Source of the DNA: Ostreococcus lucimarinus
Lineage: Eukaryota
Reading direction: 5' to 3' (one strand)
Length of the DNA: 64,000 nt
Assembly (NCBI GenBank): GCA_000092065.1
Contig: CP000586.1
Below the pieces are notes generated by a model. The model ran no database searches. It was not told the DNA's origin and saw only the letters and a list, made by a program, of their open reading frames with translations. This document shows, piece by piece, positions 1 through 64,000 of this stretch (positions are counted from its first letter, which is position 1; the number at the start of each line of letters is the position of its first letter). The position numbers and the translations under genes are program-made.

Positions 1-1470
1 AAACGCCGCGCCGCACGCCGTGAGCGAATCGGCTTCATCTACCGCAGCAACAAGCGCCTTCAATTGTGCCATCGCCTCAAGAAGCTGCGCAACAAACTTG
101 GTCGGACACGCAAGCGCAAGCGCGCGTAGCGCCAATGCGGCTTCGGCTTGAACGTTGCGGTCACCATGCGAGAGTGCTTTCACGATTGACTGCAAAGTTG
201 GCGCCCAAAGTTCGTCATCCACGCTCCCGATGACTTCAATAGCATCCTTCGCGGTGCGCGCGGCTATCAGTAATCGACAAGCGTCAGTTGATGACAACGC
301 TTCGATAGATGTCGCAAGAGTCGAACGAAGACTCGCTTCGTCTGCTTTTGCCAAGCATCCAACCCGAATAATGTAAATAGCGCACGCGCAGGCGTGTGGA
401 TCGTCGTCCAGCGCATGCGAAAGCAGCGTCTTCACTGTGAATCCAACGACTTCGTGATGATCAGTGATACCGCCGCGCACGGATCTATTTATGAATGAAA
501 TCCACGCGCGCGAAACACCGAGACACACGCGCTGATTCATCAAAGAACGCTCACGGCATGCGTTCATGAATGGGCCGTACAGAAACGTGCTCACCGCTCT
601 CGCAAAGCGCGGTTCGCCAGAACTATCCTCGTTGTTCATTCGATCTTCGACCGAAACAGTCGCGCAAGCTAGAATCACGCTAGCGAGCGCGCCTGAAGCC
701 GCATCTCGCACGCGCGCGCTATCGTCTTTCAGCGCGTGTAAGATTCGATCGACGACACCCGTGATGTCCAAATCGCTCGCGGATACAACGCCTTTTTCCT
801 TGGACGCCGCCCACGCCAGCGCAAGAGCACCGATCGCGTCTACGAATGCCGCACGCACGCCCTTTGATCTATCGTGCTCCGACCGCACGAGCGTTTTATA
901 CACCGCGGCGATACCTTTCCCGTCTAGCCCGCCCGCCGACTTCTCGCACGTCGCCGCAAGAAATCGCAACGCCGCGCGTCGACATCGCGCGTCATCATTC
1001 GGTCTCACACTCGCGCATGCCGCCCGTGCGTACGCCGACGCATTCCCAGACAATTTATCCCCAAACTTCTCGCCCAGTCGCATCAGCGCCTTAAACGCCG
1101 ACGCTTTTGCGAACGCCGTCGATTTCGAAGTCGTCGCCGCGTCCAACAGCTCGTTCGCCCGAGAATACAACGACCCACCATCCGTCGCCTCGTACAGCGC
1201 CCCAAGCGTCATCGACGCCCGCGTCGCCGACATCTCACCCTCTGGTCGCACCACGCACGCAACCAGCGCGTCCTCGGTCGCGCGAAGCGCGCGCACGGCG
1301 TCGTTTTTATCGCGCGCGTGCTCGATGAGTCCAGCCATCGCGTCAAACCTTTCGCGCGATTTCGCCGACGCCGACGTCGAAGTCGACGTTTGCGCGACAC
1401 CGCGTGCGAGGGCATGAGCGATGGCGTCGAGACCGTCCGCGAGCGCCGTCGGCGCGCTCGGCGTCGACAT
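1..1470 (-). CDS. HEAT/ARM-repeat protein, 5' part only (gene continues beyond the left edge of the window)
   Basis: Hand translation of the minus strand from the ATG at 1470 gives MSTPSAPTALADGLDAIAHALARGVAQ...MAGLIEHARDKNDAVRALRATEDALVAC...VDRILHALKDDSARVRDAASGALASVI... It is stop-free down to base 1, with an in-frame stop immediately upstream of the ATG. Composition is diverse (K, D, E, I, F, Y) and HEAT-like LxxLLxDxxxxVRxxAxxAL periodicity is visible, unlike the S/A/R-rich antisense ORF 566..1417. It is missing from the ORF track because no stop falls inside the window. Confidence 0.45.
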   Translation of the reverse strand, partial: MSTPSAPTALADGLDAIAHALARGVAQTSTSTSASAKSRERFDAMAGLIEHARDKNDAVRALRATEDALVACVVRPEGEMSATRASMTLGALYEATDGGSLYSRANELLDAATTSKSTAFAKASAFKALMRLGEKFGDKLSGNASAYARAACASVRPNDDARCRRAALRFLAATCEKSAGGLDGKGIAAVYKTLVRSEHDRSKGVRAAFVDAIGALALAWAASKEKGVVSASDLDITGVVDRILHALKDDSARVRDAASGALASVILACATVSVEDRMNNEDSSGEPRFARAVSTFLYGPFMNACRERSLMNQRVCLGVSRAWISFINRSVRGGITDHHEVVGFTVKTLLSHALDDDPHACACAIYIIRVGCLAKADEASLRSTLATSIEALSSTDACRLLIAARTAKDAIEVIGSVDDELWAPTLQSIVKALSHGDRNVQAEAALALRALALACPTKFVAQLLEAMAQLKALVAAVDEADSLTACGAAF

Positions 1471-1623
1471 CGCTCAGCAATGCGGGTTCGACCCGAGCGT
1501 GTGGCGGTTGTGTCGATATTCGCCGGATGGACGGCATAATTCGACCCGCGTCGTCGAGGAGAGGACGAGGCGCGAGCCCAGACGCGCAAAGACGCTCGAT
1601 AAAAATACACACACTGCACCGCG

Positions 1624-2247
1624 ATGGCCACGCGACAGACCTACGTCATCGTCGTCAACTCTGACATACCGGGGAGCGGGCTGCAGGAAATTCTTGGGCT
1701 GCTCTGCAATCACAACAAACACCTGGAAAGCGTCGGTAACTCGGTGGATGCGTCGCCGTTCATCGACGTGAAGACTGCGTTCATCTCTAAGAAGCTCTCT
1801 GGCACGCACTCGTGGTGGGACGTCGATCGTAAGATGGATTGGAAGATTCACAACGTCGACGTCGTCGTTTGCACACAAGCAAGTCGCCGAGAAATGGGAG
1901 CAAAATGGCTGCATCACGCCGGGATGCGGTGGATTGCGGAACAAGATCTCGGGAAGACCGTTGATGTCGTAAGTCGAGTATTCGCGAAAATTCAGGACAT
2001 CGACATCGACTCGGAAGCGTACCTCGATGTGTCTGGCGGCGCTCGCGACGACGCGTTCGCGGTTCGAGAGATCTTTCGAAGAACCGAACACTGTCGCGGT
2101 CACTGGCTGAACGCGGATGAGGTTCAGGACGTTTCGACTCCAGATAAAAAGAAGGCCAACACGACGACAAAACGGACGAAAAGTCGAGAAGAGCGAGAAT
2201 CGTTGCGACCGTCGTTTCGACCGAGTTTCCAGCCATCGTTTCGATGA
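1624..2247 (+). CDS. hypothetical protein, 207 aa (non-low-complexity; possibly an alpha/beta-fold enzyme)
   Basis: ORF starting at an ATG. The translation MATRQTYVIVVNSDIPGSGLQEILGLL...WWDVDRKMDWKIHNVDVVVCTQ has balanced composition. The C-terminus is K/R/S-rich. No family recognised. Confidence 0.4.
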   Translation: MATRQTYVIVVNSDIPGSGLQEILGLLCNHNKHLESVGNSVDASPFIDVKTAFISKKLSGTHSWWDVDRKMDWKIHNVDVVVCTQASRREMGAKWLHHAGMRWIAEQDLGKTVDVVSRVFAKIQDIDIDSEAYLDVSGGARDDAFAVREIFRRTEHCRGHWLNADEVQDVSTPDKKKANTTTKRTKSREERESLRPSFRPSFQPSFR

Positions 2248-2331
2248 ATCTTTCGTACGACTTTTGTTTTTCCTACAACTCTGTTTGGCTAATCATCATG
2301 GTACATTTCATCTACGTTGTCGTTACTGTGT

Positions 2332-4146
2332 CTACATGCCTCCCATCATTTGTTCTTCGTGCGCGCGAAGCAAGCGAACGACCTCCATCTCTTCGCTCGT
2401 TCTGAACATGTAATCAAGCTCTTCATCGTCGATAGCTTCAATCGCCAACGCATCCTCTCGTTCGATGCGTTCGGCGTCGGTTTCATTGAGAAGAGGATCA
2501 ATGCTCCGCTCAGCCATAGCCTTGGAGAAGATCTCACCCGCTTCGAAGACGCTCTCGCGAGTTTCTGGAGCCAGGGGTTTCATTTCAGTCGAGAGTAAGC
2601 GTTCCGGAACGCCCGCAAGCAGTAAGCCGTGCAGCATAACTTCCTGCCAGCCCAAGTCCTTGTCTTCCGGAAGACCGAAAGGTAAGTTCGGCTCTTCCGT
2701 AACCTTGGAGAACTTTATCACTGGCTTTTTGTCCTCAATCTTGTCGGGCACGTACTTCGGACGGCGAACGCCGCCGCGCGAGATCGTTCGCTTGCGCTTA
2801 GGCGCCACTTTCAACGGCTCAGCCAAAATGATCGGACCGGACATCGAAGAGGTGTTGCTTTCGAAAGGTGCGGACTCCGACTTGAGCTCTTCTTTCACTT
2901 CGTCGTCGTCGTCGTCCACAGATGCTTCGGGCGGAGGCATGATGCGGGCGGCGCCGAGATGCGTCGCTGCCGAGTGCTGACGCACTTTGGAAATGCTATC
3001 GAGCACTTTCGAACGCTCCTCGTACGCGGCTCGAAACGCAGGAGGGAGGCCGTCGACCACACTCGCCGGAGGCGCGATGTCCAACGTGGTCTTTTCCTTG
3101 CTGTTCTCTGCGGTGGCGATGAACCTAAAAGCGATGGGCAAGTAATCATCGAGTCGTTTCATGCACATGTCCTCCCCCCAAGGAAATTTTTGTGAAAATG
3201 TGATGATCTCCCCCAAAAGCTCCTTCAGACGCTTTCGCACTGACACACTTTGTACGCGCGAAGCCTGCGCTGCGCGCTCGACGGTTACCTTGACGCCGTG
3301 CAAGCGCGCGACGACGATGACGACGGCGGCGACGATGACGATTGGATCGCGGCCAATTAATAAACCACGAGAAAACGCAAACTTCAACAAAACCTTGGCG
3401 TCTCGCACCGTCGGAGCAATCATCACGCTCCGCGTCGTGCTCCCACGCTGCGGCTGCACGGTGGAGTTTTTGTTTGAAATCGCCGCGAGCTCTGGCAGCG
3501 CCGCCACCGCGCGCGCGACGTAATTCTCCGGATCTAACGGCGGCATCTTCAACCCGTGCAGCTCTTGCAGTTTATGAAACACCCGCCCAAGCGTGAACAC
3601 GTTCACCGAGCACGCCTCCGCCACCTCTCGCATGCTCACCGGCAAATTATTCTGTCTACACACCGAGTACACGCACGCTCCCGTCAACTGGCTCGTCCAC
3701 AACCCCTGTCCCCATTTCCCATCCGACGCTCGCGTCACCAGATCCTTCACCTCGGCGATGATATCCTTGTTCAACTTCAACAGCGCCCCCGTGTGTTCGA
3801 CCGATTTCGCGATGTGATACAAGTTCGTCGACTCGCGGTCTCGAAACATGTTTCTCGTCACGTGCGACGCCCCCGGCATGCTCACCATCTGCGCTCGCGC
3901 CGCCGCCAAGTGCGCGCCGACGTGCGCGCCATCCTGTAAGAACGTCCCATCCGCCGCGCCATCCTCCGTCCAATTCAGCGTCGTCTGCAGCACGCTCGCG
4001 TTATAGACGACGCCGCACGCTTGACAAATTTCGCTCCCGAGCGCGGGCTCGAGTTTGATTTCGTGTTTCCCGCAGTTCGGGCACGCGGGCACGCGCGCGG
4101 CGCCGGGATCATCCGCGGCGTACTCTCCGTGATGCGCCAGATCCAT
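2332..4146 (-). CDS. BRF1: TFIIIB subunit BRF1 (TFIIB-related factor): N-terminal zinc ribbon, two cyclin folds, acidic or Brf1-homology C-terminus
   Basis: CPNCGKHEIKLEPALGSEICQACGVV is a TFIIB-type Zn ribbon. It is followed by cyclin-like repeats (LTGACVYSVCRQNNLPVSMREVAEA...VTVERAAQASRVQSV) and a long acidic tail. The ORF-track start at 4203 is a TTG. The first ATG (MDLAHHGEY) is at 4146. Confidence 0.8.
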   Translation of the reverse strand: MDLAHHGEYAADDPGAARVPACPNCGKHEIKLEPALGSEICQACGVVYNASVLQTTLNWTEDGAADGTFLQDGAHVGAHLAAARAQMVSMPGASHVTRNMFRDRESTNLYHIAKSVEHTGALLKLNKDIIAEVKDLVTRASDGKWGQGLWTSQLTGACVYSVCRQNNLPVSMREVAEACSVNVFTLGRVFHKLQELHGLKMPPLDPENYVARAVAALPELAAISNKNSTVQPQRGSTTRSVMIAPTVRDAKVLLKFAFSRGLLIGRDPIVIVAAVVIVVARLHGVKVTVERAAQASRVQSVSVRKRLKELLGEIITFSQKFPWGEDMCMKRLDDYLPIAFRFIATAENSKEKTTLDIAPPASVVDGLPPAFRAAYEERSKVLDSISKVRQHSAATHLGAARIMPPPEASVDDDDDEVKEELKSESAPFESNTSSMSGPIILAEPLKVAPKRKRTISRGGVRRPKYVPDKIEDKKPVIKFSKVTEEPNLPFGLPEDKDLGWQEVMLHGLLLAGVPERLLSTEMKPLAPETRESVFEAGEIFSKAMAERSIDPLLNETDAERIEREDALAIEAIDDEELDYMFRTSEEMEVVRLLRAHEEQMMGGM

Positions 4147-4420
4147 CGTCGCGGTCGCCGGCGCGTCGTCGCTCGAGCGCGCGCGTGTGACGCGCAATCG
4201 CAATCATTTCGACGCGACAAACGGACAAACGGGCACGTATGCGCAAACAGTGTGACGCGACCGCACACGCGACCGCACGCGCGCGCGCGCGTCGAGCCGC
4301 CCGCGCGCGTCGCGCGCGCGCGTCGCGACGACGCGCGTCGCGCTCGACGCGCGCGCGGCGACGCGCGCGCCCTCGCGGCGTCGGTCGCGGCGTCGGGACG
4401 CGACGGTTGGAAAAAGACGC

Positions 4421-5659
4421 ATGGCGACGCGCGACGACGCGAGCGCGACGTCGGTGTGGGAGGAAATCACCGCCATGGCGAGCGAAGACGGCGTCGTGGA
4501 TCTCGGTCAGGGATGGCCGGATTTCGGCGCGTCGATCGCCGCGCGCGAGGGCGCGGCGAGGGCGATGCTGGGGGACGGCGTCAGGGCGAATCAGTACGCG
4601 CCGGTTCGCGGCGACGCGCGAATGGTCGCGGCGTTGATTCGGTATTACGCCGCGACGGGATTCGATGTTGGACGGTGTGAGCGCGGAACGGTGGCGCGCG
4701 AGGAGTGCGTGGTGGTGACGGCGAGCGCGACGGAGGCGATTTACGGCGCGTTCCAAGCGGCGACGCGCGGTGGCGGCGACGGGACGTCGAGACGGGAAAT
4801 CGTCTTCGTGGAGCCGTTCTTTCCGTGGTATAAGGCCATCGCGGACGATGTAGGGGCAGTTTCTGTGGTCGTTCGCGCGCGCGCGGAAGATGGGTTTCGC
4901 GTCGACGTCGACGCCGTGCGCGCGGCGTGTTCGCGCGATCGAACGGCGTTGCTCGTCATGTGCTCTCCGCACAATCCCACCGGACACGTGATGACGCAGG
5001 ACGAGCTTTTGGGCATAGCGGCGCTGGCCGAGGACTTAGATTTGACCGTATTGAGCGACGAAGTGTACGAGCGGTCGGTGTTCGGCGGTCGCGCGTTCAC
5101 GCGCCTCGCCACCGTGGGCGACATGAGCGCGCGCACCGTCACGATTGGTTCGGCGAGCAAGCTTTTAAACTTGACGGGCTGGCGCGTCGGCTGGGCCGTG
5201 GGGCCGAAACGTCTCGTCGACCCAATCAAATCGGCGCACAGTTTGATGTCATACACCGCGCCGAACCCTCTACAGATTGGCGTCGCCGAGGCGCTCGAGG
5301 AGATTTCGCGAAGCGCCGACGGCGCCGTCTCCAGCGACGAAAACGCCGCCGTCATGTTCGAAAACGCCAACGCGCTCGAGCGCGCCCTCTCCGACGTCGG
5401 CCTCAGCTGTTTCTCTCCTCCGGGCGGATACTTCTTGGTCTGCGACGTCGGAAAAACCGGTTTTTCCGACATGGAATTTTGTCGAGAGCTCGCCGCTCGC
5501 GCCAAGGTGTGCGCCGTCCCCATGTCCGTCTTCTTCCTCCCCTCCCCGACCGGCGACGTCCCGCGCCATCTCGTTCGTTTCGCCATCTGCAAAGTCCCAT
5601 CCACCGTCCTCGAGGCGTGCGCGCGCATTCGCGAGCACGCGCCGTACGTAGCGCCGTAG
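4421..5659 (+). CDS. PLP-dependent class I/II aminotransferase, kynurenine or glutamine transaminase K-like
   Basis: Motifs: GQGWPDFG; NQYAPVRG; SPHNPTGHV; the PLP-lysine motif SASKLLNLTGWRVGWAVGP; and the C-terminal ARFAICK. 412 aa from a true ATG. Confidence 0.85.
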   Translation: MATRDDASATSVWEEITAMASEDGVVDLGQGWPDFGASIAAREGAARAMLGDGVRANQYAPVRGDARMVAALIRYYAATGFDVGRCERGTVAREECVVVTASATEAIYGAFQAATRGGGDGTSRREIVFVEPFFPWYKAIADDVGAVSVVVRARAEDGFRVDVDAVRAACSRDRTALLVMCSPHNPTGHVMTQDELLGIAALAEDLDLTVLSDEVYERSVFGGRAFTRLATVGDMSARTVTIGSASKLLNLTGWRVGWAVGPKRLVDPIKSAHSLMSYTAPNPLQIGVAEALEEISRSADGAVSSDENAAVMFENANALERALSDVGLSCFSPPGGYFLVCDVGKTGFSDMEFCRELAARAKVCAVPMSVFFLPSPTGDVPRHLVRFAICKVPSTVLEACARIREHAPYVAP

Positions 5660-5805
5660 TCGTGTATCGCACATTCGTTCTCGCGTCCGAGTCGAGTCGC
5701 GCCGCGCCGCCGCGAGAGAAACCCTCAATTTTTGTCGGGGCCACGTCATCGCGACGTCACGCGCTTCACCGACGTCACTCCTCGACGCGTTCGCCGTCGC
5801 TCGCG

Positions 5806-5882
5806 ATGTCGACGATCGCGCGCGCCGCGCACATCGCTCCTCCGCGCCCGTCGCTCGCGTCCTCGCGCCGCGCGCGCGTCGT

Positions 5883-5917
<35 letters not shown>

Positions 5918-6636
5918 GCGTCGCGCGTCGCGAACGCGACTCGCGCGACCGACTCGACGCGGCGACGAAAGGCGCGGCGACGCGCGACGAGACGCGCGCG
6001 ATGACGACGCCCGCGGCGGCGGTGAGCGCGCTGGCGCTGTTCCAGCTCGCGGACGGCGGCCTGGCCGAGGGCACGGCGAACTCGTACTACGCCACGCTGT
6101 TTCTGTTCGTGCTGAGCGCGCCGGGATTGTACTCGCTCGTCAAGCGGAGCGCCAAGTCGAAGATCACGCGGAAGACGTTCGAACTCGATGGACCGAAAGT
6201 GCCCGGAGCGGCGTCGCAGGATGAGATCGCGCGCGATGTGGGTGCGTTTTTTCGTAGAAACAACTACGTCGTCGCCGACGCCGGAGAGGTGATTACGTTT
6301 GAAGGTAACATCGCCCCAGAACGCGGCACGGCGGCGTACATCACGTTTTGCGTGTTGATTGGATTGTTGTGCATCGGACTGGTGTGTTCGATCGCGTTGC
6401 CGGGTGGGGATGCGTGGTACGCGTTGGCGCTCGCGTCGCCGCTCTCGGGACAATATTATCTCGACAACGCCGGGCGCAAGGAGCAAGTCAAGGTGAAGAT
6501 GGTCACCTCGGACGACGACACCACGGTGGATATCACGGTCGAAGGTGACGCCGAGGAGATCGAGCGCTTCAGACGGGAGTTGGATCTGACGCCCAAGGGT
6601 ATGGTTCGCGTGAAGGGCATCCTCGAGCAGGCGTAG
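5806..6636 (+). CDS. predicted plastid-targeted membrane protein (Ser/Arg-rich presequence, 2-3 TM helices); CCB1/DUF3007-like is a guess
   Basis: The in-frame ATG at 5806 ([38 protein letters not shown]...) follows a junk N-terminal extension in ORF 4927..6636. The mature part has hydrophobic helices (YATLFLFVLSAPGLY; AAYITFCVLIGLLCIGLVCSIAL) and a conserved-looking C-terminus (GQYYLDNAGRKEQVKVKM...). Confidence 0.5.
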
Positions 6637-6803
6637 GACGGCGCTCGCGTTCACCATCTCGCGCGTTCGTCGCGCAAACACGCACGCGCACGCGCGCGTG
6701 ACACCATGTTATTTCATTTAGCACGCACTCTACCTCTCGACCGATCAAGGCAAAGCGCGTCCTCCTCGTTCCCGCGCGTCTCGCGCGTCACTCGCCGACT
6801 CGC

Positions 6804-7298
6804 ATGGGCTTATCCTCGCTCACCGCGCTTCCATCGCGCGGCGCGTTCACCGCGAGCGAGCTGGTGCCGGTCGCGAGCGCGCCTCCGGCGAGAACGTACG
6901 TCGCCGGCATCGCGCGCGCGCCGTTGTCCGAGCACGCGCGCGTGAAAACGGACGGGACGAACATTTTAATCCGACAGCTCTCGCAATCTCGCGCGCGCGC
7001 CGAAGCGAAGAAACGCGCGCAGCGCGCGCAGGCGGCGGCGGAAGCGAAGAAACGGTCCGAGACGCTGGCGCTGGAGGCGAAGAAACGGGAAGAGAAGACG
7101 CGAGCGGCGTTGGAGGCGTCGACGGGAAGAGGCGGCGGCGGCGCGAAGGACTCGGCGAACGCGAAAGACGCGGCGACGACGACGACGACGGTGGAAGCTG
7201 CGGTGAATCCGTTCAGTAGGAAACGACCGGCGAAGGAGAGCGGGAAGGAAAGCGCGGAGGGCGCAGCGCGAGGGTCGAAACGCGGGAAGGGTCGATAA
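6804..7298 (+). CDS. hypothetical Lys/Ala/Glu-rich small protein (predicted coiled coil), 164 aa
   Basis: ORF starting at an ATG. It has AEAKKRAQRAQAAAEAKKRSETLALEAKKREEK repeats and a basic C-terminus (NPFSRKRPAKE). Possibly nucleolar or ribosome-biogenesis-like. Weak. Confidence 0.3.
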   Translation: MGLSSLTALPSRGAFTASELVPVASAPPARTYVAGIARAPLSEHARVKTDGTNILIRQLSQSRARAEAKKRAQRAQAAAEAKKRSETLALEAKKREEKTRAALEASTGRGGGGAKDSANAKDAATTTTTVEAAVNPFSRKRPAKESGKESAEGAARGSKRGKGR

Positions 7299-7344
7299 CG
7301 GTAAAATTCGTTGCCCGCGTTTCGTTTCGAATCGCGTGATATCG

Positions 7345-7965
7345 ATGCCGCTCCGAGATGGGACTATGACCGCAGACGAGTTCGAACGAGGCGTTCGAAA
7401 CGCGTTGGGTGATTCAAACGCGATCGTCGACGGGTGTTGGATCGTGGAGACGAAGGCGATGGTGTCGGCGTCGACGGCGCGTGGGTACGGAGAACTCGCA
7501 AGCGAAGCTCGGAGTGAACGATGGGAGCCTCGCGACGTCGACGACGCCCTCGAAATCGAAGACAACGAGGAGGATGAGGACTGTGCTACCCATGTATCCC
7601 GAAATGGTCACGTGCGAGAGTATCGCGTCGTGTACTCGGCGACGTTCCGCGTTCCCGTGTTGTGCGTTCGAGCGCGCGACGCGGCGACTCGCGCGCCGTG
7701 GAGCACTTCGAGATTACTTCAATCTCTTACAATAGATCACTCATGCGTGGGTGCAGATGACCATGACCCCGTATTGACGCCCTATTCGAATCCGCACGAG
7801 CCCGGTGGAGGTGACTGGGCGTGCGTGCACCCTTGCGCGACGGCTGAGGTTATGAAACTCTTGCTTCGCGATTCCAACCTTCCGCTCACGCCGAGAGCGT
7901 ACGTAGACGCCTGGCTTCGTTACGTCGCGCGAGAAGTCACGTTGCGACTAAACGACGCAGACTGA
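7345..7965 (+). CDS. ATG10: autophagy E2-like enzyme ATG10
   Basis: Colinear matches to ATG10. MTADEFERG matches the human N-terminus MEEDEFIGE. REYRVVYSATFRVPVLCVRA matches YEYHVLYSCSYQVPVLYFRAS. The catalytic-Cys motif WACVHPCATAEVMKLL matches FFVLHPCKTNEFMTPVL. The ORF-track start at 7336 is a GTG. In-frame ATGs are at 7345 and 7366. Confidence 0.7.
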   Translation: MPLRDGTMTADEFERGVRNALGDSNAIVDGCWIVETKAMVSASTARGYGELASEARSERWEPRDVDDALEIEDNEEDEDCATHVSRNGHVREYRVVYSATFRVPVLCVRARDAATRAPWSTSRLLQSLTIDHSCVGADDHDPVLTPYSNPHEPGGGDWACVHPCATAEVMKLLLRDSNLPLTPRAYVDAWLRYVAREVTLRLNDAD

Positions 7966-8077
7966 AAATCTCAGTCGCGCTTCGAAACAAAGATGTTGTA
8001 CAATAAATTTCATTTCAGCTATGGCGACGACTCGCGAGGCGCCGCTCGTTCTATTTCTATTATTATCTACGGCGCCG

Positions 8078-8692
8078 TCACGCGCGCGTGTCCGCCTCCA
8101 CGTTCTTCACCGGCACGCGATCCGCGATCAACCTCAACTCTTCCGGGTCCAAATTCGGCTGCGCCGAGAACAACCGCAACAGCATCTTCAACTCCTCCGC
8201 GTCTTCGCACGTCGACGCGCGCTTTACGATTTCCCGCTTCAACGCGCACTCGTCCTTGTGCATCCTCCACGCCTCTTCCAGCCCTAACACGCAATCCGCG
8301 ATCGACGGTTGCGGTCCACTCCGTTCCCCTCCCGCGCGTTTCGGCGGCGGTTTCAGATTTCTCGTCCGCGTCCACGCATCCGTCTTCGCGCGTTCGAGCT
8401 CGCGCGTCAGCGCGTCGAACCGCGCGCACTCCTCCCGCAACCGCGCGAACACCCGATCGAGCGCGGCGTACTGCGCCTCCACCACGCGCGACGCGAACGC
8501 ATCGTCGATCAGGATTTCGCTCCCATCCACCGCGCGCGCGCGCGCGGCGTCGTGAATCGCCGGCAGTCGCTCGAACGCGTTCACCGCCGTCCCGAGCAGC
8601 GCCACCGACGCGCCCTGCGCGTCGTCCCATCGCGCTCTGCAGCGCGCCAGCGCGCCGTAGGCGTCGCGGAACGCGTTCAGGAACGTCTCCAT
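8078..8692 (-). CDS. hypothetical helical protein, 204 aa
   Basis: ATG start. The translation METFLNAFRDAYGALARCRARWDD...ECALKREIVKRASTCEDAEELKMLLRLFSAQPNLDPEELRLIADRV has balanced composition. No family recognised. Confidence 0.4.
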   Translation of the reverse strand: METFLNAFRDAYGALARCRARWDDAQGASVALLGTAVNAFERLPAIHDAARARAVDGSEILIDDAFASRVVEAQYAALDRVFARLREECARFDALTRELERAKTDAWTRTRNLKPPPKRAGGERSGPQPSIADCVLGLEEAWRMHKDECALKREIVKRASTCEDAEELKMLLRLFSAQPNLDPEELRLIADRVPVKNVEADTRA

Positions 8693-8766
8693 CGATTCGC
8701 GCGCCGCCGCGAGCGGTCGCCGCGCGGCGCGCGCGCGAATGCCGTCACGCCGTCACAACGCACCGC

Positions 8767-9036
8767 ATGGCGACGACGGCGACGCGCCCGCGCGCGCTCG
8801 AGCTCTACCGCGCCCTGCTGCGATGCGGGCGGTCGTTTAACGACTACAACGTGCGCGAGTACGTCAAGCGACGCGCGACGGAGTCGTTCCGCGCGAACGC
8901 GGCGCTCGCGGACGTCGACGCGATCGAGTCGGCGCTCGAGGAGGGCGCGCGCGAGCTCGACGTCGCGCGTCGGCAGGCGACGGTGTACGCGCTGTACGGG
9001 GGGGCGAGGAAACCGAGCTCGATGGACGTGCGGTGA
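8767..9036 (+). CDS. LYR-motif (Complex1_LYR) family protein, 89 aa (ISD11/LYRM-like)
   Basis: MATTATRPRALELYRALLRCGRSFNDYNVREYVKRRATESFRAN shows the L-Y-R tripeptide plus the downstream basic/F signature of LYR proteins. It is in frame inside the junk ORF 7993..9036. Confidence 0.6.
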   Translation: MATTATRPRALELYRALLRCGRSFNDYNVREYVKRRATESFRANAALADVDAIESALEEGARELDVARRQATVYALYGGARKPSSMDVR

Positions 9037-9162
9037 GTCGCGGCGAGGCGGCGCGCGGGGAGGTTAGCGTTTGAATTAGATTGATTTAGAAGAGCGAGGG
9101 GGCCAGCAAAGTTGTCATAGTAATTACACGGTTACACGTACTCGTATCGCGCGCGCGCGTCG

Positions 9163-12100
9163 TCACAGGGCGGTTCGGGCTTTATCTTGCGCGCGACGAA
9201 CGTTTGGTTCGGTCAAGTCTGCGGCGGAGACGTCGCGGAGGACTTCGCGGCACGCGTCGACGACGCGCTCGCGACTGCGCTCGTCGCCGACGAGCTTCTC
9301 CAGTTGGCCAGCCTCGAGGTGTGCCGCGCGACGCGCGGCGGCGAGGCAAACGCTCTCGGGTAAACCAGCGAGACGCGCGACGTTGACACCGTAGCTTCGC
9401 GGACAGTTGCCGCTCGCGAGGGTGTACAGAAAGGTGACCGTTTCGCGTCCGAGCGTCTCGACACCTGCTCCGCTCGGCGTCTCGACTCGACACGCCATGT
9501 GTGCCAACGCCACGTGAGGGTCGCGCGCGTGGTCGTCGGCGAGTCTATGGTAATGCGTGCTGAAGAGCGTACGGCAGCGCTTGTCGATGAGATGCGACGC
9601 AACCGCACACGCGATGGCTGTACCGTCCGCGGTGGCGGTTCCTCTGCCGAGTTCGTCGAGCGCGACTAGGGAATTCGTCGTCGCTCGACGAAGCATCGCT
9701 CCAGTTTCGCTGAGCTCGACCATGAATGTCGACTGCCCACCCGCTAAATTGTCTTTGGCGCCCATGCGCACAAAAACCGCATCCATAGCTGTCATCTCAA
9801 ACTTGGCCGCGGGAACGTCGGCGCCCACGTGCGCCATGATCGCGGCCAAGCAGACTTGCCTGAGGTACGTGGACTTGCCACCCATGTTCGGACCAGTGAT
9901 GAGACAGAAACCCGGATGTTTACCACCAAGCCTGGCGTCGTTCGGAACGAACGCGCGCGCGAGAGAAGACGCGCACGGGTGCGACAGGCCGACGGACTCA
10001 AGCGTCGCGGGCTCGCCGTCTCGCGGTTGCGGGTGCACCTTCGGGGTGCAAACTGCTCCACAAGAAGCGTACATTTCCTCGCTCACGACAGCCAAAGAGG
10101 CTAGAACATCTATGATTGCACCAACACTTGCCGCCGCTTGCCACTCCGAAGCGTTCTCGCAAAACTTTGCGACGATTCGACGGAACACGCCGGCGAGCGC
10201 GTCCTCGCGCGCTTCCTCCGCCGCAACTCGCTTCGCGCGCAAGGGTACCAAATCATCGCACGTGAACCGTTCGTATCCTTTGCGCTTACCTTCACGCACC
10301 CAATGATGAGGGACCTTGGACGCGAGGCGGTCAGGAACTTCGACAAGATGCGTATCTTTGTTTGCATTCACGAAACAAACCTCCGTTTTGTGACCACCGA
10401 GCTCGCCGCGCGCCTCTTCCAACCACGACGCCAGATCCGCGTCCGCTGCTGTAAGTTGCTCCTCGGCAGCGTCCAGATCGGCGTCGACGCCTTGCGCCGG
10501 CTCGATTCTCCCACTCGATTTGGCGGCGTTCCAATCGAACGCAGACTCCATTTCGTCCAGCGCGCTCAGATCCGGCATCGCGACGCCGCCGACTGCGGTG
10601 AACACGTCCTCGCGCGTCGCCGCGGCGTCGTTTACGATGCACAATGCGCGAAGCACGTCAGATTTCTCACATGCATCAACGCACGCCGCGATCGCTTTTG
10701 TAGCGTCGCGAACCGCACGAATACCCTCGAGCGCTGCGAGGAAATCGTTCAACTTTGCTCGCGCCGCATCTTCATACAAGACGACGTGCGAGGCGGATCG
10801 ACCTTTCTCGCCGCTCGATCCGACAACGCGCGAGATGGCGCGTTCCGCGTCTGGCGCGGCGCGCAAAAGCTTGCGCGCAATCCCTGTGGCCTCGATCCCG
10901 CATCCCCGCATCATAGAGACGGCGACTTGTCGAGCTCGAATAGCTGACGCGCTTGTCAAAGGGCGACACACCCAACGGCGCAACAAACGACGACCGGGCC
11001 CGCTCACACACCGATCGAGCGACGCCAAAAGCGTACCCGCGGAGCCACCTGCGGTATTCTCGAGCACCTCAAGCCCAGAAAGTGCAGCGGCATCCATGGC
11101 GACATGCGTAGAGTGTGCCCATCGCGCCAAGTGCTCCCGCGCGCCGGCGTCTGTTGTGTGCAGGGACTCTACTCGCCCTTGTGGCACTAAATCGGCGTCT
11201 ATCAGCGCGGCGCGTAAGTACGCAACGACCGTGCCCCACGCTCCGATACCGCATTCGCGAGCAGGATGGCATGCAGTGTCTCGCATTTCTTTAATGGCTT
11301 CTGGCAAACCAGTCTTAAGCGTCTTGAAGTATCCCTCCGCCTCGGCGTCCTCCAGCGCTTCGTTCGCACTCGTCGACTTAAACGTACGCTGCTGAGCGTG
11401 TGAGCACATATCCAAAACTGCCATCTTCGCTCGCGCGCTCAAGCCAGTGGGCGGAACTAAGATTTCAACCGGGCGCAGCTCCGCAAGTGCTGTGCGCAAA
11501 CAGCTTGCACCTTCGTCGTCGCGCCACGCACCGACGAGGAAACGACCCGTACCGCAGTCTGCAGCGCACAAACCGACCCAACCTTCGCCGTCCTCCTCTT
11601 CGCAGCCGTCTATTATAGAGCAAACGAAGGCAGCATCCGGCGAAGAGTTCAACATACCGGTGTCAACCATCGTACCTTTTGTCAACACTTGAACCATTTC
11701 GCGGCGAACCACAGTGTCCTTGCACGTCTTGTCTTTCTTTTTTCGCTCGGCAAGCTGCGCTGGTGTCTCTGTCTGTTCAATACACACGACGCGGTGACCG
11801 TTGCGAGCGAGCTGCTCGGCGTGCATCGCGTAATTCTTCTCTGGGAATCCAGCGTGCGGTTGCTCGCCGCGCATATACATCAATCCTAAGTCTCGCACAC
11901 CGATGTGCGCGTCCATTTCGAACATTTCATAAAACTTGCCCATCTTGAACAACAATACAGAATCGAAATTCGCCGCCTTGAACTTCCACCACTGCGCCTG
12001 CCCGGGGGAAACCGTCCACTGCACTCCGCTGGCGTCGCGCATTTTTGGAAACGTCGACGGCAACAGCAACGTGGACGGATCGTAGTCCGGATCGTCAGGA

Positions 12101-12837
12101 CGCCGACCATCGGCATCCTTAATCTTCTCCGGTTGCATAAATGGAAATTTCAACCGATCTCGCGCGTCGTATTGCTCCGGACCGACGCCTGCGAGAACGT
12201 CCTGCGCGTTCAAATCCTTTGCCTCTGTCGCCTTCGTCGGCGCCGACGTCGTATTCACCGTCGTCTTCTTTCGTCCATTCGTCGTCGACGTCGGCACCAC
12301 CTTCTTCACCGCCACTTTGGTCGTCTTCTTCTTCTTCACCGGCGTTGACTCGCTCTCTGAGAAATCGTCGTCGTCCTCCTCTTCCTCGTCTTCGCTCGAC
12401 GCCTCGCTCGAATCCGCCTCAAACGCTTCGTCGTCGTCGTCCTCTTCCTCCGCCTCCGCGTCGAAATCGCTCCCACCATCGTCATCGCTCGACTCGATCA
12501 CCATCGTTTTCGCTTTTTTCGCCACACGTCGTCTTCCGGCGACTTTCTCCGCGCTCGCGACGTTCGTCTCTGGCGGCGTCGACGCCGCGGCGACGTTTTC
12601 CTTCTCATCACCGCTCGTGGACGCGCGCGCGCGTTTCCCGCTCGCACTTTTCGCGTGCTCGCGTTCGGGCTCGCGTTCGGGTTCGGCGTCGACGACGGTC
12701 GCGTCCGCGGTCGTCGGCGCCGCCGTCGTCGTCGTCGTCGGCGCGTCGACGCTCTCGCGTTTTGGCGCGGGCGCGAAAAACGACGCGATCGAACGCTGTC
12801 CCGGCGGCGGCGCCGTCGGTTTTTGCGCGCTTCCCAT
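9163..12837 (-). CDS. MSH6: DNA mismatch repair protein MSH6 (MutS homolog), 1224 aa
   Basis: N-terminal PIP box QRSIASFF. A long acidic/basic disordered spacer follows. MutS domains are present, including the Walker A motif ITGPNMGGKSTYLRQV, the STFMVELSET motif and DELGRGT. ATG start. Confidence 0.9.
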   Translation of the reverse strand: MGSAQKPTAPPPGQRSIASFFAPAPKRESVDAPTTTTTAAPTTADATVVDAEPEREPEREHAKSASGKRARASTSGDEKENVAAASTPPETNVASAEKVAGRRRVAKKAKTMVIESSDDDGGSDFDAEAEEEDDDDEAFEADSSEASSEDEEEEDDDDFSESESTPVKKKKTTKVAVKKVVPTSTTNGRKKTTVNTTSAPTKATEAKDLNAQDVLAGVGPEQYDARDRLKFPFMQPEKIKDADGRRPDDPDYDPSTLLLPSTFPKMRDASGVQWTVSPGQAQWWKFKAANFDSVLLFKMGKFYEMFEMDAHIGVRDLGLMYMRGEQPHAGFPEKNYAMHAEQLARNGHRVVCIEQTETPAQLAERKKKDKTCKDTVVRREMVQVLTKGTMVDTGMLNSSPDAAFVCSIIDGCEEEDGEGWVGLCAADCGTGRFLVGAWRDDEGASCLRTALAELRPVEILVPPTGLSARAKMAVLDMCSHAQQRTFKSTSANEALEDAEAEGYFKTLKTGLPEAIKEMRDTACHPARECGIGAWGTVVAYLRAALIDADLVPQGRVESLHTTDAGAREHLARWAHSTHVAMDAAALSGLEVLENTAGGSAGTLLASLDRCVSGPGRRLLRRWVCRPLTSASAIRARQVAVSMMRGCGIEATGIARKLLRAAPDAERAISRVVGSSGEKGRSASHVVLYEDAARAKLNDFLAALEGIRAVRDATKAIAACVDACEKSDVLRALCIVNDAAATREDVFTAVGGVAMPDLSALDEMESAFDWNAAKSSGRIEPAQGVDADLDAAEEQLTAADADLASWLEEARGELGGHKTEVCFVNANKDTHLVEVPDRLASKVPHHWVREGKRKGYERFTCDDLVPLRAKRVAAEEAREDALAGVFRRIVAKFCENASEWQAAASVGAIIDVLASLAVVSEEMYASCGAVCTPKVHPQPRDGEPATLESVGLSHPCASSLARAFVPNDARLGGKHPGFCLITGPNMGGKSTYLRQVCLAAIMAHVGADVPAAKFEMTAMDAVFVRMGAKDNLAGGQSTFMVELSETGAMLRRATTNSLVALDELGRGTATADGTAIACAVASHLIDKRCRTLFSTHYHRLADDHARDPHVALAHMACRVETPSGAGVETLGRETVTFLYTLASGNCPRSYGVNVARLAGLPESVCLAAARRAAHLEAGQLEKLVGDERSRERVVDACREVLRDVSAADLTEPNVRRAQDKARTAL

Positions 12838-12933
12838 GGCGCGCGGCGCGCGAGGACGCTCGTTCGACGCGCGCGCGGTTCGCGGTGACCCGACGGCGCG
12901 ACGGGCGCGGTGTGCGGTCGGCGAATGTGGCGT

Positions 12934-12950
12934 TGGATTTGAAATCCAAC
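12934..12950. promoter_or_regulatory. perfect 8-1-8 palindrome TTGGATTTGAAATCCAA about 95 bp upstream of the MSH6 ATG (candidate cis-element)
   Basis: Read directly from the sequence. It lies in the 180-bp spacer between PDHB and MSH6. A similar AAAT(C/T)CAA core recurs twice as TCCAAATTTCA just upstream of PCNA (61885..61915). Confidence 0.3.
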
Positions 12951-13018
12951 CAGCGACAGCTCGAGCCTCGCATCGGGCGCGTTTTGATTAAAATACTACG
13001 TGGCCGCGAGCAGCGCGA

Positions 13019-14716
13019 TTAGTCGCGATAACACACGCGCGTGGCGACGCGAACGATGTCTTCCACCGTGGGGAGGGCCATCTTCTCGAGGTTCTCGGCG
13101 TAAGGCATCGGGATGTCGACGCCGGCGATGCGCTCGACGGGGGCGTCGAGGTAGTCGAAGGCGTCCTCGTTGACGACGGTGGCGATCTCCGCGCCGACGC
13201 CGCACTGCGGCCAGCCCTCTTCGACGACAACCATGCGGTTGGTTTTACGCACCGAAGCCGCGAGCGCGCCGCGGTCGAGCGGGCGGAGCGAGCGGAGGTT
13301 GATGACCTCCGCGTCGATGCCTTGCTCGCGAAGTTGTTCGGCGGCTTCGAGGCAGTAGCCGACCATCTTCGAAAACGCGACGAGGGTCACGTCCGCGCCG
13401 GGCTTCATCACGACCGCCTTACCGATCGGAAGGACGAATTCTTCGTCCATGGCTTCCTTGGGCAACGCAAACTCTTGACCGTACAAGAGTTCGTTCTCCA
13501 AAAACACCACGGGATCCGGGTCGCGAATCGCCGCCTTCATCAAACCGCGAGCGTCTTCGGCGTCGTACGGCGCGAGCACCTTCAAACCCGGAATAGACAT
13601 GTACCACGCGGCGAAGCACTGAGAGTGCTGCGCACCGACTCCCGCAGCCGCACCGTTCGGGCCGCGGAAAACGATCGGAGCGGAAATCGCCCCGGCGGAC
13701 ATGTACAACGTCTTTGCGGCGCTGTTGACGATGTGGTCGATGGCTTGCATGGAGAAGTTGAACGTCATAAACTCGACGATCGGTTTCAAACCCATGAAAG
13801 CGGCACCAACGCCAAGACCAGTGAACCCAGCCTCGGTGATGGGCGTGTCGCGCACGCGATCGGCGCCAAACTTTTGTAACAAGCCCTTCGTGATCTTGTA
13901 CGCGCCTTGGTAGTCGCCGACTTCTTCGCCCATGATGAACACCTTTTCATCGCGCGCCATCTCTTCGCTCAGCGCGCTGTTCAGCGCGTCGCGAACCGTC
14001 ATTCTCGGCGAGTCCGCGGGAAGTTGCTTAGCGACCGGCGCGGCGCGCGCGTCTGAGACGTCCTCCGTCCGCCCGCTCGCCCGCGAGTTTCGCAGCGGCA
14101 CGCCTTGCTCTTTAATAGATCGATAATCTGGACGTTCCAGCACCGCGCGCGCCGCGGTCGCCGTCTCTGTCGCCGTCTCTGTCGCCGTCGTCGTCTCCGC
14201 CGTCTCCTCGGCGACGTAATCCTTAAACGCCGCCACATCCTCCTCGTTTTCGCACATCACGCACACCGCCTTCCCCACCGGAATGTCGTCCGCGTCCCCG
14301 CTCGGCACCAAAATCTTCGCCAAGTACCCCTCCTCCATGGACTCCATCTCCATCACCGCCTTATCCGTCTGCACCTCCGCCAGAATGTCCCCGGTCGCCA
14401 CTCGATCGCCCTCCGCCTTTTTCCAGCTCGCGATCCCGCCGCGCGTCATCGTCGGCGACAGCGACGGAAACGGAATCACCTCGTGCGGCGGGTACGTCCC
14501 GCTCGCGTACGTTCGCGCCCATCCCGGCGCGCGCGCGCGTCTCCACGCCGCGCACCGTCGCGCCGCCGCCGCATCGCGCGTCGTCACCGCGCCGTCGTCG
14601 CCGCGTCGCGTCGCCGACGCCATCGCCATCGATCGCGCGCATCGCGCGTCTCGACTCACCGTCTCGCGACCTCGCCGCGCGGCCGCCGCGCACGCCTCGA
14701 GCGCCGCGCGCCGCAT
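13019..14716 (-). CDS. PDHB: pyruvate dehydrogenase E1 beta subunit with an N-terminal lipoyl (biotin/lipoyl attachment) domain and a mitochondrial-type presequence
   Basis: C-terminal ~330 aa are E1beta ([29 protein letters not shown]...[31 protein letters not shown]...). Upstream in the same frame is a canonical lipoyl domain: [51 protein letters not shown]. They are joined by an Ala/Thr/Glu-rich linker with no stops. Candidate ATGs are at 14716 and 14629. Upstream of these the ORF is R-rich junk. Confidence 0.8.
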
Positions 14717-15335
14717 CTGCGAAACGCCGTCGCGCTTTCGCGTCGCGTCGTCGCGTCGTCGCGCGTCCGTGTGCGGTCGTCGCGATCGCGAATTCGACGA
14801 ACCCCCCCACACGCGGGTGTTTTCACGCCGGCGCGCCCGTCGCGTCGCCGCGCGCGCGACGACGCGACGCGCGATGCGCGACGACGGCCCGCGCGCCCTC
14901 GTCGAGGGCCTCGACGGCGCCGTCGCCCGCGCCGCGCGCGCGCTCGACGCGCACGCGCGCGGCGCGGCGGACGCGCAGGACGCGCTGTGCGCGCGCGTCG
15001 ATCGATGCGCGGACGCGCTCGAAGCGCTCGTCGACGCGATGCCGACGAGCGCGAGCGAGGCGCACGCGAAGCGACTGCGATCGCTGCGACAGCGCATCGA
15101 TGGACTGGGCGCGAGCGCGAGAGATCTGAGGGACAGGGCGCGCGCGCTGCACGACGACGCGCGCGCGAGCCGACGCGCGGATTCGAGCGCGCTCGCGGCG
15201 CGCGAGGGCGACGAGTTACCGCCGCGAGACGCGGTGTTTCGCGATGGGTGACGGCGCGCGCGCGCGATCGTTGTAATGGTGTACTGTATCGATGGCTAGG
15301 AGACGCGCGACGCGCGCGCGTCGAGAGACGCGCGA

Positions 15336-15747
15336 CTAAAACCGACCGACGCTCGGGCCCAAGCCGAGCTTGGCCTCCATGACGGCGTGCGCGTCCGAGC
15401 GCGGGCCTTCCGTGCGCATGTCCTCGGGATTGAGGTAATCCTCGAACCCGAATCGATCGATGTCGCCGGTGAGAATCTGTAACCCTAATCGTTTGCTCGG
15501 CACCGGTCCCGGGAGGCGCTCGACGTCGGTCAAAATCTGTCGCTCGGCGTCCAACTTGGCCGGGATCGCGCCTCCGTGCGCGCGCGCCATCGTCTCTAAC
15601 TTCTTCGCGTACTCCGCGCCGCTCGCGCGTTCCTCTTGCATCACCTGCACGGGGTGCTTCGCGGACGACGCGCCGACGTCGCGCGCGGCGGCGAGGCCGA
15701 GTCGGAGCGTGTCCACGGGTCTTCGCAAGAATTTGATCTCGTCATCC
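15336..15747 (-). CDS. POMP: proteasome maturation factor UMP1/POMP
   Basis: DRFGFEDYLNPEDMRTEGPRSDAHAVMEAKLGLGP matches the human POMP C-terminus TIGFEDILNDPSQSEVMGEPHLMVEYKLGLL. The ATG (MDDEIKFLRRP) is at 15747. Confidence 0.7.
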
Positions 15748-15981
15748 ATTTCGATCGTTCGGCGGTCGTCGAGGGCGCGGTTCGCGCGGGGAGGGCGCGG
15801 GGCGCGACGGGGCGTCGAGCGTCGGCGAGCGGCGCGCGAGGGCGGCGCGCGCGCGAGGCGGCTGGTTGTGCGGACGGCGCGCGAGGGGCGGGTCGGTTGG
15901 GTCGCGTCGCGAGGCGGAACGAGTCGCGAGGCGGCGGTTCGATTACAACACGGGTAATGTACGGCGCGAGCGCGCGCGCGA

Positions 15982-17526
15982 TCAGCGGGTGGGATCGGCG
16001 TCGTCGGCGTCGTCGGCGTCGTCGTCGGCGTCGGCGGCGGCGGCGGCGCGCGCTCTGTCCCGCCTGGCGGCGATGCGGAGCGCTTGGTGATAAATTTCGT
16101 CGTTGCGAGCGCCGAATTTGTGCAACTCGGCGCCATTGCGCCACGCCTCGACGCGAGCCATACGTCCTGCTTCATACTCTCCGAGATTTTTCTCAGCCTT
16201 GAGCCACTTGGCCCAATCGTCGGTGGTGCGCGCCGTCTTGTCTTTGCCGTACCACTCGGGAAGGTAGCCGCCGACGATGTGCGGCGCCTTCGGCGGACCG
16301 CCCTGCGCCATATAGCAGTTGACTCTATTCTTCCTTCCACCGATTGGACTCACTGAAGTGTCGCGGTCACCGCAAATGTGCAAAAGCAACCACGCGTCGA
16401 CCATGTTGGCACCGTTTTGTAGGATGATTTCATTGTTGATTTTCTCGGTAAATTTTGGACCGATGACGTACCCGGCCAAACCGCACCCAGCTTTGATGTG
16501 GTTTGCGGAGTACATGTACACCATTTCATCCTCCACGGGCCATTGCTTCACAAACTGCCCAGTCGGTTCGTCTCGAGCTTTGAGCAAAATCACGTCCGCG
16601 TTCGCCGGAGCGTTATCGATCACGCTTTGCAACGCGTACGGCTTCATGCGTATGCCACCCCAAAGCGCGTCGCTTTCAAAAATCACCGTCCACTTGTTCT
16701 TGAACTTTGAATGCAAACGCCACATGCGCATGTGCGAAAACAAACAACTGATGTGATGCGAAACCCCGTATAAAAACTTTGGCAAGACGCCGACACCGTC
16801 TTTGTTGGACTTGGCCGCAGACAACCCGCCGAACCACTTGTCTAAGTTCGCGTTCGGGCGAAGCTCTTTGAGTTCCTCCAACGCCTCTTCCGTGAGATCA
16901 AACGTTTTCGGCCACGCGTTAGCGTTCGTACCGTACTGAATCTGCACCAGCTTATCTGCTTGATCACGCGCCTCGTGCTCATGGCTGCCTGCGTTCTCAC
17001 CAAACGTTTTCACGAACTGGCGCTTCACGCCCTCCGCGCGCTTCACGTCGTACTTCAAGTCTTCGACGGCGATGACGTATATCGGCGTCTCGAGCTTCCG
17101 ACGCGTGCGGTTGCCACCGACCGCGAAATAGCGATCGGAAGAAAACGAAGGAAACGAGTTCTCGTACGAGTCTGCCTTCGCCGCTTCCAGGGCCGCGCCC
17201 TCGAGTCGCACTTGATCCATCTCCGCGAACGCCAGCGCTGGGGTGTTGACTTGCTCCAGCGGCAGGTTTGGCGTCCACACCGGCTTCCGTGCGCGACCGA
17301 GCGCGCCGCGACGCGCCACGACACTCGTCGTCAAGCTCGCGGCGGCAAAGAGCGCGCCGGCGAGCGCGAACGCGGCGATGGCGCGAGATCGTCGTCGCGC
17401 GGAAGCATCGCGTGATCCTTCCTCAAAGTATTCCGTCGCCGCGTCGCCGCTCACGCGCTGGCGTGGACGCGACGGATCGCGATCGATCAGCGTTCGCCGC
17501 TCATCGACGTTCGTTTCCAGCGCCAT
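15982..17526 (-). CDS. type II membrane glycosyltransferase, GT25-like (copy A of a tandem pair)
   Basis: Short cytosolic N-terminus, a single TM helix (AIAAFALAGALFAAASL), then a lumenal domain with GT25-like motifs: YVIAVEDL...; VSHHISCLFSHMRMW (compare IGCFLSH..W); WTVIFESDALW (compare ILEDD). ATG at 17526. Confidence 0.7.
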   Translation of the reverse strand: MALETNVDERRTLIDRDPSRPRQRVSGDAATEYFEEGSRDASARRRSRAIAAFALAGALFAAASLTTSVVARRGALGRARKPVWTPNLPLEQVNTPALAFAEMDQVRLEGAALEAAKADSYENSFPSFSSDRYFAVGGNRTRRKLETPIYVIAVEDLKYDVKRAEGVKRQFVKTFGENAGSHEHEARDQADKLVQIQYGTNANAWPKTFDLTEEALEELKELRPNANLDKWFGGLSAAKSNKDGVGVLPKFLYGVSHHISCLFSHMRMWRLHSKFKNKWTVIFESDALWGGIRMKPYALQSVIDNAPANADVILLKARDEPTGQFVKQWPVEDEMVYMYSANHIKAGCGLAGYVIGPKFTEKINNEIILQNGANMVDAWLLLHICGDRDTSVSPIGGRKNRVNCYMAQGGPPKAPHIVGGYLPEWYGKDKTARTTDDWAKWLKAEKNLGEYEAGRMARVEAWRNGAELHKFGARNDEIYHQALRIAARRDRARAAAAADADDDADDADDADPTR

Positions 17527-17637
17527 CGCGAGATCGTCGTCGCGCGATGGAAAGTGACGCGCGACGCTGGTTCGCGACTGGTGCTACTATACAGGGTGTT
17601 ACGATGGTTATATGCTATACAGGTGACTACGTGAATT

Positions 17638-19185
17638 CTAGTGTGTCGACGGGCTTGCCGCATCTGTCGCAGCCTCGCCCGCTGCTGCTCGGGCTTTCGC
17701 GCGCTTGGCTTGAAGCCGTAACGCTTGTCGAAGCATTTCGTCGTTGCGAGCGCCGAATTTGTGCAACTCGGCGCCATTGCGCCACGCCTCGACGCGCGCC
17801 ATGCGGCCCTTATTGTACTCCGCATCGTTCTTCTCAGCCTTGAGCCACTCGGCCCAATCGTCGGTGGTGCGCGCCGTCTTGTCTTTGCCGTACCACTCGG
17901 GAAGGTAGCCGCCGACGATGTGCGGCGCCTTCGGTGGACCGCCCTGCGCGTGATAACAGTTGAGCTTATTCTTTCGTCCGCCCTCACCACTCACCCTCGG
18001 GTCGCGCACGCTACAGATGTGATTGATCAACCATGCGTCGACCATATCTGCGCCGCCACTATAAATGATCTGTTTATACAGCTTCTCCGTAAACTTTGGA
18101 CCGACGATGTAACCCGCTAACCCGCACGCAGCCTGGACTCGATTCATAGAGTACATGTAGATCATTTCATCCTCCACCGGCCACTGCTTCACGAACTGCC
18201 CGGTCGGTTCGTCTCTGGTTTTGAGAAAGATCACGTCCGCATTCGCCGGAGCGTTATCGATCACGCTCTGTAATCCTTTTGGAGGAATGTGGAGGCCTGA
18301 CCACAAGCCGTCGCTTTCGAAAATCACCGTCCACTTGTTTTTCAATTTTTGATGCAACCGCCACATGCGCATGTGGGAAAATAAGCACCCGACGTGATGC
18401 GAGATGCCGCGTACCGCTCTCGGTAATAGACCATCGTGCAGTTTCGCTGCCGCTAAGTTGGCGAACCAAGACATGTGGTTCGTCGGGCGGAGCTCTTCGA
18501 GGCCTTCCAGCGCCTCCGTCGCGAGCTCAATGGTGTGCGGCCACGCGAGGGCGTTGACTCCGTCTTGAGTTTGCACCAACTTCTTCGCCTGTGCGGCAGC
18601 TTCGTGCGTCCGATTGATGTAGTTCGGACTCTCGCTAAACGATCGCACGATCGCCGCCTTTAACGAATCCGCCTTTGCCAAATCGGGTTTGGAGTCCGCC
18701 AAGGCGATGACGTACACGGGCGTCTCGAGCTTCCGACGCGTGCGGTTGCCACCGACCGTGAAATAGCGATCGGAAGAAAACGAAGGAAACGAGTTCTCGT
18801 ACGAGTCTGCCTTCGCCGCTTCCAGGGCCGCGCCCTCGAGTCGCACTTGATCCATCTCCGCGAACGCCAGCGCTGGGGTGTTGACTTGCTCCAGCGGCAG
18901 GTTTGGCGTCCACACCGGCAGATGCGCAGGTTTCGCCCCTAACCGAGCCCCTGGATGCACGTGCATCTTCTGCGTGTGCGTCAGCATGTCCACCGTGAGC
19001 CCGACGCAGGCGAGACACGCGCCGAGGAGCGTGAACACGCTCAAGGCGAAGAATCTCCTTCGCGCCCAAAGCTCGCGCGAATCCGCTTCAAAGTATTCCG
19101 TCGCCGCATCGTCGCTCACGCGCTGTGTCGGTCGCGCGATGAGCGTCTGTCGCTCACCGCCGCGCGCGCTCGCGGTGAGTGACAT
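17638..19185 (-). CDS. type II membrane glycosyltransferase, GT25-like (copy B, paralog of 15982..17526)
   Basis: Same architecture and motifs as copy A (ISHHVGCLFSHMRMW; WTVIFESDGLW). The ORF-track start at 19221 is a GTG. The first ATG (MSLTASARGGERQTLIARPTQRVSDDAATEYFE) is at 19185 and aligns with the copy A N-terminus. Confidence 0.7.
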   Translation of the reverse strand: MSLTASARGGERQTLIARPTQRVSDDAATEYFEADSRELWARRRFFALSVFTLLGACLACVGLTVDMLTHTQKMHVHPGARLGAKPAHLPVWTPNLPLEQVNTPALAFAEMDQVRLEGAALEAAKADSYENSFPSFSSDRYFTVGGNRTRRKLETPVYVIALADSKPDLAKADSLKAAIVRSFSESPNYINRTHEAAAQAKKLVQTQDGVNALAWPHTIELATEALEGLEELRPTNHMSWFANLAAAKLHDGLLPRAVRGISHHVGCLFSHMRMWRLHQKLKNKWTVIFESDGLWSGLHIPPKGLQSVIDNAPANADVIFLKTRDEPTGQFVKQWPVEDEMIYMYSMNRVQAACGLAGYIVGPKFTEKLYKQIIYSGGADMVDAWLINHICSVRDPRVSGEGGRKNKLNCYHAQGGPPKAPHIVGGYLPEWYGKDKTARTTDDWAEWLKAEKNDAEYNKGRMARVEAWRNGAELHKFGARNDEMLRQALRLQAKRAKARAAAGEAATDAASPSTH

Positions 19186-19390
19186 CGCGCGTTCGGCGAC
19201 GGCAAGTGCGGCCGTGATCACGCACGCGGGGTGTTACGAGTTCGCGCTCAAGCGCGGCGACGATGACGACGACGACGACGGGCGATTATGCGTGCGTGGC
19301 GATCATAAACGAGGTCAAAATAGTAATGAATGAGTTCTCTCATCAACTGCGTTGTTACAAATACATGGCGGTCGCGCGCTCGAGCGCGCC

Positions 19391-20056
19391 TCACGCGTCC
19401 TGCGAGTCCTTCGTCGTGTATCGCCCGAGCGCCGAATTGAAAAAGGCAAAAATACCCTTCACGATGGACTGACGAACCGCGACGACGCCCTTACCGAACT
19501 CCCCACCCGGTCCGGCGCTCGTTTCGCGAATAAACAGCGTGTACACCAGGCCGAAACTTCCGTTCACAAGGAGCATCGCCACGAGAAACAACGCCAACGG
19601 CGGTTCCTTTTCTACAAACAGATCCAGCATCTCTCCCGCCGTCTTCGACTCCCTAATGACGTCTAAACCAATCTGTTCGTCCTTCAGAACCTCGTCCACC
19701 ACCGCGCGTTCCTCGCGAACGAGCTCCGCGCGCAGCGACCCGGCGACTTGTCCGATAACCTCTCCCGGCGTCGTCGCCGCGCGCGCCGCATCACCGTGCG
19801 CGCTCGTCAGCGCCACCACCACCGCCACCGCGTTCGCCACGAGCGCGCTCGTCGCTTCCCGGCTCGTCGTCTCGCCGTCATCGCGTCCCCAGCCGCGCGT
19901 TTCCAACGCATCGCCTCGGGACGCTGTCGACGTCATCTTGTCGCTTTCGCGCGCTCTCGCGACGCGCGCGGACGACGACGCGCGTCGATCGCGCGCGGGT
20001 GCGATCGCGCGCGCGCGCATCGCGGCGTGCGCGCGCGCGGGCGCGGCGAACGGCAT
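19391..20056 (-). CDS. hypothetical membrane protein with an Arg/Ala-rich presequence (possibly organellar), 221 aa
   Basis: ATG start. The presequence is MPFAAPARAHAAMRARAIAPARDRRASSSARVARA. The mature part has a TM helix (LALFLVAMLLVNGSFGLVYTLFI) and a C-terminus GIFAFFNSALGRY. Confidence 0.4.
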   Translation of the reverse strand: MPFAAPARAHAAMRARAIAPARDRRASSSARVARARESDKMTSTASRGDALETRGWGRDDGETTSREATSALVANAVAVVVALTSAHGDAARAATTPGEVIGQVAGSLRAELVREERAVVDEVLKDEQIGLDVIRESKTAGEMLDLFVEKEPPLALFLVAMLLVNGSFGLVYTLFIRETSAGPGGEFGKGVVAVRQSIVKGIFAFFNSALGRYTTKDSQDA

Positions 20057-20109
20057 CGCGGGTGCGGCGAGCGCGTTGGATTATGGGGTGGGCACCCGCG
20101 CGGTCTGAC

Positions 20110-21132
20110 TTATTTATCGTCGGGGCTCTGCGGCGGCGACTCGGCGGCGACGAGGATCGCGACGTGCGACGCCCCGCACGCGAGCGCGACGACGCGATTC
20201 GACGCTAAATCTACGCGTTCGAAACGCCTGGGTCGAGGCACGACGGCGTCGGCGGCGGCGGCGCCGCATTGCCCTTGGTCGTTCGCGCCCCAGAGATAGA
20301 CGCCGTCGGCGCAGGCGGCGGCGCAGTGGCGGGCGCCGCACCGGACCATCGAGGGGGCGTTCTCGAGCGCGACGAGTCGCGGCGTGGCGGTGCTGGCGCC
20401 GATTTCACAGTCCTCGGTTCCGAGCTGTCCGTCGCGGTTGGTGCCGCAGGCGTAGAGCGACGCGCCGAGGTCGCCGCCGTCGGCGACGAAAATCGTGAAG
20501 GCGTCGCCGCACGACGCGTCCGAGATGCGAACGCCGACCGCTGAGAACGAACGCACGGCCGTCGGTGACGGTACGTCATTGGAGCTCACACCGAGTCCGC
20601 ACTGCCCGTACAAATTCCAACCGAACGTCCAAGCCTCGGCATTTTCGGTGACGAAGACGCCGTGCTTCCCGCCCAACGCGATTCGTCGCACTGCCACGCC
20701 GGAGAACACCGACGGCGCGAAAACCTCCGCGCCGTCAGCGTCCAGCACGCGTCCGCGATCGTCTAAAACCATGAATCGCCCATCACCGTCGACGTCCGCG
20801 GCGACGACCGCGTCCGCGCCGTCGTACTCGCGCCACGTCTCGGCGTCCCGCTCGCCGTCGACGTAAAAGTGTCCCAGTCCGCGCGAGGTGACCACGAACA
20901 CCGCGTCCGTCGCGCACGCGCACGCGCGCGCGCGGGCGAAGGCGTCGTTGACGATCGCGCGCCCGGCTGAATCCACGACGCCGACGCCGCCCAGGACGCG
21001 CAACGATTTCTCGCGCGGGGAGACGAGGGCGGTGAACGTCCAACCGGCGGCGACGAAGACTGCGTCTTCGCGCGCGTCCAGAGCGCCGTCTGGGGCGTCA
21101 TCGCCGGCGTAACCGACCGTCAACAGTTGCAT
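20110..21132 (-). CDS. RCC1-repeat (regulator of chromosome condensation-like) protein
   Basis: Repeated RCC1 blade motifs: GGKHGVFVTENAEAWTFGWNLYGQCGLG; LYACGTNRDGQLGTE; VYLWGANDQGQCG. The first ATG preceding the repeats (MQLLTVGYAGDD) is at about 21132. The rest of ORF 20110..21711 upstream is low-complexity. Confidence 0.6.
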   Translation of the reverse strand: MQLLTVGYAGDDAPDGALDAREDAVFVAAGWTFTALVSPREKSLRVLGGVGVVDSAGRAIVNDAFARARACACATDAVFVVTSRGLGHFYVDGERDAETWREYDGADAVVAADVDGDGRFMVLDDRGRVLDADGAEVFAPSVFSGVAVRRIALGGKHGVFVTENAEAWTFGWNLYGQCGLGVSSNDVPSPTAVRSFSAVGVRISDASCGDAFTIFVADGGDLGASLYACGTNRDGQLGTEDCEIGASTATPRLVALENAPSMVRCGARHCAAACADGVYLWGANDQGQCGAAAADAVVPRPRRFERVDLASNRVVALACGASHVAILVAAESPPQSPDDK

Positions 21133-21256
21133 GTCGTCGTCGGGGAGCGCTAGCGCGCGCGAAGGACGCGTGGCATCGCGGGCGGGGGAGTGAGGTGCTC
21201 GACGCGGCGGCGCCGCGCGTCGGTTGGTTGGACGGATGCGTTGAAATGAAACGAAA

Positions 21257-24200
21257 CTAGAGTGCGGGCGAAGAGTCGGGGCTAACCGACGGTGGGTCCA
21301 GGGCGTGCGCGTATAGACCGATGCGACCGTGTAAGGACCACGGTGCGCCGGCGGCGGCGCTCGCCGGGGAGAAAAGATGAAACAGGAGGGATTTCGGCTG
21401 ACGTTCGGCGAAAGCGCCGCCGAGCTCGTAGTGGAGCGTAGTGCGCGGTTTGGTGGCGGGGATGACGTAGTCCGCGACGTGAACGAGGTCGTCTGTGGGC
21501 ACGTCGCACACGGCGACGACGCGTAGGACGCACGGGGCGTACGCTCGCGCGAGGTCGGGCACGGCGAGCTTGAAGCCGACGACGACGGATGATGGAACGC
21601 CGACATGGAGCGATGCGCCGTTGAGGCTGCACTGCTCGAACGTCGCGCGCATGTACTCGCGTCGAACAGTGTGCATGCCATCGACGATACTTCGCACGTC
21701 CGCATCGGCAATTAAATCGGCGACGCGCGTACCAGCTTCCGCGCGCTTCTCCGCCTCGCACGCCTCGGCGGAACATTCGACGAAGAAATTACCACCGGCG
21801 TCGTGGTCGAGCGGGGCGAAGAGCTCAGAAGATATCTCTCGTAATCCATCGAGAGCGCTGCTGCATCGTTCATCTTCCGGATCACCCTTGACCGTCATCG
21901 GGAAGGTCGCCGAAGCGTTCGCGGCGGCTTGATGCGAACCGAGCGCGTTGGTCACGTGACTGAGCGTGGCTGCGTTTGGTCGAATCATTGGTCCCATGAT
22001 TGACTCAGTTAAGCTCGACAAACTGAGACTGCGTAGAGAGGAGATCGCGCCACTCGTCGATGTCGACGCACTACTCTTCGTGCGTTCTGATTCGAGTTCT
22101 CTCAGATGGGACCGCGCGAGCCAAATTTTCAATCGCTCTGTTGGATCGAAATCGCTCGCGCGACAGCCCCGCGCGACGATGAGCGTATCTCGCGTCGCGA
22201 CTGCCATGCGTGCGCGCATGCGCACGAGCTCGAGCTCGAGCAAAGTTGCCAACGACGCCTCTCCCGGAACGACGCCATGCATCGCGTCCGCGTAATCCTT
22301 CTCCGAATTCGTCGGTGAGGGCGCAGGTTCGTTGGTTTCTAAACTGCGCGGAAGCGGCGGCTTCTGACCCAGTGAAGCTTGCGTCTTCGCACCGTTTGTC
22401 AACGCGCGCTGTACGCTTACGAGCTCGAATTGACCGATCGCTAAGAATGTATCCTTTGTCGCTTCATTATCCCCGAGATGATTTCGGATGTGCAACGTTG
22501 CCGTGTACGCTCCGTTGTCGTGCGATTCCACAGCGTCTCGATCAAATCTCCAAAAGCCTCCATCCGCGGCTGCAGACGCCTCGCGAATACTGAATGAAAA
22601 CTGCGTCCCCGCTGGCATGCGAGGGAGGGCAAACGAGTGCTCAACGTTTCGTCCACCTTGTCGCACGACTACGTCGACGTGTGACGGCGCGACGGCTTCT
22701 GGCACCCCCACCGGCGATGTCACCAAGAGATATTCTGGTTTTCCCGCCCCAGGCGACACGTTGTACTCAAACGAAACATCGTGCGAACCACGCGGGGTGA
22801 TCCAAAGTGGCCCTACTGCCGCGGCTATCGAAGCGCCGCACGACGAAAGCATAGTATTCATTAAGTCATCCGCGGCGTCTTCTTTCACGCACGGCGGCAA
22901 TTTTGCTGGAGATGCGGCGTCAATTCGTGTCACGACGCGACCGGGCGCGTTCGCCATGGATGGAAAGTACTTCTTGTGGTTGAGTCCGAGAAACATTTCA
23001 AATTGTTGCTGCTTCGTGCCGTCGGATACCATGTTGTGGAAGCGTCTCTGAATACCAAGCGCCGCGTTGCTCATCGTACTGCTCGCCGAAGTCGGCGTGG
23101 ATTTATAGCGAATCGCCGCCGCAGTGGCGGGATTCGCGTCCAGCAAATGAATGGTTGCCGTGTGCGACGCCCTCGTAGACGTATACATCTGTGCGTGGAA
23201 GTCACCGTTGGCGAGAAAGATCTCAACCATGGCAGTGAGGCACTGCGGCAGCATCGCTGCGCGGAATTCGTCCACCGTGCTCTCCAACCATTTGAACGAT
23301 TCGGCGCCTTTGTGCGCCTTTTCCGGACTCTTCATGAGTTCGTCCAGCCACTCGGCGCCTCCGGCTTGACAAAGTCGCTGACCGGATGAGTTCAGACGAG
23401 AGAGAAGCTTCGACTGCCCCGGGCTTCCCATGTTAGAGTCCGGGCTTTGCGCCTGCGACGGAGATTCAACGGTCTTATTGGGCGATACCGCGATGGGTTC
23501 CGAGCGAGTCGTATCCTGCTCTGGCAACGACCAACTTGTCGTCCGCGTGTTGTGATCGATGTAGAAAGTCCTTCCAGTCGTGGTATCTGTGCGAGACTCC
23601 CATCCTGGGGGCAGCATCGATCCACTGGACGTTCTCGCGAGCACGCCTTCCGAAAGCGCGCCGCCGCCGTAGGCGAGGCCAGCGTTTGCGTTCGCGTTGA
23701 ACACACTCAGACCCAACTCCGAACACTGTTCCGTCAGAACTTGAGCTGCGACGAAAAATCCCGCCAGATTCGTTCGGTCTAGTGAATCTGCACAGTTGTA
23801 TCGCAGTAACCCGCGCTGCCAGGAGCTCACGGTTTTCTCCACGCCGTCTTCGTCCGCCACGGCGCACGTCGATCCCATTGAAATCGAACATTCAATTAGC
23901 TGACGACGAAGGGCGGCCCAAAGACCTTCAACAGTCTTCGCCTCACCGAGCGCCTTGCAGTTCGCGTGCCAATCAAAGTTCAAGACCGAAACATCCGCTA
24001 AACCAGCGCGCTGGCGCACCCCGCGCACAGCTTCGTGAAAATGCTCTGAGAGCAACATTTCTGGCTTACCCGGCGCGCATCGCAACAGGTTGACGCACGT
24101 AATCGGGAACGATTGACGCTCACCATTCGCCGCAGCGACTGCACGCGTACGATACGCGTTCATAACGCGCGCGAAGTAAGTTCCCGTGCCCCGATACGGA

Positions 24201-25270
24201 TTTTCCTTGGCGACCTGGATCTCCGCCTCGCCATACGCCTGCTTGATTTCTTGCGCCCAGCTAATCGGTACGCTGCCTCGTCGCCACACGTACGACGTCC
24301 AACTGCACAGTTTCCCATCCTTGGACGACACGCTCCCCCCCCGCGCGTCACCGTTCATCAACCCTGCTTCTGACGCTTCCGGACTATCCGAACGCTGCTG
24401 ATCGACCTCGCACCACACGAGCTGTTCCATCTCCACCTCGTTCCCCGGCGCGCCGACGTCGTTCAAACCTCGCGCCAAATATCGCGTCCCCGGATGCAAG
24501 CTAGACCTCTTGCCGAAAATACAAAGATTGAATAACTTATCATTTGAATCGCGCAGCTCGCGATGCTCGACTAGACCTTGAATCAGCGTCGGGCACGCCC
24601 CCGGAATCCCCGTCGCCCGCAGAGGCGCGGCGAGCGACGCGTTCCACACCCACTCCCGATCGGGATTTTGCAATCCAGCTTCGGCGTTCCCGTACGCGAA
24701 CGGACGAGAAACATCAAACGTTCGACAGTAAAAGTGCGTGCCGTCCACCGAAAACTCACACAACGACTGTAAATTCACGCGTTCGTCCCTGCTCAACCCG
24801 GCGCACGCGTTTCGCAGCGAAACGCGCACCCACGCGCTCTCCTTGACTTGCATGACTTCATCTCCGGTCGGCAACACCGCCGCCACGCGCACCGTCTTCG
24901 CGATCAACATCGCGGCGACGTCCCCGAACACCCCGTACCCCAACGCCGCGGCCCCTCTCGCGATTTCCTCGACGTATCCTCTCTCGCGAAGCGCCTCGAG
25001 CGCGCGCTCCACGTCTTCGAACGCGTCCTCCCCGACCACCCCCTTCCCCGCCATCAGCGTCCCGGTCGCGCCGCACACTCGCACCACGCGCGCACCGACC
25101 GCCTTCCCCGTCCTCGCGTCGCCATCGTCGCCGCCGTACGTTCTCAACACCACCGCGCGTTCGCCGCTCGCGCGCGCCGCCACCGCCACGCCGTCGCCCG
25201 TCCACCCGTCCCCGCTCGACGTCGACGTCCCGCTCGCGCTCCGCTCGACCCCCGACGGCGCATCGCTCAT
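21257..25270 (-). CDS. SAC9: SAC9-like phosphoinositide phosphatase (Sac domain plus WW domain), about 1337 aa
   Basis: Sac-domain motifs are RYLARGLNDVGAPGNEVEMEQLVWCE and the catalytic RYNCADSLDRTNLAGFFVAAQ (CX5RT). A WW domain is present (LPPGWESRTDTTTGRTFYIDHNTRTTSWSLPE). The N-terminus is colinear with plant SAC9 (…LCEFSVDGTHFYCRTFDVSRPF). The start is taken as the ATG at 25270 (MSDAPSG), downstream of a poly-Asp/(GTC)n tract. Confidence 0.85.
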   Translation of the reverse strand: MSDAPSGVERSASGTSTSSGDGWTGDGVAVAARASGERAVVLRTYGGDDGDARTGKAVGARVVRVCGATGTLMAGKGVVGEDAFEDVERALEALRERGYVEEIARGAAALGYGVFGDVAAMLIAKTVRVAAVLPTGDEVMQVKESAWVRVSLRNACAGLSRDERVNLQSLCEFSVDGTHFYCRTFDVSRPFAYGNAEAGLQNPDREWVWNASLAAPLRATGIPGACPTLIQGLVEHRELRDSNDKLFNLCIFGKRSSLHPGTRYLARGLNDVGAPGNEVEMEQLVWCEVDQQRSDSPEASEAGLMNGDARGGSVSSKDGKLCSWTSYVWRRGSVPISWAQEIKQAYGEAEIQVAKENPYRGTGTYFARVMNAYRTRAVAAANGERQSFPITCVNLLRCAPGKPEMLLSEHFHEAVRGVRQRAGLADVSVLNFDWHANCKALGEAKTVEGLWAALRRQLIECSISMGSTCAVADEDGVEKTVSSWQRGLLRYNCADSLDRTNLAGFFVAAQVLTEQCSELGLSVFNANANAGLAYGGGALSEGVLARTSSGSMLPPGWESRTDTTTGRTFYIDHNTRTTSWSLPEQDTTRSEPIAVSPNKTVESPSQAQSPDSNMGSPGQSKLLSRLNSSGQRLCQAGGAEWLDELMKSPEKAHKGAESFKWLESTVDEFRAAMLPQCLTAMVEIFLANGDFHAQMYTSTRASHTATIHLLDANPATAAAIRYKSTPTSASSTMSNAALGIQRRFHNMVSDGTKQQQFEMFLGLNHKKYFPSMANAPGRVVTRIDAASPAKLPPCVKEDAADDLMNTMLSSCGASIAAAVGPLWITPRGSHDVSFEYNVSPGAGKPEYLLVTSPVGVPEAVAPSHVDVVVRQGGRNVEHSFALPRMPAGTQFSFSIREASAAADGGFWRFDRDAVESHDNGAYTATLHIRNHLGDNEATKDTFLAIGQFELVSVQRALTNGAKTQASLGQKPPLPRSLETNEPAPSPTNSEKDYADAMHGVVPGEASLATLLELELVRMRARMAVATRDTLIVARGCRASDFDPTERLKIWLARSHLRELESERTKSSASTSTSGAISSLRSLSLSSLTESIMGPMIRPNAATLSHVTNALGSHQAAANASATFPMTVKGDPEDERCSSALDGLREISSELFAPLDHDAGGNFFVECSAEACEAEKRAEAGTRVADLIADADVRSIVDGMHTVRREYMRATFEQCSLNGASLHVGVPSSVVVGFKLAVPDLARAYAPCVLRVVAVCDVPTDDLVHVADYVIPATKPRTTLHYELGGAFAERQPKSLLFHLFSPASAAAGAPWSLHGRIGLYAHALDPPSVSPDSSPAL

Positions 25271-25295
25271 CGCGCGCGCTCGCCTTTCCCGTCCG

Positions 25296-25302
<7 letters not shown>

Positions 25303-25340
<38 letters not shown>
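25303..25340. repeat. (GTC/GAC)n trinucleotide microsatellite, about 12 units, immediately upstream of the SAC9 start
   Basis: The run gtcgtcgtcgtc… encodes poly-Asp if the upstream ATG at 25537 were used. Confidence 0.9.
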
Positions 25341-25341
<1 letters not shown>

Positions 25342-25680
25342 GAATCCCGTTCGCGATGGCTTCGTCCGCCTCGTCCAATCGCGACGACGTTCGCCGCGTC
25401 GCGACGCCGCGCCGCGTCGCGCGCGTCGCCGCGACGTCGCGCGTCGCCCGTCCGAGATCGCGCGTCGTCGGATGCCGCGTCGACGCGTCGCGTCGCGCCA
25501 TCGTTCCATCGCGCCGTCGGTCCATCCATCGGTCCATCCATCGGTCCGTGTCGCGCGCGCGCGCCGCGCGTCGACGACGCGCGCGTCTCGACCGTCTCGG
25601 ACGCGCGCGGCGATTCGAACGCGCGGCGACAGCTCGCGCGCCGGCCGCGCGCGACGTCGCGACGGCGCGACGACGACGCG

Positions 25681-28600
25681 ATGCGCGATGCGCGACGCGA
25701 CGCGACGACGCGACGCGCGACGACGCGCGACGACGGCGACGCGCGCGACGGCGACGCGCGACGACGCGCGCGACGCGCGATGCGCGCGTCCGAACGCGTC
25801 GAACGGTCGGCGACGAGCGACACGACGACGACGGAGACGACGCGCGACGACGCGGATGCGAGCTCGCCGCGCGCGCGACGGAGCGAGTGGACGACGACGG
25901 CGACGACGGCGACGAGAGGACGAGGGTCGTCGTTCGTCGCGACCGCGCTCACGGGGCTGACGATCGAGGACGACGACGGACGACGAGGGATCGCGCGGGG
26001 ACGGCGCGCGCGAGGCGAGACGAGCGAAGAGACGCGAGGACGAGGAGACGCGAGGACGAGGACGTTTCGGACGTCGAACGAGGACGGAGACGAGGAGACG
26101 TTGGAGATTGAGAACGAGACGCTGACGCGACGCGCGGGGGGGGTGGTTCGCGGACGATGGTCGTGCGAAGAGAAGGCGACGGCGGCGACGCGGTGCGCGT
26201 TTAAAAGCGACGGCGAGCGGCGCGGGTGGTTTTGGTGCGCGTTGCATCGAGATTCGTTCAGCTTGTTCGGGGAAAACGGGGAGATGCGGAGAATGCCGAT
26301 CGGATTCGAGGCGTGCGCGCTCGCGGCGACGAGGGAGGGGGTGTTGTTCGTCGCGAGCGACGGCGGCGGCGTGGCGCTCGTCGCGCACGCGTTGGACGAA
26401 CCGACGCCCGTCGAGGGCTTGAGCGACGGCGTCTTCGTCGCTTGGAGCGATCCACAACGATCGGACGTGTTGTTTTACGCGCATTCGCGACGTGCGCTCG
26501 AGCTTTGGACGATCACGCTCGTGCCGGCGCGGAGCGAGACTGAATTCAGCGACGCCGTGCCAGAGTTTGTCAGTCGCGCGGATCTGCGTTGGAGCGAAGG
26601 CGTCGGAGATGATTTCGCCGCCGACGCGGCGACGTACAGTTTGGCGCACGACGAAAATGGGCGCGAAATTATTTTAGTGTCCGACAATGCGGCGCAACGC
26701 GTGTGCGGGCTGTACGTAGACGCGGATGCGCCGGGAGGACACAGAGCGAGCGGGGCGATTGAGGGGACGTCGGCGATGGGCGTTTCTGGCACGCGTAAGG
26801 GCGATGGAATGTTGGACACGCTCGTGGTGTGCGTCGACGGCACGCTCGCGCTTTGCATCGGCACGCACTTGTTGTGCAAACTCGACGCGACGACGCCAGA
26901 CGGCGAGTCGACAGCTGGCGACGTACAATTTCTATCCGACAGCGTCGGTTCCGGTGTGACCGTGCACACGAGTAGACGAGGCTCGATGCGTGTGCGCGTC
27001 CCAGGATCTCTCGCATCGCCGCACGCGCGCGCATTGTTCGCTGTTCTGCGCGAAGTGTGCTCGCAAGACGACTTTTTGGATATTTTGCGGCGCATGTACG
27101 CGAGCGAGTGCGTCGGCGCCGATGACGCCGAAGCCGAGTGGGCGTACTTCGTTCAAGTGCTGCAAGCGTGGTGCGAAGTCGCCGTCAAACCGAGAGCTGT
27201 ACACGAGCTCGACGATTGGGAGTTTTCGCAGCGGTTACTAAAAGTTGGTGTCGATTCCTTGAGTGCCCGAACATCGGACTCGAATGTGAACGCGACGCGG
27301 GCGAGCGTCGTTTTGGACGCCGTGCACACGATTTACGAAGCTTCGAAAGTGGATTTGCTGACACGCTGCATGTTAAAACCATTGCGAGAGTTTGCGATGT
27401 CGTTGGTCGACGCGATCGGAACGACTAGGGAAGCGTACGCAGATTATTACGCCCGAGATTCTGGCGCAAGTATCGCGCCTTTGAGCGTTGCGGCGGCACC
27501 ATTGCAGGTGCCAGATCTATTACGCGCCGTCGAAGGAATATTCACGGGGCAGTCAGATTTTCACACACTCGTACCGCCGCTCATACTCGCAGGACTCGAA
27601 GAAAACGCGCACGTCGATGCAAACACATTTGGTGGTGACGTCGTCGTGCGTGCTCGACGTGTTGTGAAATTGTGTCACGTGTCCACTCTTGGTGCGACGA
27701 ACTCTTCGACGTCTGGCGGAGCGCTTGCGTGCGCCATGGTGGACATGGGCTTCACGCTGGAGGATCTCGAGCGCCTACCGCCGGGCCTGTCGCTCCCATT
27801 CCACGGAATATTACGCCGTTGCCGCGACTCTCCCGCTAATGGATGGCCAGTTGAGGCGTACAAGCTCATCGGCCGCCAAGACTTGGCGCTGATGCATGGC
27901 GACGACGATTTCATTCGCGACGAAAGACAACGGCGGGTATCGCGCGCGCCGGCTGCGACGACGCGAATTCAACCCGATAGCGCATCTGTGTCTGATGGTC
28001 TAGAGCATCTTGAAGAATTCGTCGGTCCTCTTCGCTTTCCTAGGGATTATAGAATTCGCGAGCTTCGCTCCATTCTGAGCACCGCTACGCCGGTTCCTAT
28101 TCAGCTCGACGAAACCGAAGGTGCAGGCGGCGACGCCGAGCAAGGTTCACAACAGCAGTCAAAGTTGTGGTTGCTAGCGGCGAGAACTGCGGCCATGCCT
28201 GTCGGTCGAGGAGCGGCTTCTTTGGGCACAGTCATCGCGAAACCAACCGAGGCGCTCCTCGTCCCTACACTTTGCCTCGCCGGATGTTTGCCCACGCAGC
28301 AGTACGCTGTGGTCAATCTTGATCTCACCGCCGCAGACGCACCGAAAGATTTCGTGAATTGGCCAGAATTTCACAACGGCGCTGCGGCGGGCTTGGCGCT
28401 TCGATCGGACGACGACAGTGGAAAGCTCACTCGAGCGTGGATCGTGTTCAATCGACCCAAACTCCCGACGTTTTCGCACGCGGGTGTTTTAATGGCGTTC
28501 GGTTTGAATGGTCATTTATCGAGCTTGACAGCGACTGACTTGTACAGATATCTCGCGCAAGAACACGAAGCGACGACCGTTGGTACGCTACTAGGTGTTG

Positions 28601-31020
28601 CAGCGTCAAAACTCGGTACGGGTGATTCTGCGACGAGCAGAATGTGCTTTCTGCATCTGCCGACACGCCATCCAATGTCGTTTCCAGAAATCGAGCTCCC
28701 GTCGCTCGTGCAATCGTGCGCTCTCTTGTCTGTCGGTTTGCTTTATCAAGGCACAGCGCAGCGCTTGATCGTTGAAACACTACTCAGCGAGTTAGGAAAG
28801 TCGCCAGAAGGCGATGTCATCAACGGTCGAGAGTGCTACGCATTGTCTGCTGGCATTGCACTCGGCCTTGTCACGTTGGGACGAGGACACAGCGCGAGCG
28901 GGTTGTCAGATTTGCACATAGCCGAGAGATTGCGTCATTTCATCGTTGGTGGTGTCGCACGACATGTACCACCTCCCGGCGGTGTCCCATCTTCATCGGC
29001 AGCGCGCAAGTCTACGTCCGGCGCCGCTGGTTGGCAAGAGTCGTACCCTTCGGACGACGCTTGGACAAACTCTACTGGAGGCGTTGTAGAGGACCAGACG
29101 GCGTCCGTCGATGGTTATATTCTTGAAGGTTCGATGGTGAACGTCGATTTGTCGGCTCCCGGAGCTATCATGGCGCTCGGTTTGATGTATTTGAAGACGA
29201 ACGACGCCTCTGTATCGGCTCACCTTGAGATTCCATCGACGCACTACGGCCTTGACGACGCGCGGCCGGATTATGTCATGTTGCGAGTCGTTGCGAAGAG
29301 CTTGATCATGTGGGACACGGTAGAGCCAAGTGCAAGTTGGATCGAAGGGCTACTACCGCCGCTGTTGCGAGACGCGATGGATGTCAAATCTCCCGAGGAG
29401 CAGGAGGCGCAAAATGATTCCTCATGGCTCGGCGAAGCCGATCGCGAGGCGATCGCGCAGACGTATGTCAACGTTCTCGCGGGTGGTTGCATGTCGATCG
29501 GTTTGCGTTTTGCCGGTTCCAGTAATCCTGACGCATCTGCAACGCTTCGACATTATGCGTTCAAGTTTCTTGAGTGGAAAAAGAAAGTGGGCCAGGACGG
29601 TGGGGAACCTCTGGTGAACAAGTCGATGCTCGAAACGTGCATAGGCATCGTCGCAATGGCGTTATCGTGCGTGATGGCTGGAACCGGCGATTTACCCACG
29701 CTCAGACTTTTGCGGCATCTCCGCTCGCGAATGGAGACGAGCGCATCTGCGAACACTGGTTTGACGTATGGTGCGCACATGGCGATCGGTCTCGCGAATG
29801 GCTTCCTATTCCTCGGCGGCGGCGCGCAGACGTTTTCAACCGACGACGCGTCCATAGCTGCGTTGCTGATTTCGATGTTTCCACGGTTTCCATCCGACCC
29901 GAACGACAACAGATGGTACTGCCAGGCCTACCGCCACCTTTACGCTCTTGCTGCGAAAGATCGCTTGCTGCACACGATCGACGCTACGACGCTCCAACCG
30001 GTATCATCGCCGGTTGAAATTACGACGGTGATCTCGCAAGGGAAAGAGACAACTATGCAGCTTATCACACCGTGCCTGCTGCCCGATCCCGCAGCGCTCG
30101 CGAGTATCAAGATCATATCACCCAGGTACTGGTCCATACACCTTGATTTCGCACTCATGCACGCGGACACAAAGGACGCTTTGTACAAGCGCCGAAACAT
30201 TCCGATTCAAAGGCACACCGCGGCGCTTTCGTACGAAATCGATCGCACGGGAGCGAAGGCGCAACTCGCGACGGCACTACACGCAGCCGGCGCGCGAGCT
30301 GCCCTCAAGCCGCCGTCTGCGGAGGCGAGTATAGATCACAACACCGCACCCGTTGCGAATGCGACGGCGGCACGAGCAGGAAGAGATGCTGTGGACGTTT
30401 TCACCAGCGACGCGGTGCTGCTCGCGTTCGCGCGACACATGGGTGATGGTGCGAGCGATCGGGCTGGATTCACAGCCGCGGCGTTACGAGAGTGCATGCA
30501 TAGGGAAGTTCCCGACGCTCTACGAACATACGTCGATATGTACGCATCGTGTGAGGCGCTCATTCACTCCACGGAAAACAGTGAAGCACGAGCAAATGCG
30601 GCGGCGCTCGCGGTGAACGACTTGCGCCTGTTGAGTGCGTTCAGTGAATTATTGAAAAGATCCGGACTTGATGAGCACGACGTCGAAACCACGTTTCCCA
30701 TGCCGACATTACTAGTATCGTCCTTCAAACAGACGATTTCGCTTGTCCTTGATTCCAGATACGGCGACCAAACGGTTGGCTGCGCTCTCGCCAAGTACCT
30801 ACGCGGCGAAGGGTACGACGCGTCGATTGATACTTACGGTAGGTTTGGGTGTTATTTGCGTCTGTTAGACGTCCCCACACCTCGAGTTCTTCGTTCGGCG
30901 ATAGAGACGGGCATGAATCGACTGGGCGCGAGCGATTTGTCTGTCGCTTCGTTGAGAGCGTGTTTGCCGGATGCAGACCCGTCCACCGTTCTTCGAATCA
31001 TCGAAACGTGCCTCCCTTGA
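25681..31020 (+). CDS. APC1: anaphase-promoting complex subunit 1 (APC1); the 5' end is uncertain and the true start is probably several hundred bp downstream of 25681
   Basis: Rpn1/Rpn2-type PC repeats (LGLVTLGRGHSASGLSDLHIAERL; AIMALGLMYLKTNDASVSAHLE; GAHMAIGLANGFLFLGGG). A C-terminal block, LLISMFPRFPSDPNDNRWYCQAYRHLYALAA, matches the remembered APC1 C-terminal block (LYPHFP…DNRYHLQA.RHLYVLA). The first ~150 codons of the ORF are R/D/A-rich low complexity. Confidence 0.8.
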   Translation: MRDARRDATTRRATTRDDGDARDGDARRRARRAMRASERVERSATSDTTTTETTRDDADASSPRARRSEWTTTATTATRGRGSSFVATALTGLTIEDDDGRRGIARGRRARGETSEETRGRGDARTRTFRTSNEDGDEETLEIENETLTRRAGGVVRGRWSCEEKATAATRCAFKSDGERRGWFWCALHRDSFSLFGENGEMRRMPIGFEACALAATREGVLFVASDGGGVALVAHALDEPTPVEGLSDGVFVAWSDPQRSDVLFYAHSRRALELWTITLVPARSETEFSDAVPEFVSRADLRWSEGVGDDFAADAATYSLAHDENGREIILVSDNAAQRVCGLYVDADAPGGHRASGAIEGTSAMGVSGTRKGDGMLDTLVVCVDGTLALCIGTHLLCKLDATTPDGESTAGDVQFLSDSVGSGVTVHTSRRGSMRVRVPGSLASPHARALFAVLREVCSQDDFLDILRRMYASECVGADDAEAEWAYFVQVLQAWCEVAVKPRAVHELDDWEFSQRLLKVGVDSLSARTSDSNVNATRASVVLDAVHTIYEASKVDLLTRCMLKPLREFAMSLVDAIGTTREAYADYYARDSGASIAPLSVAAAPLQVPDLLRAVEGIFTGQSDFHTLVPPLILAGLEENAHVDANTFGGDVVVRARRVVKLCHVSTLGATNSSTSGGALACAMVDMGFTLEDLERLPPGLSLPFHGILRRCRDSPANGWPVEAYKLIGRQDLALMHGDDDFIRDERQRRVSRAPAATTRIQPDSASVSDGLEHLEEFVGPLRFPRDYRIRELRSILSTATPVPIQLDETEGAGGDAEQGSQQQSKLWLLAARTAAMPVGRGAASLGTVIAKPTEALLVPTLCLAGCLPTQQYAVVNLDLTAADAPKDFVNWPEFHNGAAAGLALRSDDDSGKLTRAWIVFNRPKLPTFSHAGVLMAFGLNGHLSSLTATDLYRYLAQEHEATTVGTLLGVAASKLGTGDSATSRMCFLHLPTRHPMSFPEIELPSLVQSCALLSVGLLYQGTAQRLIVETLLSELGKSPEGDVINGRECYALSAGIALGLVTLGRGHSASGLSDLHIAERLRHFIVGGVARHVPPPGGVPSSSAARKSTSGAAGWQESYPSDDAWTNSTGGVVEDQTASVDGYILEGSMVNVDLSAPGAIMALGLMYLKTNDASVSAHLEIPSTHYGLDDARPDYVMLRVVAKSLIMWDTVEPSASWIEGLLPPLLRDAMDVKSPEEQEAQNDSSWLGEADREAIAQTYVNVLAGGCMSIGLRFAGSSNPDASATLRHYAFKFLEWKKKVGQDGGEPLVNKSMLETCIGIVAMALSCVMAGTGDLPTLRLLRHLRSRMETSASANTGLTYGAHMAIGLANGFLFLGGGAQTFSTDDASIAALLISMFPRFPSDPNDNRWYCQAYRHLYALAAKDRLLHTIDATTLQPVSSPVEITTVISQGKETTMQLITPCLLPDPAALASIKIISPRYWSIHLDFALMHADTKDALYKRRNIPIQRHTAALSYEIDRTGAKAQLATALHAAGARAALKPPSAEASIDHNTAPVANATAARAGRDAVDVFTSDAVLLAFARHMGDGASDRAGFTAAALRECMHREVPDALRTYVDMYASCEALIHSTENSEARANAAALAVNDLRLLSAFSELLKRSGLDEHDVETTFPMPTLLVSSFKQTISLVLDSRYGDQTVGCALAKYLRGEGYDASIDTYGRFGCYLRLLDVPTPRVLRSAIETGMNRLGASDLSVASLRACLPDADPSTVLRIIETCLP

Positions 31021-31090
31021 GATTAGTTTAGCATTGATATTAGATTGATTACACACAAGCACAACAAGTAAATCCCTAATAGACTTGCCA

Positions 31091-32023
31091 TCACTGGGGA
31101 GCCTCGTCTTCGCTCGCGGGCGCGCTCTTCGCAACGACGCCGCACTTCATGAATTGGACTTTCCTGAAAGGCTTTCGGAACGCTTGTTCCGCGACGAGCG
31201 CTCGCTTATCCCCTATCGACTTCGCCACCGCAAAGAATGGCGAGCTCGTGTTATCTTTCACCGTCGGAAGCTGACTGATCTCCTCCAAAACCTCGTCTCC
31301 GCTCACGACTCGACCGACGACGACGTTCGTCGCGTCCAATTCCGGCGCCGCTCTCAACGTAATCGTAAACCCCGTCCCGTTCGGCGGCGGTGGCGGCGGA
31401 TCGTACACCGTCTCAAATTTCCCTCGCACACTCACCAACCGCGCCTTGGGTTCGGGCTCTGGCTCCGATGGATCTCTCCGCACGATCAAACTCACCAACC
31501 CGCGTTCGTCGTGCGATCTCTTGCCCAAATCCGGCAGCAGACGCTCCGCGGACGGCCCTCCCACGACGTCCACGCTCGCGTCCGAGCCCGGCGTCACGAA
31601 CTTTTCCACGCCATTATTCTTCAAATAAATCTCCACCGCATCGTCACCGTCGCCGGAGACTTCGATGTTATCGACCGTCGTTCGCCGATAAGACAAGCCG
31701 CCGACGCCTCGCGCGAGCTCGACGAATCGCCGACCGCTGAGCGTTCCCTCGTCCACCGCCACGACGATGCGTCCGAGCGGTTGGCCCTCGACCGCGATGT
31801 CGAAAAAGCACTCGGTGAAGTCCTCCGCGCGCGCGCGGCGCGGGGCGACGAGGAAGGGCGCGAGCGCGAGCGCGGTCGACACCGTTCGGCGGTGCACTCG
31901 CGCGGCGGCATCGGCGTCGTCGCGCGACGATGGAAGCCCGCGCGGCGCGGTGCGGCGGCGGTCGCTGGCGCGCGCGTGGACGCGCGCGCGATTCGGCGCG
32001 AGCCGCGCGAGCGCGGTGGACAT
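31091..32023 (-). CDS. thylakoid-lumen cyclophilin-type peptidyl-prolyl isomerase (divergent) with a twin-arginine signal
   Basis: Cyclophilin-like core: FFDIAVEGQPLGRIVVAV…GLVSLIV…FTITLRAAPELDATNVVVGRVVSGDEVLEEI. The N-terminus MSTALARLAPNRARVHARASDRRRTAPRG…HRRTVSTALALAPFLVAPRRARA-EDF reads as a transit peptide followed by an RR motif, a hydrophobic core and an AxA cleavage site. ATG start. Confidence 0.75.
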   Translation of the reverse strand: MSTALARLAPNRARVHARASDRRRTAPRGLPSSRDDADAAARVHRRTVSTALALAPFLVAPRRARAEDFTECFFDIAVEGQPLGRIVVAVDEGTLSGRRFVELARGVGGLSYRRTTVDNIEVSGDGDDAVEIYLKNNGVEKFVTPGSDASVDVVGGPSAERLLPDLGKRSHDERGLVSLIVRRDPSEPEPEPKARLVSVRGKFETVYDPPPPPPNGTGFTITLRAAPELDATNVVVGRVVSGDEVLEEISQLPTVKDNTSSPFFAVAKSIGDKRALVAEQAFRKPFRKVQFMKCGVVAKSAPASEDEAPQ

Positions 32024-32159
32024 GCGCGCGAGTGTGCGGTGCGGTCTTCGACATCAGATATTTTGGACGTCTTCGCAAATCGTTTGGTTCGTCGGTCGCT
32101 CGAAAATCGTTGATACAAGACGCGCGCGGTAAAGCTAAATAGTCGAAGTAAGCGATCGA

Positions 32160-33197
32160 CTACGTGAGCATTCTCGGTTCTTCGGGTTCTTCGACGACGG
32201 GCGCCGCCGGGGCCGCGACTCGGTCTTCGCCGTCGTCTTCGCCGTCGTCGCCTTCGTCGTCGCTGGCGGGGAGGAAAAACGCTTCAAAATTGATGGAGGA
32301 ATTCCCACCCGGTGCGCACGAAACCCCGCCGCGCGATCGTCGAGCTTGTGGCAGCGTGTCATCAAAGATGTTCCCACCCTGAAGCTGCGCCACGCCCGCT
32401 TGACGATGCGACGTGAGCGGGCGACGTTCGGGCAACGTTTGATCGAAGACGTTGTTTCCGCGCTGCTCGGCGAGTTTCGCCGCGCTGATCCGTTGCTTGG
32501 GTAACTCTGGACACGCGAATATATCACTTCCATTCATCGCCGCGACAGCCGCATCACGCGCCTGGCTGCCCGGCGATTGCCCGTTTCCCGAACGGCCGTC
32601 GCGCGCCTTCGGCGGCGACTCGCCGCCGAAAATAAACGAAGATCCCCCGCCCGGTTCACGAAGCACTCTCGAAGTCTTGCGACCCGTCAAAAAGTTGCCC
32701 ACATTCTGCCCTCCGGAGCGTCCGTAATTATTATCCATCGTCGACACCCCACCCGCCGCTTTCACCGTCGTCGTGGCTTCGCATTCGCCTCGATCGATCG
32801 CCTCGCACACCCGTTCAATCAACGTATCCCTCGACCCCGCCGGCGACAGTCCGTTCTGTCGGCACAGCGTTCTCAAATCCGCCAGCATCATCGCCTTCAC
32901 GTCGTCCTTCGTCGCCTTTTTCGTCGTTCGTTCGCTTCGCGTCGTCGTCTCTTCGTCTTCGTCTTCGCCGCCGAAGATCGTCTTCGCCGCGCCCTTGAAT
33001 TCGCGCATCTTCGCCGCGCTCGCCTGCCGCCACGTCGCCGGCCGTTCGTTCGCGCTGACCAATCCCTCACCGTCCGCGCCGAACGAGATGCTCGAGCGTC
33101 CTCCCGGCGGCGCGTGCGTGCGCGTCGTCGGTCGATCCGTGAGGACGTTGCCACTGTTTTGGTTCGCGCCGCTCGCGAACGCGTTCGAGGACGTCAT
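32160..33197 (-). CDS. SPIRAL1-like (SP1L) microtubule-associated protein with an internal SAP domain
   Basis: Two or three SPR1-type motifs are present. QNSGNVLTDRPTTRTHAPPGGRSSISFG and NNYGRSGGQNVGNFLTGRKTSRVLREPGGGSSFIFGG match SPIRAL1 N/C-terminal boxes ([31 protein letters not shown]). A further GGNSSINFE is present. SAP motif: MMLADLRTLCRQNGLSPAGSRDTLIERV. The start is taken at the ATG at 33197 (MTSSNAFAS), as in SPR1. The ORF-track start at 33368 is upstream of it. Confidence 0.65.
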   Translation of the reverse strand: MTSSNAFASGANQNSGNVLTDRPTTRTHAPPGGRSSISFGADGEGLVSANERPATWRQASAAKMREFKGAAKTIFGGEDEDEETTTRSERTTKKATKDDVKAMMLADLRTLCRQNGLSPAGSRDTLIERVCEAIDRGECEATTTVKAAGGVSTMDNNYGRSGGQNVGNFLTGRKTSRVLREPGGGSSFIFGGESPPKARDGRSGNGQSPGSQARDAAVAAMNGSDIFACPELPKQRISAAKLAEQRGNNVFDQTLPERRPLTSHRQAGVAQLQGGNIFDDTLPQARRSRGGVSCAPGGNSSINFEAFFLPASDDEGDDGEDDGEDRVAAPAAPVVEEPEEPRMLT

Positions 33198-33564
33198 CGC
33201 GCGCGCCGCGGCGCCGATCCGCGACGCGCGTCGGTCGCGTCGGTCGCGCGCGGGCGTCGGCGCCGCGCGCTCGGCGTCGCGGAGTGTCGCGCGCGCGCGA
33301 TCGCGCGCGATTGCCGACCAGACGGGTATATACACTAGGGTTTGGTACATAGCGGTACCAGACGACACAATACGGTAACGACTTCATTCCGCAACGCGCG
33401 CGCGCGTCGCGCGCGACGCGCGCGGTCGCCGCGCGCGCGGTCGCGCGACGCGGCGCGACGCGCGGTCGACCCTCGTCGACGCGCCTCGCGCTCGATCGCG
33501 CGCGAGCGTCGCGCGCGCGACGAGGAGGCGCGTTTTTCTCGCCGCCCGACGAGACCGCGCCGTC

Positions 33565-35757
33565 ATGACGAACGACGACGGCGACGGCGACGACGACGAC
33601 GACGCGCCCGAGGACGTCATCGAGGAGTACGACGGCGAGACGAACGACGCGGGACGCCCGCACGGGGAGGGATACGCGTGGTACGCCGACGGCACGGAAT
33701 ACGTGGGAGGATTCGTGGACGGCGCGCGGAGCGGCTACGGAAGGCTGTGGCTCGCGAGGGACGAAGACGAAGATTACGACGAAGACGACGATGTTCCGAA
33801 CGCGTTTTACCTCGGGGAATGGAAGGACGATCGACCGCACGGTAGGGGCATACAGGTGTCGCGCGACAAAACCTGGTTGCAGGGAAATTTTGAGAGCGGG
33901 GAGTTGCGAGGGGAGGCGTATTTGTCGACGCAGGTTTCCATTGGGGACCCTCGGTACATGGGCGAGTTCGGCGACGACGGCGCGTTCGGGGGCGTGGGGA
34001 CGATGTACAACCGGTGCGGCGGGCGACTGACGGCGAATTGGAAGGAAGGTGACATCGCCGCCGGGTTAGCGGTGTGGGAAGGTGACAGCGCGCGCAGGCG
34101 CGAGTCGACGGCGGTGGTGGCGTGGACGCGAGAGAGTTTCGGAGACGCCGAACGAACGGGAAAGTGGACAGATTTGGTCGCGCGAGGCGCGGTGGTGGTG
34201 CGTTTTGTAAATGTGGATACGTCTTATGAAGCGGGTTGCCGTCATAGACCCGAGGTGCGCGAATTTCTACGCGCTTTGAATGCCGTCGACGCTCGTCCTG
34301 GTTCGAGCGTACGAGCGGCCATCGAAGCCAGCGCGGTGGCGAGGAAGGCCGTCGAATTCGACTACGAAGCAGACGTTGCGACGACAGACTTATTGGCGAG
34401 CCTTACGTTGGCGCGCTATGTCGAGAGCTTGCGTGTGCGTGTGAGCCGAACGGCCCCGCTCGAAGTGCGTGCGACAGAAGACATGCATCGGCACGCCGTC
34501 GTCGCTTTTTATTCTGGCACCGTCGGTGAAGTCCGCGGCGTTTCTGCGAGCGACGCAGAGCGTCTCGCGAGCGATGCCATCATGCTTCGCGAGGAGGACG
34601 ATGAGGACACTCAAGAGATCGTGGCCGAGTACGATAAAGATCGGAGTAGTATCGCATACGCGCAGTCTCACGGCGTGCGCGTGATCCATCTCGACGTCGG
34701 CGCGGACGCGCTCTGCGCGAATTTTGTTCGCGTGGAGACGAAACACGAAACGAATTGCGAGCGCATGTTCTTCGAAAACCATCCCATCTTTGGCGATGCG
34801 GTGTTTCTTAGAACTAAAAGGTGTATAGCGAAGGACGAGGAGTTGACGGTCGCGCCAGACTACTTTTTCGGTTGGTGCTTAGACCCGTTGAGTGAGGCGG
34901 GCTATTACGAAAGCATGCGTTGTCATCCACCAGAGGTGATATTTGAGAGAGACAACGACGTCCTCGAACTCGGTCGCGTGACGGTGAAGCGACACGGCCG
35001 ATGGCGAGCGCTATACCTTGGGAATGTTGAGCAAGGATTGTCGTACGCGCCCACCGACGATGCGCCGCCGTCGCACGAAGTTCTCGGGTTTCAATACATC
35101 CGAGCGATGGCGATCGCCACCGTTGACCGCATCCGCGCCGAGAGACACGCCACGAAGTCGACGTCGATCGTCGCCGTCGGTCTCGGCACTGGTGCGCTAC
35201 CACTGTATCTGGCGAACGCACCCGACTTGAACGTCGACGTGGTCACCGTCGAATGCAGCCAAGCGGTCATCGACGCGTGCGCGGCTATCCACGTGCCTAT
35301 GCGCATAATCGATCGCGAAGGAAAATCCTCCGGAATCCCCGCCGCGAAGAAACGACGACGTTCGCGTTCGGAGCCGTCGCCGATTCGCGTCCACCGCGCA
35401 GACGCCTTGGACTATTTCCAGCGATGCATCGCAAAAAATATCACAGACAATCGTGTGGCGTCCGTGGACGTCGTCTTGTTGGACGCGTACGACGGCGACG
35501 GCAAAATCCCCGAGCGCGTTCGAGACGACTTCTTCATTCGATCCGTCGCGAGCTCGTTATCGCCCGTCGGCTTTTGCGTGTGCAACTGTTGGGACGGCCC
35601 CATAGGTTCGGAGGCCTACCACGAACTCCACATGTTCTCCAATCTTTTGGATCGTCACTTTTCGCTCATCGAGCGCGTGAGCGTGGTGGGTCAAGAGTAC
35701 AACGTCATTTTAATAGCGTCGCGCGCTCGGGCTCCCGGTGAGCGTTTGCGTTTGTGA
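33565..35757 (+). CDS. multidomain methyltransferase: MORN repeats plus SETD7-like SET domain plus C-terminal spermidine-synthase-like (class I SAM) domain
   Basis: MORN repeats: GEGYAWYADGTEYVGGFVDGARSGYGRL; YLGEWKDDRPHGRGIQ; WLQGNFESGELRGEAY. The SET C-terminus ENHPIFGDAVFLRTKRCIAKDEELTVAPDYFF matches the remembered SETD7 C-terminus (NHS…HPRFGPIKCIRTLRAVEADEELTVAYGYD). The C-terminal block is IVAVGLGTGALPLYLANAPDLNVDVVTVECSQAVIDAC…VDVVLLDAYDGDG…FIRSVASSL. ATG start. Confidence 0.75.
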   Translation: MTNDDGDGDDDDDAPEDVIEEYDGETNDAGRPHGEGYAWYADGTEYVGGFVDGARSGYGRLWLARDEDEDYDEDDDVPNAFYLGEWKDDRPHGRGIQVSRDKTWLQGNFESGELRGEAYLSTQVSIGDPRYMGEFGDDGAFGGVGTMYNRCGGRLTANWKEGDIAAGLAVWEGDSARRRESTAVVAWTRESFGDAERTGKWTDLVARGAVVVRFVNVDTSYEAGCRHRPEVREFLRALNAVDARPGSSVRAAIEASAVARKAVEFDYEADVATTDLLASLTLARYVESLRVRVSRTAPLEVRATEDMHRHAVVAFYSGTVGEVRGVSASDAERLASDAIMLREEDDEDTQEIVAEYDKDRSSIAYAQSHGVRVIHLDVGADALCANFVRVETKHETNCERMFFENHPIFGDAVFLRTKRCIAKDEELTVAPDYFFGWCLDPLSEAGYYESMRCHPPEVIFERDNDVLELGRVTVKRHGRWRALYLGNVEQGLSYAPTDDAPPSHEVLGFQYIRAMAIATVDRIRAERHATKSTSIVAVGLGTGALPLYLANAPDLNVDVVTVECSQAVIDACAAIHVPMRIIDREGKSSGIPAAKKRRRSRSEPSPIRVHRADALDYFQRCIAKNITDNRVASVDVVLLDAYDGDGKIPERVRDDFFIRSVASSLSPVGFCVCNCWDGPIGSEAYHELHMFSNLLDRHFSLIERVSVVGQEYNVILIASRARAPGERLRL

Positions 35758-35889
35758 CGAGCGCCATCCACCCAGCCGACTTCATTCATTCGCGCGTCCG
35801 CCCGCGCGTCGTCGTCGACGATACGCGTTCTCGCGCGCGCCCTCGCGCGCCCCGCGCTCGCGCGCGCGCCTCGCGCGCGTCGTCGCGCC

Positions 35890-36561
35890 ATGGACGCCTT
35901 CGTCACGCGTCGCGTCGTCGCCAAGGCGTCGACGACGAACGACGACGACGACGCGCGCAAGCGGCGCAGAGTCGCGCCGACGAACGACGGGTGGCGCACG
36001 TTCGATGACTCCCTGCTCGCGCGCCTGGACGCGGCGTGCGAACCGCGGGCGAAGATCGCGGCGTTCGATCTGGACGACACGCTGCAAAAGACGAAGAGCG
36101 GCGCGAAGGCGTTCGCGGCGCGCGCGGATGACTTTACGACGCTGAACGAACACGTCCCGCGCGTGCTCCGGGCGTTGCACGACGATGGGTATAAAATTTG
36201 TATATTTAGTAATCAAGGGGGGGTGAAAGGGGCGTTGGATGGGAAAAGGGCGACGAGCGTGCGGGCGCGGTTGGCGCTGCTGGCGACGACGCTGGAGACG
36301 CCGTTTCAGTTTTACGGCGCGACGCAGATGCGGGAGAACGACGTGAAAAAGTACCGTAAGGGTGAGATTGGGATGTGGCGAAAGATGGTGGCCGAGCATA
36401 ACGGTGGCGTCGCGCCGGATTTGAAGGCGAGCTTCTTCGTCGGCGACGCCGCGGGACGCGCGCAGGATCACAGCGCCGTGGACAAGGAGTTTGCGGAAAA
36501 CGTAGGGGTGCGTTTTTTCGTTCCGGAACAGATGTTCGTCGAGGGTGAGGCGTGGAAATGA
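35890..36561 (+). CDS. polynucleotide 3'-phosphatase (PNKP/ZDP/Tpp1-type HAD phosphatase domain only)
   Basis: HAD motif I AAFDLDDTL. Further motifs: GYKICIFSNQGG and FFVGDAAGR (DxxGR). 223 aa. No kinase or zinc-finger domain is attached. Confidence 0.8.
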   Translation: MDAFVTRRVVAKASTTNDDDDARKRRRVAPTNDGWRTFDDSLLARLDAACEPRAKIAAFDLDDTLQKTKSGAKAFAARADDFTTLNEHVPRVLRALHDDGYKICIFSNQGGVKGALDGKRATSVRARLALLATTLETPFQFYGATQMRENDVKKYRKGEIGMWRKMVAEHNGGVAPDLKASFFVGDAAGRAQDHSAVDKEFAENVGVRFFVPEQMFVEGEAWK

Positions 36562-36661
36562 AGCGATTAGTACGATGATGATGCGATGCATCGCGCGCGC
36601 GCGCGTGCAGGCGCTGCTCAAGGAAGGAAAATTGATTTGTTATTGACGAAGCGCGAAACGT

Positions 36662-37237
36662 TTACTCGCCGTCGCCGCCGTCGCCGTCGCCGCGACCGCG
36701 TCCTCTACCTCCGCGACCTCCGCGACCGCGACCGCGACCCCGACCGCGACCACCATACGGCGAGTACGGCATCATCATCATCATCATCGGCCCGCGTCCA
36801 CCGAATCTACCGCGTCCTCGCCCACCGCGTCCGCCGCGACCTCCGGCTTTCATACCGGGCACGTTGGTCCGCTTCGCCGAAACCTTGATCTTTCGCCCAC
36901 GAATTTCAGTGCCGTCCAGCAAGATGGCGTTATGCACCGCGTCGGGTTCGAGAAACTCCACGTACGCGAAACCCTTGGGGTTATCAAACTTGTCGTGTAA
37001 GATTGTGACGCGATTCACCGTCCCCGCGCTCGCGAACGCGTTCGCCAAATCCTCCGGCGTCGACGCGTAATCAACCTGTCCGACGTACACCGACCGCGCA
37101 TCCGCCTCTTGCTTTTTCGCCGCCTCCTCTTCGGGATTCTTCCCAGCCTCTTCCGCCGCCATGGCGTCGTCAACCTTTTCGTGTTCGCCCTTCAGCTTCT
37201 CCGCCTCGTCCTCCATCTCTTTGAGTCTTCGCTGCAT
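36662..37237 (-). CDS. PABPN1: nuclear poly(A)-binding protein PABPN1 (PABP2): coiled coil plus one RRM plus RGG tail
   Basis: DARSVYVGQVDYASTPEDLANAFASAGTVNRVTILHDKFDNPKGFAYVEFLEPDAVHNAILLDGTEIRGRKIKVSAKRTNVPG is colinear with human PABPN1. The N-terminal helix is MQRRLKEMEDEAEKLKGEHEK. The C-terminus carries GRGGRGGRGRGR repeats and a Met6 tract. Confidence 0.85.
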   Translation of the reverse strand: MQRRLKEMEDEAEKLKGEHEKVDDAMAAEEAGKNPEEEAAKKQEADARSVYVGQVDYASTPEDLANAFASAGTVNRVTILHDKFDNPKGFAYVEFLEPDAVHNAILLDGTEIRGRKIKVSAKRTNVPGMKAGGRGGRGGRGRGRFGGRGPMMMMMMPYSPYGGRGRGRGRGRGGRGGRGRGRGDGDGGDGE

Positions 37238-37686
37238 GGCGGCGATTTCGGGGTCTTCATCGCCCCCGGCGCCCTGTTCGCGACGTTAAGCGATGGCGCG
37301 CGTCGGCGTCAGTCGGTCGTTCGTTTTGCGCCGCGCGGAGCGCGTCGCACGCCGCGCGCGCGCGTGATTTCGACGCGGAATCGAGATCGAGCGAATGGTC
37401 GAATGCGAATCGCGATTCTCTCGCGCGCGTCCCGCGAGCGCGTCGCCGCGCCGTCGCGCACCTCGACGTCCATCTCATCGGCTTGTTTCTTCGACACGCG
37501 CGGCATGTTGACTCGTCAAACCGAGGCGCGGCGTCTCAAAGTGTGGTGGGTACGAATCAATCGAATTGCATCGTCGGCGCGTTAGAGCGTTTGCGCTCGC
37601 GAAGGAAGGCGAGAAAACTGATGAAACGTACCCATTACGTTGGAACTTACGGTAAACGATATTACAAAAATGCGATTGATACTGCG

Positions 37687-40600
37687 CTACACGAGACGCC
37701 GGAACGCGAATTTCAGACTGGTGGCGCACGTCGAGGACGTCTTCGTCAACCGGATTTGGAAAAACATGTCCATGTTGGCTGTTCTCCCCGTTCGAATTGT
37801 TCGTAGCTCGAAAAAGTTGCCGCTGCTCGCGTGACCAGCTTGATGGAGACGAACAACGTTTGCGCTATTGTCGTTTGTTTGTCCGTCGTACCAGGAGATG
37901 ATGCCGGTCGCAAGTTCGGACCAGAGCCCGCCGCCGCACGAGTCGTTTGTGGTCGTGGGCAGAATTTGTACAACAAAGCTCCCGCCAGAATCGTCCGCCA
38001 TGTCCAAAGCGTGATTGAAACCCCAGATATTTTGCCAGGACGTGGTAAGTGTGAGATCTACCTCGAGCAGTTTCACTCTGTCGACGGCTGTTCCGATAAT
38101 GTTTGCCGGAATATGCATGCTCGACGACGCCTGCGCGGGAAACACGCGACGGAACCAGATGTGAAACGTCTGCCGTGAGTCAAGATCTTCGTTCGTGAGG
38201 AGCTGCAATCTGAGGTTCGTGCCAGCTGTGCGCCACGATCGCTTCGTTCGAAGCTTTATATACTTGTTATTTTGGCCGTGGCCCGATGCATGTAGTTGGA
38301 TCTCGTTGGCGTCATCCGAGTTCGTTCCAGAACCGTACCAAGACATCAAACCGACGTAAGACACGTGCCACAAATTTCCGCCGTTCCCGTGAGTGGATAC
38401 GTGCGCGATCTGAACGAAATAAGAGCCCGTGGACAGATGATCACCGTGTATACCCGTGTCCACCCACTCGTTGGGGACGGTTGATACGCTGACCGGAAAA
38501 TGCGACAAATCGTCCATTTCGTTCTTCGGAGGAATGCCGCCGCTTGGATGTGTCCTCTGAGGATTGGGCATAACGCGGCGGAACTTAAAAATGTACTGAG
38601 CGATATTTTTTGTCGTCCCTCCATCCACCTTCGCTTGTAATCGCAAAAGACCTTGGTCTGATCTCAAACTTTCGAGCGTTCGAAGACGGACTCGTTGACC
38701 ATTTGACGCGTGTCCGGATGCGTGAAGCTCTATTTCACTCACTTGATTGCCGTTCGTATTTTGAGCGTACCAACTCATCAAACCCGTATAAAATTCGATC
38801 CAGTTGCCACCGCCATTCGAGTGTGTGTTGACGTTGTAAATCTCTACGACATATGAACCATGTACGAGGTCGATACCGATCACGCCGGTATCGACCCAAT
38901 CATTCTTCAAGTGGAACGTCGCCGTACGAGAGAAGATGTCGCCAACGGGATCTTTCCGGTCGCTGTTGAGTCCAGAAAATGATAACTTAAACTCTTGCAC
39001 CAAGCTCTGAGAGGCCGATGGAACAGAAATCGGCTCCGGCGTTGTGAACTGGCACGCTGGACTGCACGACGGCTTGGTTGTACTTTGAGGCGCTGAGCAG
39101 GCGTGGAAGAGCTCTTTCTCGAGAAAGTACCCGTCGCTGCTATATGCCTCGCCGATAAGTGGTTCAAAGTCGAAGAGAGTTATCACTGGATCCATCCCTA
39201 GGGGCGGCTCATTTTCAGTCGGAAGCGGTTTGAGAACGACCGTGGCTCCGACGACCGTCTTCGGGATCTGCACGTACGCGCCTGCGCCCAGTGCGCTGCG
39301 TTGACACTGATTCTTCGTGTTTGACGCGTAATCCCAGTTTGTCCACATCGCGGTAAGCGATTCGGGCCCTGCGTGACAAGTTGCGCCTGATTGTTCGATC
39401 TGGAAAAACGCGTCGAAACCAGTGTAGACGTCTTGTTGCGCTGCAATTTCAGGCCCCGCGCAAACGACACCAGCGCAAAGTGCCACCCACGCATGGTCAA
39501 GTGACGCCACAGCGCCGACTTGCAAGCCAGCAATACCTCGCGCATCAAGAGAGCTGGTTGACGACACCCGAGGCTCGCCGAATCTGACAAAATTCTGCCC
39601 TTGTCCGGCCCCGAACGAAACCGTGATTGGAAATTCAACGTCCACTTGGAAATCGTAAGTTCCTGCGACTTCGGCTCGAAAGTAGTAGGGAAGACGAAAG
39701 TCTGCTTCGTAGTCCATGGCGATGAACAAACCAGGAGCGATTGCAGTAACTTTAGTTCCAGTGAGAGCGTCGTCACGCTCGAAAAACTCGCTAAGTAGTT
39801 CTCCTTCACGAAACGAAAGCTGGGCTACCTCGATGCCGAGGGAGAAACTGTACTTGAGCGTGGTCGAAGCTTGGATTCTCACATCCTTCATGTCGTTTAA
39901 CGCCGCGATGAGATCGGTGCGGAAATCGTTGAAAACTTCTTCAAACGTATCGCCACCCAGCGCAGCCTCGCCGCGCGCTCGCGCGGATGCCACACCCAGT
40001 TGGCTCGTCATCTTTGATTTGAATCCGTCGCCAGAGTTGAAAATATCGTGCAGAACGATGAGCTCTTCATAGAAGACGCGTTCCTTCGAAGATAAATCTT
40101 GCTTGAGCTCGGTCAAAAGGGCGTGCTGATCGTCGCTGAGAAGTTTTCTTCCAGTAATTTGCTCACCAAAATTTTCAATCTGCTGAACGACTCCCTTGAC
40201 ACCGGAGGCTTCGTATACGGCGTCGAACATAGCATCAAACATTCCCAAGAACGCTTGAATCACCTTCACAGCGACGCTAGGCGGGATGTCAAACTTGTCG
40301 AGCGTTTGACACAGCGCAATCGTGAATTTGGGGGTACGGATATTCAAATTGTTCGGCGAGTACGGATTATCGGACGCGAACTTGTCCGGCCACGGCATGG
40401 GAGGGGATGGACTTTCAACGTCCGACCAAAGTTGTGTCGGAATCTCGTGACAAAATCCAAACACACGTCCGAGCGCGGCGGTGTCAGAATGTATTTCCTC
40501 AACTCTCGAGTTTTCGATGAGCTCCTCGCCGGCAAACGCTCTGCGTAAGTTTTCTCGAAGATGCGCGAGGAACGCGGCCCGGTCAGCGCCGTCTTTTCCC

Positions 40601-41361
40601 CGCGCAGAGCCGAGAGTGGCGGCTGAAGATCCACCCATGACGTCGTCGAGAGCCCCTTGAATCATGCTCAAGAGTGAGTCTGCGCTCAGGTTCAACCAAG
40701 GATCCCACACCATCCCGAGCAGCCCCTTCAGTTTGTCCGGCAAGCCTCGGGCGATGTCCGGCAGCGCGAGCACCGCGTCGACGACGTCATCGAGCGCGTC
40801 GCAAACCTTGGAGTTCGAACCGATCAACTCGCACGCCGCCGTCTTCACCGTTTCGATCGACGCCGTCGGGCTCGACAGCGCGTCGACGACCCCCTTCACG
40901 CCGCAGTACGAATATCCATCGATCGCCGGCAGGTTGATGGGCACGTCAATATTCGCGTTCGGCATATCCACGTTCACCGAGTTTCCTCCGACACTCACGC
41001 ACTTCTTCATCACGCACTTCTTCACCTTCGGCAGTTGCACTCTAACCTGCGAGCCGTACACGTCGTGCAGCGACGTCTTGAACATCACCTCCGACTCCGG
41101 GCACGAGATCGCCGGCAGGTTGAACGCGCCCAGCGTCGCCGCGTCCGCGCGCGCGCGCGTCGCCGGCGCCGTCGCGAGGAACAGCGGCGAGAGGTCACCG
41201 CGTCCGCCGCGCGCGAGGCATCCGACGAGGCATCCCGCGGCGAAGGCGAGCGCGACGCCGCGCGTGACGCGTCGACCGGCGCCGCGCGCGAGGAGGGCGT
41301 CGGACGCGTCGTCGATTTCCGCGTCGTCGCCGACGGGCGCGGCGCCGTACGACGCGCGCAT
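37687..41361 (-). CDS. large secreted or membrane-anchored protein of unknown family with three C-terminal ~120-aa tandem repeats
   Basis: 1224-aa ORF from an ATG. It has an N-terminal hydrophobic segment (VALAFAAGCLVGCL), a ~800-aa globular region with scattered Cys, then three paralogous C-terminal repeats. The repeats share W(V/Q)DTG(V/I)xG…GSYxVQI…TH(S/G)NGG(G)N(L/W)W…TGLMSWY…TN…(L)HASGH…LRT. No family recognised. Confidence 0.55.
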   Translation of the reverse strand: MRASYGAAPVGDDAEIDDASDALLARGAGRRVTRGVALAFAAGCLVGCLARGGRGDLSPLFLATAPATRARADAATLGAFNLPAISCPESEVMFKTSLHDVYGSQVRVQLPKVKKCVMKKCVSVGGNSVNVDMPNANIDVPINLPAIDGYSYCGVKGVVDALSSPTASIETVKTAACELIGSNSKVCDALDDVVDAVLALPDIARGLPDKLKGLLGMVWDPWLNLSADSLLSMIQGALDDVMGGSSAATLGSARGKDGADRAAFLAHLRENLRRAFAGEELIENSRVEEIHSDTAALGRVFGFCHEIPTQLWSDVESPSPPMPWPDKFASDNPYSPNNLNIRTPKFTIALCQTLDKFDIPPSVAVKVIQAFLGMFDAMFDAVYEASGVKGVVQQIENFGEQITGRKLLSDDQHALLTELKQDLSSKERVFYEELIVLHDIFNSGDGFKSKMTSQLGVASARARGEAALGGDTFEEVFNDFRTDLIAALNDMKDVRIQASTTLKYSFSLGIEVAQLSFREGELLSEFFERDDALTGTKVTAIAPGLFIAMDYEADFRLPYYFRAEVAGTYDFQVDVEFPITVSFGAGQGQNFVRFGEPRVSSTSSLDARGIAGLQVGAVASLDHAWVALCAGVVCAGPEIAAQQDVYTGFDAFFQIEQSGATCHAGPESLTAMWTNWDYASNTKNQCQRSALGAGAYVQIPKTVVGATVVLKPLPTENEPPLGMDPVITLFDFEPLIGEAYSSDGYFLEKELFHACSAPQSTTKPSCSPACQFTTPEPISVPSASQSLVQEFKLSFSGLNSDRKDPVGDIFSRTATFHLKNDWVDTGVIGIDLVHGSYVVEIYNVNTHSNGGGNWIEFYTGLMSWYAQNTNGNQVSEIELHASGHASNGQRVRLRTLESLRSDQGLLRLQAKVDGGTTKNIAQYIFKFRRVMPNPQRTHPSGGIPPKNEMDDLSHFPVSVSTVPNEWVDTGIHGDHLSTGSYFVQIAHVSTHGNGGNLWHVSYVGLMSWYGSGTNSDDANEIQLHASGHGQNNKYIKLRTKRSWRTAGTNLRLQLLTNEDLDSRQTFHIWFRRVFPAQASSSMHIPANIIGTAVDRVKLLEVDLTLTTSWQNIWGFNHALDMADDSGGSFVVQILPTTTNDSCGGGLWSELATGIISWYDGQTNDNSANVVRLHQAGHASSGNFFELRTIRTGRTANMDMFFQIRLTKTSSTCATSLKFAFRRLV

Positions 41362-41410
41362 GGACGCGCGCGATTATGCCACGCACGCGCGCCACGCATG
41401 CGCGCCACTC

Positions 41411-42280
41411 ATGCGCGCGGCGCGACGCCTGCCCGCCCGCGCCCGCGTCGCGACCGCGTCGGCGTCGGCGTCAACGTCGTCGACGCCGCGCGCGCGCCGC
41501 GCGATGGACGTCCTGCAGTTCCCCGCGCTCGGCGACAATTACGGATTCGCGGTGCGGTGTCGGAAAACGAAAACCGTCGCGCTCGTCGACGCGCCGGACG
41601 AGGGCGCGATCGCGCGCGCGCTGTCGAGCGCGGGATGGGAATCGCCGTCGATGATTCTGAACACGCATCATCACCGGGACCACGTCGGGGCGAACGGGGG
41701 GGTGCGGGCGCGGTTTCCGGACGCGCGCGTCGTCGTCGTGGCGCCGCGCCGCGAGGCGGAGAAAATCGGAGACGTCGACGTCGCGGTGGAGGAGGGGGAC
41801 GTGGTGGAGATCGGTGACGTCAGGGCGACGGTGCGAGAGACGCCGGGACACACGCTGGGACACGTGGTGTATCACTTTGAGGAGGAGAAGAAGGTCTTCG
41901 TGGGGGACACGATGTTCGCGCTGGGATGCGGGAGGTTGTTCGAGGGGACGCCGGCGATGATGTGGGCGTCGATGCAGAAGCTATTGGCGATGTCGGACGA
42001 TACGCAGGTTTACTGCGCACACGAATACACGCAGAGCAACGCGAAGTTTGCGCTGAGCGTCGATCCGACGAACGAAGCGCTGCGCGCTCGCGCTCGGGAA
42101 ATCGACGCGCTCCGGGCGAAAGGGGAGCCGACGGTACCGACGACGATTGGATTGGAGCGTCTGACGAATCCGTTTTGCCGACCGGATAGCGCCGGCGTGC
42201 AAAACGGTGTGAACATGCTAGGCTCGAGCGATCTCGCCGCCGTGTTCGGGGCGGTGCGTAGCGCAAAGGACAACTTCTGA
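41411..42280 (+). CDS. GLO2: hydroxyacylglutathione hydrolase (glyoxalase II) with an organellar presequence
   Basis: Metallo-beta-lactamase motif ILNTHHHRDHVGAN. Further matches: ETPGHTLGHVVY; VFVGDTMFALGCGRLFEG; and C-terminal YCAHEYTQSNAKFA. The ATG at 41411 (MRAARRLPARARVATASASASTSS) is in frame inside ORF 40664..42280, which otherwise overlaps the neighbouring minus-strand gene. Confidence 0.85.
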   Translation: MRAARRLPARARVATASASASTSSTPRARRAMDVLQFPALGDNYGFAVRCRKTKTVALVDAPDEGAIARALSSAGWESPSMILNTHHHRDHVGANGGVRARFPDARVVVVAPRREAEKIGDVDVAVEEGDVVEIGDVRATVRETPGHTLGHVVYHFEEEKKVFVGDTMFALGCGRLFEGTPAMMWASMQKLLAMSDDTQVYCAHEYTQSNAKFALSVDPTNEALRARAREIDALRAKGEPTVPTTIGLERLTNPFCRPDSAGVQNGVNMLGSSDLAAVFGAVRSAKDNF

Positions 42281-42303
42281 TTACGAATCTCGAGTACATT
42301 TCT

Positions 42304-45300
42304 CTATTTGTAAAACGCGCTTTGTTCCTGAATTTGCGCCGACGACGACAACTTTTTCGAGAGCTCCGAAATCGCGTCAGGTTGTAAAAGCCCTGCCTGG
42401 ACGAGCGCGTGTTCGACTTGCGCGATGAGCGGCGCATCTTGGCCGCACACGTCAAGCAACAGCGTTCTTCGCGGCGGGATATCAATATCTTGACCGCGTT
42501 TGCCGTACACGAAGCCGTTACCGAACGGCGTTTTGTGCGCACCGACGGACGCACACGCAAACGAAGGACGACGTTTAATCGTCAGCGGCGTGTGAATCAA
42601 GGCTCTGAGGACGACGGACGTGTTGGGTCGGTGCAAGATTCGACGCAACGTCGACACTGCAGTCTCAGCGCCGGCTCCGGGTGACAGAATGACGTGTGCA
42701 AGCGCATGAATCGCCAAAGCAGCTGTAATTGGTGGTGACTCCCGTCCTGGCGTGGGATAGTCGTCCCCGGCCCAACCGCTGAGCGCTTTGTCGAGGGCGC
42801 CCGATTCGATGCTCTTGATGTAAATTTCGCGCATCGTCGGATCCGGTTCACCGCCGGGAGGAAAGAATACGTACGCCGCCGCCGGCGGTACCATGGCTTT
42901 CGCGCTCGGTAAAAGATGAAGCGCGACACCATCGCTAAGCGCAATCCATGCCGCGGCGCGAGCCTTTGGGGAGACGCGCACTCGGAGCCACATTGCAACG
43001 TGTCTCGCAAAGAGCGCGTCGCCGAAGCTTTCGCTGGCGAACGCATTTACCATAGCCGCAGCGGCAGCCGCATCTCCGGTACCTTGAGCTTGTTGAAGAG
43101 GGTCGTTCAGTCCGCCTTCGCCAGCTGAGAATGATCCCAGATCCATGCTGTACCCTCGAACGCCTTGATGATACGCCTGAATGTAATTCTTTACCATGCG
43201 ACGCCAATACAAATCGGTGAGAAGGCCGAGCGGCGCGGACACCGCGGGGTCTCTCCAAACGTTCGGTCCCATCGTATAAATCGCACCGATAGCGCTCATC
43301 TTCAACGCAGGGCGTATTGCGCGAACTCGCGGTACCTTTCCAAGTTCCATTCCCATTAAGAGCGACAAGGTGCACGCGATACCTGCCGTTCCCCAGCCTT
43401 GAATCGTCGTTCGTGGCGAACACGGCGCCAAGTACCACAGCGGGTGTCCCGGAAGCAAAGAACCCACGGCGACGCACGGACCAGGCGTTGATATCGACTT
43501 CGCCTCTGACGACGTCGTCAACTCCATAGCGAACCCTCCGAGCAACGCTTCCCTGACGATTTCGGCTGTAGGCACGAGGCTTACGGATGCTGCGACGAGG
43601 TTGACGCCTGTTTCACGAATCGCAAGCCTACCCCTTTCCTCCTCGTTCGAATCTTGTATCACGGACACGGCGTCGCCGAGAGCGTTCTTCGTCAGAGAAA
43701 GCAGCGGTTCAAGAACTCGCGTCGAGTAAATACCTGAACTGATGGCTTGGGATGCCGCGACACCAGCGCCCGGAGGTAACATGGAGATGAGACCCAACGT
43801 CGCATCCACCGTCGCCGCCGCGTCTTCTTGCAAATCACGCTTCATTCGTCGAGGTGGGCTTCCCAGAGGTGATCTTCCTATCGACGGCGCCGCATCACTT
43901 GTAAATGCTTTGTCTAAGATCTCCATAGCGATGATAAGCGCTCGCTGCAATGCCAACTTTGACGTCGCGACTATGGGATGCTCACCCATCCAAACAGTGG
44001 GATCGTCGTCTGAAGAAAAGTCGCCCGTGGGGAGTCCTCCATCGCTCACTCGCTGATCTATGGAGCCGCGCGATAAACGCGAAGGACAATCCATGCTCCC
44101 TCTTGCGGAAGCGAAGCTCGTTCTTGACGAAGAAACTCCACGACGCTTACCACCAAACTTGCGAATGATTTGCGACGCCAACGTCGTGACGGAGGACTGA
44201 TTCCAGACATCCGGAGAGACGATTGTGAGAAGTAAAATCGTTTGTAGCACTGATCCCCATGCCGATAACTCGATGTTTCTTTTACTAAATACGGATGTGC
44301 TGGAACATGCGTAAACGAGCGAATCCAAAGCCGACAGTGCAGCGCCGAGAATACCGTCGACGGACATTGCGCCGAAAGAGTCATTTGGCGAACCCAAAAC
44401 TCGTGATAACATCGGTTGAGCGTCGTTCGGGGAGCGAACAACGAGCGCGGCAAGGAATCTACCAGCGTTTACGACGGTATACAGTGCAAACGTGTCGTAG
44501 TCCCCGGAAGCGATCCAAGACTCTGCGCACTTGGCCGCCATCGTGGCGCAACGCCAAGACAATGTCTTGTCTGTGTCGATGATTTCAAGCTCAGCCGGCG
44601 GCCCGGCGTCTTCAGCAGCGCCTTCAAGTGGGAGTGACTTCGACAACGTCGTGAGTAGTGCGAAAATATCCATCGCGAGCGATTCTTCGGCGTCGTTGTT
44701 AGTCTCCATCCACGGCGCAATCAACGGGTGAATAGCATCAAACGCCGGGGTATCTAGTCCCCACGCCGAGATACCAGCCCATAATCGAAGCGTCTCACGC
44801 CAGAGCATCGCGGCGTATCCGCGAGGTCGCGGCCTTTGCTCGTTTTCCACGCCGATGCTAACACCACCGAACGTGACAGCCGCTTGGATCGCGCTCTTGA
44901 GCACGCCTTCCTTCACCAACTCCTTCGCCACGTCGGCATCAGTTTGTGAAATCAATCGTAGCACACAAACCGCATGCGCGATGCCGACAGTTGCTGGTTC
45001 CGTGGGAGAGCCACGGCTCCCACCGCCACACGAATCTTTCACTCGCGCGATCACAATTGAAACAAGACGCGGACACTTCGCCACCGCGTTGGCCGCAGCC
45101 TTGCTATGGCGCGTGAAAGCCTCGAGCAATTCGTGCGTGAACACCTCTGCCTGGGGAGTGCGCTCAACTTCGAGCAAATAACGAAGCCGTTGCAAGATTC
45201 CCATGCGTAACAACGCCGCGATCGGATCTGCGGCTTGTTCGGTCGCTTGTCTTCTTTCCATCATTTGTTTGTTCAGTCCTTCTTCGACTTGATCTGGTTC

Positions 45301-46752
45301 GTCCGCAAGCTCGACGGTGGAATCTTCAGCGAGTCGAATTTCCTCAACCGCATGCTCCCACGCAATTGGTTCAAATCCTGAACCGCCGCACGGCGCGTTT
45401 TCGGGCTCGGACCTCCATAGAGGTGATGTATAGGAAAGGTCACTCGGATCGCACGGCGCGCTGCTCTCCAGCATGTCGACGAGCCGAACCTCCAAACCAT
45501 CAACGCCGCCCACGCCGATGCCTCCGCACAGCGAACGAATCGCCGACAGAGCAGCCACCGTCGCTTGGGTTTGGGTGTCATCCAGCGCACGCCGAAGCAA
45601 CGTGATTACAGCGCAATCAACGGTGGCGTACACCCAAACACTGGCCCACGTCACGCCGTTCGGCAGACGAGGCGCGACGTCCGACTCGCCCATCGCGTCT
45701 TCGTCGGCGTCGTATGGCAATGGATCCACGGATTCGAAACTCCAGCGCCGCGCGAGCTTCAAAATCTTACCGATGATTTGTAAACCGATGGTACGTTGAC
45801 TCGCAACGCTACTTCGCGTGAGCGCGCACGCTTCTTGGAACGTGTAACCGATATCGCTACCCTCGCCCGCGCGCAACGGATCGCGCTCCGTTGGTAACGG
45901 CGCGGGCGCGGAACCCGTCGCGACGTCGACGGTCGCATCCAAAAGCGGCGACCCGTCGAGCGCGAAACGCACGTGCTCAACGCCAACTGTAGTTACTTTC
46001 TTCGTCCGAGCTGAGGCCTCGGTGGCAACATCGCTGCGATCCCGAGCGCGTTTCGGCGCCGGCGCTGTCGGCGCTGACGGCGACGCACCGACCCGTGCTT
46101 TATTCGCCCCACGATTCCGCAAAAACTCCAACGTCTTCGGATTCAGCCTCCCAGCCAATTCTTCTTGTGCCTCTTTCACCGCCGCCGGCGACATCGCCGC
46201 CAAGATGTGATCGTTCTCCTCCTGTATGCTCGCGTCCTCCTTCTCCGGGTCCACGCGCGGGAGCCTCACCGGCGCTTTTTCCGCCTCCCGCGCCTTCCCT
46301 TCGCCCGCATCGTCGCCATCACTCTTTCCTTTATCTCGCATCGCCGCCTTACGCGCCGCGTACCTCGACTTACGCCCGAAATTCGTCTCGCTTCGATGCT
46401 TCGCCTCTGGAAACCCAGTCGCCGCGCTCGCCGCGCGTCTCGCCGCCGTCGTCGCCGCGTCAATCCCGCCGCTCGCGCTCGTCTCGCGCTCGACGACGTC
46501 CCCCATGACATCCATCATCGTCGACCGCGCTCGCGGGGCGTCCTCGTCGTCGTCCGCGTCCTCGCGCGCGGTCGACGCGTCGTCGCCGCGTTCGACATCA
46601 TCCGTCGCAACCGTCTCGGGATTCCCTCGCGCGCCGTCCCCGACGCGCCGCACGCTCGCGCACGGCGCGTCGCGCGACTCGATGAACGCGCGTTCGAGCG
46701 CCTCGAGCTGTTCCTGCGTGTTCGCGCCGCGCACTCGGCGTAAATCCGCCAT
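42304..46752 (-). CDS. RPAP1-like (RNA polymerase II-associated protein 1 / Rba50-like) large protein; assignment is tentative
   Basis: The N-terminal region (ATGFPEAKHRSETNFGRKSRYAARK) recalls the RPAP1_N GFP..HRS motif. The rest is a long helical or ARM-like protein of about 1480 aa. The start is taken at the ATG at 46752 (MADLRRVRGANTQEQLEALERAF). The ORF track extends upstream to 47361 through acidic low complexity. Confidence 0.45.
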   Translation of the reverse strand: MADLRRVRGANTQEQLEALERAFIESRDAPCASVRRVGDGARGNPETVATDDVERGDDASTAREDADDDEDAPRARSTMMDVMGDVVERETSASGGIDAATTAARRAASAATGFPEAKHRSETNFGRKSRYAARKAAMRDKGKSDGDDAGEGKAREAEKAPVRLPRVDPEKEDASIQEENDHILAAMSPAAVKEAQEELAGRLNPKTLEFLRNRGANKARVGASPSAPTAPAPKRARDRSDVATEASARTKKVTTVGVEHVRFALDGSPLLDATVDVATGSAPAPLPTERDPLRAGEGSDIGYTFQEACALTRSSVASQRTIGLQIIGKILKLARRWSFESVDPLPYDADEDAMGESDVAPRLPNGVTWASVWVYATVDCAVITLLRRALDDTQTQATVAALSAIRSLCGGIGVGGVDGLEVRLVDMLESSAPCDPSDLSYTSPLWRSEPENAPCGGSGFEPIAWEHAVEEIRLAEDSTVELADEPDQVEEGLNKQMMERRQATEQAADPIAALLRMGILQRLRYLLEVERTPQAEVFTHELLEAFTRHSKAAANAVAKCPRLVSIVIARVKDSCGGGSRGSPTEPATVGIAHAVCVLRLISQTDADVAKELVKEGVLKSAIQAAVTFGGVSIGVENEQRPRPRGYAAMLWRETLRLWAGISAWGLDTPAFDAIHPLIAPWMETNNDAEESLAMDIFALLTTLSKSLPLEGAAEDAGPPAELEIIDTDKTLSWRCATMAAKCAESWIASGDYDTFALYTVVNAGRFLAALVVRSPNDAQPMLSRVLGSPNDSFGAMSVDGILGAALSALDSLVYACSSTSVFSKRNIELSAWGSVLQTILLLTIVSPDVWNQSSVTTLASQIIRKFGGKRRGVSSSRTSFASARGSMDCPSRLSRGSIDQRVSDGGLPTGDFSSDDDPTVWMGEHPIVATSKLALQRALIIAMEILDKAFTSDAAPSIGRSPLGSPPRRMKRDLQEDAAATVDATLGLISMLPPGAGVAASQAISSGIYSTRVLEPLLSLTKNALGDAVSVIQDSNEEERGRLAIRETGVNLVAASVSLVPTAEIVREALLGGFAMELTTSSEAKSISTPGPCVAVGSLLPGHPLWYLAPCSPRTTIQGWGTAGIACTLSLLMGMELGKVPRVRAIRPALKMSAIGAIYTMGPNVWRDPAVSAPLGLLTDLYWRRMVKNYIQAYHQGVRGYSMDLGSFSAGEGGLNDPLQQAQGTGDAAAAAAMVNAFASESFGDALFARHVAMWLRVRVSPKARAAAWIALSDGVALHLLPSAKAMVPPAAAYVFFPPGGEPDPTMREIYIKSIESGALDKALSGWAGDDYPTPGRESPPITAALAIHALAHVILSPGAGAETAVSTLRRILHRPNTSVVLRALIHTPLTIKRRPSFACASVGAHKTPFGNGFVYGKRGQDIDIPPRRTLLLDVCGQDAPLIAQVEHALVQAGLLQPDAISELSKKLSSSAQIQEQSAFYK

Positions 46753-46849
46753 GCGGCCGACGCGTCGGTCGCACTGCGCGACGCGAAGTGACGCGAAGCG
46801 ACGCCTCGACGTCGTCGCTCGTCGACGACGCGCGGCGCGGCGCGGCGCG

Positions 46850-47311
46850 ATGGTGTTCATCCTGGATAAGGACAAGCGCGCGAGAGACGCGGACGCGCGC
46901 GCGAGGGCGAGGTGCCAGAGGTGTCTGCGGACGGGCGTGTGGACGTACGAGTGCGGCTGCGAGGGAAAGTACGTGCGCCGCGCGAGCGCGACGGAGCGGA
47001 TGCGCGATCCCGCGAAGAGGCAGAAGTTCGCGGAGGAGCAGTTCGATGACGTGCCGGACGGCGCGGGCGTGGACGAGCGGCGGTTGAGGGCGGCGTTGGG
47101 GGAGAAGAAGAAGCGGCGGAAGAGGCGGCGGTCGAGGAGCTCGAGCTCTTCGTCGGGGTCGTCGTCGAGTTCGTCGAGTAGCGGTAGTACTAGTGGTAGC
47201 TCGACGAGTTCGTCGTCGTATTCATCGAGCTCGTCGTCGTCGAGTGGGAGCGATTCTTCGTCGAGCTCGTCGAGCTCGCGCGGGAAAAAGCGCTCGTCGA
47301 GGAAGCGATAG
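46850..47311 (+). CDS. ZCCHC10-like small protein: degenerate zinc knuckle plus poly-Ser/Lys-Arg tail
   Basis: ARCQRCLRTGVWTYECGCEGKYVRRAS matches human ZCCHC10 [22 protein letters not shown], with His replaced by Val. It is followed by KKKRRKRRRSRSSSSSSGSSSSSSSS. ATG at 46850. It is divergent from the RPAP1-like gene with a ~97-bp spacer. Confidence 0.65.
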   Translation: MVFILDKDKRARDADARARARCQRCLRTGVWTYECGCEGKYVRRASATERMRDPAKRQKFAEEQFDDVPDGAGVDERRLRAALGEKKKRRKRRRSRSSSSSSGSSSSSSSSGSTSGSSTSSSSYSSSSSSSSGSDSSSSSSSSRGKKRSSRKR

Positions 47312-47365
47312 TCTGACGGGAATTCGTCGTCTTTTCTAGCTAGTAATAACGAATGAATCACAACG

Positions 47366-50300
47366 CTATTGCACGTCGTCGAGGATTCGTCTGATTGTGA
47401 CTATGATTTCGTCGTCGTCGTCGCTCCAGGACGACTTGCCCGCGTTTCGGATTCGTTTGGCGAAATCTTCGTCGAGCGCGAGGCGAAGGTACTTGAATAA
47501 CACCGCCACCGGTGCGTCACACTTGAACTTGATCCAGTTATCCATGATCACGCGTGCGTTCGCGTGCTGCACCTCGAGGTTTCCACCGAAAAGTAATAAC
47601 GCCTCGGGTGCGACGACAGTACAGTCTCGCAAGTACACGCGTGCCGTTCGCATCTTTTCGTGATACACCATGAACGGATACGCGGGCTTGCGGTCGATTC
47701 CGATCCCTTTGTTCACGCTCGACGGGTGCACGCGCACCTCTGACGTTGCGTCCTTCCACGTGTACTGCGCGTAGTCTTGATCCGATGCCTCATCGCCGAC
47801 GGCGACGTTTGCGTACAGGCCCGCCGTGAGCACAGCCTTGATCATTTGTACGCGGCGCGCGTCTTTGTTCCAAGCCTGCGTGCGAATAAAAATGCGAAAT
47901 GTCAGGGATAATCATCCAACGAGACGAGCTATGAAACTTAAATGTTGCGAAGCTGCTGGGATGTGCGCGTATTTCTATACGCGTCATCGAAAAGCCTCAT
48001 CGTCGATGTACGGAAATAACTTTACGCGCGCGCAGGTGGCTGCATGCGCACACGCCCGGGGCGCTTCGAGTGAAGCACCCATCTCCGAGTACGAGAAATC
48101 GTGAAGTCAAGTGTTAACGTACCGCTTTAGGATCATCCAACCAATTTGTGTTTCTACCTCGAAGTGAGTAACCGGCGGGGACTCGAATGACGCCCATGTC
48201 CGCGAGAAGCGCGGCGTACTGCGTGCGCATTTCTGAAATCTGTCTCATCGTGTCCACGTCGAGCGCATTTTTCTGCGCAAATCTTCGTCCGGCGTTGCGA
48301 CTTTCTTTCGATGCTTCGATATAGCCGTCGTAAGCGGCGACGACCACTAGGTGATCGCTTTGCTGCCCGGCGGCCAAGGACACCGCGGCTGGTTGCGCGA
48401 ACGCACGCATCGCCGCTTCGACTTGACTGTTCGACGCCTTGGACGATTGAAAGGGCGACTTGTAGCTCAACGTTGCGGCTATGGTTAGAATCGGAGAGAG
48501 ACACCGTAGAATCACTCCGAATAATAGCATTTTCGCAACCCTCGCATCTACTGGCAGTGCAGCGAGGTGGCGACCTAAGGCAGTAAGTCGACCTAGCTCG
48601 TCGAAAGCGCCAATCTCGGTGAGCGTCTTCTTCGCCGCGGCAACAGCTTCCTCTTTTGGAGGCTCGGGTGCGTTCCCGAGAACCACTGCGGCGTCGCTGT
48701 GCAAATCGAGACTTGCGATCTGCAGTACGACTTCCGTGAGCGGCGCGCGGTGCATTTCAGGAACTTGGAATGGCCGCATCGCGCCGTTTGCGCGATGCGA
48801 GGTGAAGAGCGCATAGCATGTTCCCGCTCGAACTCGACCGGCGCGACCGGCGCGCTGTTTCGCCGCTGCGCGGCTGACCCATCCCTCCTCAAGCGAAGCC
48901 ATACCTCGTCGAGGATCCCACTGTCGCTCCTTCACGCGACCGGAATCGATGACGACGACGATGTCTTCGATCGTCACCGACGTTTCTGCCACATTCGTAG
49001 CCACCACAATTTTGCGCACGCCGGGTTTCGGCACCCTGAACGCCTCGCGCTGCTCGGCGTTCGTCAACGCGGAGTGTAATGGCGTGAGCACCGCATCTTT
49101 AAATCGCGGTGAGCTGGCGAGACGATCCAAAAGCCCTGTCACCTCGCCGATACCGGGTAAGAATACCAAAACTGCCCCATCGTCGGTGACGTCGTCGACG
49201 TACGCGAGAAGCTCTTCGATCAAGTCGTAATCGATGACGGACTCATCCAGGCGAGACAGCGACAATCGTGTATTCCGTTTGCAATACTCGTACTTGCTCG
49301 AGTCATAATCTGGATTTTCTGGGTTCTCTTCACCACCGAACTCCGACGCCGCGTCTTCGCCCCAAGACCCCAAGAGCTCGTTCTGGCGCCGCCTATCGCC
49401 CCCGCCGCCCGCCTTGATGGCTTTCATCGCATCTTCGGCTTTGCCCTTTGGTCGTCGACATGAACGATTATCCGGGTCGATGACATAATCCAATGTGTCA
49501 TAAATATGTTCCAGATGAATCGTATCTACGGGGAACGAGCGCCCGGGCGCTGATATAACCGGCGAGCCACCGAGATACTCGCTGAATAAAGCTGCGTTCA
49601 AAGTGGCAGACATGAGCACGAGTTTCACAGGAGGCAAACCAGCTTCGCGGCGACGTCTTGGAAGATCTCTGAGAAGCGTCAACAAGAAGTCACCGTCTAG
49701 AGAGCGCTCGTGGACTTCATCGACGACGACATGCGTGACATCGGTAAGCATTCTATCGCCTTGCAACCTCCGCAACAGAATACCAGTGGTGCAAAAAGTG
49801 AGACGTGTCGCGCTGGTTATTTTCGCATCCAATCGGACGTGGTGCCCGACAAGCGAACCATTACCCCCGACGCCGTTTTTTTCGCATCGTTCGGCAGATA
49901 CGCGCTCGGCGATACTTGTAGCCGCAACACGACGTGGTTGCGTGCACACGATATTGCAAGCACCGCCCTGCTCTCGTTCAATGGCGTCGTCGAGAAGAAA
50001 TTGTGGTACCTGAGTCGTCTTACCGCAACCTGTCTCGCCACATACGACGACAGCATCGTGAGAACGAAGCCGATCGAGAAGCTCGTCAGCCAGCGCACAA
50101 ATAGGGAGCGTCGAGCGCTTCGCAAACAGTTTCTTCCACTGCGGATCCTGCTTTGTCGCCTCGAGGTGCTCTTTCAGTCGTCGACTCACCTCCGCATGCT
50201 TGTTCATGTTTGCCCTGGCCGTGCGCAAACGATCATTCTCTTCTTTAAGTTTTAACTCGCGAGCTTTTGCCGTCAATTCATCTACATATGTACCCCCGTT

Positions 50301-51905
50301 ACTAGCATCGGGCACGTTCAAGCCATCGGTGCCTATTGTCTTAATGAGCGCATCTATAAAATCGTCTCTCGCGTTCTCACCGACATCCGCGACGTCTGAA
50401 TTCATGAACGCGATGGCCCACCGAACCCACAAATCGCGATACGTCTCGGACAATTCCAACGGCACGATTTGGTTTTCCTTGCTAAATGACGCTTCAAACA
50501 ACGCACGCGTAGCCGCACCATTTTGCGCGTCGTTAATGCTCAACCAACCGCCAGCTGTAGGTTCGTCCTCGTCGTGCGTAGAACACACAAGCGTCGGCTT
50601 GCGTTTGTACTTTGGCCCGGTTGAACGTTCGACAGAAACGACGTATCGGATGCCTTCGGCGCTCTTGTCCCGTTCGAATCGTGGTACGAGCCATCCTTCA
50701 CGCTTCGCCAACTGTGCGAGCATATTTTTGGGTGTCATCTCTTCCACTTTGCTATCCTTGGCAGACTTGGATTTGATCGCGCTTGTTTGCGCATTCGCAG
50801 TCGACGCCACTCTCTTACCGTCACTGAACAACAATTCGTGCTTAAACATCTTTGTGATAAGTTCTACGGGATCATCTTCTCCTGAACCAATGATATCATT
50901 CGCACCATCGCTGAACACGTCGAAATCAAATTCTTCGTCGTCCGAATCTTCCTTTGCGCTCGGCTTTGATTCGGCTTCATTTTTTGCGCATATCTTCGTC
51001 GGCGACGTGTCGGCGTTTCCAGTCGCACTCACTTCTGATTTGTCCCGCGATGCATCAGCGTTCGCCGCTATCTCCACCAGCTCTTCTACGGAAGCTACTC
51101 TCGGTGGATCGATGTCATCATCATTCATACCGAGCTCGTTCGCCGTGGCTTTTAATCTCCGAATCGCTTCGGCGACGTCCTTCTGCTCCTTCTTATTCTT
51201 TCCCTTCTTTGCCTCGCTCGCCCGCGTCTTCAACGCGGCGATCTCTTCCGCAAACTTTGCGATCAATTTTCCAGGATCCTTCGCGAACTCTCTACGCTGC
51301 GTCCACATCATTCGCTTCGCCGCCGCCTCTTCGTCGCTCAGTCCAAAATCCTCGAGCGAGTCATAACCGTCGTCGCTATCGTCGTCGTCATCGCTATCTT
51401 CATACGCCGAATACCGTGCCGCGATCCACGCCTTATCCACCACCGTATCATCCATGTTCGATTCGTTTCGTTTACTCACCACCTTCTTCATCGTCGCATC
51501 CACCGCCTCGATGACGCGCCTTGGCGCCGTCTCGCCACTCGCCGCCGTCGCCTCCACCGCGCCGTCTGCGTCCAAACGAAACTCCGAACGTTCGACCGTT
51601 TGAAACCGTCGCGGTAACCGCGCGTTCGCGACGTTCAAACACAACCAGTCTAAAACGTCGTCCTCGGCGAACACGCCCGCCGTATCGCCGCATACGGCGC
51701 GTAAAGCGTCCTCGACGTCGCCGACTCGGAATCCCTGGCTGAGCAAACCGTCGTACGTTTTGCGCGTCTGCGTCGCCGTCACGCGCGTTTTCGCGAGGTC
51801 ATTCGCGCGAGTGTGTACGTCGGTGTCACTCACGAGCGCACGCACGAGCGCCTCTTGACGCGCGGTGAGACGGACGCGCGCGGACTCGTCTCTGGTCGAG
51901 ACCAT
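47366..51905 (-). CDS. DEAH/RHA-box RNA helicase (DHX29/DHX57/DHX36-like) with an N-terminal UBA-like extension; two exons: join(47366..~47875, 48123..51905)
   Basis: Exon 1 motifs: VVVCGETGCGKTTQVPQF (motif I); DEVHERS (motif II); SATLNA (motif III); plus HA2 and winged-helix regions. Exon 1 stops at 48114 after …DDPKAVR. The C-terminal OB-fold domain (IKAVLTAGLYANVAV…) sits in a separate ORF, 47366..47845. A GTACGT donor lies immediately after …DPKA (donor G at 48122). An acceptor …CGCACGCAG at about 47876 restores the frame (…DPKA|AWNKDARRVQMIKAVLTAGLY). The ORF-track start at 51986 is a TTG. The first ATG is at 51905. Confidence 0.8.
47876..48122 (-). other. spliceosomal intron of the DEAH helicase gene (about 247 nt; GTACGT…CAG); boundaries accurate to about 1 nt
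   Basis: A canonical donor GTACGTTAAC immediately follows the last conserved helicase codons. A polypyrimidine-poor but clear CAG acceptor precedes the OB-fold exon in frame. Without splicing, the conserved OB-fold would be untranslated. Confidence 0.7.
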
Positions 51906-52055
51906 GGCGGCGAGTGAGGCGCGAGCGCGGCGTAACCGACGGTGAGCACGAGACGCCGACGATGCCGCGATCTCGGGTCGTTCCAAGGGGGGCGCTTGGG
52001 ACTGAATTATCGAGAAAGATTGTCGCTGTGGCTACTTCAAATTAAAACGAGGAGT

Positions 52056-54275
52056 CTATCGCTTGCCCGCGAGCGCGTTGTTGATTAACATGCGCGCCGA
52101 TTCCATCGCGTTCTCGTCGCCTCGAACGCGCAGGAGTGAGTTTCCCGAACCGCCTTTGGTCTCGTCGATTGAAACCATCGCCTTGCTCCGGTCTTGCACG
52201 CCCTTGATGGTGGTGCCTTTTTGACCGATGATTTTACCGACTATGATTTTGGGGATCTCAAGTTCAACGCACGGGCCTTTGGCGCCCTTTGGAAGCGCCG
52301 GGACTTTGGTGGATTTAAATTGCCCGCCTGTATACTCCCATCCGTATACGCCATCGCCCGTGAGTTTCACACCGCTTACCTTCGCGGCAAGTTCGAGAGC
52401 TGCTTTTTGCTCCGCCGCTTTCTTCGCGTCTTCCTCCGCTTGCTTCTTGAGCTCGATCGCGAGCAAGCGTTCGGCTTCAGCCTTCTCCGCCTCCGCTCTT
52501 TGCTCATCCGTCATGGCGTACAGAAAGCCTCCACCTCCTTTGCCTGCTTTCTTCTTCTTACGTGCAAGTAACGCCATTTCGTCATCGCTGTCGATGTCGC
52601 TCTCGTCGTCATCGTCCGGCGTATCGTCGTGCATCGTTTTTGCGGCCTGAAGACGCGCCGCCGCAGCGGCGTCAGCCGCCTTTCTCTTTTGCTCAGCTTC
52701 TTTTGCCGCCTTCGCTTGACGTTCTTCCGCAAGCTTTCGCTTGAACTTTTCACGCTCTTTCTTGTTCATCTTCGCCATGCGTGCCTCGAGCTCTTCCTCG
52801 GTCTCGCTTTCGTCCTCAGCTTCTTCCTTCGTCGCGGACGCCTTCGCCTCGTTCGATTCCGGCGCAGCAGCAGGCGCAGCGGGCTCATCATCGCTCGCTT
52901 CGTCTTCCGAATCGACCTTGACAGGCTTTTTCTTCTTCTTGCCTGCGCTCTTCTTACCGTTCTTTCTGAGATACGTCAAGAGTTCTTTGACGAAATTCGC
53001 GCTCTTGCCCATCATCTTCTTCACCTTGGGATCAGCGATGGGATTGTCGTCCAATTCGATCGCTCGCACCTTTTTCTCCTTGAGCTCTCCCCACTCTCCC
53101 GGAAGCTCTTCGATCTTGTTCGACTTCAAAAAAATCTCCGCTAAAAGAGTGCACTGATGAAGATCCGGCGGCGCGTCAGTAATTTTATTCATGCGCGCGG
53201 AAAGCGTCACCAAACGCTCCTTTGCCTCGATGGTGAAGTCGTCCAGCGTGGTGAGCTTGTTGTTGTCGACGACGAGCGTGACCAAGTTGTTCGCGTCATT
53301 GAGCGGAGCGAGCGATTTGATCTTGTTACCAGACACGCGCAAAATCTCCAAGTTCTTGCACTGCGCTAAGCTCGCCGGTAAACTCACGAGATCGTTATTT
53401 TCAGCCTCAAGGACCTTCAAGTTTTTCAACTTGCCGATGCTTTCGGGCAGCTCGACCAAACCGTTGCCGCTGATGATGAGCGTGAGCAAGCCAGTCATTC
53501 GACTGATGTCCGGCGAAAGCTTAGTCAACGAATCGCCGAGTTTGAGCTTCAAGTTATTGACGCTCTTGATGTAGAACAACGCCGGGTCGACCTCGGTATC
53601 GCCCTTGTTTCGTTCGATGGCCAACTCCTTCGCTTCGGTTTCCTTCGCCTTCGCCGTCTCCGGCCATCGAGCTTCCGGCGCTTTCCCCGCCGGTATCTCT
53701 TCCTCATCGTCCCCTGCATTCTTAACCTTCGCGCTCGGTTTCTCTCCTCGTCGCTCCAACGCCTCCATCTCCTTCTTTTTCCGCTTACTCCGCTGCGTCG
53801 ACGTCTCGCCCTCAAACGCGGCGTCGTCCTCGCCCTCCTCCTCCGATTCCTCCTCCTCCTCGCTCGAGTCCCCACCGCGATCGATTTTTCGCGCCAGCGC
53901 GTCGTGTCCACCCTTTCTCGCGTAATCCGCCGCCGTTTTCCCTTTCGCGCACTTCAGCTTATAATTCGCTCCCGCGTACAGCAACTCGTCGCACGACTCC
54001 GCGTGTCCCCGCGCCGCCGCCATCATCAGCGCCGTCCGTCCCTCGCCCTCTCCGTCCACGAAATCGATCGGTTCTTTCATCCGGCTCCGTCGGCAGTTAT
54101 CGAGCAGCATCTGCAGCGCCTTGTGCTTGTTCGCGAGAGCGCAGAGCATGATGGCGGTGACGCCGTCGTCGTCGCGCGTGCCGGGGGTTTGTCCACCGGC
54201 GCCGAGGCCCCAGCGCACGGTGTCGAGCTTGGAGTTGCGACAGGCGTTCAAGAACTGATCGCGCTTGGACGCCAT
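52056..54275 (-). CDS. ankyrin-repeat plus leucine-rich-repeat plus C-terminal KH-domain protein, 739 aa
   Basis: N-terminal ANK repeats (GVTAIMLCALANKHKALQMLLDN; GRTALMMAAARGHAESCDELLYAGANY). A long Glu/Lys/Ala-rich coiled region follows. There are 8-10 LRRs (LTLIISGNGLVELPESIGKLKNLKVLEAENNDLVSLPASLAQCKNLEILRVSGNKIKSL…). A type I KH domain is at the C-terminus (LEIPKIIVGKIIGQKGTTIKGVQDRSKAMVSID). ATG start. Confidence 0.7.
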   Translation of the reverse strand: MASKRDQFLNACRNSKLDTVRWGLGAGGQTPGTRDDDGVTAIMLCALANKHKALQMLLDNCRRSRMKEPIDFVDGEGEGRTALMMAAARGHAESCDELLYAGANYKLKCAKGKTAADYARKGGHDALARKIDRGGDSSEEEEESEEEGEDDAAFEGETSTQRSKRKKKEMEALERRGEKPSAKVKNAGDDEEEIPAGKAPEARWPETAKAKETEAKELAIERNKGDTEVDPALFYIKSVNNLKLKLGDSLTKLSPDISRMTGLLTLIISGNGLVELPESIGKLKNLKVLEAENNDLVSLPASLAQCKNLEILRVSGNKIKSLAPLNDANNLVTLVVDNNKLTTLDDFTIEAKERLVTLSARMNKITDAPPDLHQCTLLAEIFLKSNKIEELPGEWGELKEKKVRAIELDDNPIADPKVKKMMGKSANFVKELLTYLRKNGKKSAGKKKKKPVKVDSEDEASDDEPAAPAAAPESNEAKASATKEEAEDESETEEELEARMAKMNKKEREKFKRKLAEERQAKAAKEAEQKRKAADAAAAARLQAAKTMHDDTPDDDDESDIDSDDEMALLARKKKKAGKGGGGFLYAMTDEQRAEAEKAEAERLLAIELKKQAEEDAKKAAEQKAALELAAKVSGVKLTGDGVYGWEYTGGQFKSTKVPALPKGAKGPCVELEIPKIIVGKIIGQKGTTIKGVQDRSKAMVSIDETKGGSGNSLLRVRGDENAMESARMLINNALAGKR

Positions 54276-54543
54276 CGCGAGCGAGTTCGCGCGATCGATC
54301 GAGCGGGCTCGGCGAGAGAGGTCGGTCGATCGGCGCGTCGACGAGTGCGTCGGGACGAGGCGACGCGACGAGGGCGACGCCGCGCGGAGGCGAGCGCGAA
54401 CGACGAGGCGCTATTAATATGGTGACAAAAATGTTTACAACTCTTCTATCGAACAAAAATGTGCCCTCGCCGCGCCCGTTTTCTTGACTAATGAGCGTGC
54501 GCTAAGCGGCGCGGCGGGGCAGCGCCGAGAAATCTCGGCGTCT

Positions 54544-56253
54544 TCATCGAGCGTCTGCTCGCGGCGACTCCGGCGACTCCGCGCCTTCGTCTCCGCCTCC
54601 AGAACCGCCCGAGGAGATAGATCCCACGAGCGTGCTGGCTAATATTAATCCCGCGCCCGCGGCGGCGGATGGCGACAGGGTCTCACCGAGAAGCATGTAC
54701 GCGAATAGCGCGCCCCACACGGGTTCGGTGGAATACATGAGAGTCGCCTCTTGACTCGCGAGCAACGTCAGAGCGACGGTCTCGAGGTAAACACAACCGG
54801 CGGTGGTGACGACGCCGACGAAACCGATCAAACCCCAAGGGATCTCTGCGATGGAATTCACGCCTAAGATGGCTCCCAAGTCGCAATCGCAGTTGAGGTA
54901 GTCTCGAGCCAACAACCCGAAGAAGACGGTGACGACGGTGAGCATCTGAATGCACACCAAACCCATGGACTCTTTGTGCTTCAAATACACCCCGTTGAAG
55001 ATGCAATCAGTGCGGAAAATGTGTACACCGAAGATAAACGCCGACCCTAAAGTGTACAGGTCGCCACGAAGCGAGGCCGGGGCGTCGCCCGCGACGACGT
55101 CGGCGACGGCTGTAGCCGTCGTCGCGTCGACGAGGCCGGGGACGGAGACGAGGTCCTCCATCATGGCCAAACCCGCGACCGCGATCGCGGTCGCGATCCA
55201 CGTTTGCGAGCGAACCGACCGACCAGATAACCCAGCGATGATTGGGACGGCGATGATGGTGAAAGAGCTGATGAAACTCGCTCTAGCCGCGTCCGTGAGC
55301 TCGACGCCGAGGTTTTGCAAATAATATCCCAGCGACACCCACAACCCGAGTTCGAACCCGCCTCGAACGATTCGATCGTCCTTGAGCGCGGACTTTAAGA
55401 ACGGTGCGAACACCAACGACCCCGCGGTGAATCTCAAGGCGGCGAACAAGTCGGTGGACAAGTCCTGTTGCGCGATTTTAATCAACGTGATGTTCGCCCC
55501 GAAACCCGCCATGAGAAACGCGAACAAAACCAACCCTCGCGTTCGTTTACTCACCCCATCGTTCGCCTTATTCCACGCCCTCCAAAGCTCCTCGCGCTTC
55601 GTGTACTGCTTCTCCGCGCATTCTGCATCGTCGATATCGCACGTCACGTCCACGAAATCATCCAAAAACGTGCTCTCGATGGCGTGACTTCGATTCTGCC
55701 TCAACAGCGTCTCCGCGTATCTCGCCGTCGCCGTCGCCGCCATCGCCTCCATCACGTTCGCGTCTCCCATCACCTCCCCATCGACGTCCAGCGTCTCGAC
55801 GCTTTTCGTCACCACGTCTCCCGGCGGCGCGAACTGCCCTCCGCTCGCCCTCGGTTCCGTCGTTCGTCCTCGTCCGCTCGAGCGTTCGCCCAACAACCTG
55901 GCGCGTCCCGCGATCCCGTCCTCGTCCAATCGCCATCGCCCCTTCCTCGACCGCGCGCGCGCCCACCGCACCGCGCCGACCGCCCGTTCGTCGTCCCGCG
56001 CCATCGATCGCGCGACCAGCGTCGCGCGTTCGTCCTCGCGCTTCTCCCGCGCGTGCGCGTGCGCCGATTCTCGCGCGCGATGATGATCGTCGTGCGGATG
56101 CGTCGTCGCGCGTCGGTCGCGCGCCGCGCGCGCCGTCGTCCCGCGTCGCGCGCGCGCCGCGCGCGTCGTCGACGTCGACGTCGACGTCGACGCCATCGTC
56201 GCGCGATCGACGATCGCGGCGCGCGCGACGCGCACCGCGGGCGTCGACGCCAT
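54544..56253 (-). CDS. EamA-like drug/metabolite transporter (DMT superfamily), about 10 TM helices, with a long Arg/Ala/Asp-rich N-terminal extension
   Basis: The C-terminal ~330 aa carry repeated hydrophobic helices and EamA-like signatures (LFAFLMAGFGANITLIKIAQQ; FTIIAVPIIAGLSGRSV; VWGALFAYMLLGETLS). The N-terminal ~230 aa are low complexity with His-rich and RRR stretches; this may be a presequence or an N-terminal overcall. Confidence 0.65.
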   Translation of the reverse strand: MASTPAVRVARAAIVDRATMASTSTSTSTTRAARARRGTTARAARDRRATTHPHDDHHRARESAHAHAREKREDERATLVARSMARDDERAVGAVRWARARSRKGRWRLDEDGIAGRARLLGERSSGRGRTTEPRASGGQFAPPGDVVTKSVETLDVDGEVMGDANVMEAMAATATARYAETLLRQNRSHAIESTFLDDFVDVTCDIDDAECAEKQYTKREELWRAWNKANDGVSKRTRGLVLFAFLMAGFGANITLIKIAQQDLSTDLFAALRFTAGSLVFAPFLKSALKDDRIVRGGFELGLWVSLGYYLQNLGVELTDAARASFISSFTIIAVPIIAGLSGRSVRSQTWIATAIAVAGLAMMEDLVSVPGLVDATTATAVADVVAGDAPASLRGDLYTLGSAFIFGVHIFRTDCIFNGVYLKHKESMGLVCIQMLTVVTVFFGLLARDYLNCDCDLGAILGVNSIAEIPWGLIGFVGVVTTAGCVYLETVALTLLASQEATLMYSTEPVWGALFAYMLLGETLSPSAAAGAGLILASTLVGSISSGGSGGGDEGAESPESPRADAR

Positions 56254-56537
56254 CGGCGCGATGTGCGGCCGGTCGGAGGTCGGACGCCGCCGCGTTCGAA
56301 CGCGGCGGGGAAAAGATCGCTTTTTCGCGCGCTTTTTATGCGCGAGACCTCGTTGGGGGTGTTTGATGGGTGTAGATGTAGCTTAAATACTGCAGAGTGG
56401 CCATCGCGTCGCGCGTCGAAAACGGAGATCTCGACGCCAGCTGGCGGGGCGGGCGGACGCGCGGAGACGCGCGGGACGCGGGACGCGGGAAACGGCGCGA
56501 GGGCGCGCGAGGGCGCGAGGGCGTGGATTTGATGACA

Positions 56538-58343
56538 TCATCGCGCGTTTAAGGCATCCATTCGGTCCTGACAGGCGAAGTGGTCGTCGAGGGACGCGAG
56601 GGTGTTGGCGCAAATGACGCCGGAACCGGCGGCGGCGGGGACGCCGACGCCGGGGGCGACGGAATCGCCGACGCGGTAGAGGTTCTTGATGCCGGCGACG
56701 GTGGGACCGGGGAACATCGCGGGGGCGCGAATGGCGGCGCCGTACGTGCCTTTGTGACGACGGAGCCAAGATTTGTGCGTCGCCGGCGAGGCGACGAGTT
56801 CGAGGAGCACGCGATCGCGTACGTCGGGGATCACGCGCTCGAGAGCGACGTATAACTTATCCGAAGCCTCCTTCTTGCGCTTTTCGTACGCTTGTTTGTC
56901 GTTCGCCTTGAGCTCTTCCCAGCCTTCGAAAGGTTCCATGGTGTACGCGTGCACGCAGTGGCACCCAGCCGGCGCCATGTCGGGCTCCCAGACGCTCGCG
57001 ATTGAAATCATGCACACGTTCCCGGGTTGCGAGATCGGTTTACTCTTGTCCAACACCACGACGTGATGACCACCGGTGTGGGTGAAGTCTAAGCCCTCGC
57101 CCTCGATGCCGAGATGGAGGTGCATGAACGACTCGCTGTAAGGCGTCTCCATCGCTTCACGCGTCTCGGTCGCCGGCGCGGCGCCTTTCGGAAGGAGAGT
57201 TCCGTACGTGTCCCACACGCTCGCGTTCGAGAGCACGATCGGAGCACGAACTTCTCCCTTACCGTTCGCTAACTTGACGCCCACCGCAGTGCCGTTTTCT
57301 ACGATGATCTCATCCACGTGCGTCTTCAGACGAACCTCGCCGCCGTACTTTTCCAAGCCTCGCTGCAGCGCCTTGGCGATTTCCTCCGCGCCGCCGCGAG
57401 GAAACTCGCTCACGCCCAAACTATCACTCGCCCCGAACACGGCGGCAAACTCAGCGCTCACCGTACCGCTCGCGTCCACGCCGCTCAACAAAAAACACTC
57501 TAAATCGGCCAAGTAGCGCATCCAAGGATCTTTAATATCCAGAAAATCTAAAAGTTTCACCGTCGGCTGCGGCAGGACGCCCGAGTACGGACCCAGGCCC
57601 GCCATGGCTTTCATGTATCGACTCAAGATCATGAGAGCCACCTTCCAATCCGCGCGAAGCGCCGTGGTCGGCAGACCGCTGAGCGAGGCGTACATCGTCC
57701 GAATCTTCGGCACCGCCCGTTCGAGCTCTTCGGCGCCTCGCGGAGAAAACCGCTTCACCTCCGACACGAGCTTGGCCAGATCCGCGTGCCTGCGAAGACC
57801 CGGAGCGTCAGGTTCTATGTGAAACGTCCCCAGTGGGTCGTACGACACCGTCTCCAACTCCTCCCCGAGCAAGCGAAACACGCTCGCCAGCGGATTCAAC
57901 GCGTTCGGCTTCGTCAAACCGGCGAAAAAGCTCGGCCCGGTGTCGAACTTAAATTCCCCTCGCGCCGTCTTCCGCGCGAACCCGTGCGCGGCACCACCCA
58001 CGGCGTAATGCGATTCCACCACGATCACCTGATCGTTCGTTCCGATCGCGCGTCGCCGTCGTCAGTCGCGCGTCTCGCGCGTCTCGCGCGTCTCGCGCGT
58101 CTCGCGCGTTCGCCCACCCTCTCGCACCTTCTTCCCGTAATACGCCAGCATCGCCGCCGCGGTGAGCCCTCCGATCCCGCTCCCGATCACCACGACGTCC
58201 GCCTCCCCTCCCTCGCGCGCGCCGTCGCGCGTCGTCCCCGCGCGCGTCGTCGTCGCGCGTCGACGTCCGCGCCCGTCTCTCGCGCGTCCCGTCGCGCGCG
58301 TCGCGCGCGCCGTCGCGAGACCGTCGCGGCGCGCGGCGCGCAT
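56538..58343 (-). CDS. FAD-dependent carotenoid isomerase / phytoene desaturase-family oxidoreductase (CRTISO-like), plastid-targeted; two exons: join(56538..58028, 58128..~58343)
   Basis: Exon 2 has amine-oxidase/CRTISO-family motifs (KFDTGPSFFAGL; YRVGDSVAPGVGVPAAAGSG). The FAD dinucleotide-binding motif DVVVIGSGIGGLTAAAMLAYYGKKV lies in the upstream ORF 58062..58526. The two ORFs are joined by a 99-nt GTGCGA…CAG intron. The intron carries an in-frame TGA and a (CGCGTCT)5 repeat. The spliced product reads …YGKKVIVVESHYAVGG, as in CRTISO (…KGARVLVLEKYVIPGG). The ORF-track start of exon 2 is a GTG. The N-terminal ATG is about 58343 or 58526. Confidence 0.7.
58029..58127 (-). other. 99-nt spliceosomal intron of the CRTISO-like gene containing a (CGCGTCT)5 microsatellite
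   Basis: See the CRTISO-like CDS feature. Donor GTGCGAGAGG follows the KK codons. The acceptor is ACGATCAG|GTGATCGTG. Confidence 0.65.
58062..58100. repeat. (CGCGTCT)5 heptanucleotide tandem repeat inside the CRTISO-like intron
   Basis: Direct reading: gcgcgtctcgcgcgtctcgcgcgtctcgcgcgtctcgcgcg. Confidence 0.9.
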
Positions 58344-58612
58344 CGCGCGCGATCGTCGCGCGCGTCGCGCGGTCGCGCGGACGTCCGCGTCGGCGAGCGA
58401 CGTCGACGCGCGCGCGCGCGCGCGCGATGTCGAATGATCCGTGTTTTCAGTCTCACCGCGCCACGTGGCGCGCGCGGGGGCTCGCGATCGCGCGGCATCG
58501 CGCGCACACCGACGCGCGCGACGCACGCTCGACCGCCGACGCGCGCTCGAAACGTTCGAAAGAATTTAGTCCGTCGTTTCGCGACCGCACACGACCGATC
58601 TCGACGCGCACG

Positions 58613-59704
58613 ATGTTCGCGAAGGCGATGATTCAAACCCGAGGGACGACCGCGGCGGTGACGCTGCGATCGACGCGACGATCGACGTCCGCGGGGGGGC
58701 GAACGCGCGCGGCGCGGGTCGTGCGGGCGATGGCGGACGCGGGGGCCGAACGACGCGCGAGCGAGACCGCGCGAGTGCTCGAAAGAACGAAAGAAATCTC
58801 GAACAGCGCGGAATTGGACGCCGCGTTGGCGCTCGCGGGGGATGATCTCGTCATGCTCGCGATCGAGAGCGACGAGGAGTGCTACGCGGGCGAGAGCGCG
58901 TGGAGTGGATCCGATGCGAAGATGGCGTCGTGTAAGCAATTGAGCGCGTCTTTGGCGCGCATCGCTCGCGAGGCGGAAGACGTGACGTTCTTGCAGCTCG
59001 ACGTCGTCGGACACGAGGACGCGCGAGCGCTCGCCAAGGAGCTCGGCGTGCACCAGTTCCCGACGTACCAGTACTACAAGCACGGTGAATTGATGTGGGA
59101 ACACGTCGGTGCGGGCGCTGGATCGCACGAAAAGATCGCCGAGGGTGTGTTGTACTACGGGAACACCGGTGCGGGTGGTATGAAGACGACCGAGTACATT
59201 CAAGAAGTGCAGAGCGCGGCGGATTTGGAAGGGTTCCTCGCTTCCTGCGCGCCGGAACAAGACGTCGCGGGCTTGGTCGCGCCGATTTCCGTGCCGTGCG
59301 AAAAGCAGCTCGCCGTCGTTGATGTTTCCATCGAAAAGAACGCCCCGGCGGGATGCATGCACATCTTCCCGGCGATCGTTTCTTTGGCCAAGAACACCGC
59401 CGGCGCGACGCGCTGGGCACGCCTCATCGGCGACGCGAGCGAAGACGCCGCGGCGTTGATGAAGTCCATGAAAGTCACCGAAGTTCCGACTTTCGTTTTC
59501 TACGCCGATGGTAAGGAAGTCGACCGATACTCCGGCTCCGACCGCATGGCGCTCATGAACAAGGTGCTTCAGTTCCAACGCGCCAACGGTGTCAAGCTTC
59601 CGGAACGCGCCACGCGCAAGCGCATGTCCACCGCCGAAGCTAAGGAAATCGCCCGCGCCGCGCGCGAGCGCGAAAAGGCCGCCGGTCGCCGATCGGGATG
59701 GTAA
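58613..59704 (+). CDS. double thioredoxin-fold protein with a plastid-type presequence (atypical; no canonical WCGPC)
   Basis: The presequence MFAKAMIQTRGTTAAVTLRSTRRSTSAGGRTRAARVV leads into two Trx-like halves. The second ends …SMKVTEVPTFVFYADGKEV, the typical Trx beta4 region, and has a single Cys in PAGCMHIF. The first half also lacks CxxC. Confidence 0.6.
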   Translation: MFAKAMIQTRGTTAAVTLRSTRRSTSAGGRTRAARVVRAMADAGAERRASETARVLERTKEISNSAELDAALALAGDDLVMLAIESDEECYAGESAWSGSDAKMASCKQLSASLARIAREAEDVTFLQLDVVGHEDARALAKELGVHQFPTYQYYKHGELMWEHVGAGAGSHEKIAEGVLYYGNTGAGGMKTTEYIQEVQSAADLEGFLASCAPEQDVAGLVAPISVPCEKQLAVVDVSIEKNAPAGCMHIFPAIVSLAKNTAGATRWARLIGDASEDAAALMKSMKVTEVPTFVFYADGKEVDRYSGSDRMALMNKVLQFQRANGVKLPERATRKRMSTAEAKEIARAAREREKAAGRRSGW

Positions 59705-59823
59705 ACACTCTACGAAACCCTGTAATTACGACGCGGCACGCAGCATTATATAGATAGTCGCCCGTTTTAATGAAAAATTGAAGCCAGACTTACAAAAGAC
59801 GCGCGCTTATCCGTTCGACCTCA

Positions 59824-60480
59824 CTAGTTTCTGCAGCCGACCTGCATGCGCGTTTCATCCACCACCGTGGAGTTTTCGCACAATCGCTTCACGTCTTCCT
59901 TTCCCACGAGCGCGTCGGTGAAATCAGCGTTCGTGAGATCGACGTTTTCAAAGCTCACCCCCGTGATGACGGCGTTCGTGAAGTTCGTCCCGATCATGTC
60001 GCTCCCGTCGAACGTCGCGCGGTCGATCACCGCGTTCGTAAAATCCACCCCAGAAAAGTTCGCATCCGGCGCATACACCTTACTCATCACCGTCTCTCGC
60101 ATGTTCGCGTCCTTCGCGTTCGTATTCACCATCAACGCCCCCGACAGCGTCTTCGTCGACATGTCCGTCTTCGCCAAGTCGCACTTTCGCAGGTCCAGCA
60201 CCCTGTCGCTCACCGCGTTCGCCTGTCCGATCGTGTTCCCCACGAACGCGCGCTCGCACCGATTCGGATCGGTGTCGATCGGCGGCAGTCGCATCTCCGC
60301 GCGCGCCGGTCCCGCGAGCGCGAGCGCGCACGCGAGCGCCGCGCCCGCGAGTCGCGTCGTCGCGCGCGCGTCGTTCGCGTCCGCCGTCGCGCGCGTCGTC
60401 GCGCGTCGCGCCGTCGCGCGCCGCGGCGTCGTCGCGCGCGCGCGTCCCGCGACGCGCGTCGTCGCCGTCGCGCGCGCCAT
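59824..60480 (-). CDS. thylakoid-lumen pentapeptide-repeat protein (TL15/TL17-like)
   Basis: Pentapeptide repeats (ANFSGVDFTNAVIDRATFDGSDMIGTNFTNAVITGVSFENVDLTNADFTDALV). The N-terminus is an Ala/Arg/Thr-rich presequence plus a hydrophobic AALACALALAGPARA-EM signal. The ATG at 60480 is preceded by a (GTC)n tract. Confidence 0.75.
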   Translation of the reverse strand: MARATATTRVAGRARATTPRRATARRATTRATADANDARATTRLAGAALACALALAGPARAEMRLPPIDTDPNRCERAFVGNTIGQANAVSDRVLDLRKCDLAKTDMSTKTLSGALMVNTNAKDANMRETVMSKVYAPDANFSGVDFTNAVIDRATFDGSDMIGTNFTNAVITGVSFENVDLTNADFTDALVGKEDVKRLCENSTVVDETRMQVGCRN

Positions 60481-60510
60481 CGTCGTCGTCGTCGTCGTCG
60501 TCGTCGTGTG
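60481..60510. repeat. (GTC)n microsatellite at the 5' end of the pentapeptide-repeat gene
   Basis: The run gtcgtcgtcgtcgtcgtcgtcgtcgtg encodes Thr9 in the upstream ORF extension. Confidence 0.85.
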
Positions 60511-60745
60511 CGGCGCGCGGCGACGACGTCGACGACGCGCGGGGTGTCCGAATGTCCGAATACGTCGCCATTCGTGTGCGCAAACAGTCACGCGTCGCTT
60601 TTCCGTCCGTTGATCCCGCGGCCGTCGTCGACGCGCCCGCGACGCGCGCGGCGACGCGAGGCGCGCGTGAACGCGAGCTAAAGGTACGATTACAACGCGC
60701 GACGCGAAAGGCGCGACGCGACCGCGGGCGCCGAGCGCCGAATGG

Positions 60746-60964
60746 CTAATACCGCGACGGTTTCACGCGCGGATTGTTCTCGAGCGCGGTCGAGTACACG
60801 TGCATCGCCGCCGAGTGCGCGCTCGCCGCGCTCGCGCGATCGCTCGCGGGCGACCACTCGCTGACGTACGCGTAGTGGGGCTTGACGTACGTCACCGCGG
60901 CGCGCGCGGCGCGCGGAAGCGCGAGGGCGAGGAGGAGGAGGAGGAGAAACGCGCGCGACGGCAT
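60746..60964 (-). CDS. candidate small secreted peptide (72 aa) with a poly-Leu signal peptide; speculative
   Basis: ATG at 60964. [22 protein letters not shown]|[20 protein letters not shown]…[10 protein letters not shown] has an n/h/c signal-peptide layout with an AxA site. The Leu6 run is encoded by a (GAG)6 microsatellite on the plus strand. The ORF lies in the spacer between two confident genes, so it could also be 5' UTR or promoter. Confidence 0.2.
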
Positions 60965-61120
60965 GGCGCGACGGCGTCGTCGTGTGACGACAGACGGCGT
61001 CGCGCGGGCGCGAGGGATCGAACGCGCGCGACGGTGGCGCGCGCGACGGTGGCGCGCGCGCGAGGGACGATCGCGGACGCGCGAGGGCGCGCGCGCGCGG
61101 GCGGGACGGCGCGATGGAGG

Positions 61121-61744
61121 ATGGGCAAATTTCGCGCGAGGACGACGGCGGCGACGGGCGACGAGACGACGGCGATGGACGCGATGGACGCGACGGGCGA
61201 CGACGACGGGTGCGTGGAGACGCGGGACGGCGACGGCGCGACGGCGCGCGCGCGTTCGAGAGCGATGGCGACGAAGAGGACGAGGACGACGCGCGACGGC
61301 GCGGCGAGACTGACGAGCGAGCGCGAGCGCGAACGCGACGACGCGCAGGGACGAGGGTTCGATGAAGGACGGGCCGATCGTGACTACGCGCGAGGCGATT
61401 ACGACGTCATGGGTGACGATGACGCCGATGCGGGCGGACCGAACGATCCGGTGCGATCGGTACAAGGTTGGATCGTACTCGTCACGGGCGTGCACGAGGA
61501 GGCGCAGGAGGACGACGTGCACGAGGCGTTCGCGGACTTTGGAGAGATTAAAAACCTCCACTTGAACCTCGATCGCCGCACGGGATACGTGAAAGGTTAC
61601 GCATTGGTAGAGTACGACACCAAGGCTGAGGCGCAGGCCGCGATCGACGGCATGGACGGCGAGACCGTGCTCGACCAGCCCGTACGCGCGAGCTGGGCGT
61701 TCGTTCGAGGCGAGCGCGCGTCTCGAGCGGGTCGACGCCGTTAG
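61121..61744 (+). CDS. RBM8A: exon-junction-complex protein Y14 (RBM8A); start uncertain (61121 or 61175)
   Basis: [90 protein letters not shown] is near-colinear with human Y14 ([69 protein letters not shown]…DWCFVRG). The acidic N-terminus [12 protein letters not shown] matches …AMDEDGDES. Upstream of 61121 the ORF is Arg-rich junk. Confidence 0.8.
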
Positions 61745-61960
61745 CGCGCGCCGGCGGTGTTTCAGTGCGTGCTTGCTCTCCTCTTCTGGTCGGATGTAGT
61801 ATCATAGTCATACACGCTTCCTCGCGCGTTCGCCTGTCGTGCTCTCCTCGCGTTCGCGCTCGACTTGAAATCCTCCAAATTTCAAATTTTTTTTCCAAAT
61901 TTCAGCTGTCACCGCGCATGCAAGCGCGCGATACTTCACACCCCACCTCCCACTGCGACC

Positions 61961-63144
61961 ATGTTCGAAGCCAGAATCAAGCAAGGCGCCGTGCTCAAGA
62001 AAGTCCTCGACTCGGTCAAGGACCTCGTCACCGACGCCAACTTCGAGGCCGACCCCGTCGAAGGTTTCAAACTCCAAGCCATGGATTCGAGCCACGTCTC
62101 GTTGGTCTCGCTCAAGCTTCACGCCGATGGCTTCGAGCACTACCGATGCGATCGCGCGTTGACGATGGGGATGAACCTGGCAAATATGGTGCGTCGATCG
62201 GCGTCGTCGAACGGGCGTCGTGGCGCGCACGCGCGCGGCGCGAGGCGATTCCACGCGCGATCGGGTCGTTCGCGGTTCGCGGTCGGCGCGCGCGATGCCG
62301 CGCGTGTGTGACGCCGCGTGACGTCGCGTGGGGGATGCGTCGACGTGGAACGGTGAAAGAAAATTGTTTGGGTCGAACGGCGCGGTCGCGCGCGGTGATG
62401 CGCGCGCGCGCGAGGTGGACGCGTGCGATGCAGTTGACTGACGAGTTTTGCTGGTTTGATTTTAAACTCCTCGCAGGCGAAGATGTTGAAGTGCGCCGGT
62501 AACGATGACGCGATCACGATGAAGGCGGATGACGCGGGTGATACCGTGACGTTCATGTTTGAATCTCCGGGTGCGTGGCGACGCGCGCGCGCGAACGAGC
62601 GAGTGTAGGAGCGCGACGACACGCGAACGTGTTCAAAGCGCCAGACGACTGACGAGACGACACCTTTCCACGCTTGACAGATCAACAAAAGATTTCGGAC
62701 TTTGAATTGAAGCTAATGGACATCGACAGCGAACACTTGGGGATTCCGGAGACGGACTATGACGTCACACTCAGAATGCCTTCGGTTGAGTTTCAACGCA
62801 TCTGCCGCGACTTGGCGTCCATCGGCGATACGGTGGGCATCAGCGTGACGAAGGATGGCGTCAAGTTTTCTACTACGGGTGACATTGGTGAAGCGAACAT
62901 TACCGTGCGCCAAAACTCCGAGGATGACAAGGACAAGATGATCGCCATCGAACTCGGCGCGCCGGTGAGCTTGACCTTTGCGCTCCGCTACTTGAACTCT
63001 TTCACCAAGGCGACTCCGTTGTGCGACCAAGTGATCGTCCGCTTGAGCCCGAACTTGCCGGTCGTCGTGCAGTACGCTGTTACTGAAGTTGGCTATGTCT
63101 CGTACTTCCTGGCGCCGAAGATCGAAGATGACGACGCTATGTAG
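61961..63144 (+). CDS. PCNA: PCNA, 261 aa, three exons: join(61961..62188, 62477..62570, 62681..63144)
   Basis: Exon 1: [23 protein letters not shown]…[16 protein letters not shown]. Exon 2: [31 protein letters not shown]-. Exon 3: [24 protein letters not shown]…[12 protein letters not shown]. The whole is colinear with human PCNA. The spliced length is exactly 261 aa. Donors are GTGCGT (62189, 62571) and acceptors are CAG (62474..62476, 62678..62680). Exon 2 is absent from the ORF track because it is only 94 nt. Confidence 0.9.
62189..62476 (+). other. PCNA intron 1 (288 nt, GC-rich; GTGCGT…CGCAG)
   Basis: Defined by restoring colinearity with PCNA (…LANM|AKMLKCAGN…). It contains in-frame stops. 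Confidence 0.8.
62571..62680 (+). other. PCNA intron 2 (110 nt; GTGCGT…TTGACAG), phase 1
   Basis: Splicing yields …[19 protein letters not shown], matching human VFEAPNQEKVSDYEMKLMD. Confidence 0.8.
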
Positions 63145-63278
63145 ATTTGCGTTCGTGCGTCATTAGAAAACGACCTGGTTAGCGAGAGCGAGTGTGAAAT
63201 ATTACAGAAATCGAATCCTTCATGAACAAACAATCGCTATCGTACATAAAATTACATTTCCTAACCGTTCTAATCGTA

Positions 63279-64000
63279 TCATCGCCACAGCGCGTCGGCT
63301 ACTCGCGCGGCGTCCGCGGACAGCGCGACGTTATGAACTCGGACGACGTCCGCACCACCTCTAACGGCGGCGACGAGCGCTGCCACGGACGCGGCGTCTC
63401 GCTCGCTCGCTTCGGACCTTCCCGATATCTCACCGAGAAAACGTTTGCGAGACGCACCCACGAGCATCGGGGCGTTCATGAGCGCTCCGCCTAAGGGGGC
63501 TAAGCGGCTTCGGACGCGTGGCAAATCTCGCAACAGCTCGATGTTGGCTCGACCCGTCTTCGCGAAACCGATGCCCGGATCAATCCACAGACGCCATGGC
63601 TCTATACCGTACTCCACACATCGACGTGCGGTCGCTAAGAGACCATCACCAACCTCGTCACAAATGTGCCCATCGTACGTCGTGTTCTTCGCGCTCTGCA
63701 TACTGTTCGGATCGCCTCGAACATGCATGACGACGTACGGCAGAGGCTTCTCCAAACGCGCCACCGTCGGTAGCATCGCGGGGTCCCACGCTCCGCCGCT
63801 GACATCGTTGATGATGTCAGCCCCAGCATCCGCAGCCGCGCTCGCGACGGCGCCATAAAACGTATCTACAGAGATGTAAACGTCTTCTCTTTCGCTAAAC
63901 GCTTGAGCGAGCGCGCGTATGACGGGGATCACCCGCGAACTCTCTACTTCTCCACTCACCCTCGTCGCCCCTGGTCGCGTCGACTGCCCACCAACGTCTA
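63279..64000 (-). CDS. dihydropteroate synthase (pterin-binding domain; probably the DHPS part of HPPK-DHPS), 3' part only, continuing beyond the right edge of the window
   Basis: Motifs: SVDTFYGAVASAAADAGADIINDVSGG; WIDPGIGFAKT; MLVGASRKRFLG; RGGADVVRVHNV. These are classic DHPS pterin-binding signatures. The ORF-track Met is internal, and the ORF is open to the window end. Confidence 0.75.
   Translation of the reverse strand, partial: DVGGQSTRPGATRVSGEVESSRVIPVIRALAQAFSEREDVYISVDTFYGAVASAAADAGADIINDVSGGAWDPAMLPTVARLEKPLPYVVMHVRGDPNSMQSAKNTTYDGHICDEVGDGLLATARRCVEYGIEPWRLWIDPGIGFAKTGRANIELLRDLPRVRSRLAPLGGALMNAPMLVGASRKRFLGEISGRSEASERDAASVAALVAAVRGGADVVRVHNVALSADAARVADALWR

Follow-up and report, generated by a model that had tools for sequence, protein, structure and literature searches.

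The window analysed here, a stretch of 64,000 nucleotides of Ostreococcus lucimarinus contig CP000586.1 (assembly GCA_000092065.1), carries on its minus strand a gene in which a lipoyl domain and a complete E1beta subunit of pyruvate dehydrogenase (PDH) are encoded in a single uninterrupted open reading frame (ORF), with the three Pfam domains Biotin_lipoyl, Transket_pyr and Transketolase_C in that order (Table 1). The original prediction had described such a fusion at 13019..14716, and both the continuity of the frame and the domain content of the product are confirmed. The range also holds, the strand being minus; translation of the plus strand over the same positions meets many stops, while the 34-residue lipoyl peptide quoted in the prediction is found exactly in the minus-strand translation. 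The 5′ end has to be revised. Translation from the ATG at 14716 yields 565 aa plus a stop, whereas public gene callers start at the second Met, giving models of 536 aa in matching synteny, and the public protein P0121 differs from the protein of the window at one residue. The start at 14716, which lies in the 244-bp gap between the E1beta gene (start 14629) and a divergent Snapin/Pallidin-like gene, is possible, yet less likely than that at 14629. The frame stays open as far as an ATG at 15097 (692 aa), and this longest version was rejected because it overlaps the divergent gene, counterparts of which encode 125 aa in L081-L083 and 154 aa in L086-L088. The GC content is 63-71 %, and the opposite strand carries overlapping chance ORFs of 322-425 aa; as chance ORFs reach this length in GC-rich DNA, ORF length by itself is no evidence here; the domain matches, in contrast, exceed by far what chance could give.

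Table 1. Features of the lipoyl-E1beta gene and its divergent neighbour (positions in the window)
Feature	Position	Strand	Basis
Lipoyl-E1beta CDS, most likely extent (536 aa; stop 13019..13021)	13019..14629	-	Minus-strand translation, public models
N-terminal extension, putative mitochondrial presequence, ending ...WARTYASGT	14495..14629	-	Composition; AF2; O. tauri equivalent
YPPH flank, eukaryotic E2-type, directly upstream of lipoyl domain	14483..14494	-	Aligns with human E2 L1 'LPPH' and L2 'YPPH'
Lipoyl domain, Pfam PF00364 core	14258..14476	-	Biotin_lipoyl, 58.1 bits (gathering cutoff 22.1)
Predicted lipoyl-lysine codon, in TDKA	14360..14362	-	K119 (565-aa numbering) = K90 (536-aa numbering)
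VAAFKDYVA, C-terminal lipoyl flank, eukaryotic E2-type	14210..14236	-	Aligns with human EDIEAFKNY / ADISAFADY
Flexible linker from lipoyl domain to E1beta, ~70 residues	14009..14209	-	AF2 pLDDT <50 for residues 143-187
Eukaryote-specific linker motif ARAxxERPDYRPI…G·PLR·SRA, 28 residues	14069..14152	-	Conservation
Junction LPADSPR, just ahead of E1beta core	14003..14023	-	PdhB-like; AF2 ordered, pLDDT 73-93
Transket_pyr, E1beta pyrimidine-binding domain	13475..13999	-	Pfam, 142.7 bits
Transketolase_C, E1beta C-terminal domain	13052..13420	-	Pfam, 152.6 bits
Snapin/Pallidin-like small gene, divergent, bounding the E1beta gene at its 5′ end	14874..15251	+	Pfam PF14712, 26.8 bits, below the 29.6 cutoff

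The E1beta part aligns essentially without gaps with human PDHB (PDB 1NI4 chain B; 434 bits, ~59 % identity), matches the NF006667 model at 532.6 bits and is modelled confidently by AF2. In an E1beta tree the algal sequences join animal E1beta, within the alphaproteobacterial radiation. Canonical mitochondrial E1beta, as represented by human PDHB, shares this body with its Transket_pyr and Transketolase_C domains, but there a short cleavable presequence ends about three residues before TVRDA, and the lipoyl domain, the linker and the junction motif are absent. The algal protein begins with an Arg/Ala-rich extension, and its first 51 residues include 9 R/K against 4 D/E and 14 Ala. AF2 assigns pLDDT <50 across this extension except for a helix at residues 17-31. 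The equivalent N-terminus in O. tauri is of the classic Arg/Ala-rich kind, and the O. tauri orthologue is annotated as a 'mitochondrial precursor'. Judged from its composition, the extension would target the protein to the mitochondrion.

The original prediction had itself allowed for two neighbouring genes that share a frame by accident. The assembly could also be wrong or contain a frameshift, and the long chance ORFs of GC-rich DNA lend such explanations some initial plausibility. The conservation of the fusion already refutes them. Near-identical sequence is present on at least 254 independent contigs, and many marine contigs carry the fusion in matching synteny. The ORF runs unbroken from lipoyl domain to E1beta in the divergent lineages L084 and L087, as it does in lineages that are 57-83 % identical, where the linker is conserved, differing in length from lineage to lineage and always in-frame. 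The fusion also occurs, as the prediction had proposed checking in Mamiellophyceae and other eukaryotes, in O. tauri (83 % identity), Bathycoccus (XP_007513054.1), Cymbomonas (KAK3279665.1) and further marine green algae, and transcripts of Pyramimonas sp. CCMP2087 and P. obovata span both parts. Finally, one HMM matches the whole protein. Homologues of about 430 aa that lack PF00364 were considered as true unfused forms and discarded, as they start inside the lipoyl domain and lie on short contigs (P0070). A Chloropicon transcript, P0118, starts exactly at MTVRD and may be truncated.

The HMM in question is NF008854 (PRK11892), which scores 670 bits, well above its curated cutoff of 454 (E = 1.6e-201), and aligns over model positions 5-464 of 464 with residues 81-564 of the query, so that the lipoyl domain and E1beta are matched together. 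The premise of the original prediction, that a lipoyl domain is normally found only on E2 or E3BP, is not supported: standard alphaproteobacterial PdhB carries one and is described by an NCBIfam model of its own, and the lipoyl-E1beta layout occurs at more than 595 GTDB loci. The arrangement was reportedly first described by Neveling and colleagues, in 1998 and 1999, for Zymomonas mobilis. As the layout is standard in alphaproteobacteria and common to other prasinophytes, the algal lipoyl-E1beta is a conserved, already annotated variant and not a new kind of enzyme. The two proteins share the order of lipoyl domain, flexible linker and complete E1beta (56-58 % identity over 86 % of the protein), and a similar short junction motif precedes the E1beta core, the algal LPADSPR resembling the [IFL]P[AE]G[TA][EP] junction of many alphaproteobacterial PdhB (for example FPADSPMKTMTV in L032). 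They differ in that the algal protein adds the putative targeting extension at its N-terminus, has a lipoyl domain whose YPPH and AFKDY flanks are of eukaryotic E2 type, and bears the ERPDYRPI…SRA motif in its linker.

The lipoyl domain is predicted by AF2 to form a beta-barrel (residues 41-135 of the 536-aa protein, pLDDT 76-95), in which K90 occupies a hairpin turn between strands 82-87 and 92-96 (pLDDT 84-95). The sequence T88-D89-K90-A91 shows no variation among the 61 fused proteins aligned, algal and alphaproteobacterial, and the lipoyl sequence, compared by eye, also fits the PROSITE lipoyl-site pattern. Mitochondrial E2 (DLAT; human L1/L2 and plant mtE2) provides the closest counterpart of the domain together with its two flanks: the domain scores 102-108 bits against the human E2 domains and 105-115 bits against those of moss E2, in which 'DLPPH' occurs three times, and only 60-69 bits against E3BP/PX domains. 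Where the algal protein has the YPPH flank, bacterial PdhB starts directly at Met-Pro. A tree with NJ bootstrap places the algal domain with eukaryotic E2 domains (92-98 %) and in 0/500 with PdhB domains; its closest neighbours are putative green-algal E2 and E2-like domains. The likeness ends with the domain, for in E2 it precedes a PSBD and the acetyltransferase core, whereas in the alga it precedes E1beta.

These comparisons bear on the suggestion, also made in the original prediction, that the fusion replaces E3BP; in a rewired core, the E1beta-borne arm would do the work of an E3-binding protein that had been lost. The algal protein does resemble E3BP (protein X, PDHX) in that both are accessory components which bear a lipoyl domain and are not the acetyltransferase. 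The PSBD and the inactive E2-like core (PF00198) that belong to E3BP are both absent, however: Pfam detects no PSBD (PF02817) in lipoyl-E1beta, hhalign of the linker against the PSBD profile gives a probability of 0.03 %, and the C-terminal part is E1beta and not PF00198. With the domain that defines E3BP function missing and a lipoyl domain closer to E2 than to E3BP, the replacement idea is unsupported. Catalytically dead E3BP-like E2 paralogues exist, moreover, in marine green-lineage eukaryotes, and alphaproteobacteria, which share the fusion, have to our knowledge no E3BP, which also counts against it; we regard this reading as barely credible. The mitochondrial E2 of Mamiellophyceae was sought in two ways: a metagenome scan with the moss E2 core returned mostly bacterial and a few unassigned eukaryotic E2s, and a protein search returned plant E2s and a marine E3BP-like family, with no E2 of Ostreococcus or Bathycoccus; neither search yielded a Mamiellophyceae E3BP.

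The linker contains no Pfam domain, even at E ≤ 10, and its most prominent element is the eukaryote-specific motif, found in 168 retrieved proteins (16 variants less than 80 % identical) at 36-49 residues ahead of the E1beta core; bacterial PdhB has a plain Ala/Pro-rich spacer instead. The motif is predicted by AF2 to be disordered, and probably docks on another component of the complex. The possibility that it is the degenerate PSBD of a captured E2 was rejected, with no Pfam match and 0.03 % by hhalign against 67 PSBDs. The linker motif could also mark a site of cleavage, such that a precursor polyprotein would be cut after import into a free lipoyl protein and an E1beta of canonical size. 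Fused mitochondrial precursors of other systems are known to be processed internally, and the motif does contain Arg-rich stretches (…R·SRA…), in a disordered region that lies some 20-28 residues ahead of the E1beta core. However, Pro often comes after SRA (SRAP, Pyramimonas-type), a context that disfavours processing; the part between motif and core is itself conserved, and in the model it packs on E1beta; and the bacterial homologues are reported to function as intact subunits of 45-50 kDa. Cleavage of this kind is very improbable.

Taken as an intact protein, the gene product is likely to be a nuclear-encoded mitochondrial PDH E1beta of Ostreococcus type, a single polypeptide with an extra swinging lipoyl arm. 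The polypeptide would comprise, in order, presequence, lipoyl domain, a disordered tether of about 70 residues and E1beta, and the lysine of TDKA would be lipoylated after import. The lipoyl domain would then serve as an additional arm anchored on E1 itself, a role suggested because the domain is of the E2 lipoyl type, which E1 normally acetylates. Reductive acetylation of the arm would take place at the active site of E1, either in cis or on an adjacent E1; the arm would then pass its acetyl groups on to the E2 core, and E3 would re-oxidise it. The complex would thereby gain lipoyl arms and a higher local concentration of them at its periphery. Some bacteria, namely Alcaligenes eutrophus, Neisseria meningitidis and Mycoplasma hyopneumoniae, offer another case in which a lipoyl domain has left E2 for a component of the periphery (PMC7873978), although the host subunit is E3 rather than E1beta and the lineages are unrelated. 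Searches of the literature yielded no description of a eukaryotic lipoyl-E1beta fusion, nor any experiment that demonstrates lipoylation, import into mitochondria or use in catalysis for a lipoyl-E1beta of algae or bacteria.

Alternatively, the domain could be mainly regulatory or structural, docking for example PDH kinase/phosphatase or E3, or aiding assembly of E1 on the core; the linker motif would then be where the partner binds. In mammals, PDKs are docked to a lipoyl domain of E2, and the strongly conserved, eukaryote-only linear motif within an otherwise variable and disordered tether also speaks for such a role. Some divergent bacterial lipoyl-E1beta paralogues, in addition, keep the domain and have lost the lysine, so that a lipoyl-like domain borne on E1beta can persist without an acyl-carrier role. 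Against this stands the invariance of TDKA and the surrounding lipoylation signature in 61/61 proteins, as expected if lipoylation is selected, and we know of no PDH kinases in alphaproteobacteria, which have the same layout. A mainly regulatory or structural role is thus unlikely, and the extra swinging arm is preferred.

Two origins can be envisaged for the algal gene. The fusion may have been retained from the mitochondrial ancestor, its lipoyl domain having been homogenised with that of E2. Lipoyl domains are homogenised within genomes, as PdhB and PdhC domains of the same genome are more alike (identity 0.81) than those of other genomes (0.73), and in 27/69 loci the E2 lipoyl domain of the genome itself is the closest to the PdhB lipoyl domain. 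The other scenario, which we hold tentatively and at somewhat less than even chances, is that the fusion is no relic of PdhB: an ancestor of the chlorophytes would have captured the presequence and lipoyl module of a mitochondrial E2 gene onto E1beta and evolved the ERPDYRPI…SRA motif for docking, converging on the bacterial layout. If so, the PDH complex of picoalgae would be wired differently, and an E1-tethered lipoyl arm would have been selectively favoured twice over.

The practical effect is small, in that annotation should mention an extra, predicted lipoylated domain; lipoyl-proteome analyses or anti-lipoate blots of prasinophytes should show an additional band. No established role for a lipoyl domain on E1beta was found in the literature for any organism, although almost all alphaproteobacteria, to which the ancestor of mitochondria was related, have the arrangement. 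Ostreococcus, Bathycoccus and Pyramimonas, globally abundant picoalgae, provide a eukaryotic system in which lipoyl-E1beta can be studied. The questions posed are whether the first mitochondria had lipoyl-E1beta and most eukaryotes lost it, or green algae rebuilt it, and what advantage comes from an arm tethered to E1.

The lipoyl-E1β gene lies on the minus strand. The original prediction had given its extent as 13019..14716 in one continuous frame; coordinates and frame stand, and strand and start codon are here corrected. Plus-strand translation of this interval is interrupted by stops, and minus-strand translation yields 565 residues and a stop, including the lipoyl peptide first reported, with its TDKA motif. 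Upstream, the open reading frame (ORF) runs on to an ATG at 15097 (692 aa), a gene model rejected for its overlap with a divergent Snapin/Pallidin-like gene. Public gene callers start at the second methionine, position 14629 (536 aa; near-identical contigs L081-L083), so that the divergent genes stand 244 bp apart, and the O. tauri presequence is similar in length to that of the 536-aa model. The ATG at 14716 is a possible start, but less likely than 14629. ORF length is no evidence here, because in this GC-rich region (63-71 %) the opposite strand also has long overlapping ORFs by chance.

The proposed Pfam search matched the lipoyl domain and both E1β domains in a single frame (Biotin_lipoyl, 58.1 bits; Transket_pyr, 142.7; Transketolase_C, 152.6). 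The protein also covers positions 5-464 of NCBIfam NF008854 (PRK11892; 670 bits, E = 1.6e-201), an "equivalog" model of 464 positions that spans lipoyl domain and E1β and is named PDH E1 component subunit beta. The E1β part aligns nearly gap-free with human mitochondrial PDHB (1NI4_B, 434 bits), and is therefore a mitochondrial-type, alphaproteobacteria-derived E1β. In trees of the E1β body it clusters with other algal sequences in 227/300 bootstraps, and the algal sequences adjoin animal E1β within the alphaproteobacterial radiation. The protein is one residue off a public protein found on at least 254 contigs and 83 % identical to that of O. tauri, annotated as a mitochondrial precursor; this agrees with the first reading in placing the source among Ostreococcus-type Mamiellophyceae. 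No chain in the PDB spans both lipoyl domain and E1β.

The locus is one gene. The alternative of two adjacent genes that happen to be in frame is contradicted by transcripts and by a lipoyl-linker-E1β polypeptide that is continuous and conserved across lineages. O. tauri, Bathycoccus prasinos (XP_007513054.1) and Cymbomonas tetramitiformis (KAK3279665.1) have genes for this layout; transcriptome assemblies of Pyramimonas sp. CCMP2087 and P. obovata contain lipoyl-E1β too, as do many marine metagenome and metatranscriptome sequences. Two divergent lineages, represented by algal contigs L084 (grouping with Chloropicon) and L087 (UMP1/Snapin/E1β/MutS synteny as in the window), likewise have an ORF that is unbroken from the lipoyl domain into E1β. 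Linker length differs in-frame between lineages, a linker motif is kept at the protein level, and TDKA is invariant in 61/61 aligned fused proteins. The fusion is thus confirmed as an observation, an artefact is refuted, and the interpretation first placed on it is partly supported as a whole. A stop lies just 5′ of PSLSPTM in L084 (about 5971) and L087 (about 2989), which suggests that in these two lineages an intron follows the presequence exon ahead of the lipoyl domain; no such intron occurs in the window gene.

The architecture had been called unusual, which does not hold in general: NF008854 already models it, and most of the relatives kept from GTDB are alphaproteobacteria. A scan with an Azospirillum query, using one genome per GTDB species, returned at least 600 candidate stretches, and among the 600 matches listed, 595 hold a gene for a relative. 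The 80 loci that were kept, mostly alphaproteobacterial, each align from query residue 1 and so include the lipoyl domain. Zymomonas mobilis is reportedly a precedent for a lipoyl-bearing E1β (Neveling et al. 1998), and the title of a 1999 paper by Neveling, Bringer-Meyer and Sahm on this species names "a lipoyl domain in E1β". The algal protein is a eukaryotic member of this known architecture, already annotated as PDHB in public genomes. As far as could be found, the algal fusion is without prior discussion; our literature search found no paper discussing a eukaryotic lipoyl-E1β. Other bacteria carry lipoyl domains on E3 (PMC7873978). Five divergent bacterial lipoyl-E1β-like proteins (P0226, P0228, P0230, P0262 and P0297; 40-46 % identity) have lost the lipoyl lysine (DRM, ERM, EHG, GHL, STA); their domains are degenerate and presumably non-lipoylated.

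By sequence comparison the algal lipoyl domain belongs with those of eukaryotic mitochondrial E2. With its flanks it scores 107-108 bits against the isolated human E2 lipoyl domains (102-103 bits against each of the two in full-length E2) and 105-115 bits against the three lipoyl domains of a moss E2, each flanked by LPPH, whereas the 80 alphaproteobacterial PdhB domains reach a median of 71 bits (maximum 83) and the E2 domains of the same loci 77 (maximum 86). Its flanks YPPH and EDVAAFKDY align with LPPH and YPPH upstream, and EDIEAFKNY and ADISAFADY downstream, of the human domains. In neighbour-joining trees of 65 and 91 domains (500 bootstraps each), eukaryotic domains, E2 and fused E1β together, split from all alphaproteobacterial ones in 488/500 and 461/500 bootstraps, and the E1β-borne domains, taken together, never formed a clade (0/500 in both). 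The fused domains are monophyletic in 303/500 and 233/500, with only eukaryotic E2 domains as sister group where they are; in the full tree, putative green-algal E2 and E2-like domains lie nearest to them. Replacement of E3BP by the fusion, as had been suggested, is disfavoured: the fusion lacks a PSBD, its lipoyl domain is not E3BP-like (just 60-69 bits against E3BP/PX, higher against E2), and catalytically dead E3BP-like E2 paralogues occur in marine green-lineage eukaryotes, though none could be matched to this alga.

Within an otherwise variable tether, the motif ARAxxERPD[YLI]R[PA][IT]…G·PLR·SRA is strongly conserved 36-49 residues upstream of the E1β core, in 16/16 variants with <80 % mutual identity. 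Bacterial PdhB linkers are plain and Ala/Pro-rich, in contrast to this eukaryote-only motif, which had no match in Pfam. A degenerate PSBD was considered and rejected (hhalign probability 0.03 %). AlphaFold2 predicts a disordered linker, motif included (pLDDT <50 for residues 143-187 of the 536-aa protein), with confident lipoyl barrel and E1β body (mean pLDDT 78.9) and an ordered junction segment. The motif behaves like a putative short linear interaction motif. It speaks, together with the bacterial paralogues devoid of the lipoyl lysine, for a regulatory or docking role of the lipoyl domain, the likeliest of four rivals to its being an additional swinging arm; cleavage within the linker after import ranks second, ahead of E3BP replacement and, last, an artefact.

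Directly before the E1β core the algal protein looks PdhB-like. Many alphaproteobacterial PdhB proteins carry a similar junction motif (FPADSPMKTMTV, IPAGTEMVTQTV; pattern [IFL]P[AE]G[TA][EP], for example in loci L032, L056 and L072), another algal lineage has LPEGAS, and unfused animal E1β lacks the segment; LPADSPR lies three residues nearer TVR than the bacterial motif. This junction, and the fusion in almost all closest bacterial relatives of mitochondria, favour retention. Capture of an E2 presequence-plus-lipoyl module is favoured by the E2-type domain and the narrow distribution, all named eukaryotic carriers being prasinophyte chlorophytes (Mamiellophyceae, Pyramimonadophyceae), together with one lineage that is Chloropicon-like. 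Identity between the lipoyl domains of PdhB and E2 (PdhC), compared in 69 alphaproteobacterial loci, is 81 % within a genome versus 73 % with other genomes, and the own-genome domain is the closest E2 domain in 27/69; the lipoyl tree also pairs domains that belong to a single multi-domain E2. Across loci L001-L080, PdhB and adjacent PdhC domains are homogenised within genomes, a sign of concerted evolution or co-evolution. Had E2 sequence overwritten an ancestral E1β domain, the outcome would therefore look exactly E2-type, and such homogenisation limits phylogenies of lipoyl domains. Capture is a reasonable but less probable origin, and somewhat greater weight falls on retention with homogenisation or an undecidable history.

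Gene-dense and free of tRNA genes, the window is ordinary eukaryotic nuclear DNA; the families matched by its ORFs are TFIIB-like, aminotransferase, LYR, MutS/MSH6-like, UMP1, RCC1, SacI/WW, APC1 and RPAP1. The divergent Snapin/Pallidin-like gene keeps its position beside UMP1 and the E1β gene in several Mamiellophyceae-like contigs. Four Pfam-negative ORFs range from 514 to 1224 aa; the longest equals the MutS/MSH6-like gene (9163..12837) in length by coincidence.

Features of the window and of algal contig L084
Feature	Position	Strand	Remarks
Junction segment LPADSPR	14003..14023	-	about 7 residues directly before E1β core
Linker motif	14069..14152	-	between lipoyl domain and E1β; conserved among eukaryotic fusions
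Snapin/Pallidin-like small gene	14874..15251	+	sub-threshold match, 26.8 bits (cutoff 29.6)
Large ORF	15982..17526	-	no Pfam match at thresholds used
Large ORF	17638..19221	-	no Pfam match at thresholds used
Large ORF	33565..35757	+	no Pfam match at thresholds used
Large ORF	37687..41361	-	no Pfam match at thresholds used; 1224 aa
Second, unfused E1β-type gene	L084 10094..11173	-	359 aa; Transket_pyr + Transketolase_C

The unfused gene of the Chloropicon-like contig L084, about 2.6 kb from the fused one, is presumably a plastid PDH or branched-chain E1β. A marine green-lineage E2-like family of about 64 % GC (loci L091 and L092; proteins P0490-P0494, P0496, P0498) carries a PSBD and a single lipoyl domain flanked by LPPH, and is E3BP-like because [LA]DGRA[FYH]GG replaces the catalytic DHRxxDG. 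In 'E2' homologues from Chlorokybus and Riccia, DNR stands instead of DHR. These sequences suggest E3BP-like paralogues in Viridiplantae.

The algal protein joins an E2-type lipoyl fold, its lipoylation signature intact, to a complete E1β by way of a long disordered tether. The lipoyl domain would be lipoylated in the mitochondrion and, since it is of the type that E1 normally acetylates, would probably serve E1 as an extra, tethered swinging arm that hands acetyl groups on to the E2 core and is re-oxidised by E3.

Follow-up and report, generated by a model that had tools for sequence, protein, structure and literature searches.

An Ostreococcus lucimarinus protein with SPIRAL1-type boxes and a SAP domain as a candidate microtubule-chromatin linker

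The literature describes SPIRAL1 (SPR1) as restricted to plants and counts it among a unique group of land-plant plus-end proteins. Its N- and C-terminal domains together suffice for plus-end tracking, for which the C-type PGGG motif is dispensable and the N-terminal GGG motif critical (bioRxiv 10.1101/521047). The animal proteins HN1 (JPT1) and HN1L (JPT2) decorate both interphase and spindle microtubules (PMC11590752); the PPGGK*S motif of JPT2 (LNPPGGKSSISFY) is needed for its microtubule localisation, the protein has been reported within the lumen of singlet microtubules, and Drosophila Jupiter gives a strong nuclear signal in HeLa (PMC12773733). Roles of JPT2 away from microtubules, namely NAADP binding and phase separation, are indicated by the titles of papers on the protein. 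NuSAP1 has a stabilising effect on the microtubules that surround chromatin, and connects them with mitotic chromosomes (PMC10650578). Chlamydomonas FAP414 is depleted from central-apparatus-less axonemes and is a proteomic central-apparatus candidate, for which its authors list no conserved domain and could not exclude a non-specific association (PMC6548120). In O. tauri, the intranuclear spindle contains ~10 microtubules, against a minimum of 40 expected by textbook models (PMC3777167).

Within the window, the 64-kb stretch of O. lucimarinus DNA analysed here, the ORF list and translation give an unbroken ORF of 345 aa on the minus strand at 32160-33197, with its ATG at 33197 and its stop at 32160-32162. 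The CDS is complete and lies in a single exon (345 aa and a stop codon), and its product is identical to O. lucimarinus CCE9901 XP_001418486.1/ABO96779.1. Comparison with a 90%-identical ortholog gives a dN/dS of 0.17 for the ORF, and values of 0.07-0.17 across all conserved modules of the protein. Orthologs at 42-90% identity retain the SAP domain and the boxes, with their order unchanged, and also the MTSSNAF N-terminus. The preliminary description of the locus had proposed to check whether other Mamiellophyceae keep the SAP insert, and they do; the transcript-derived ortholog of O. mediterraneus preserves both SAP (32.6 bits) and DUF4057 (49.2 bits). The ORF is thus a genuine, expressed, single-exon gene. 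An upstream GTG start (402 aa) was rejected because the orthologs begin at MTSSNAF and the extension is GC-rich and non-conserved, and a 396-aa metagenome model, in which prokaryotic gene callers had added a false N-terminal extension, was rejected on the same grounds. Upstream lies a very GC-rich (70-75%) intergenic region (33198-33564), shared with a divergent MORN-repeat gene, which we presume to be the promoter, and in which inspection by eye revealed nothing convincing in the way of cell-cycle elements. Current annotation calls the protein 'SPIRAL1-like' (JGI/KEGG-style) or 'SAP domain-containing protein' (UniProt), and the architecture is already visible in automatic annotation.

The protein begins with a 40-aa box, followed after a linker by the SAP domain; then come a second box, three to four G-x-x-I/V-F units, a PPGG half box and, at the C-terminus, an acidic tail. 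The preliminary description had counted two or three SPIRAL1-type boxes; there are two full 40-aa boxes and a partial one, and the SAP domain lies between boxes 1 and 2. Box 1 (aa 1-40, minus strand, 33078-33197; MTSSNAFASGANQNSGNVLTDRPTTRTHAPPGGRSSISFG) is of the SSNAFAxGxxQNxGNxLTDRxTTRxxAPPGGxSSIxFG type and ends PPGGRSSISFG. It scores 73.5 bits with a local box HMM that has box 1 itself in its training alignment, matches the C-domain of an Ensete SPR1-like protein (P0193) in BLASTP at 7e-9, and has a dN/dS of 0.08. Box 2 (aa 152-191, minus strand, 32625-32744; STMDNNYGRSGGQNVGNFLTGRKTSRVLREPGGGSSFIFG), of the form NNYxRxxGQNVGNFLTxRxTSRVLxxPGGGSSFxFG, is the box that most closely matches the C-terminal domain of SPR1 (BLASTP 4e-11 at 48% identity to Ensete SPR1-like); it is near-invariant over 36 homologs, with a dN/dS of 0.08. 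Partial box 3 (aa 286-308, minus strand, 32274-32342; RRSRGGVSCAPGGNSSINFEAFF) retains the terminal PPGG-type motif, ending APGGNSSINFEAFF, and corresponds to the terminal KPPGGGSSIVF of the mamiellophyte locus L002 and to Mesostigma RKPPGGGSSIMLG. Its BLASTP match to the Ensete SPR1-type C-domain is at 0.034 and its local HMM match is weak; G297, G298 and S301 are invariant in the orthologs.

Within the family, conservation is strongest in the box, whose proposed similarity to SPR1 holds up in profile comparison, as an algal box profile aligned by hhalign with land-plant SPR1 C-domains gives a probability of 99.4% and an E-value of 2.9e-21. From a 5.8-billion-sequence database, this profile recovers SPR1-type proteins of land plants (E 5e-13 to 2.5e-12), in a search whose output was confined to proteins of at most 70 aa, with SPR1-type fragments rather than full-length architectures among them. 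The restriction to the plant lineage assumed in the preliminary description does not extend to the 40-aa box, as one dinoflagellate and one brown alga have it too. Against the PDB, the box profile gave weak matches only, to the C-terminal tails of CRMP/DPYSL, and a PDB sequence search with the whole protein and with FAP414 returned no match, deposited central-apparatus models included.

The SAP domain spans aa 99-134 by Pfam (minus strand, 32796-32903), within a folded unit of approximately aa 92-144 (32766-32924), and the string first taken as its signature, LADLRTLCRQNGLSPAGSRDTLIERV, corresponds to aa 105-130. Pfam SAP (PF02037) scores 32.1 bits against a cut-off of 23.9 (E 8.6e-8), and the family's SAP profile matches the solved SAP domains of hnRNPUL1, Ku70, Hcc-1, MKL1 and Tho1 (1zrj, 1jjr, 2do1, 2kvu, 1h1j). 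The AF2 model reaches pLDDT 76-94 only at aa ~92-144, the sole confidently folded part of the protein, with helices predicted at 105-114 and 123-136 (pLDDT 84-94), and we describe the protein as a predicted intrinsically disordered chain with one folded SAP domain. The best Foldseek matches are likewise SAP domains (DEK, Tho1, PIAS1, hnRNPUL1 and Hcc-1), with an rmsd of 1.0 over 37 columns for DEK (8kd1_K), although the E-values are non-significant, given how little of the largely disordered query the domain makes up. The SAP core residues are invariant in orthologs, and the domain has a dN/dS of 0.17. Taken together, profile and model evidence indicate that the SAP motif noticed between the boxes is a genuine SAP domain. 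We note that the Foldseek matches include 3'hExo and PIAS1, and that SAP domains, these two among them, also bind RNA or proteins, which counts against a DNA-tether reading.

Among the remaining segments, aa 61-77 (minus strand, 32967-33017; AAKMREFKGAAKTIFGG) include a low-confidence AF2 helix at aa 64-74, and the K and G of this segment are kept in orthologs; given its likeness to the AK..E..G.D[IV]F units repeated in the tail, we tentatively assign it as the first 'short helix + G-x-x-I/V-F' unit. A regular-expression search of the translation finds a single full CDK-type consensus site, S194-P-P-K, which follows box 2 immediately (minus strand, 32607-32618), and this site is kept as SPP[KQR] in orthologs of the Ostreococcus clade. 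There follows a DUF4057-type tail (aa 235-302, minus strand, 32292-32495) with the units AKLAEQRGNNVFDQ and QLQGGNIFDD, for which Pfam DUF4057 (PF13266) scores 39.6 bits against a cut-off of 23 in two stretches, the best of which aligns aa 235-302 with profile positions 231-298 of 299. Orthologs score 49-56 bits with this profile, the tail has a dN/dS of 0.07 and matches, in collinear fashion, a DUF4057 exon at a second mamiellophyte locus, and the G-x-x-I/V-F units appear to be of the DUF4057/HN1-like kind. The acidic C-terminal tail (aa 309-345, minus strand, 32163-32273; LPASDDEGDDGEDDGED...EEPEEPRMLT) is predicted to be disordered and keeps its FLPASDDEG and PVVEEP motifs in the Ostreococcus clade. 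We considered whether a tail-less mamiellophyte form (P0042 type) is a separate architecture, but it is probably a gene-calling artefact: at L002, a GT-AG interval separates the gene from an in-frame DUF4057 exon 421 nt downstream.

That the SAP domain might simply be an unusual linker insertion does not fit its distribution, as SAP followed by box recurs throughout Chlorophyta, and of the top 150 representatives (50% identity), 56 have a SAP domain immediately before a box. The named Chlorophyta with this combination range from Mamiellophyceae to Chlamydomonadales, Trebouxiophyceae and Ulvophyceae, and the source-named matches among the top 120 of a profile search are all green algae except for one acoel record. 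The 345-aa protein is the mamiellophyte form of a Chlorophyta-wide family with a core of SAP and then, within ~15-40 residues, a box of the NNYxRxxGQNVGNFxTDRxSSRVLxPPGGxS pattern, here the SAP at aa 99-134 and box 2 at aa 152-191. FAP414 (Cre09.g394065) shares this core, with aa 100-191 of the Ostreococcus protein collinear with FAP414 aa 11-117 (41% identity, 3e-19), box 1 matching the differently placed C-terminal box of FAP414, and both proteins labelled 'SAP domain-containing protein' in UniProt. FAP414 differs in having 164 aa, with an N-terminal SAP and no DUF4057 tail, and in its source, central-apparatus preparations from cilia, organelles that Ostreococcus lacks.

Taking all of this into account, our preferred reading, to which we give roughly even odds (about 0.5), is of a multivalent microtubule-associated protein with a SAP domain that would hold on to a further, polyanionic ligand, most likely the chromatin of the intranuclear spindle; that it binds microtubules and DNA, and where it acts, is what we infer. 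The repeated PPGGxSSxxF boxes would bind microtubules multivalently, through the same PPGG motif that would serve plus-end tracking in SPIRAL1 and binding to the lattice or lumen in JPT1, JPT2 and Jupiter. The basic helix-loop-helix of the SAP domain would attach the microtubule-bound protein to its second ligand, which in a cilium-less cell with an intranuclear spindle would most plausibly be DNA or chromatin. The protein would then work much as NuSAP does, as a tether or stabiliser joining chromatin to spindle microtubules, and the conserved SPPK site might regulate it.

The strongest alternative, which we consider possible but clearly less probable, is that the protein serves the cytoskeleton alone, as a microtubule-associated or microtubule-inner protein: its boxes would bind microtubules, and its SAP domain would contact not DNA but RNA, a further cytoskeletal protein or tubulin (for example, the acidic C-terminal tails of tubulin). 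As FAP414 is depleted from central-apparatus-less axonemes, it would associate with a microtubule structure, namely the singlet microtubules of the central apparatus, and as it carries the same SAP-box core in DNA-free cilia, the SAP domain of the family may bind something else; FAP414 in cilia thus argues against presuming that this SAP binds DNA. JPT2, with its PPGG motif in common and its reported position in the lumen of singlet microtubules, points in the same direction, as does the capacity of SAP folds such as those of 3'hExo and PIAS1 to bind RNA and proteins. Furthermore, SAP scores in core chlorophytes are near or under the Pfam cut-off, suggesting that these domains have diverged from canonical DNA-binding SAPs. 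In cilium-less Ostreococcus, however, the SAP domain is kept well over the cut-off with a canonical basic and hydrophobic pattern, and the localisation of FAP414 is proteomic only and possibly non-specific. We also know of no case in which a SAP domain binds tubulin.

It is rather improbable that the protein binds nucleic acids in the nucleus in the way of SARNP/Tho1 or scaffold-attachment proteins, with PPGG boxes that are low-complexity or condensate-forming sequence and have no microtubule role. Such a function would fit a protein in which SAP is the only folded domain, as well as the nuclear signal of Jupiter (PMC12773733) and the NAADP binding and phase separation indicated for JPT2, but it would leave unexplained why box 2 is near-invariant and the boxes have so low a dN/dS, why the homology of the box is specifically with the C-domain of SPR1 when SPR1 and the JPT proteins bind microtubules directly, and why FAP414 is present in axonemes. 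Finally, although the genome is GC-rich (61%), long spurious ORFs are frequent in it and prokaryotic gene callers did extend this gene falsely, an artefact in which the SAP segment is an intron, two genes are read through or the motifs arose by chance in GC-rich low-complexity sequence is so improbable that we rule it out, given the continuous ORF, the modules all present in the transcript-derived ortholog and conserved in order, dN/dS well below 1 for each of them (0.17 for the SAP segment, which is thus coding), Pfam scores over the cut-offs, and SPR1-type box motifs confined to this gene in a six-frame scan of the whole window.

A bolder reading, which we hold to be speculative and on balance unlikely, is that green algae possess an ancient SAP and PPGG-box protein that is a direct, non-kinetochore microtubule-chromatin tether; an equally novel alternative is that its SAP is a non-DNA module binding tubulin or the microtubule lumen. 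If the tether is real, it would help the ~10 spindle microtubules of Ostreococcus to segregate 20 uncondensed chromosomes, and land-plant SPIRAL1 and animal Jupiter/HN1 would be SAP-less relatives within one pan-eukaryotic microtubule-binding repeat; if instead the SAP is a non-DNA module, the presence of FAP414 on singlet central-pair microtubules would be explained. A single 40-aa repeat, habitually fused to a SAP domain in green algae, ties together SPIRAL1, DUF4057 and Jupiter/HN1 (treated in the literature as an animal family). This gives an evolutionary frame for the origin of SPR1 and a domain assignment for FAP414, and it points to a concrete candidate, open to testing, for a protein that links microtubules to chromatin in the smallest eukaryotic spindle known. 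The architecture is a useful lead rather than the discovery of a new kind of system, and its function is what we infer.

In comparison with SPIRAL1/SP1L proteins, box 2 and, less closely, box 1 are homologous to the SPR1 C-terminal domain, and both kinds of protein have repeated GGxSSxxxFG ends with poorly conserved disordered linkers between them. The differences are nevertheless substantial. The protein is not a tiny SPIRAL1 protein, having 345 aa against the 119 aa (~12 kDa) of SPR1, and by Pfam its best curated family is DUF4057. The C-type domain is C-terminal in SPR1 but internal here, the 'linker' contains a folded SAP domain, and there are additional DUF4057 and acidic tails. Instead of the short SPR1 N-terminal GGG box that the initial comparison with SPR1 boxes implied, the protein starts with a full SPR1 C-terminal-type copy. 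Box 1 has PPGGR and no GGG of the kind critical in SPR1, an observation that counts against a microtubule-tether reading.

Members of DUF4057, which we take to be plant HN1-like proteins, have repeated AK..E..G..[IV]F units and a terminal PPGGxSSI motif in common with the Ostreococcus protein, and Mesostigma P0327 (box-box-tail, 52.8 bits) bridges both forms; the best stretch, however, covers only the last ~70 of the 299 profile positions, and a SAP domain is absent from Mesostigma, the streptophyte member examined. The family has no assigned function, and the DUF4057 papers found are, judged by title, omics or gene-family surveys. Pfam JUPITER (PF17054) is sub-threshold at 20.9 bits (cut-off 27), aligning aa 169-200 with profile positions 13-44, a likeness at the motif level only. 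Jupiter, JPT1 (HN1) and JPT2 (HN1L) have xSRVLxPPGGGSxFxxG and a terminal PPGG(K)SSIxF in common with our protein, the C-terminus of JPT2 (LNPPGGKSSISFY) resembling the ending of box 1 (HAPPGGRSSISFG), and all are disordered with several PPGG repeats, whereas the animal proteins have neither the N-terminal half of the box (NNY..GQN.GNF.TDR) nor a SAP domain. Our literature search found nothing joining SPIRAL1 with 'SAP domain' and no paper linking SPIRAL1 with Jupiter, the sole match being irrelevant by its title and the start of its abstract.

NuSAP1 offers a functional analogy only. The NuSAP family is absent among the Pfam matches of the 345-aa protein at E<=1, there is no sequence relationship beyond SAP, and the microtubule-binding module is of another type. 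NuSAP1 nevertheless joins a SAP domain, N-terminal in its case, to a separate microtubule-binding region, as the Ostreococcus protein would, and the link between microtubules and DNA that the preliminary description called unexplored thus has an animal precedent (PMC10650578).

The gene at 32160–33197 (−) is an unbroken reading frame in both the ORF listing and the translation, running from an ATG at 33197 to a stop at 32160–32162, and its 345-aa product is 100% identical to O. lucimarinus CCE9901 XP_001418486.1/ABO96779.1. This entry is labeled "predicted protein" by NCBI, "SAP domain-containing protein" in UniRef (A4RZ02), and "SPIRAL1-like protein" by JGI, and the architecture of the protein is already visible in automatic annotations. 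An upstream GTG start can be ruled out, as the orthologs start at a conserved MTSSNAF and the extra sequence is non-conserved and GC-rich. We note that the 396-aa extended form, P0001, which represents the 90% cluster, has a spurious N-terminus, as prokaryote-style and metagenome gene callers add 51–57 GC-rich, non-conserved residues here (MYQTLIYIPVWSAIARDRARA...; 33198–33368).

The preliminary description had also allowed for the region between the boxes being an intron, which would remove the SAP segment. This reading fails, because the order box 1, SAP, box 2, tail is kept in nine orthologs (42–90% identity), because the O. mediterraneus ortholog P0139, which comes from an MMETSP transcriptome, carries both SAP (32.6 bits) and DUF4057 (49.2 bits), and because the dN/dS of the coding sequence, measured against the DNA of one 90%-identical ortholog (L001), is 0.17 overall and likewise 0.17 in SAP, with values of 0.08 in the boxes and 0.07 in the tail. 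Introns do appear to matter for the tail-less models of other mamiellophytes. On the Tara Oceans contig L002 (3001–4516), the 222-aa box-SAP-box ORF of P0042 ends in ...NVVGFMR*, a read-through into GTAGGT, and is followed by a 421-nt GT...AG interval (3652–4072) and then by an in-frame exon (4073–4513) encoding a DUF4057 tail (72.6 bits) that is collinear with that of the window protein. With this exon in frame past the interval, the apparently tail-less forms are probably gene-calling artefacts stemming from an unrecognized or retained intron, and the RCC2288 transcript P0036, whose C-terminus is similar, is perhaps a further case.

The neighboring genes are unrelated: a cyclophilin-like gene at 31091–32023 (−; 310 aa, partial cyclophilin-type PPIase match) and a divergent MORN-repeat gene at 33565–35757 (+; 730 aa, most of its length outside any assigned domain). 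The sequence between the divergent genes (33198–33564) is 70–75% GC and largely CGCG-rich and of low complexity, with a short AT-richer island at ~33320–33390 that may hold core promoters. The 1779-aa ORF at 25681–31020 (+), likewise unrelated, is the mitotic regulator anaphase-promoting complex subunit 1 (APC1_C, Apc1_MidN, and APC1 beta-sandwich domains); that the SAP-box gene has its 3′ end just ~1.1 kb away is, in a eukaryote, probably a coincidence.

The SAP motif proposed from the sequence (aa 105–130) is borne out by Pfam, which scores aa 99–134 at 32.1 bits (cut-off 23.9; E 8.6e-8), and its core is invariant in the nine orthologs (M103, M104, D107, L108, R109, C112, R113, G116, P119, A120, G121, L126, E128, and R129). 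In an AlphaFold2 model built with a 36-sequence alignment, aa ~92–144 form the only confidently folded stretch (block pLDDT 76–94, the rest below ~60), with predicted helices at 97–101, 105–114, and 123–136, and the protein is thus modeled as intrinsically disordered apart from a single SAP domain. The top Foldseek matches in the PDB are nearly all SAP domains (nucleosome-bound DEK, Tho1, PIAS1, hnRNPUL1, Hcc-1, 3′hExo, and FAN1), with E-values that are not significant because the SAP is tiny within a disordered query; a profile of 29 family SAP segments matches the solved SAP domains of hnRNPUL1 (E 0.003), Ku70, Hcc-1, MKL1, and Tho1.

The expectation of two or three SPIRAL1 (SPR1) boxes held, in that complete 40-aa boxes lie at aa 1–40 and 152–191 and a partial third near the C-terminus (APGGNSSINFEAFF), while the N-terminal one is of the full SPR1 C-domain type rather than the short SPR1 N-terminal box. 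With the Pfam SAP, these two complete boxes and one partial box, and a six-frame local-HMM scan finding no SAP or box elements elsewhere in the 64-kb window, the original observation is confirmed. The SPR1 similarity also survives profile comparison. A profile of 40 aligned boxes (A2; 47 were extracted from algal homologs), searched against 5.8 billion proteins, recovers land-plant SPR1-type sequences from Ensete (P0193, E 5e-13, which has the C-domain as well as MGRGVSSGGGQSSLGYLFG), Amborella (P0196, E 2.5e-12), and Citrullus (P0190). When the window protein is compared with P0193 by BLASTP, box 2 aligns at 4e-11, box 1 at 7e-9, and the partial box at 0.034. Profile–profile comparison of A2 with land-plant SPR1 C-domains gives a probability of 99.4% (E 2.9e-21). 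In the PDB, the only sequence matches of A2 are weak ones (E 0.022–0.8) to the extreme C-terminal tails of CRMP/DPYSL1–5 (e.g., RASARILAPPGGRSS), another tubulin-binding family, and PPGG(R)S may represent a short linear motif of wide occurrence that is related to microtubules. The Arabidopsis SPR1 termini, including NNYARAE..., are encoded by published primers (bioRxiv 10.1101/521047), which we translated.

Searching 1.84 billion representatives exhaustively with HMMER and the ortholog profile returned 1342 proteins at E ≤ 1e-3, and local HMMs place SAP directly upstream of a box in 56 of the best 150. Named members come from Ostreococcus species, Bathycoccus prasinos, and Mamiellaceae sp. RCC2288, such that SAP is indeed kept in other Mamiellophyceae, and from Nephroselmis, Chlamydomonas, Volvox, Gonium, Dunaliella, Haematococcus, Raphidocelis, Scenedesmus, Tetradesmus, Chlorella, Coccomyxa, Micractinium, Ulva, and Bryopsis. 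The form seen in core chlorophytes is a compact SAP-box-linker-box one that stops exactly at ...PPGGxSQIxFG. Every nameable SAP-plus-box protein is chlorophyte except P0390, a SAP-box-box protein annotated in the genome of the acoel Convolutriloba macropyga, a flatworm assumed to host green algae, and this record most likely stems from the algal symbiont or from contaminating algal DNA. Tandem-box proteins without SAP, with up to ~12 copies of the box, occur in metagenomes (P0044/P0052/P0059) and beyond the green lineage, in a dinoflagellate, Abedinium folium (P0212, 750 aa, 12 matched stretches), and in the brown alga Ectocarpus (P0172). The box is therefore not confined to the plant lineage. 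Among the streptophytes, which our survey sampled unsystematically, the basal Mesostigma has a box-box-DUF4057 tail form without SAP.

Pfam assigns DUF4057 at aa 235–302 (39.6 bits, cut-off 23) on the last 70 of 299 profile positions, and the JUPITER match at aa 169–200 (20.9 bits) falls below its cut-off of 27. With SAP and DUF4057 above their cut-offs and a box of the SPR1 C-domain type, we class the protein among the chlorophyte SAP-box proteins, as a DUF4057/SPR1-box member rather than an orthologue of SPR1, and place the probability of its identity and architecture at about 0.9.

C. reinhardtii has two members: FAP414 (CHLRE_09g394065/Cre09.g394065; P0432, 164 aa), with SAP and two boxes, and Cre11.g467576 (310 aa), with SAP and three. 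Window aa 100–191 (SAP and box 2) are collinear with FAP414 aa 11–117 (3e-19). Comparative proteomics identified FAP414 (17 kDa) as a ciliary central-apparatus candidate, placed it on the C1 microtubule, and listed it with "no conserved domain, no human homolog"; it is also lower in fap47-1, fap76-1, and fap196-1 axonemes, and the authors consider that it may sit at multiple locations or associate non-specifically (PMC6548120). FAP414 was thus published without a domain assignment, and its SAP and two boxes are assigned here; a sequence search found no PDB entry for it.

As to function, which we infer throughout, the PPGG-type motif is tied experimentally to microtubules in two systems. The N and C domains of SPR1 together suffice for autonomous plus-end tracking, with the N-terminal GGG motif essential and binding enhanced by the C domain (bioRxiv 10.1101/521047). 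Microtubule localization of JPT2 (HN1L) needs its PPGGK*S repeats, which bind directly; its C-terminal peptide is LNPPGGKSSISFY, and binding is reported to take place at the taxane site inside the lumen (PMC12773733). Both HN1 and HN1L localize along microtubules, in interphase as well as in the spindle (PMC11590752). On this basis, the boxes would be multivalent microtubule binders, and we consider it fairly likely that the window protein associates with microtubules. The SPPK directly after box 2 (aa 194–197; 32607–32618, −), is the single full CDK consensus site and may be a CDK target; orthologs of the Ostreococcus clade keep it as SPP[K/Q/R]. Through SAP, the protein would gain another point of attachment, to a polyanionic partner, in an organism that has no cilia. 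The spindle of O. tauri is intranuclear, with ~10 microtubules, significantly below the textbook-model minimum of 40 (PMC3777167). On these two grounds, chromatin would be the most plausible partner in Ostreococcus. The main rival explanation is that the SAP of this chlorophyte family binds no DNA at all, as suggested by the residence of FAP414 in cilia, and tethering to DNA through SAP appears doubtful to us.

A search of the available literature library found no paper pairing SPIRAL1 with "SAP domain", and the one paper there that names both SPIRAL1 and Jupiter looks unrelated. The window protein is a solid lead on how SPR1 and Jupiter-type MAPs evolved, as well as a lead for a candidate microtubule–chromatin linker. 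It shares with SPR1 the C-domain but lacks its small size, short N-terminal GGG box, and domain-free linker, and its likeness to JPT2 lies in the end of box 1 (HAPPGGRSSISFG), set beside the JPT2 C-terminal peptide. As a linker to chromatin, and with no NuSAP homology detected in it beyond SAP, it would be the functional counterpart of NuSAP, an animal protein that combines SAP with a microtubule-binding domain and connects microtubules to mitotic chromosomes (PMC10650578).
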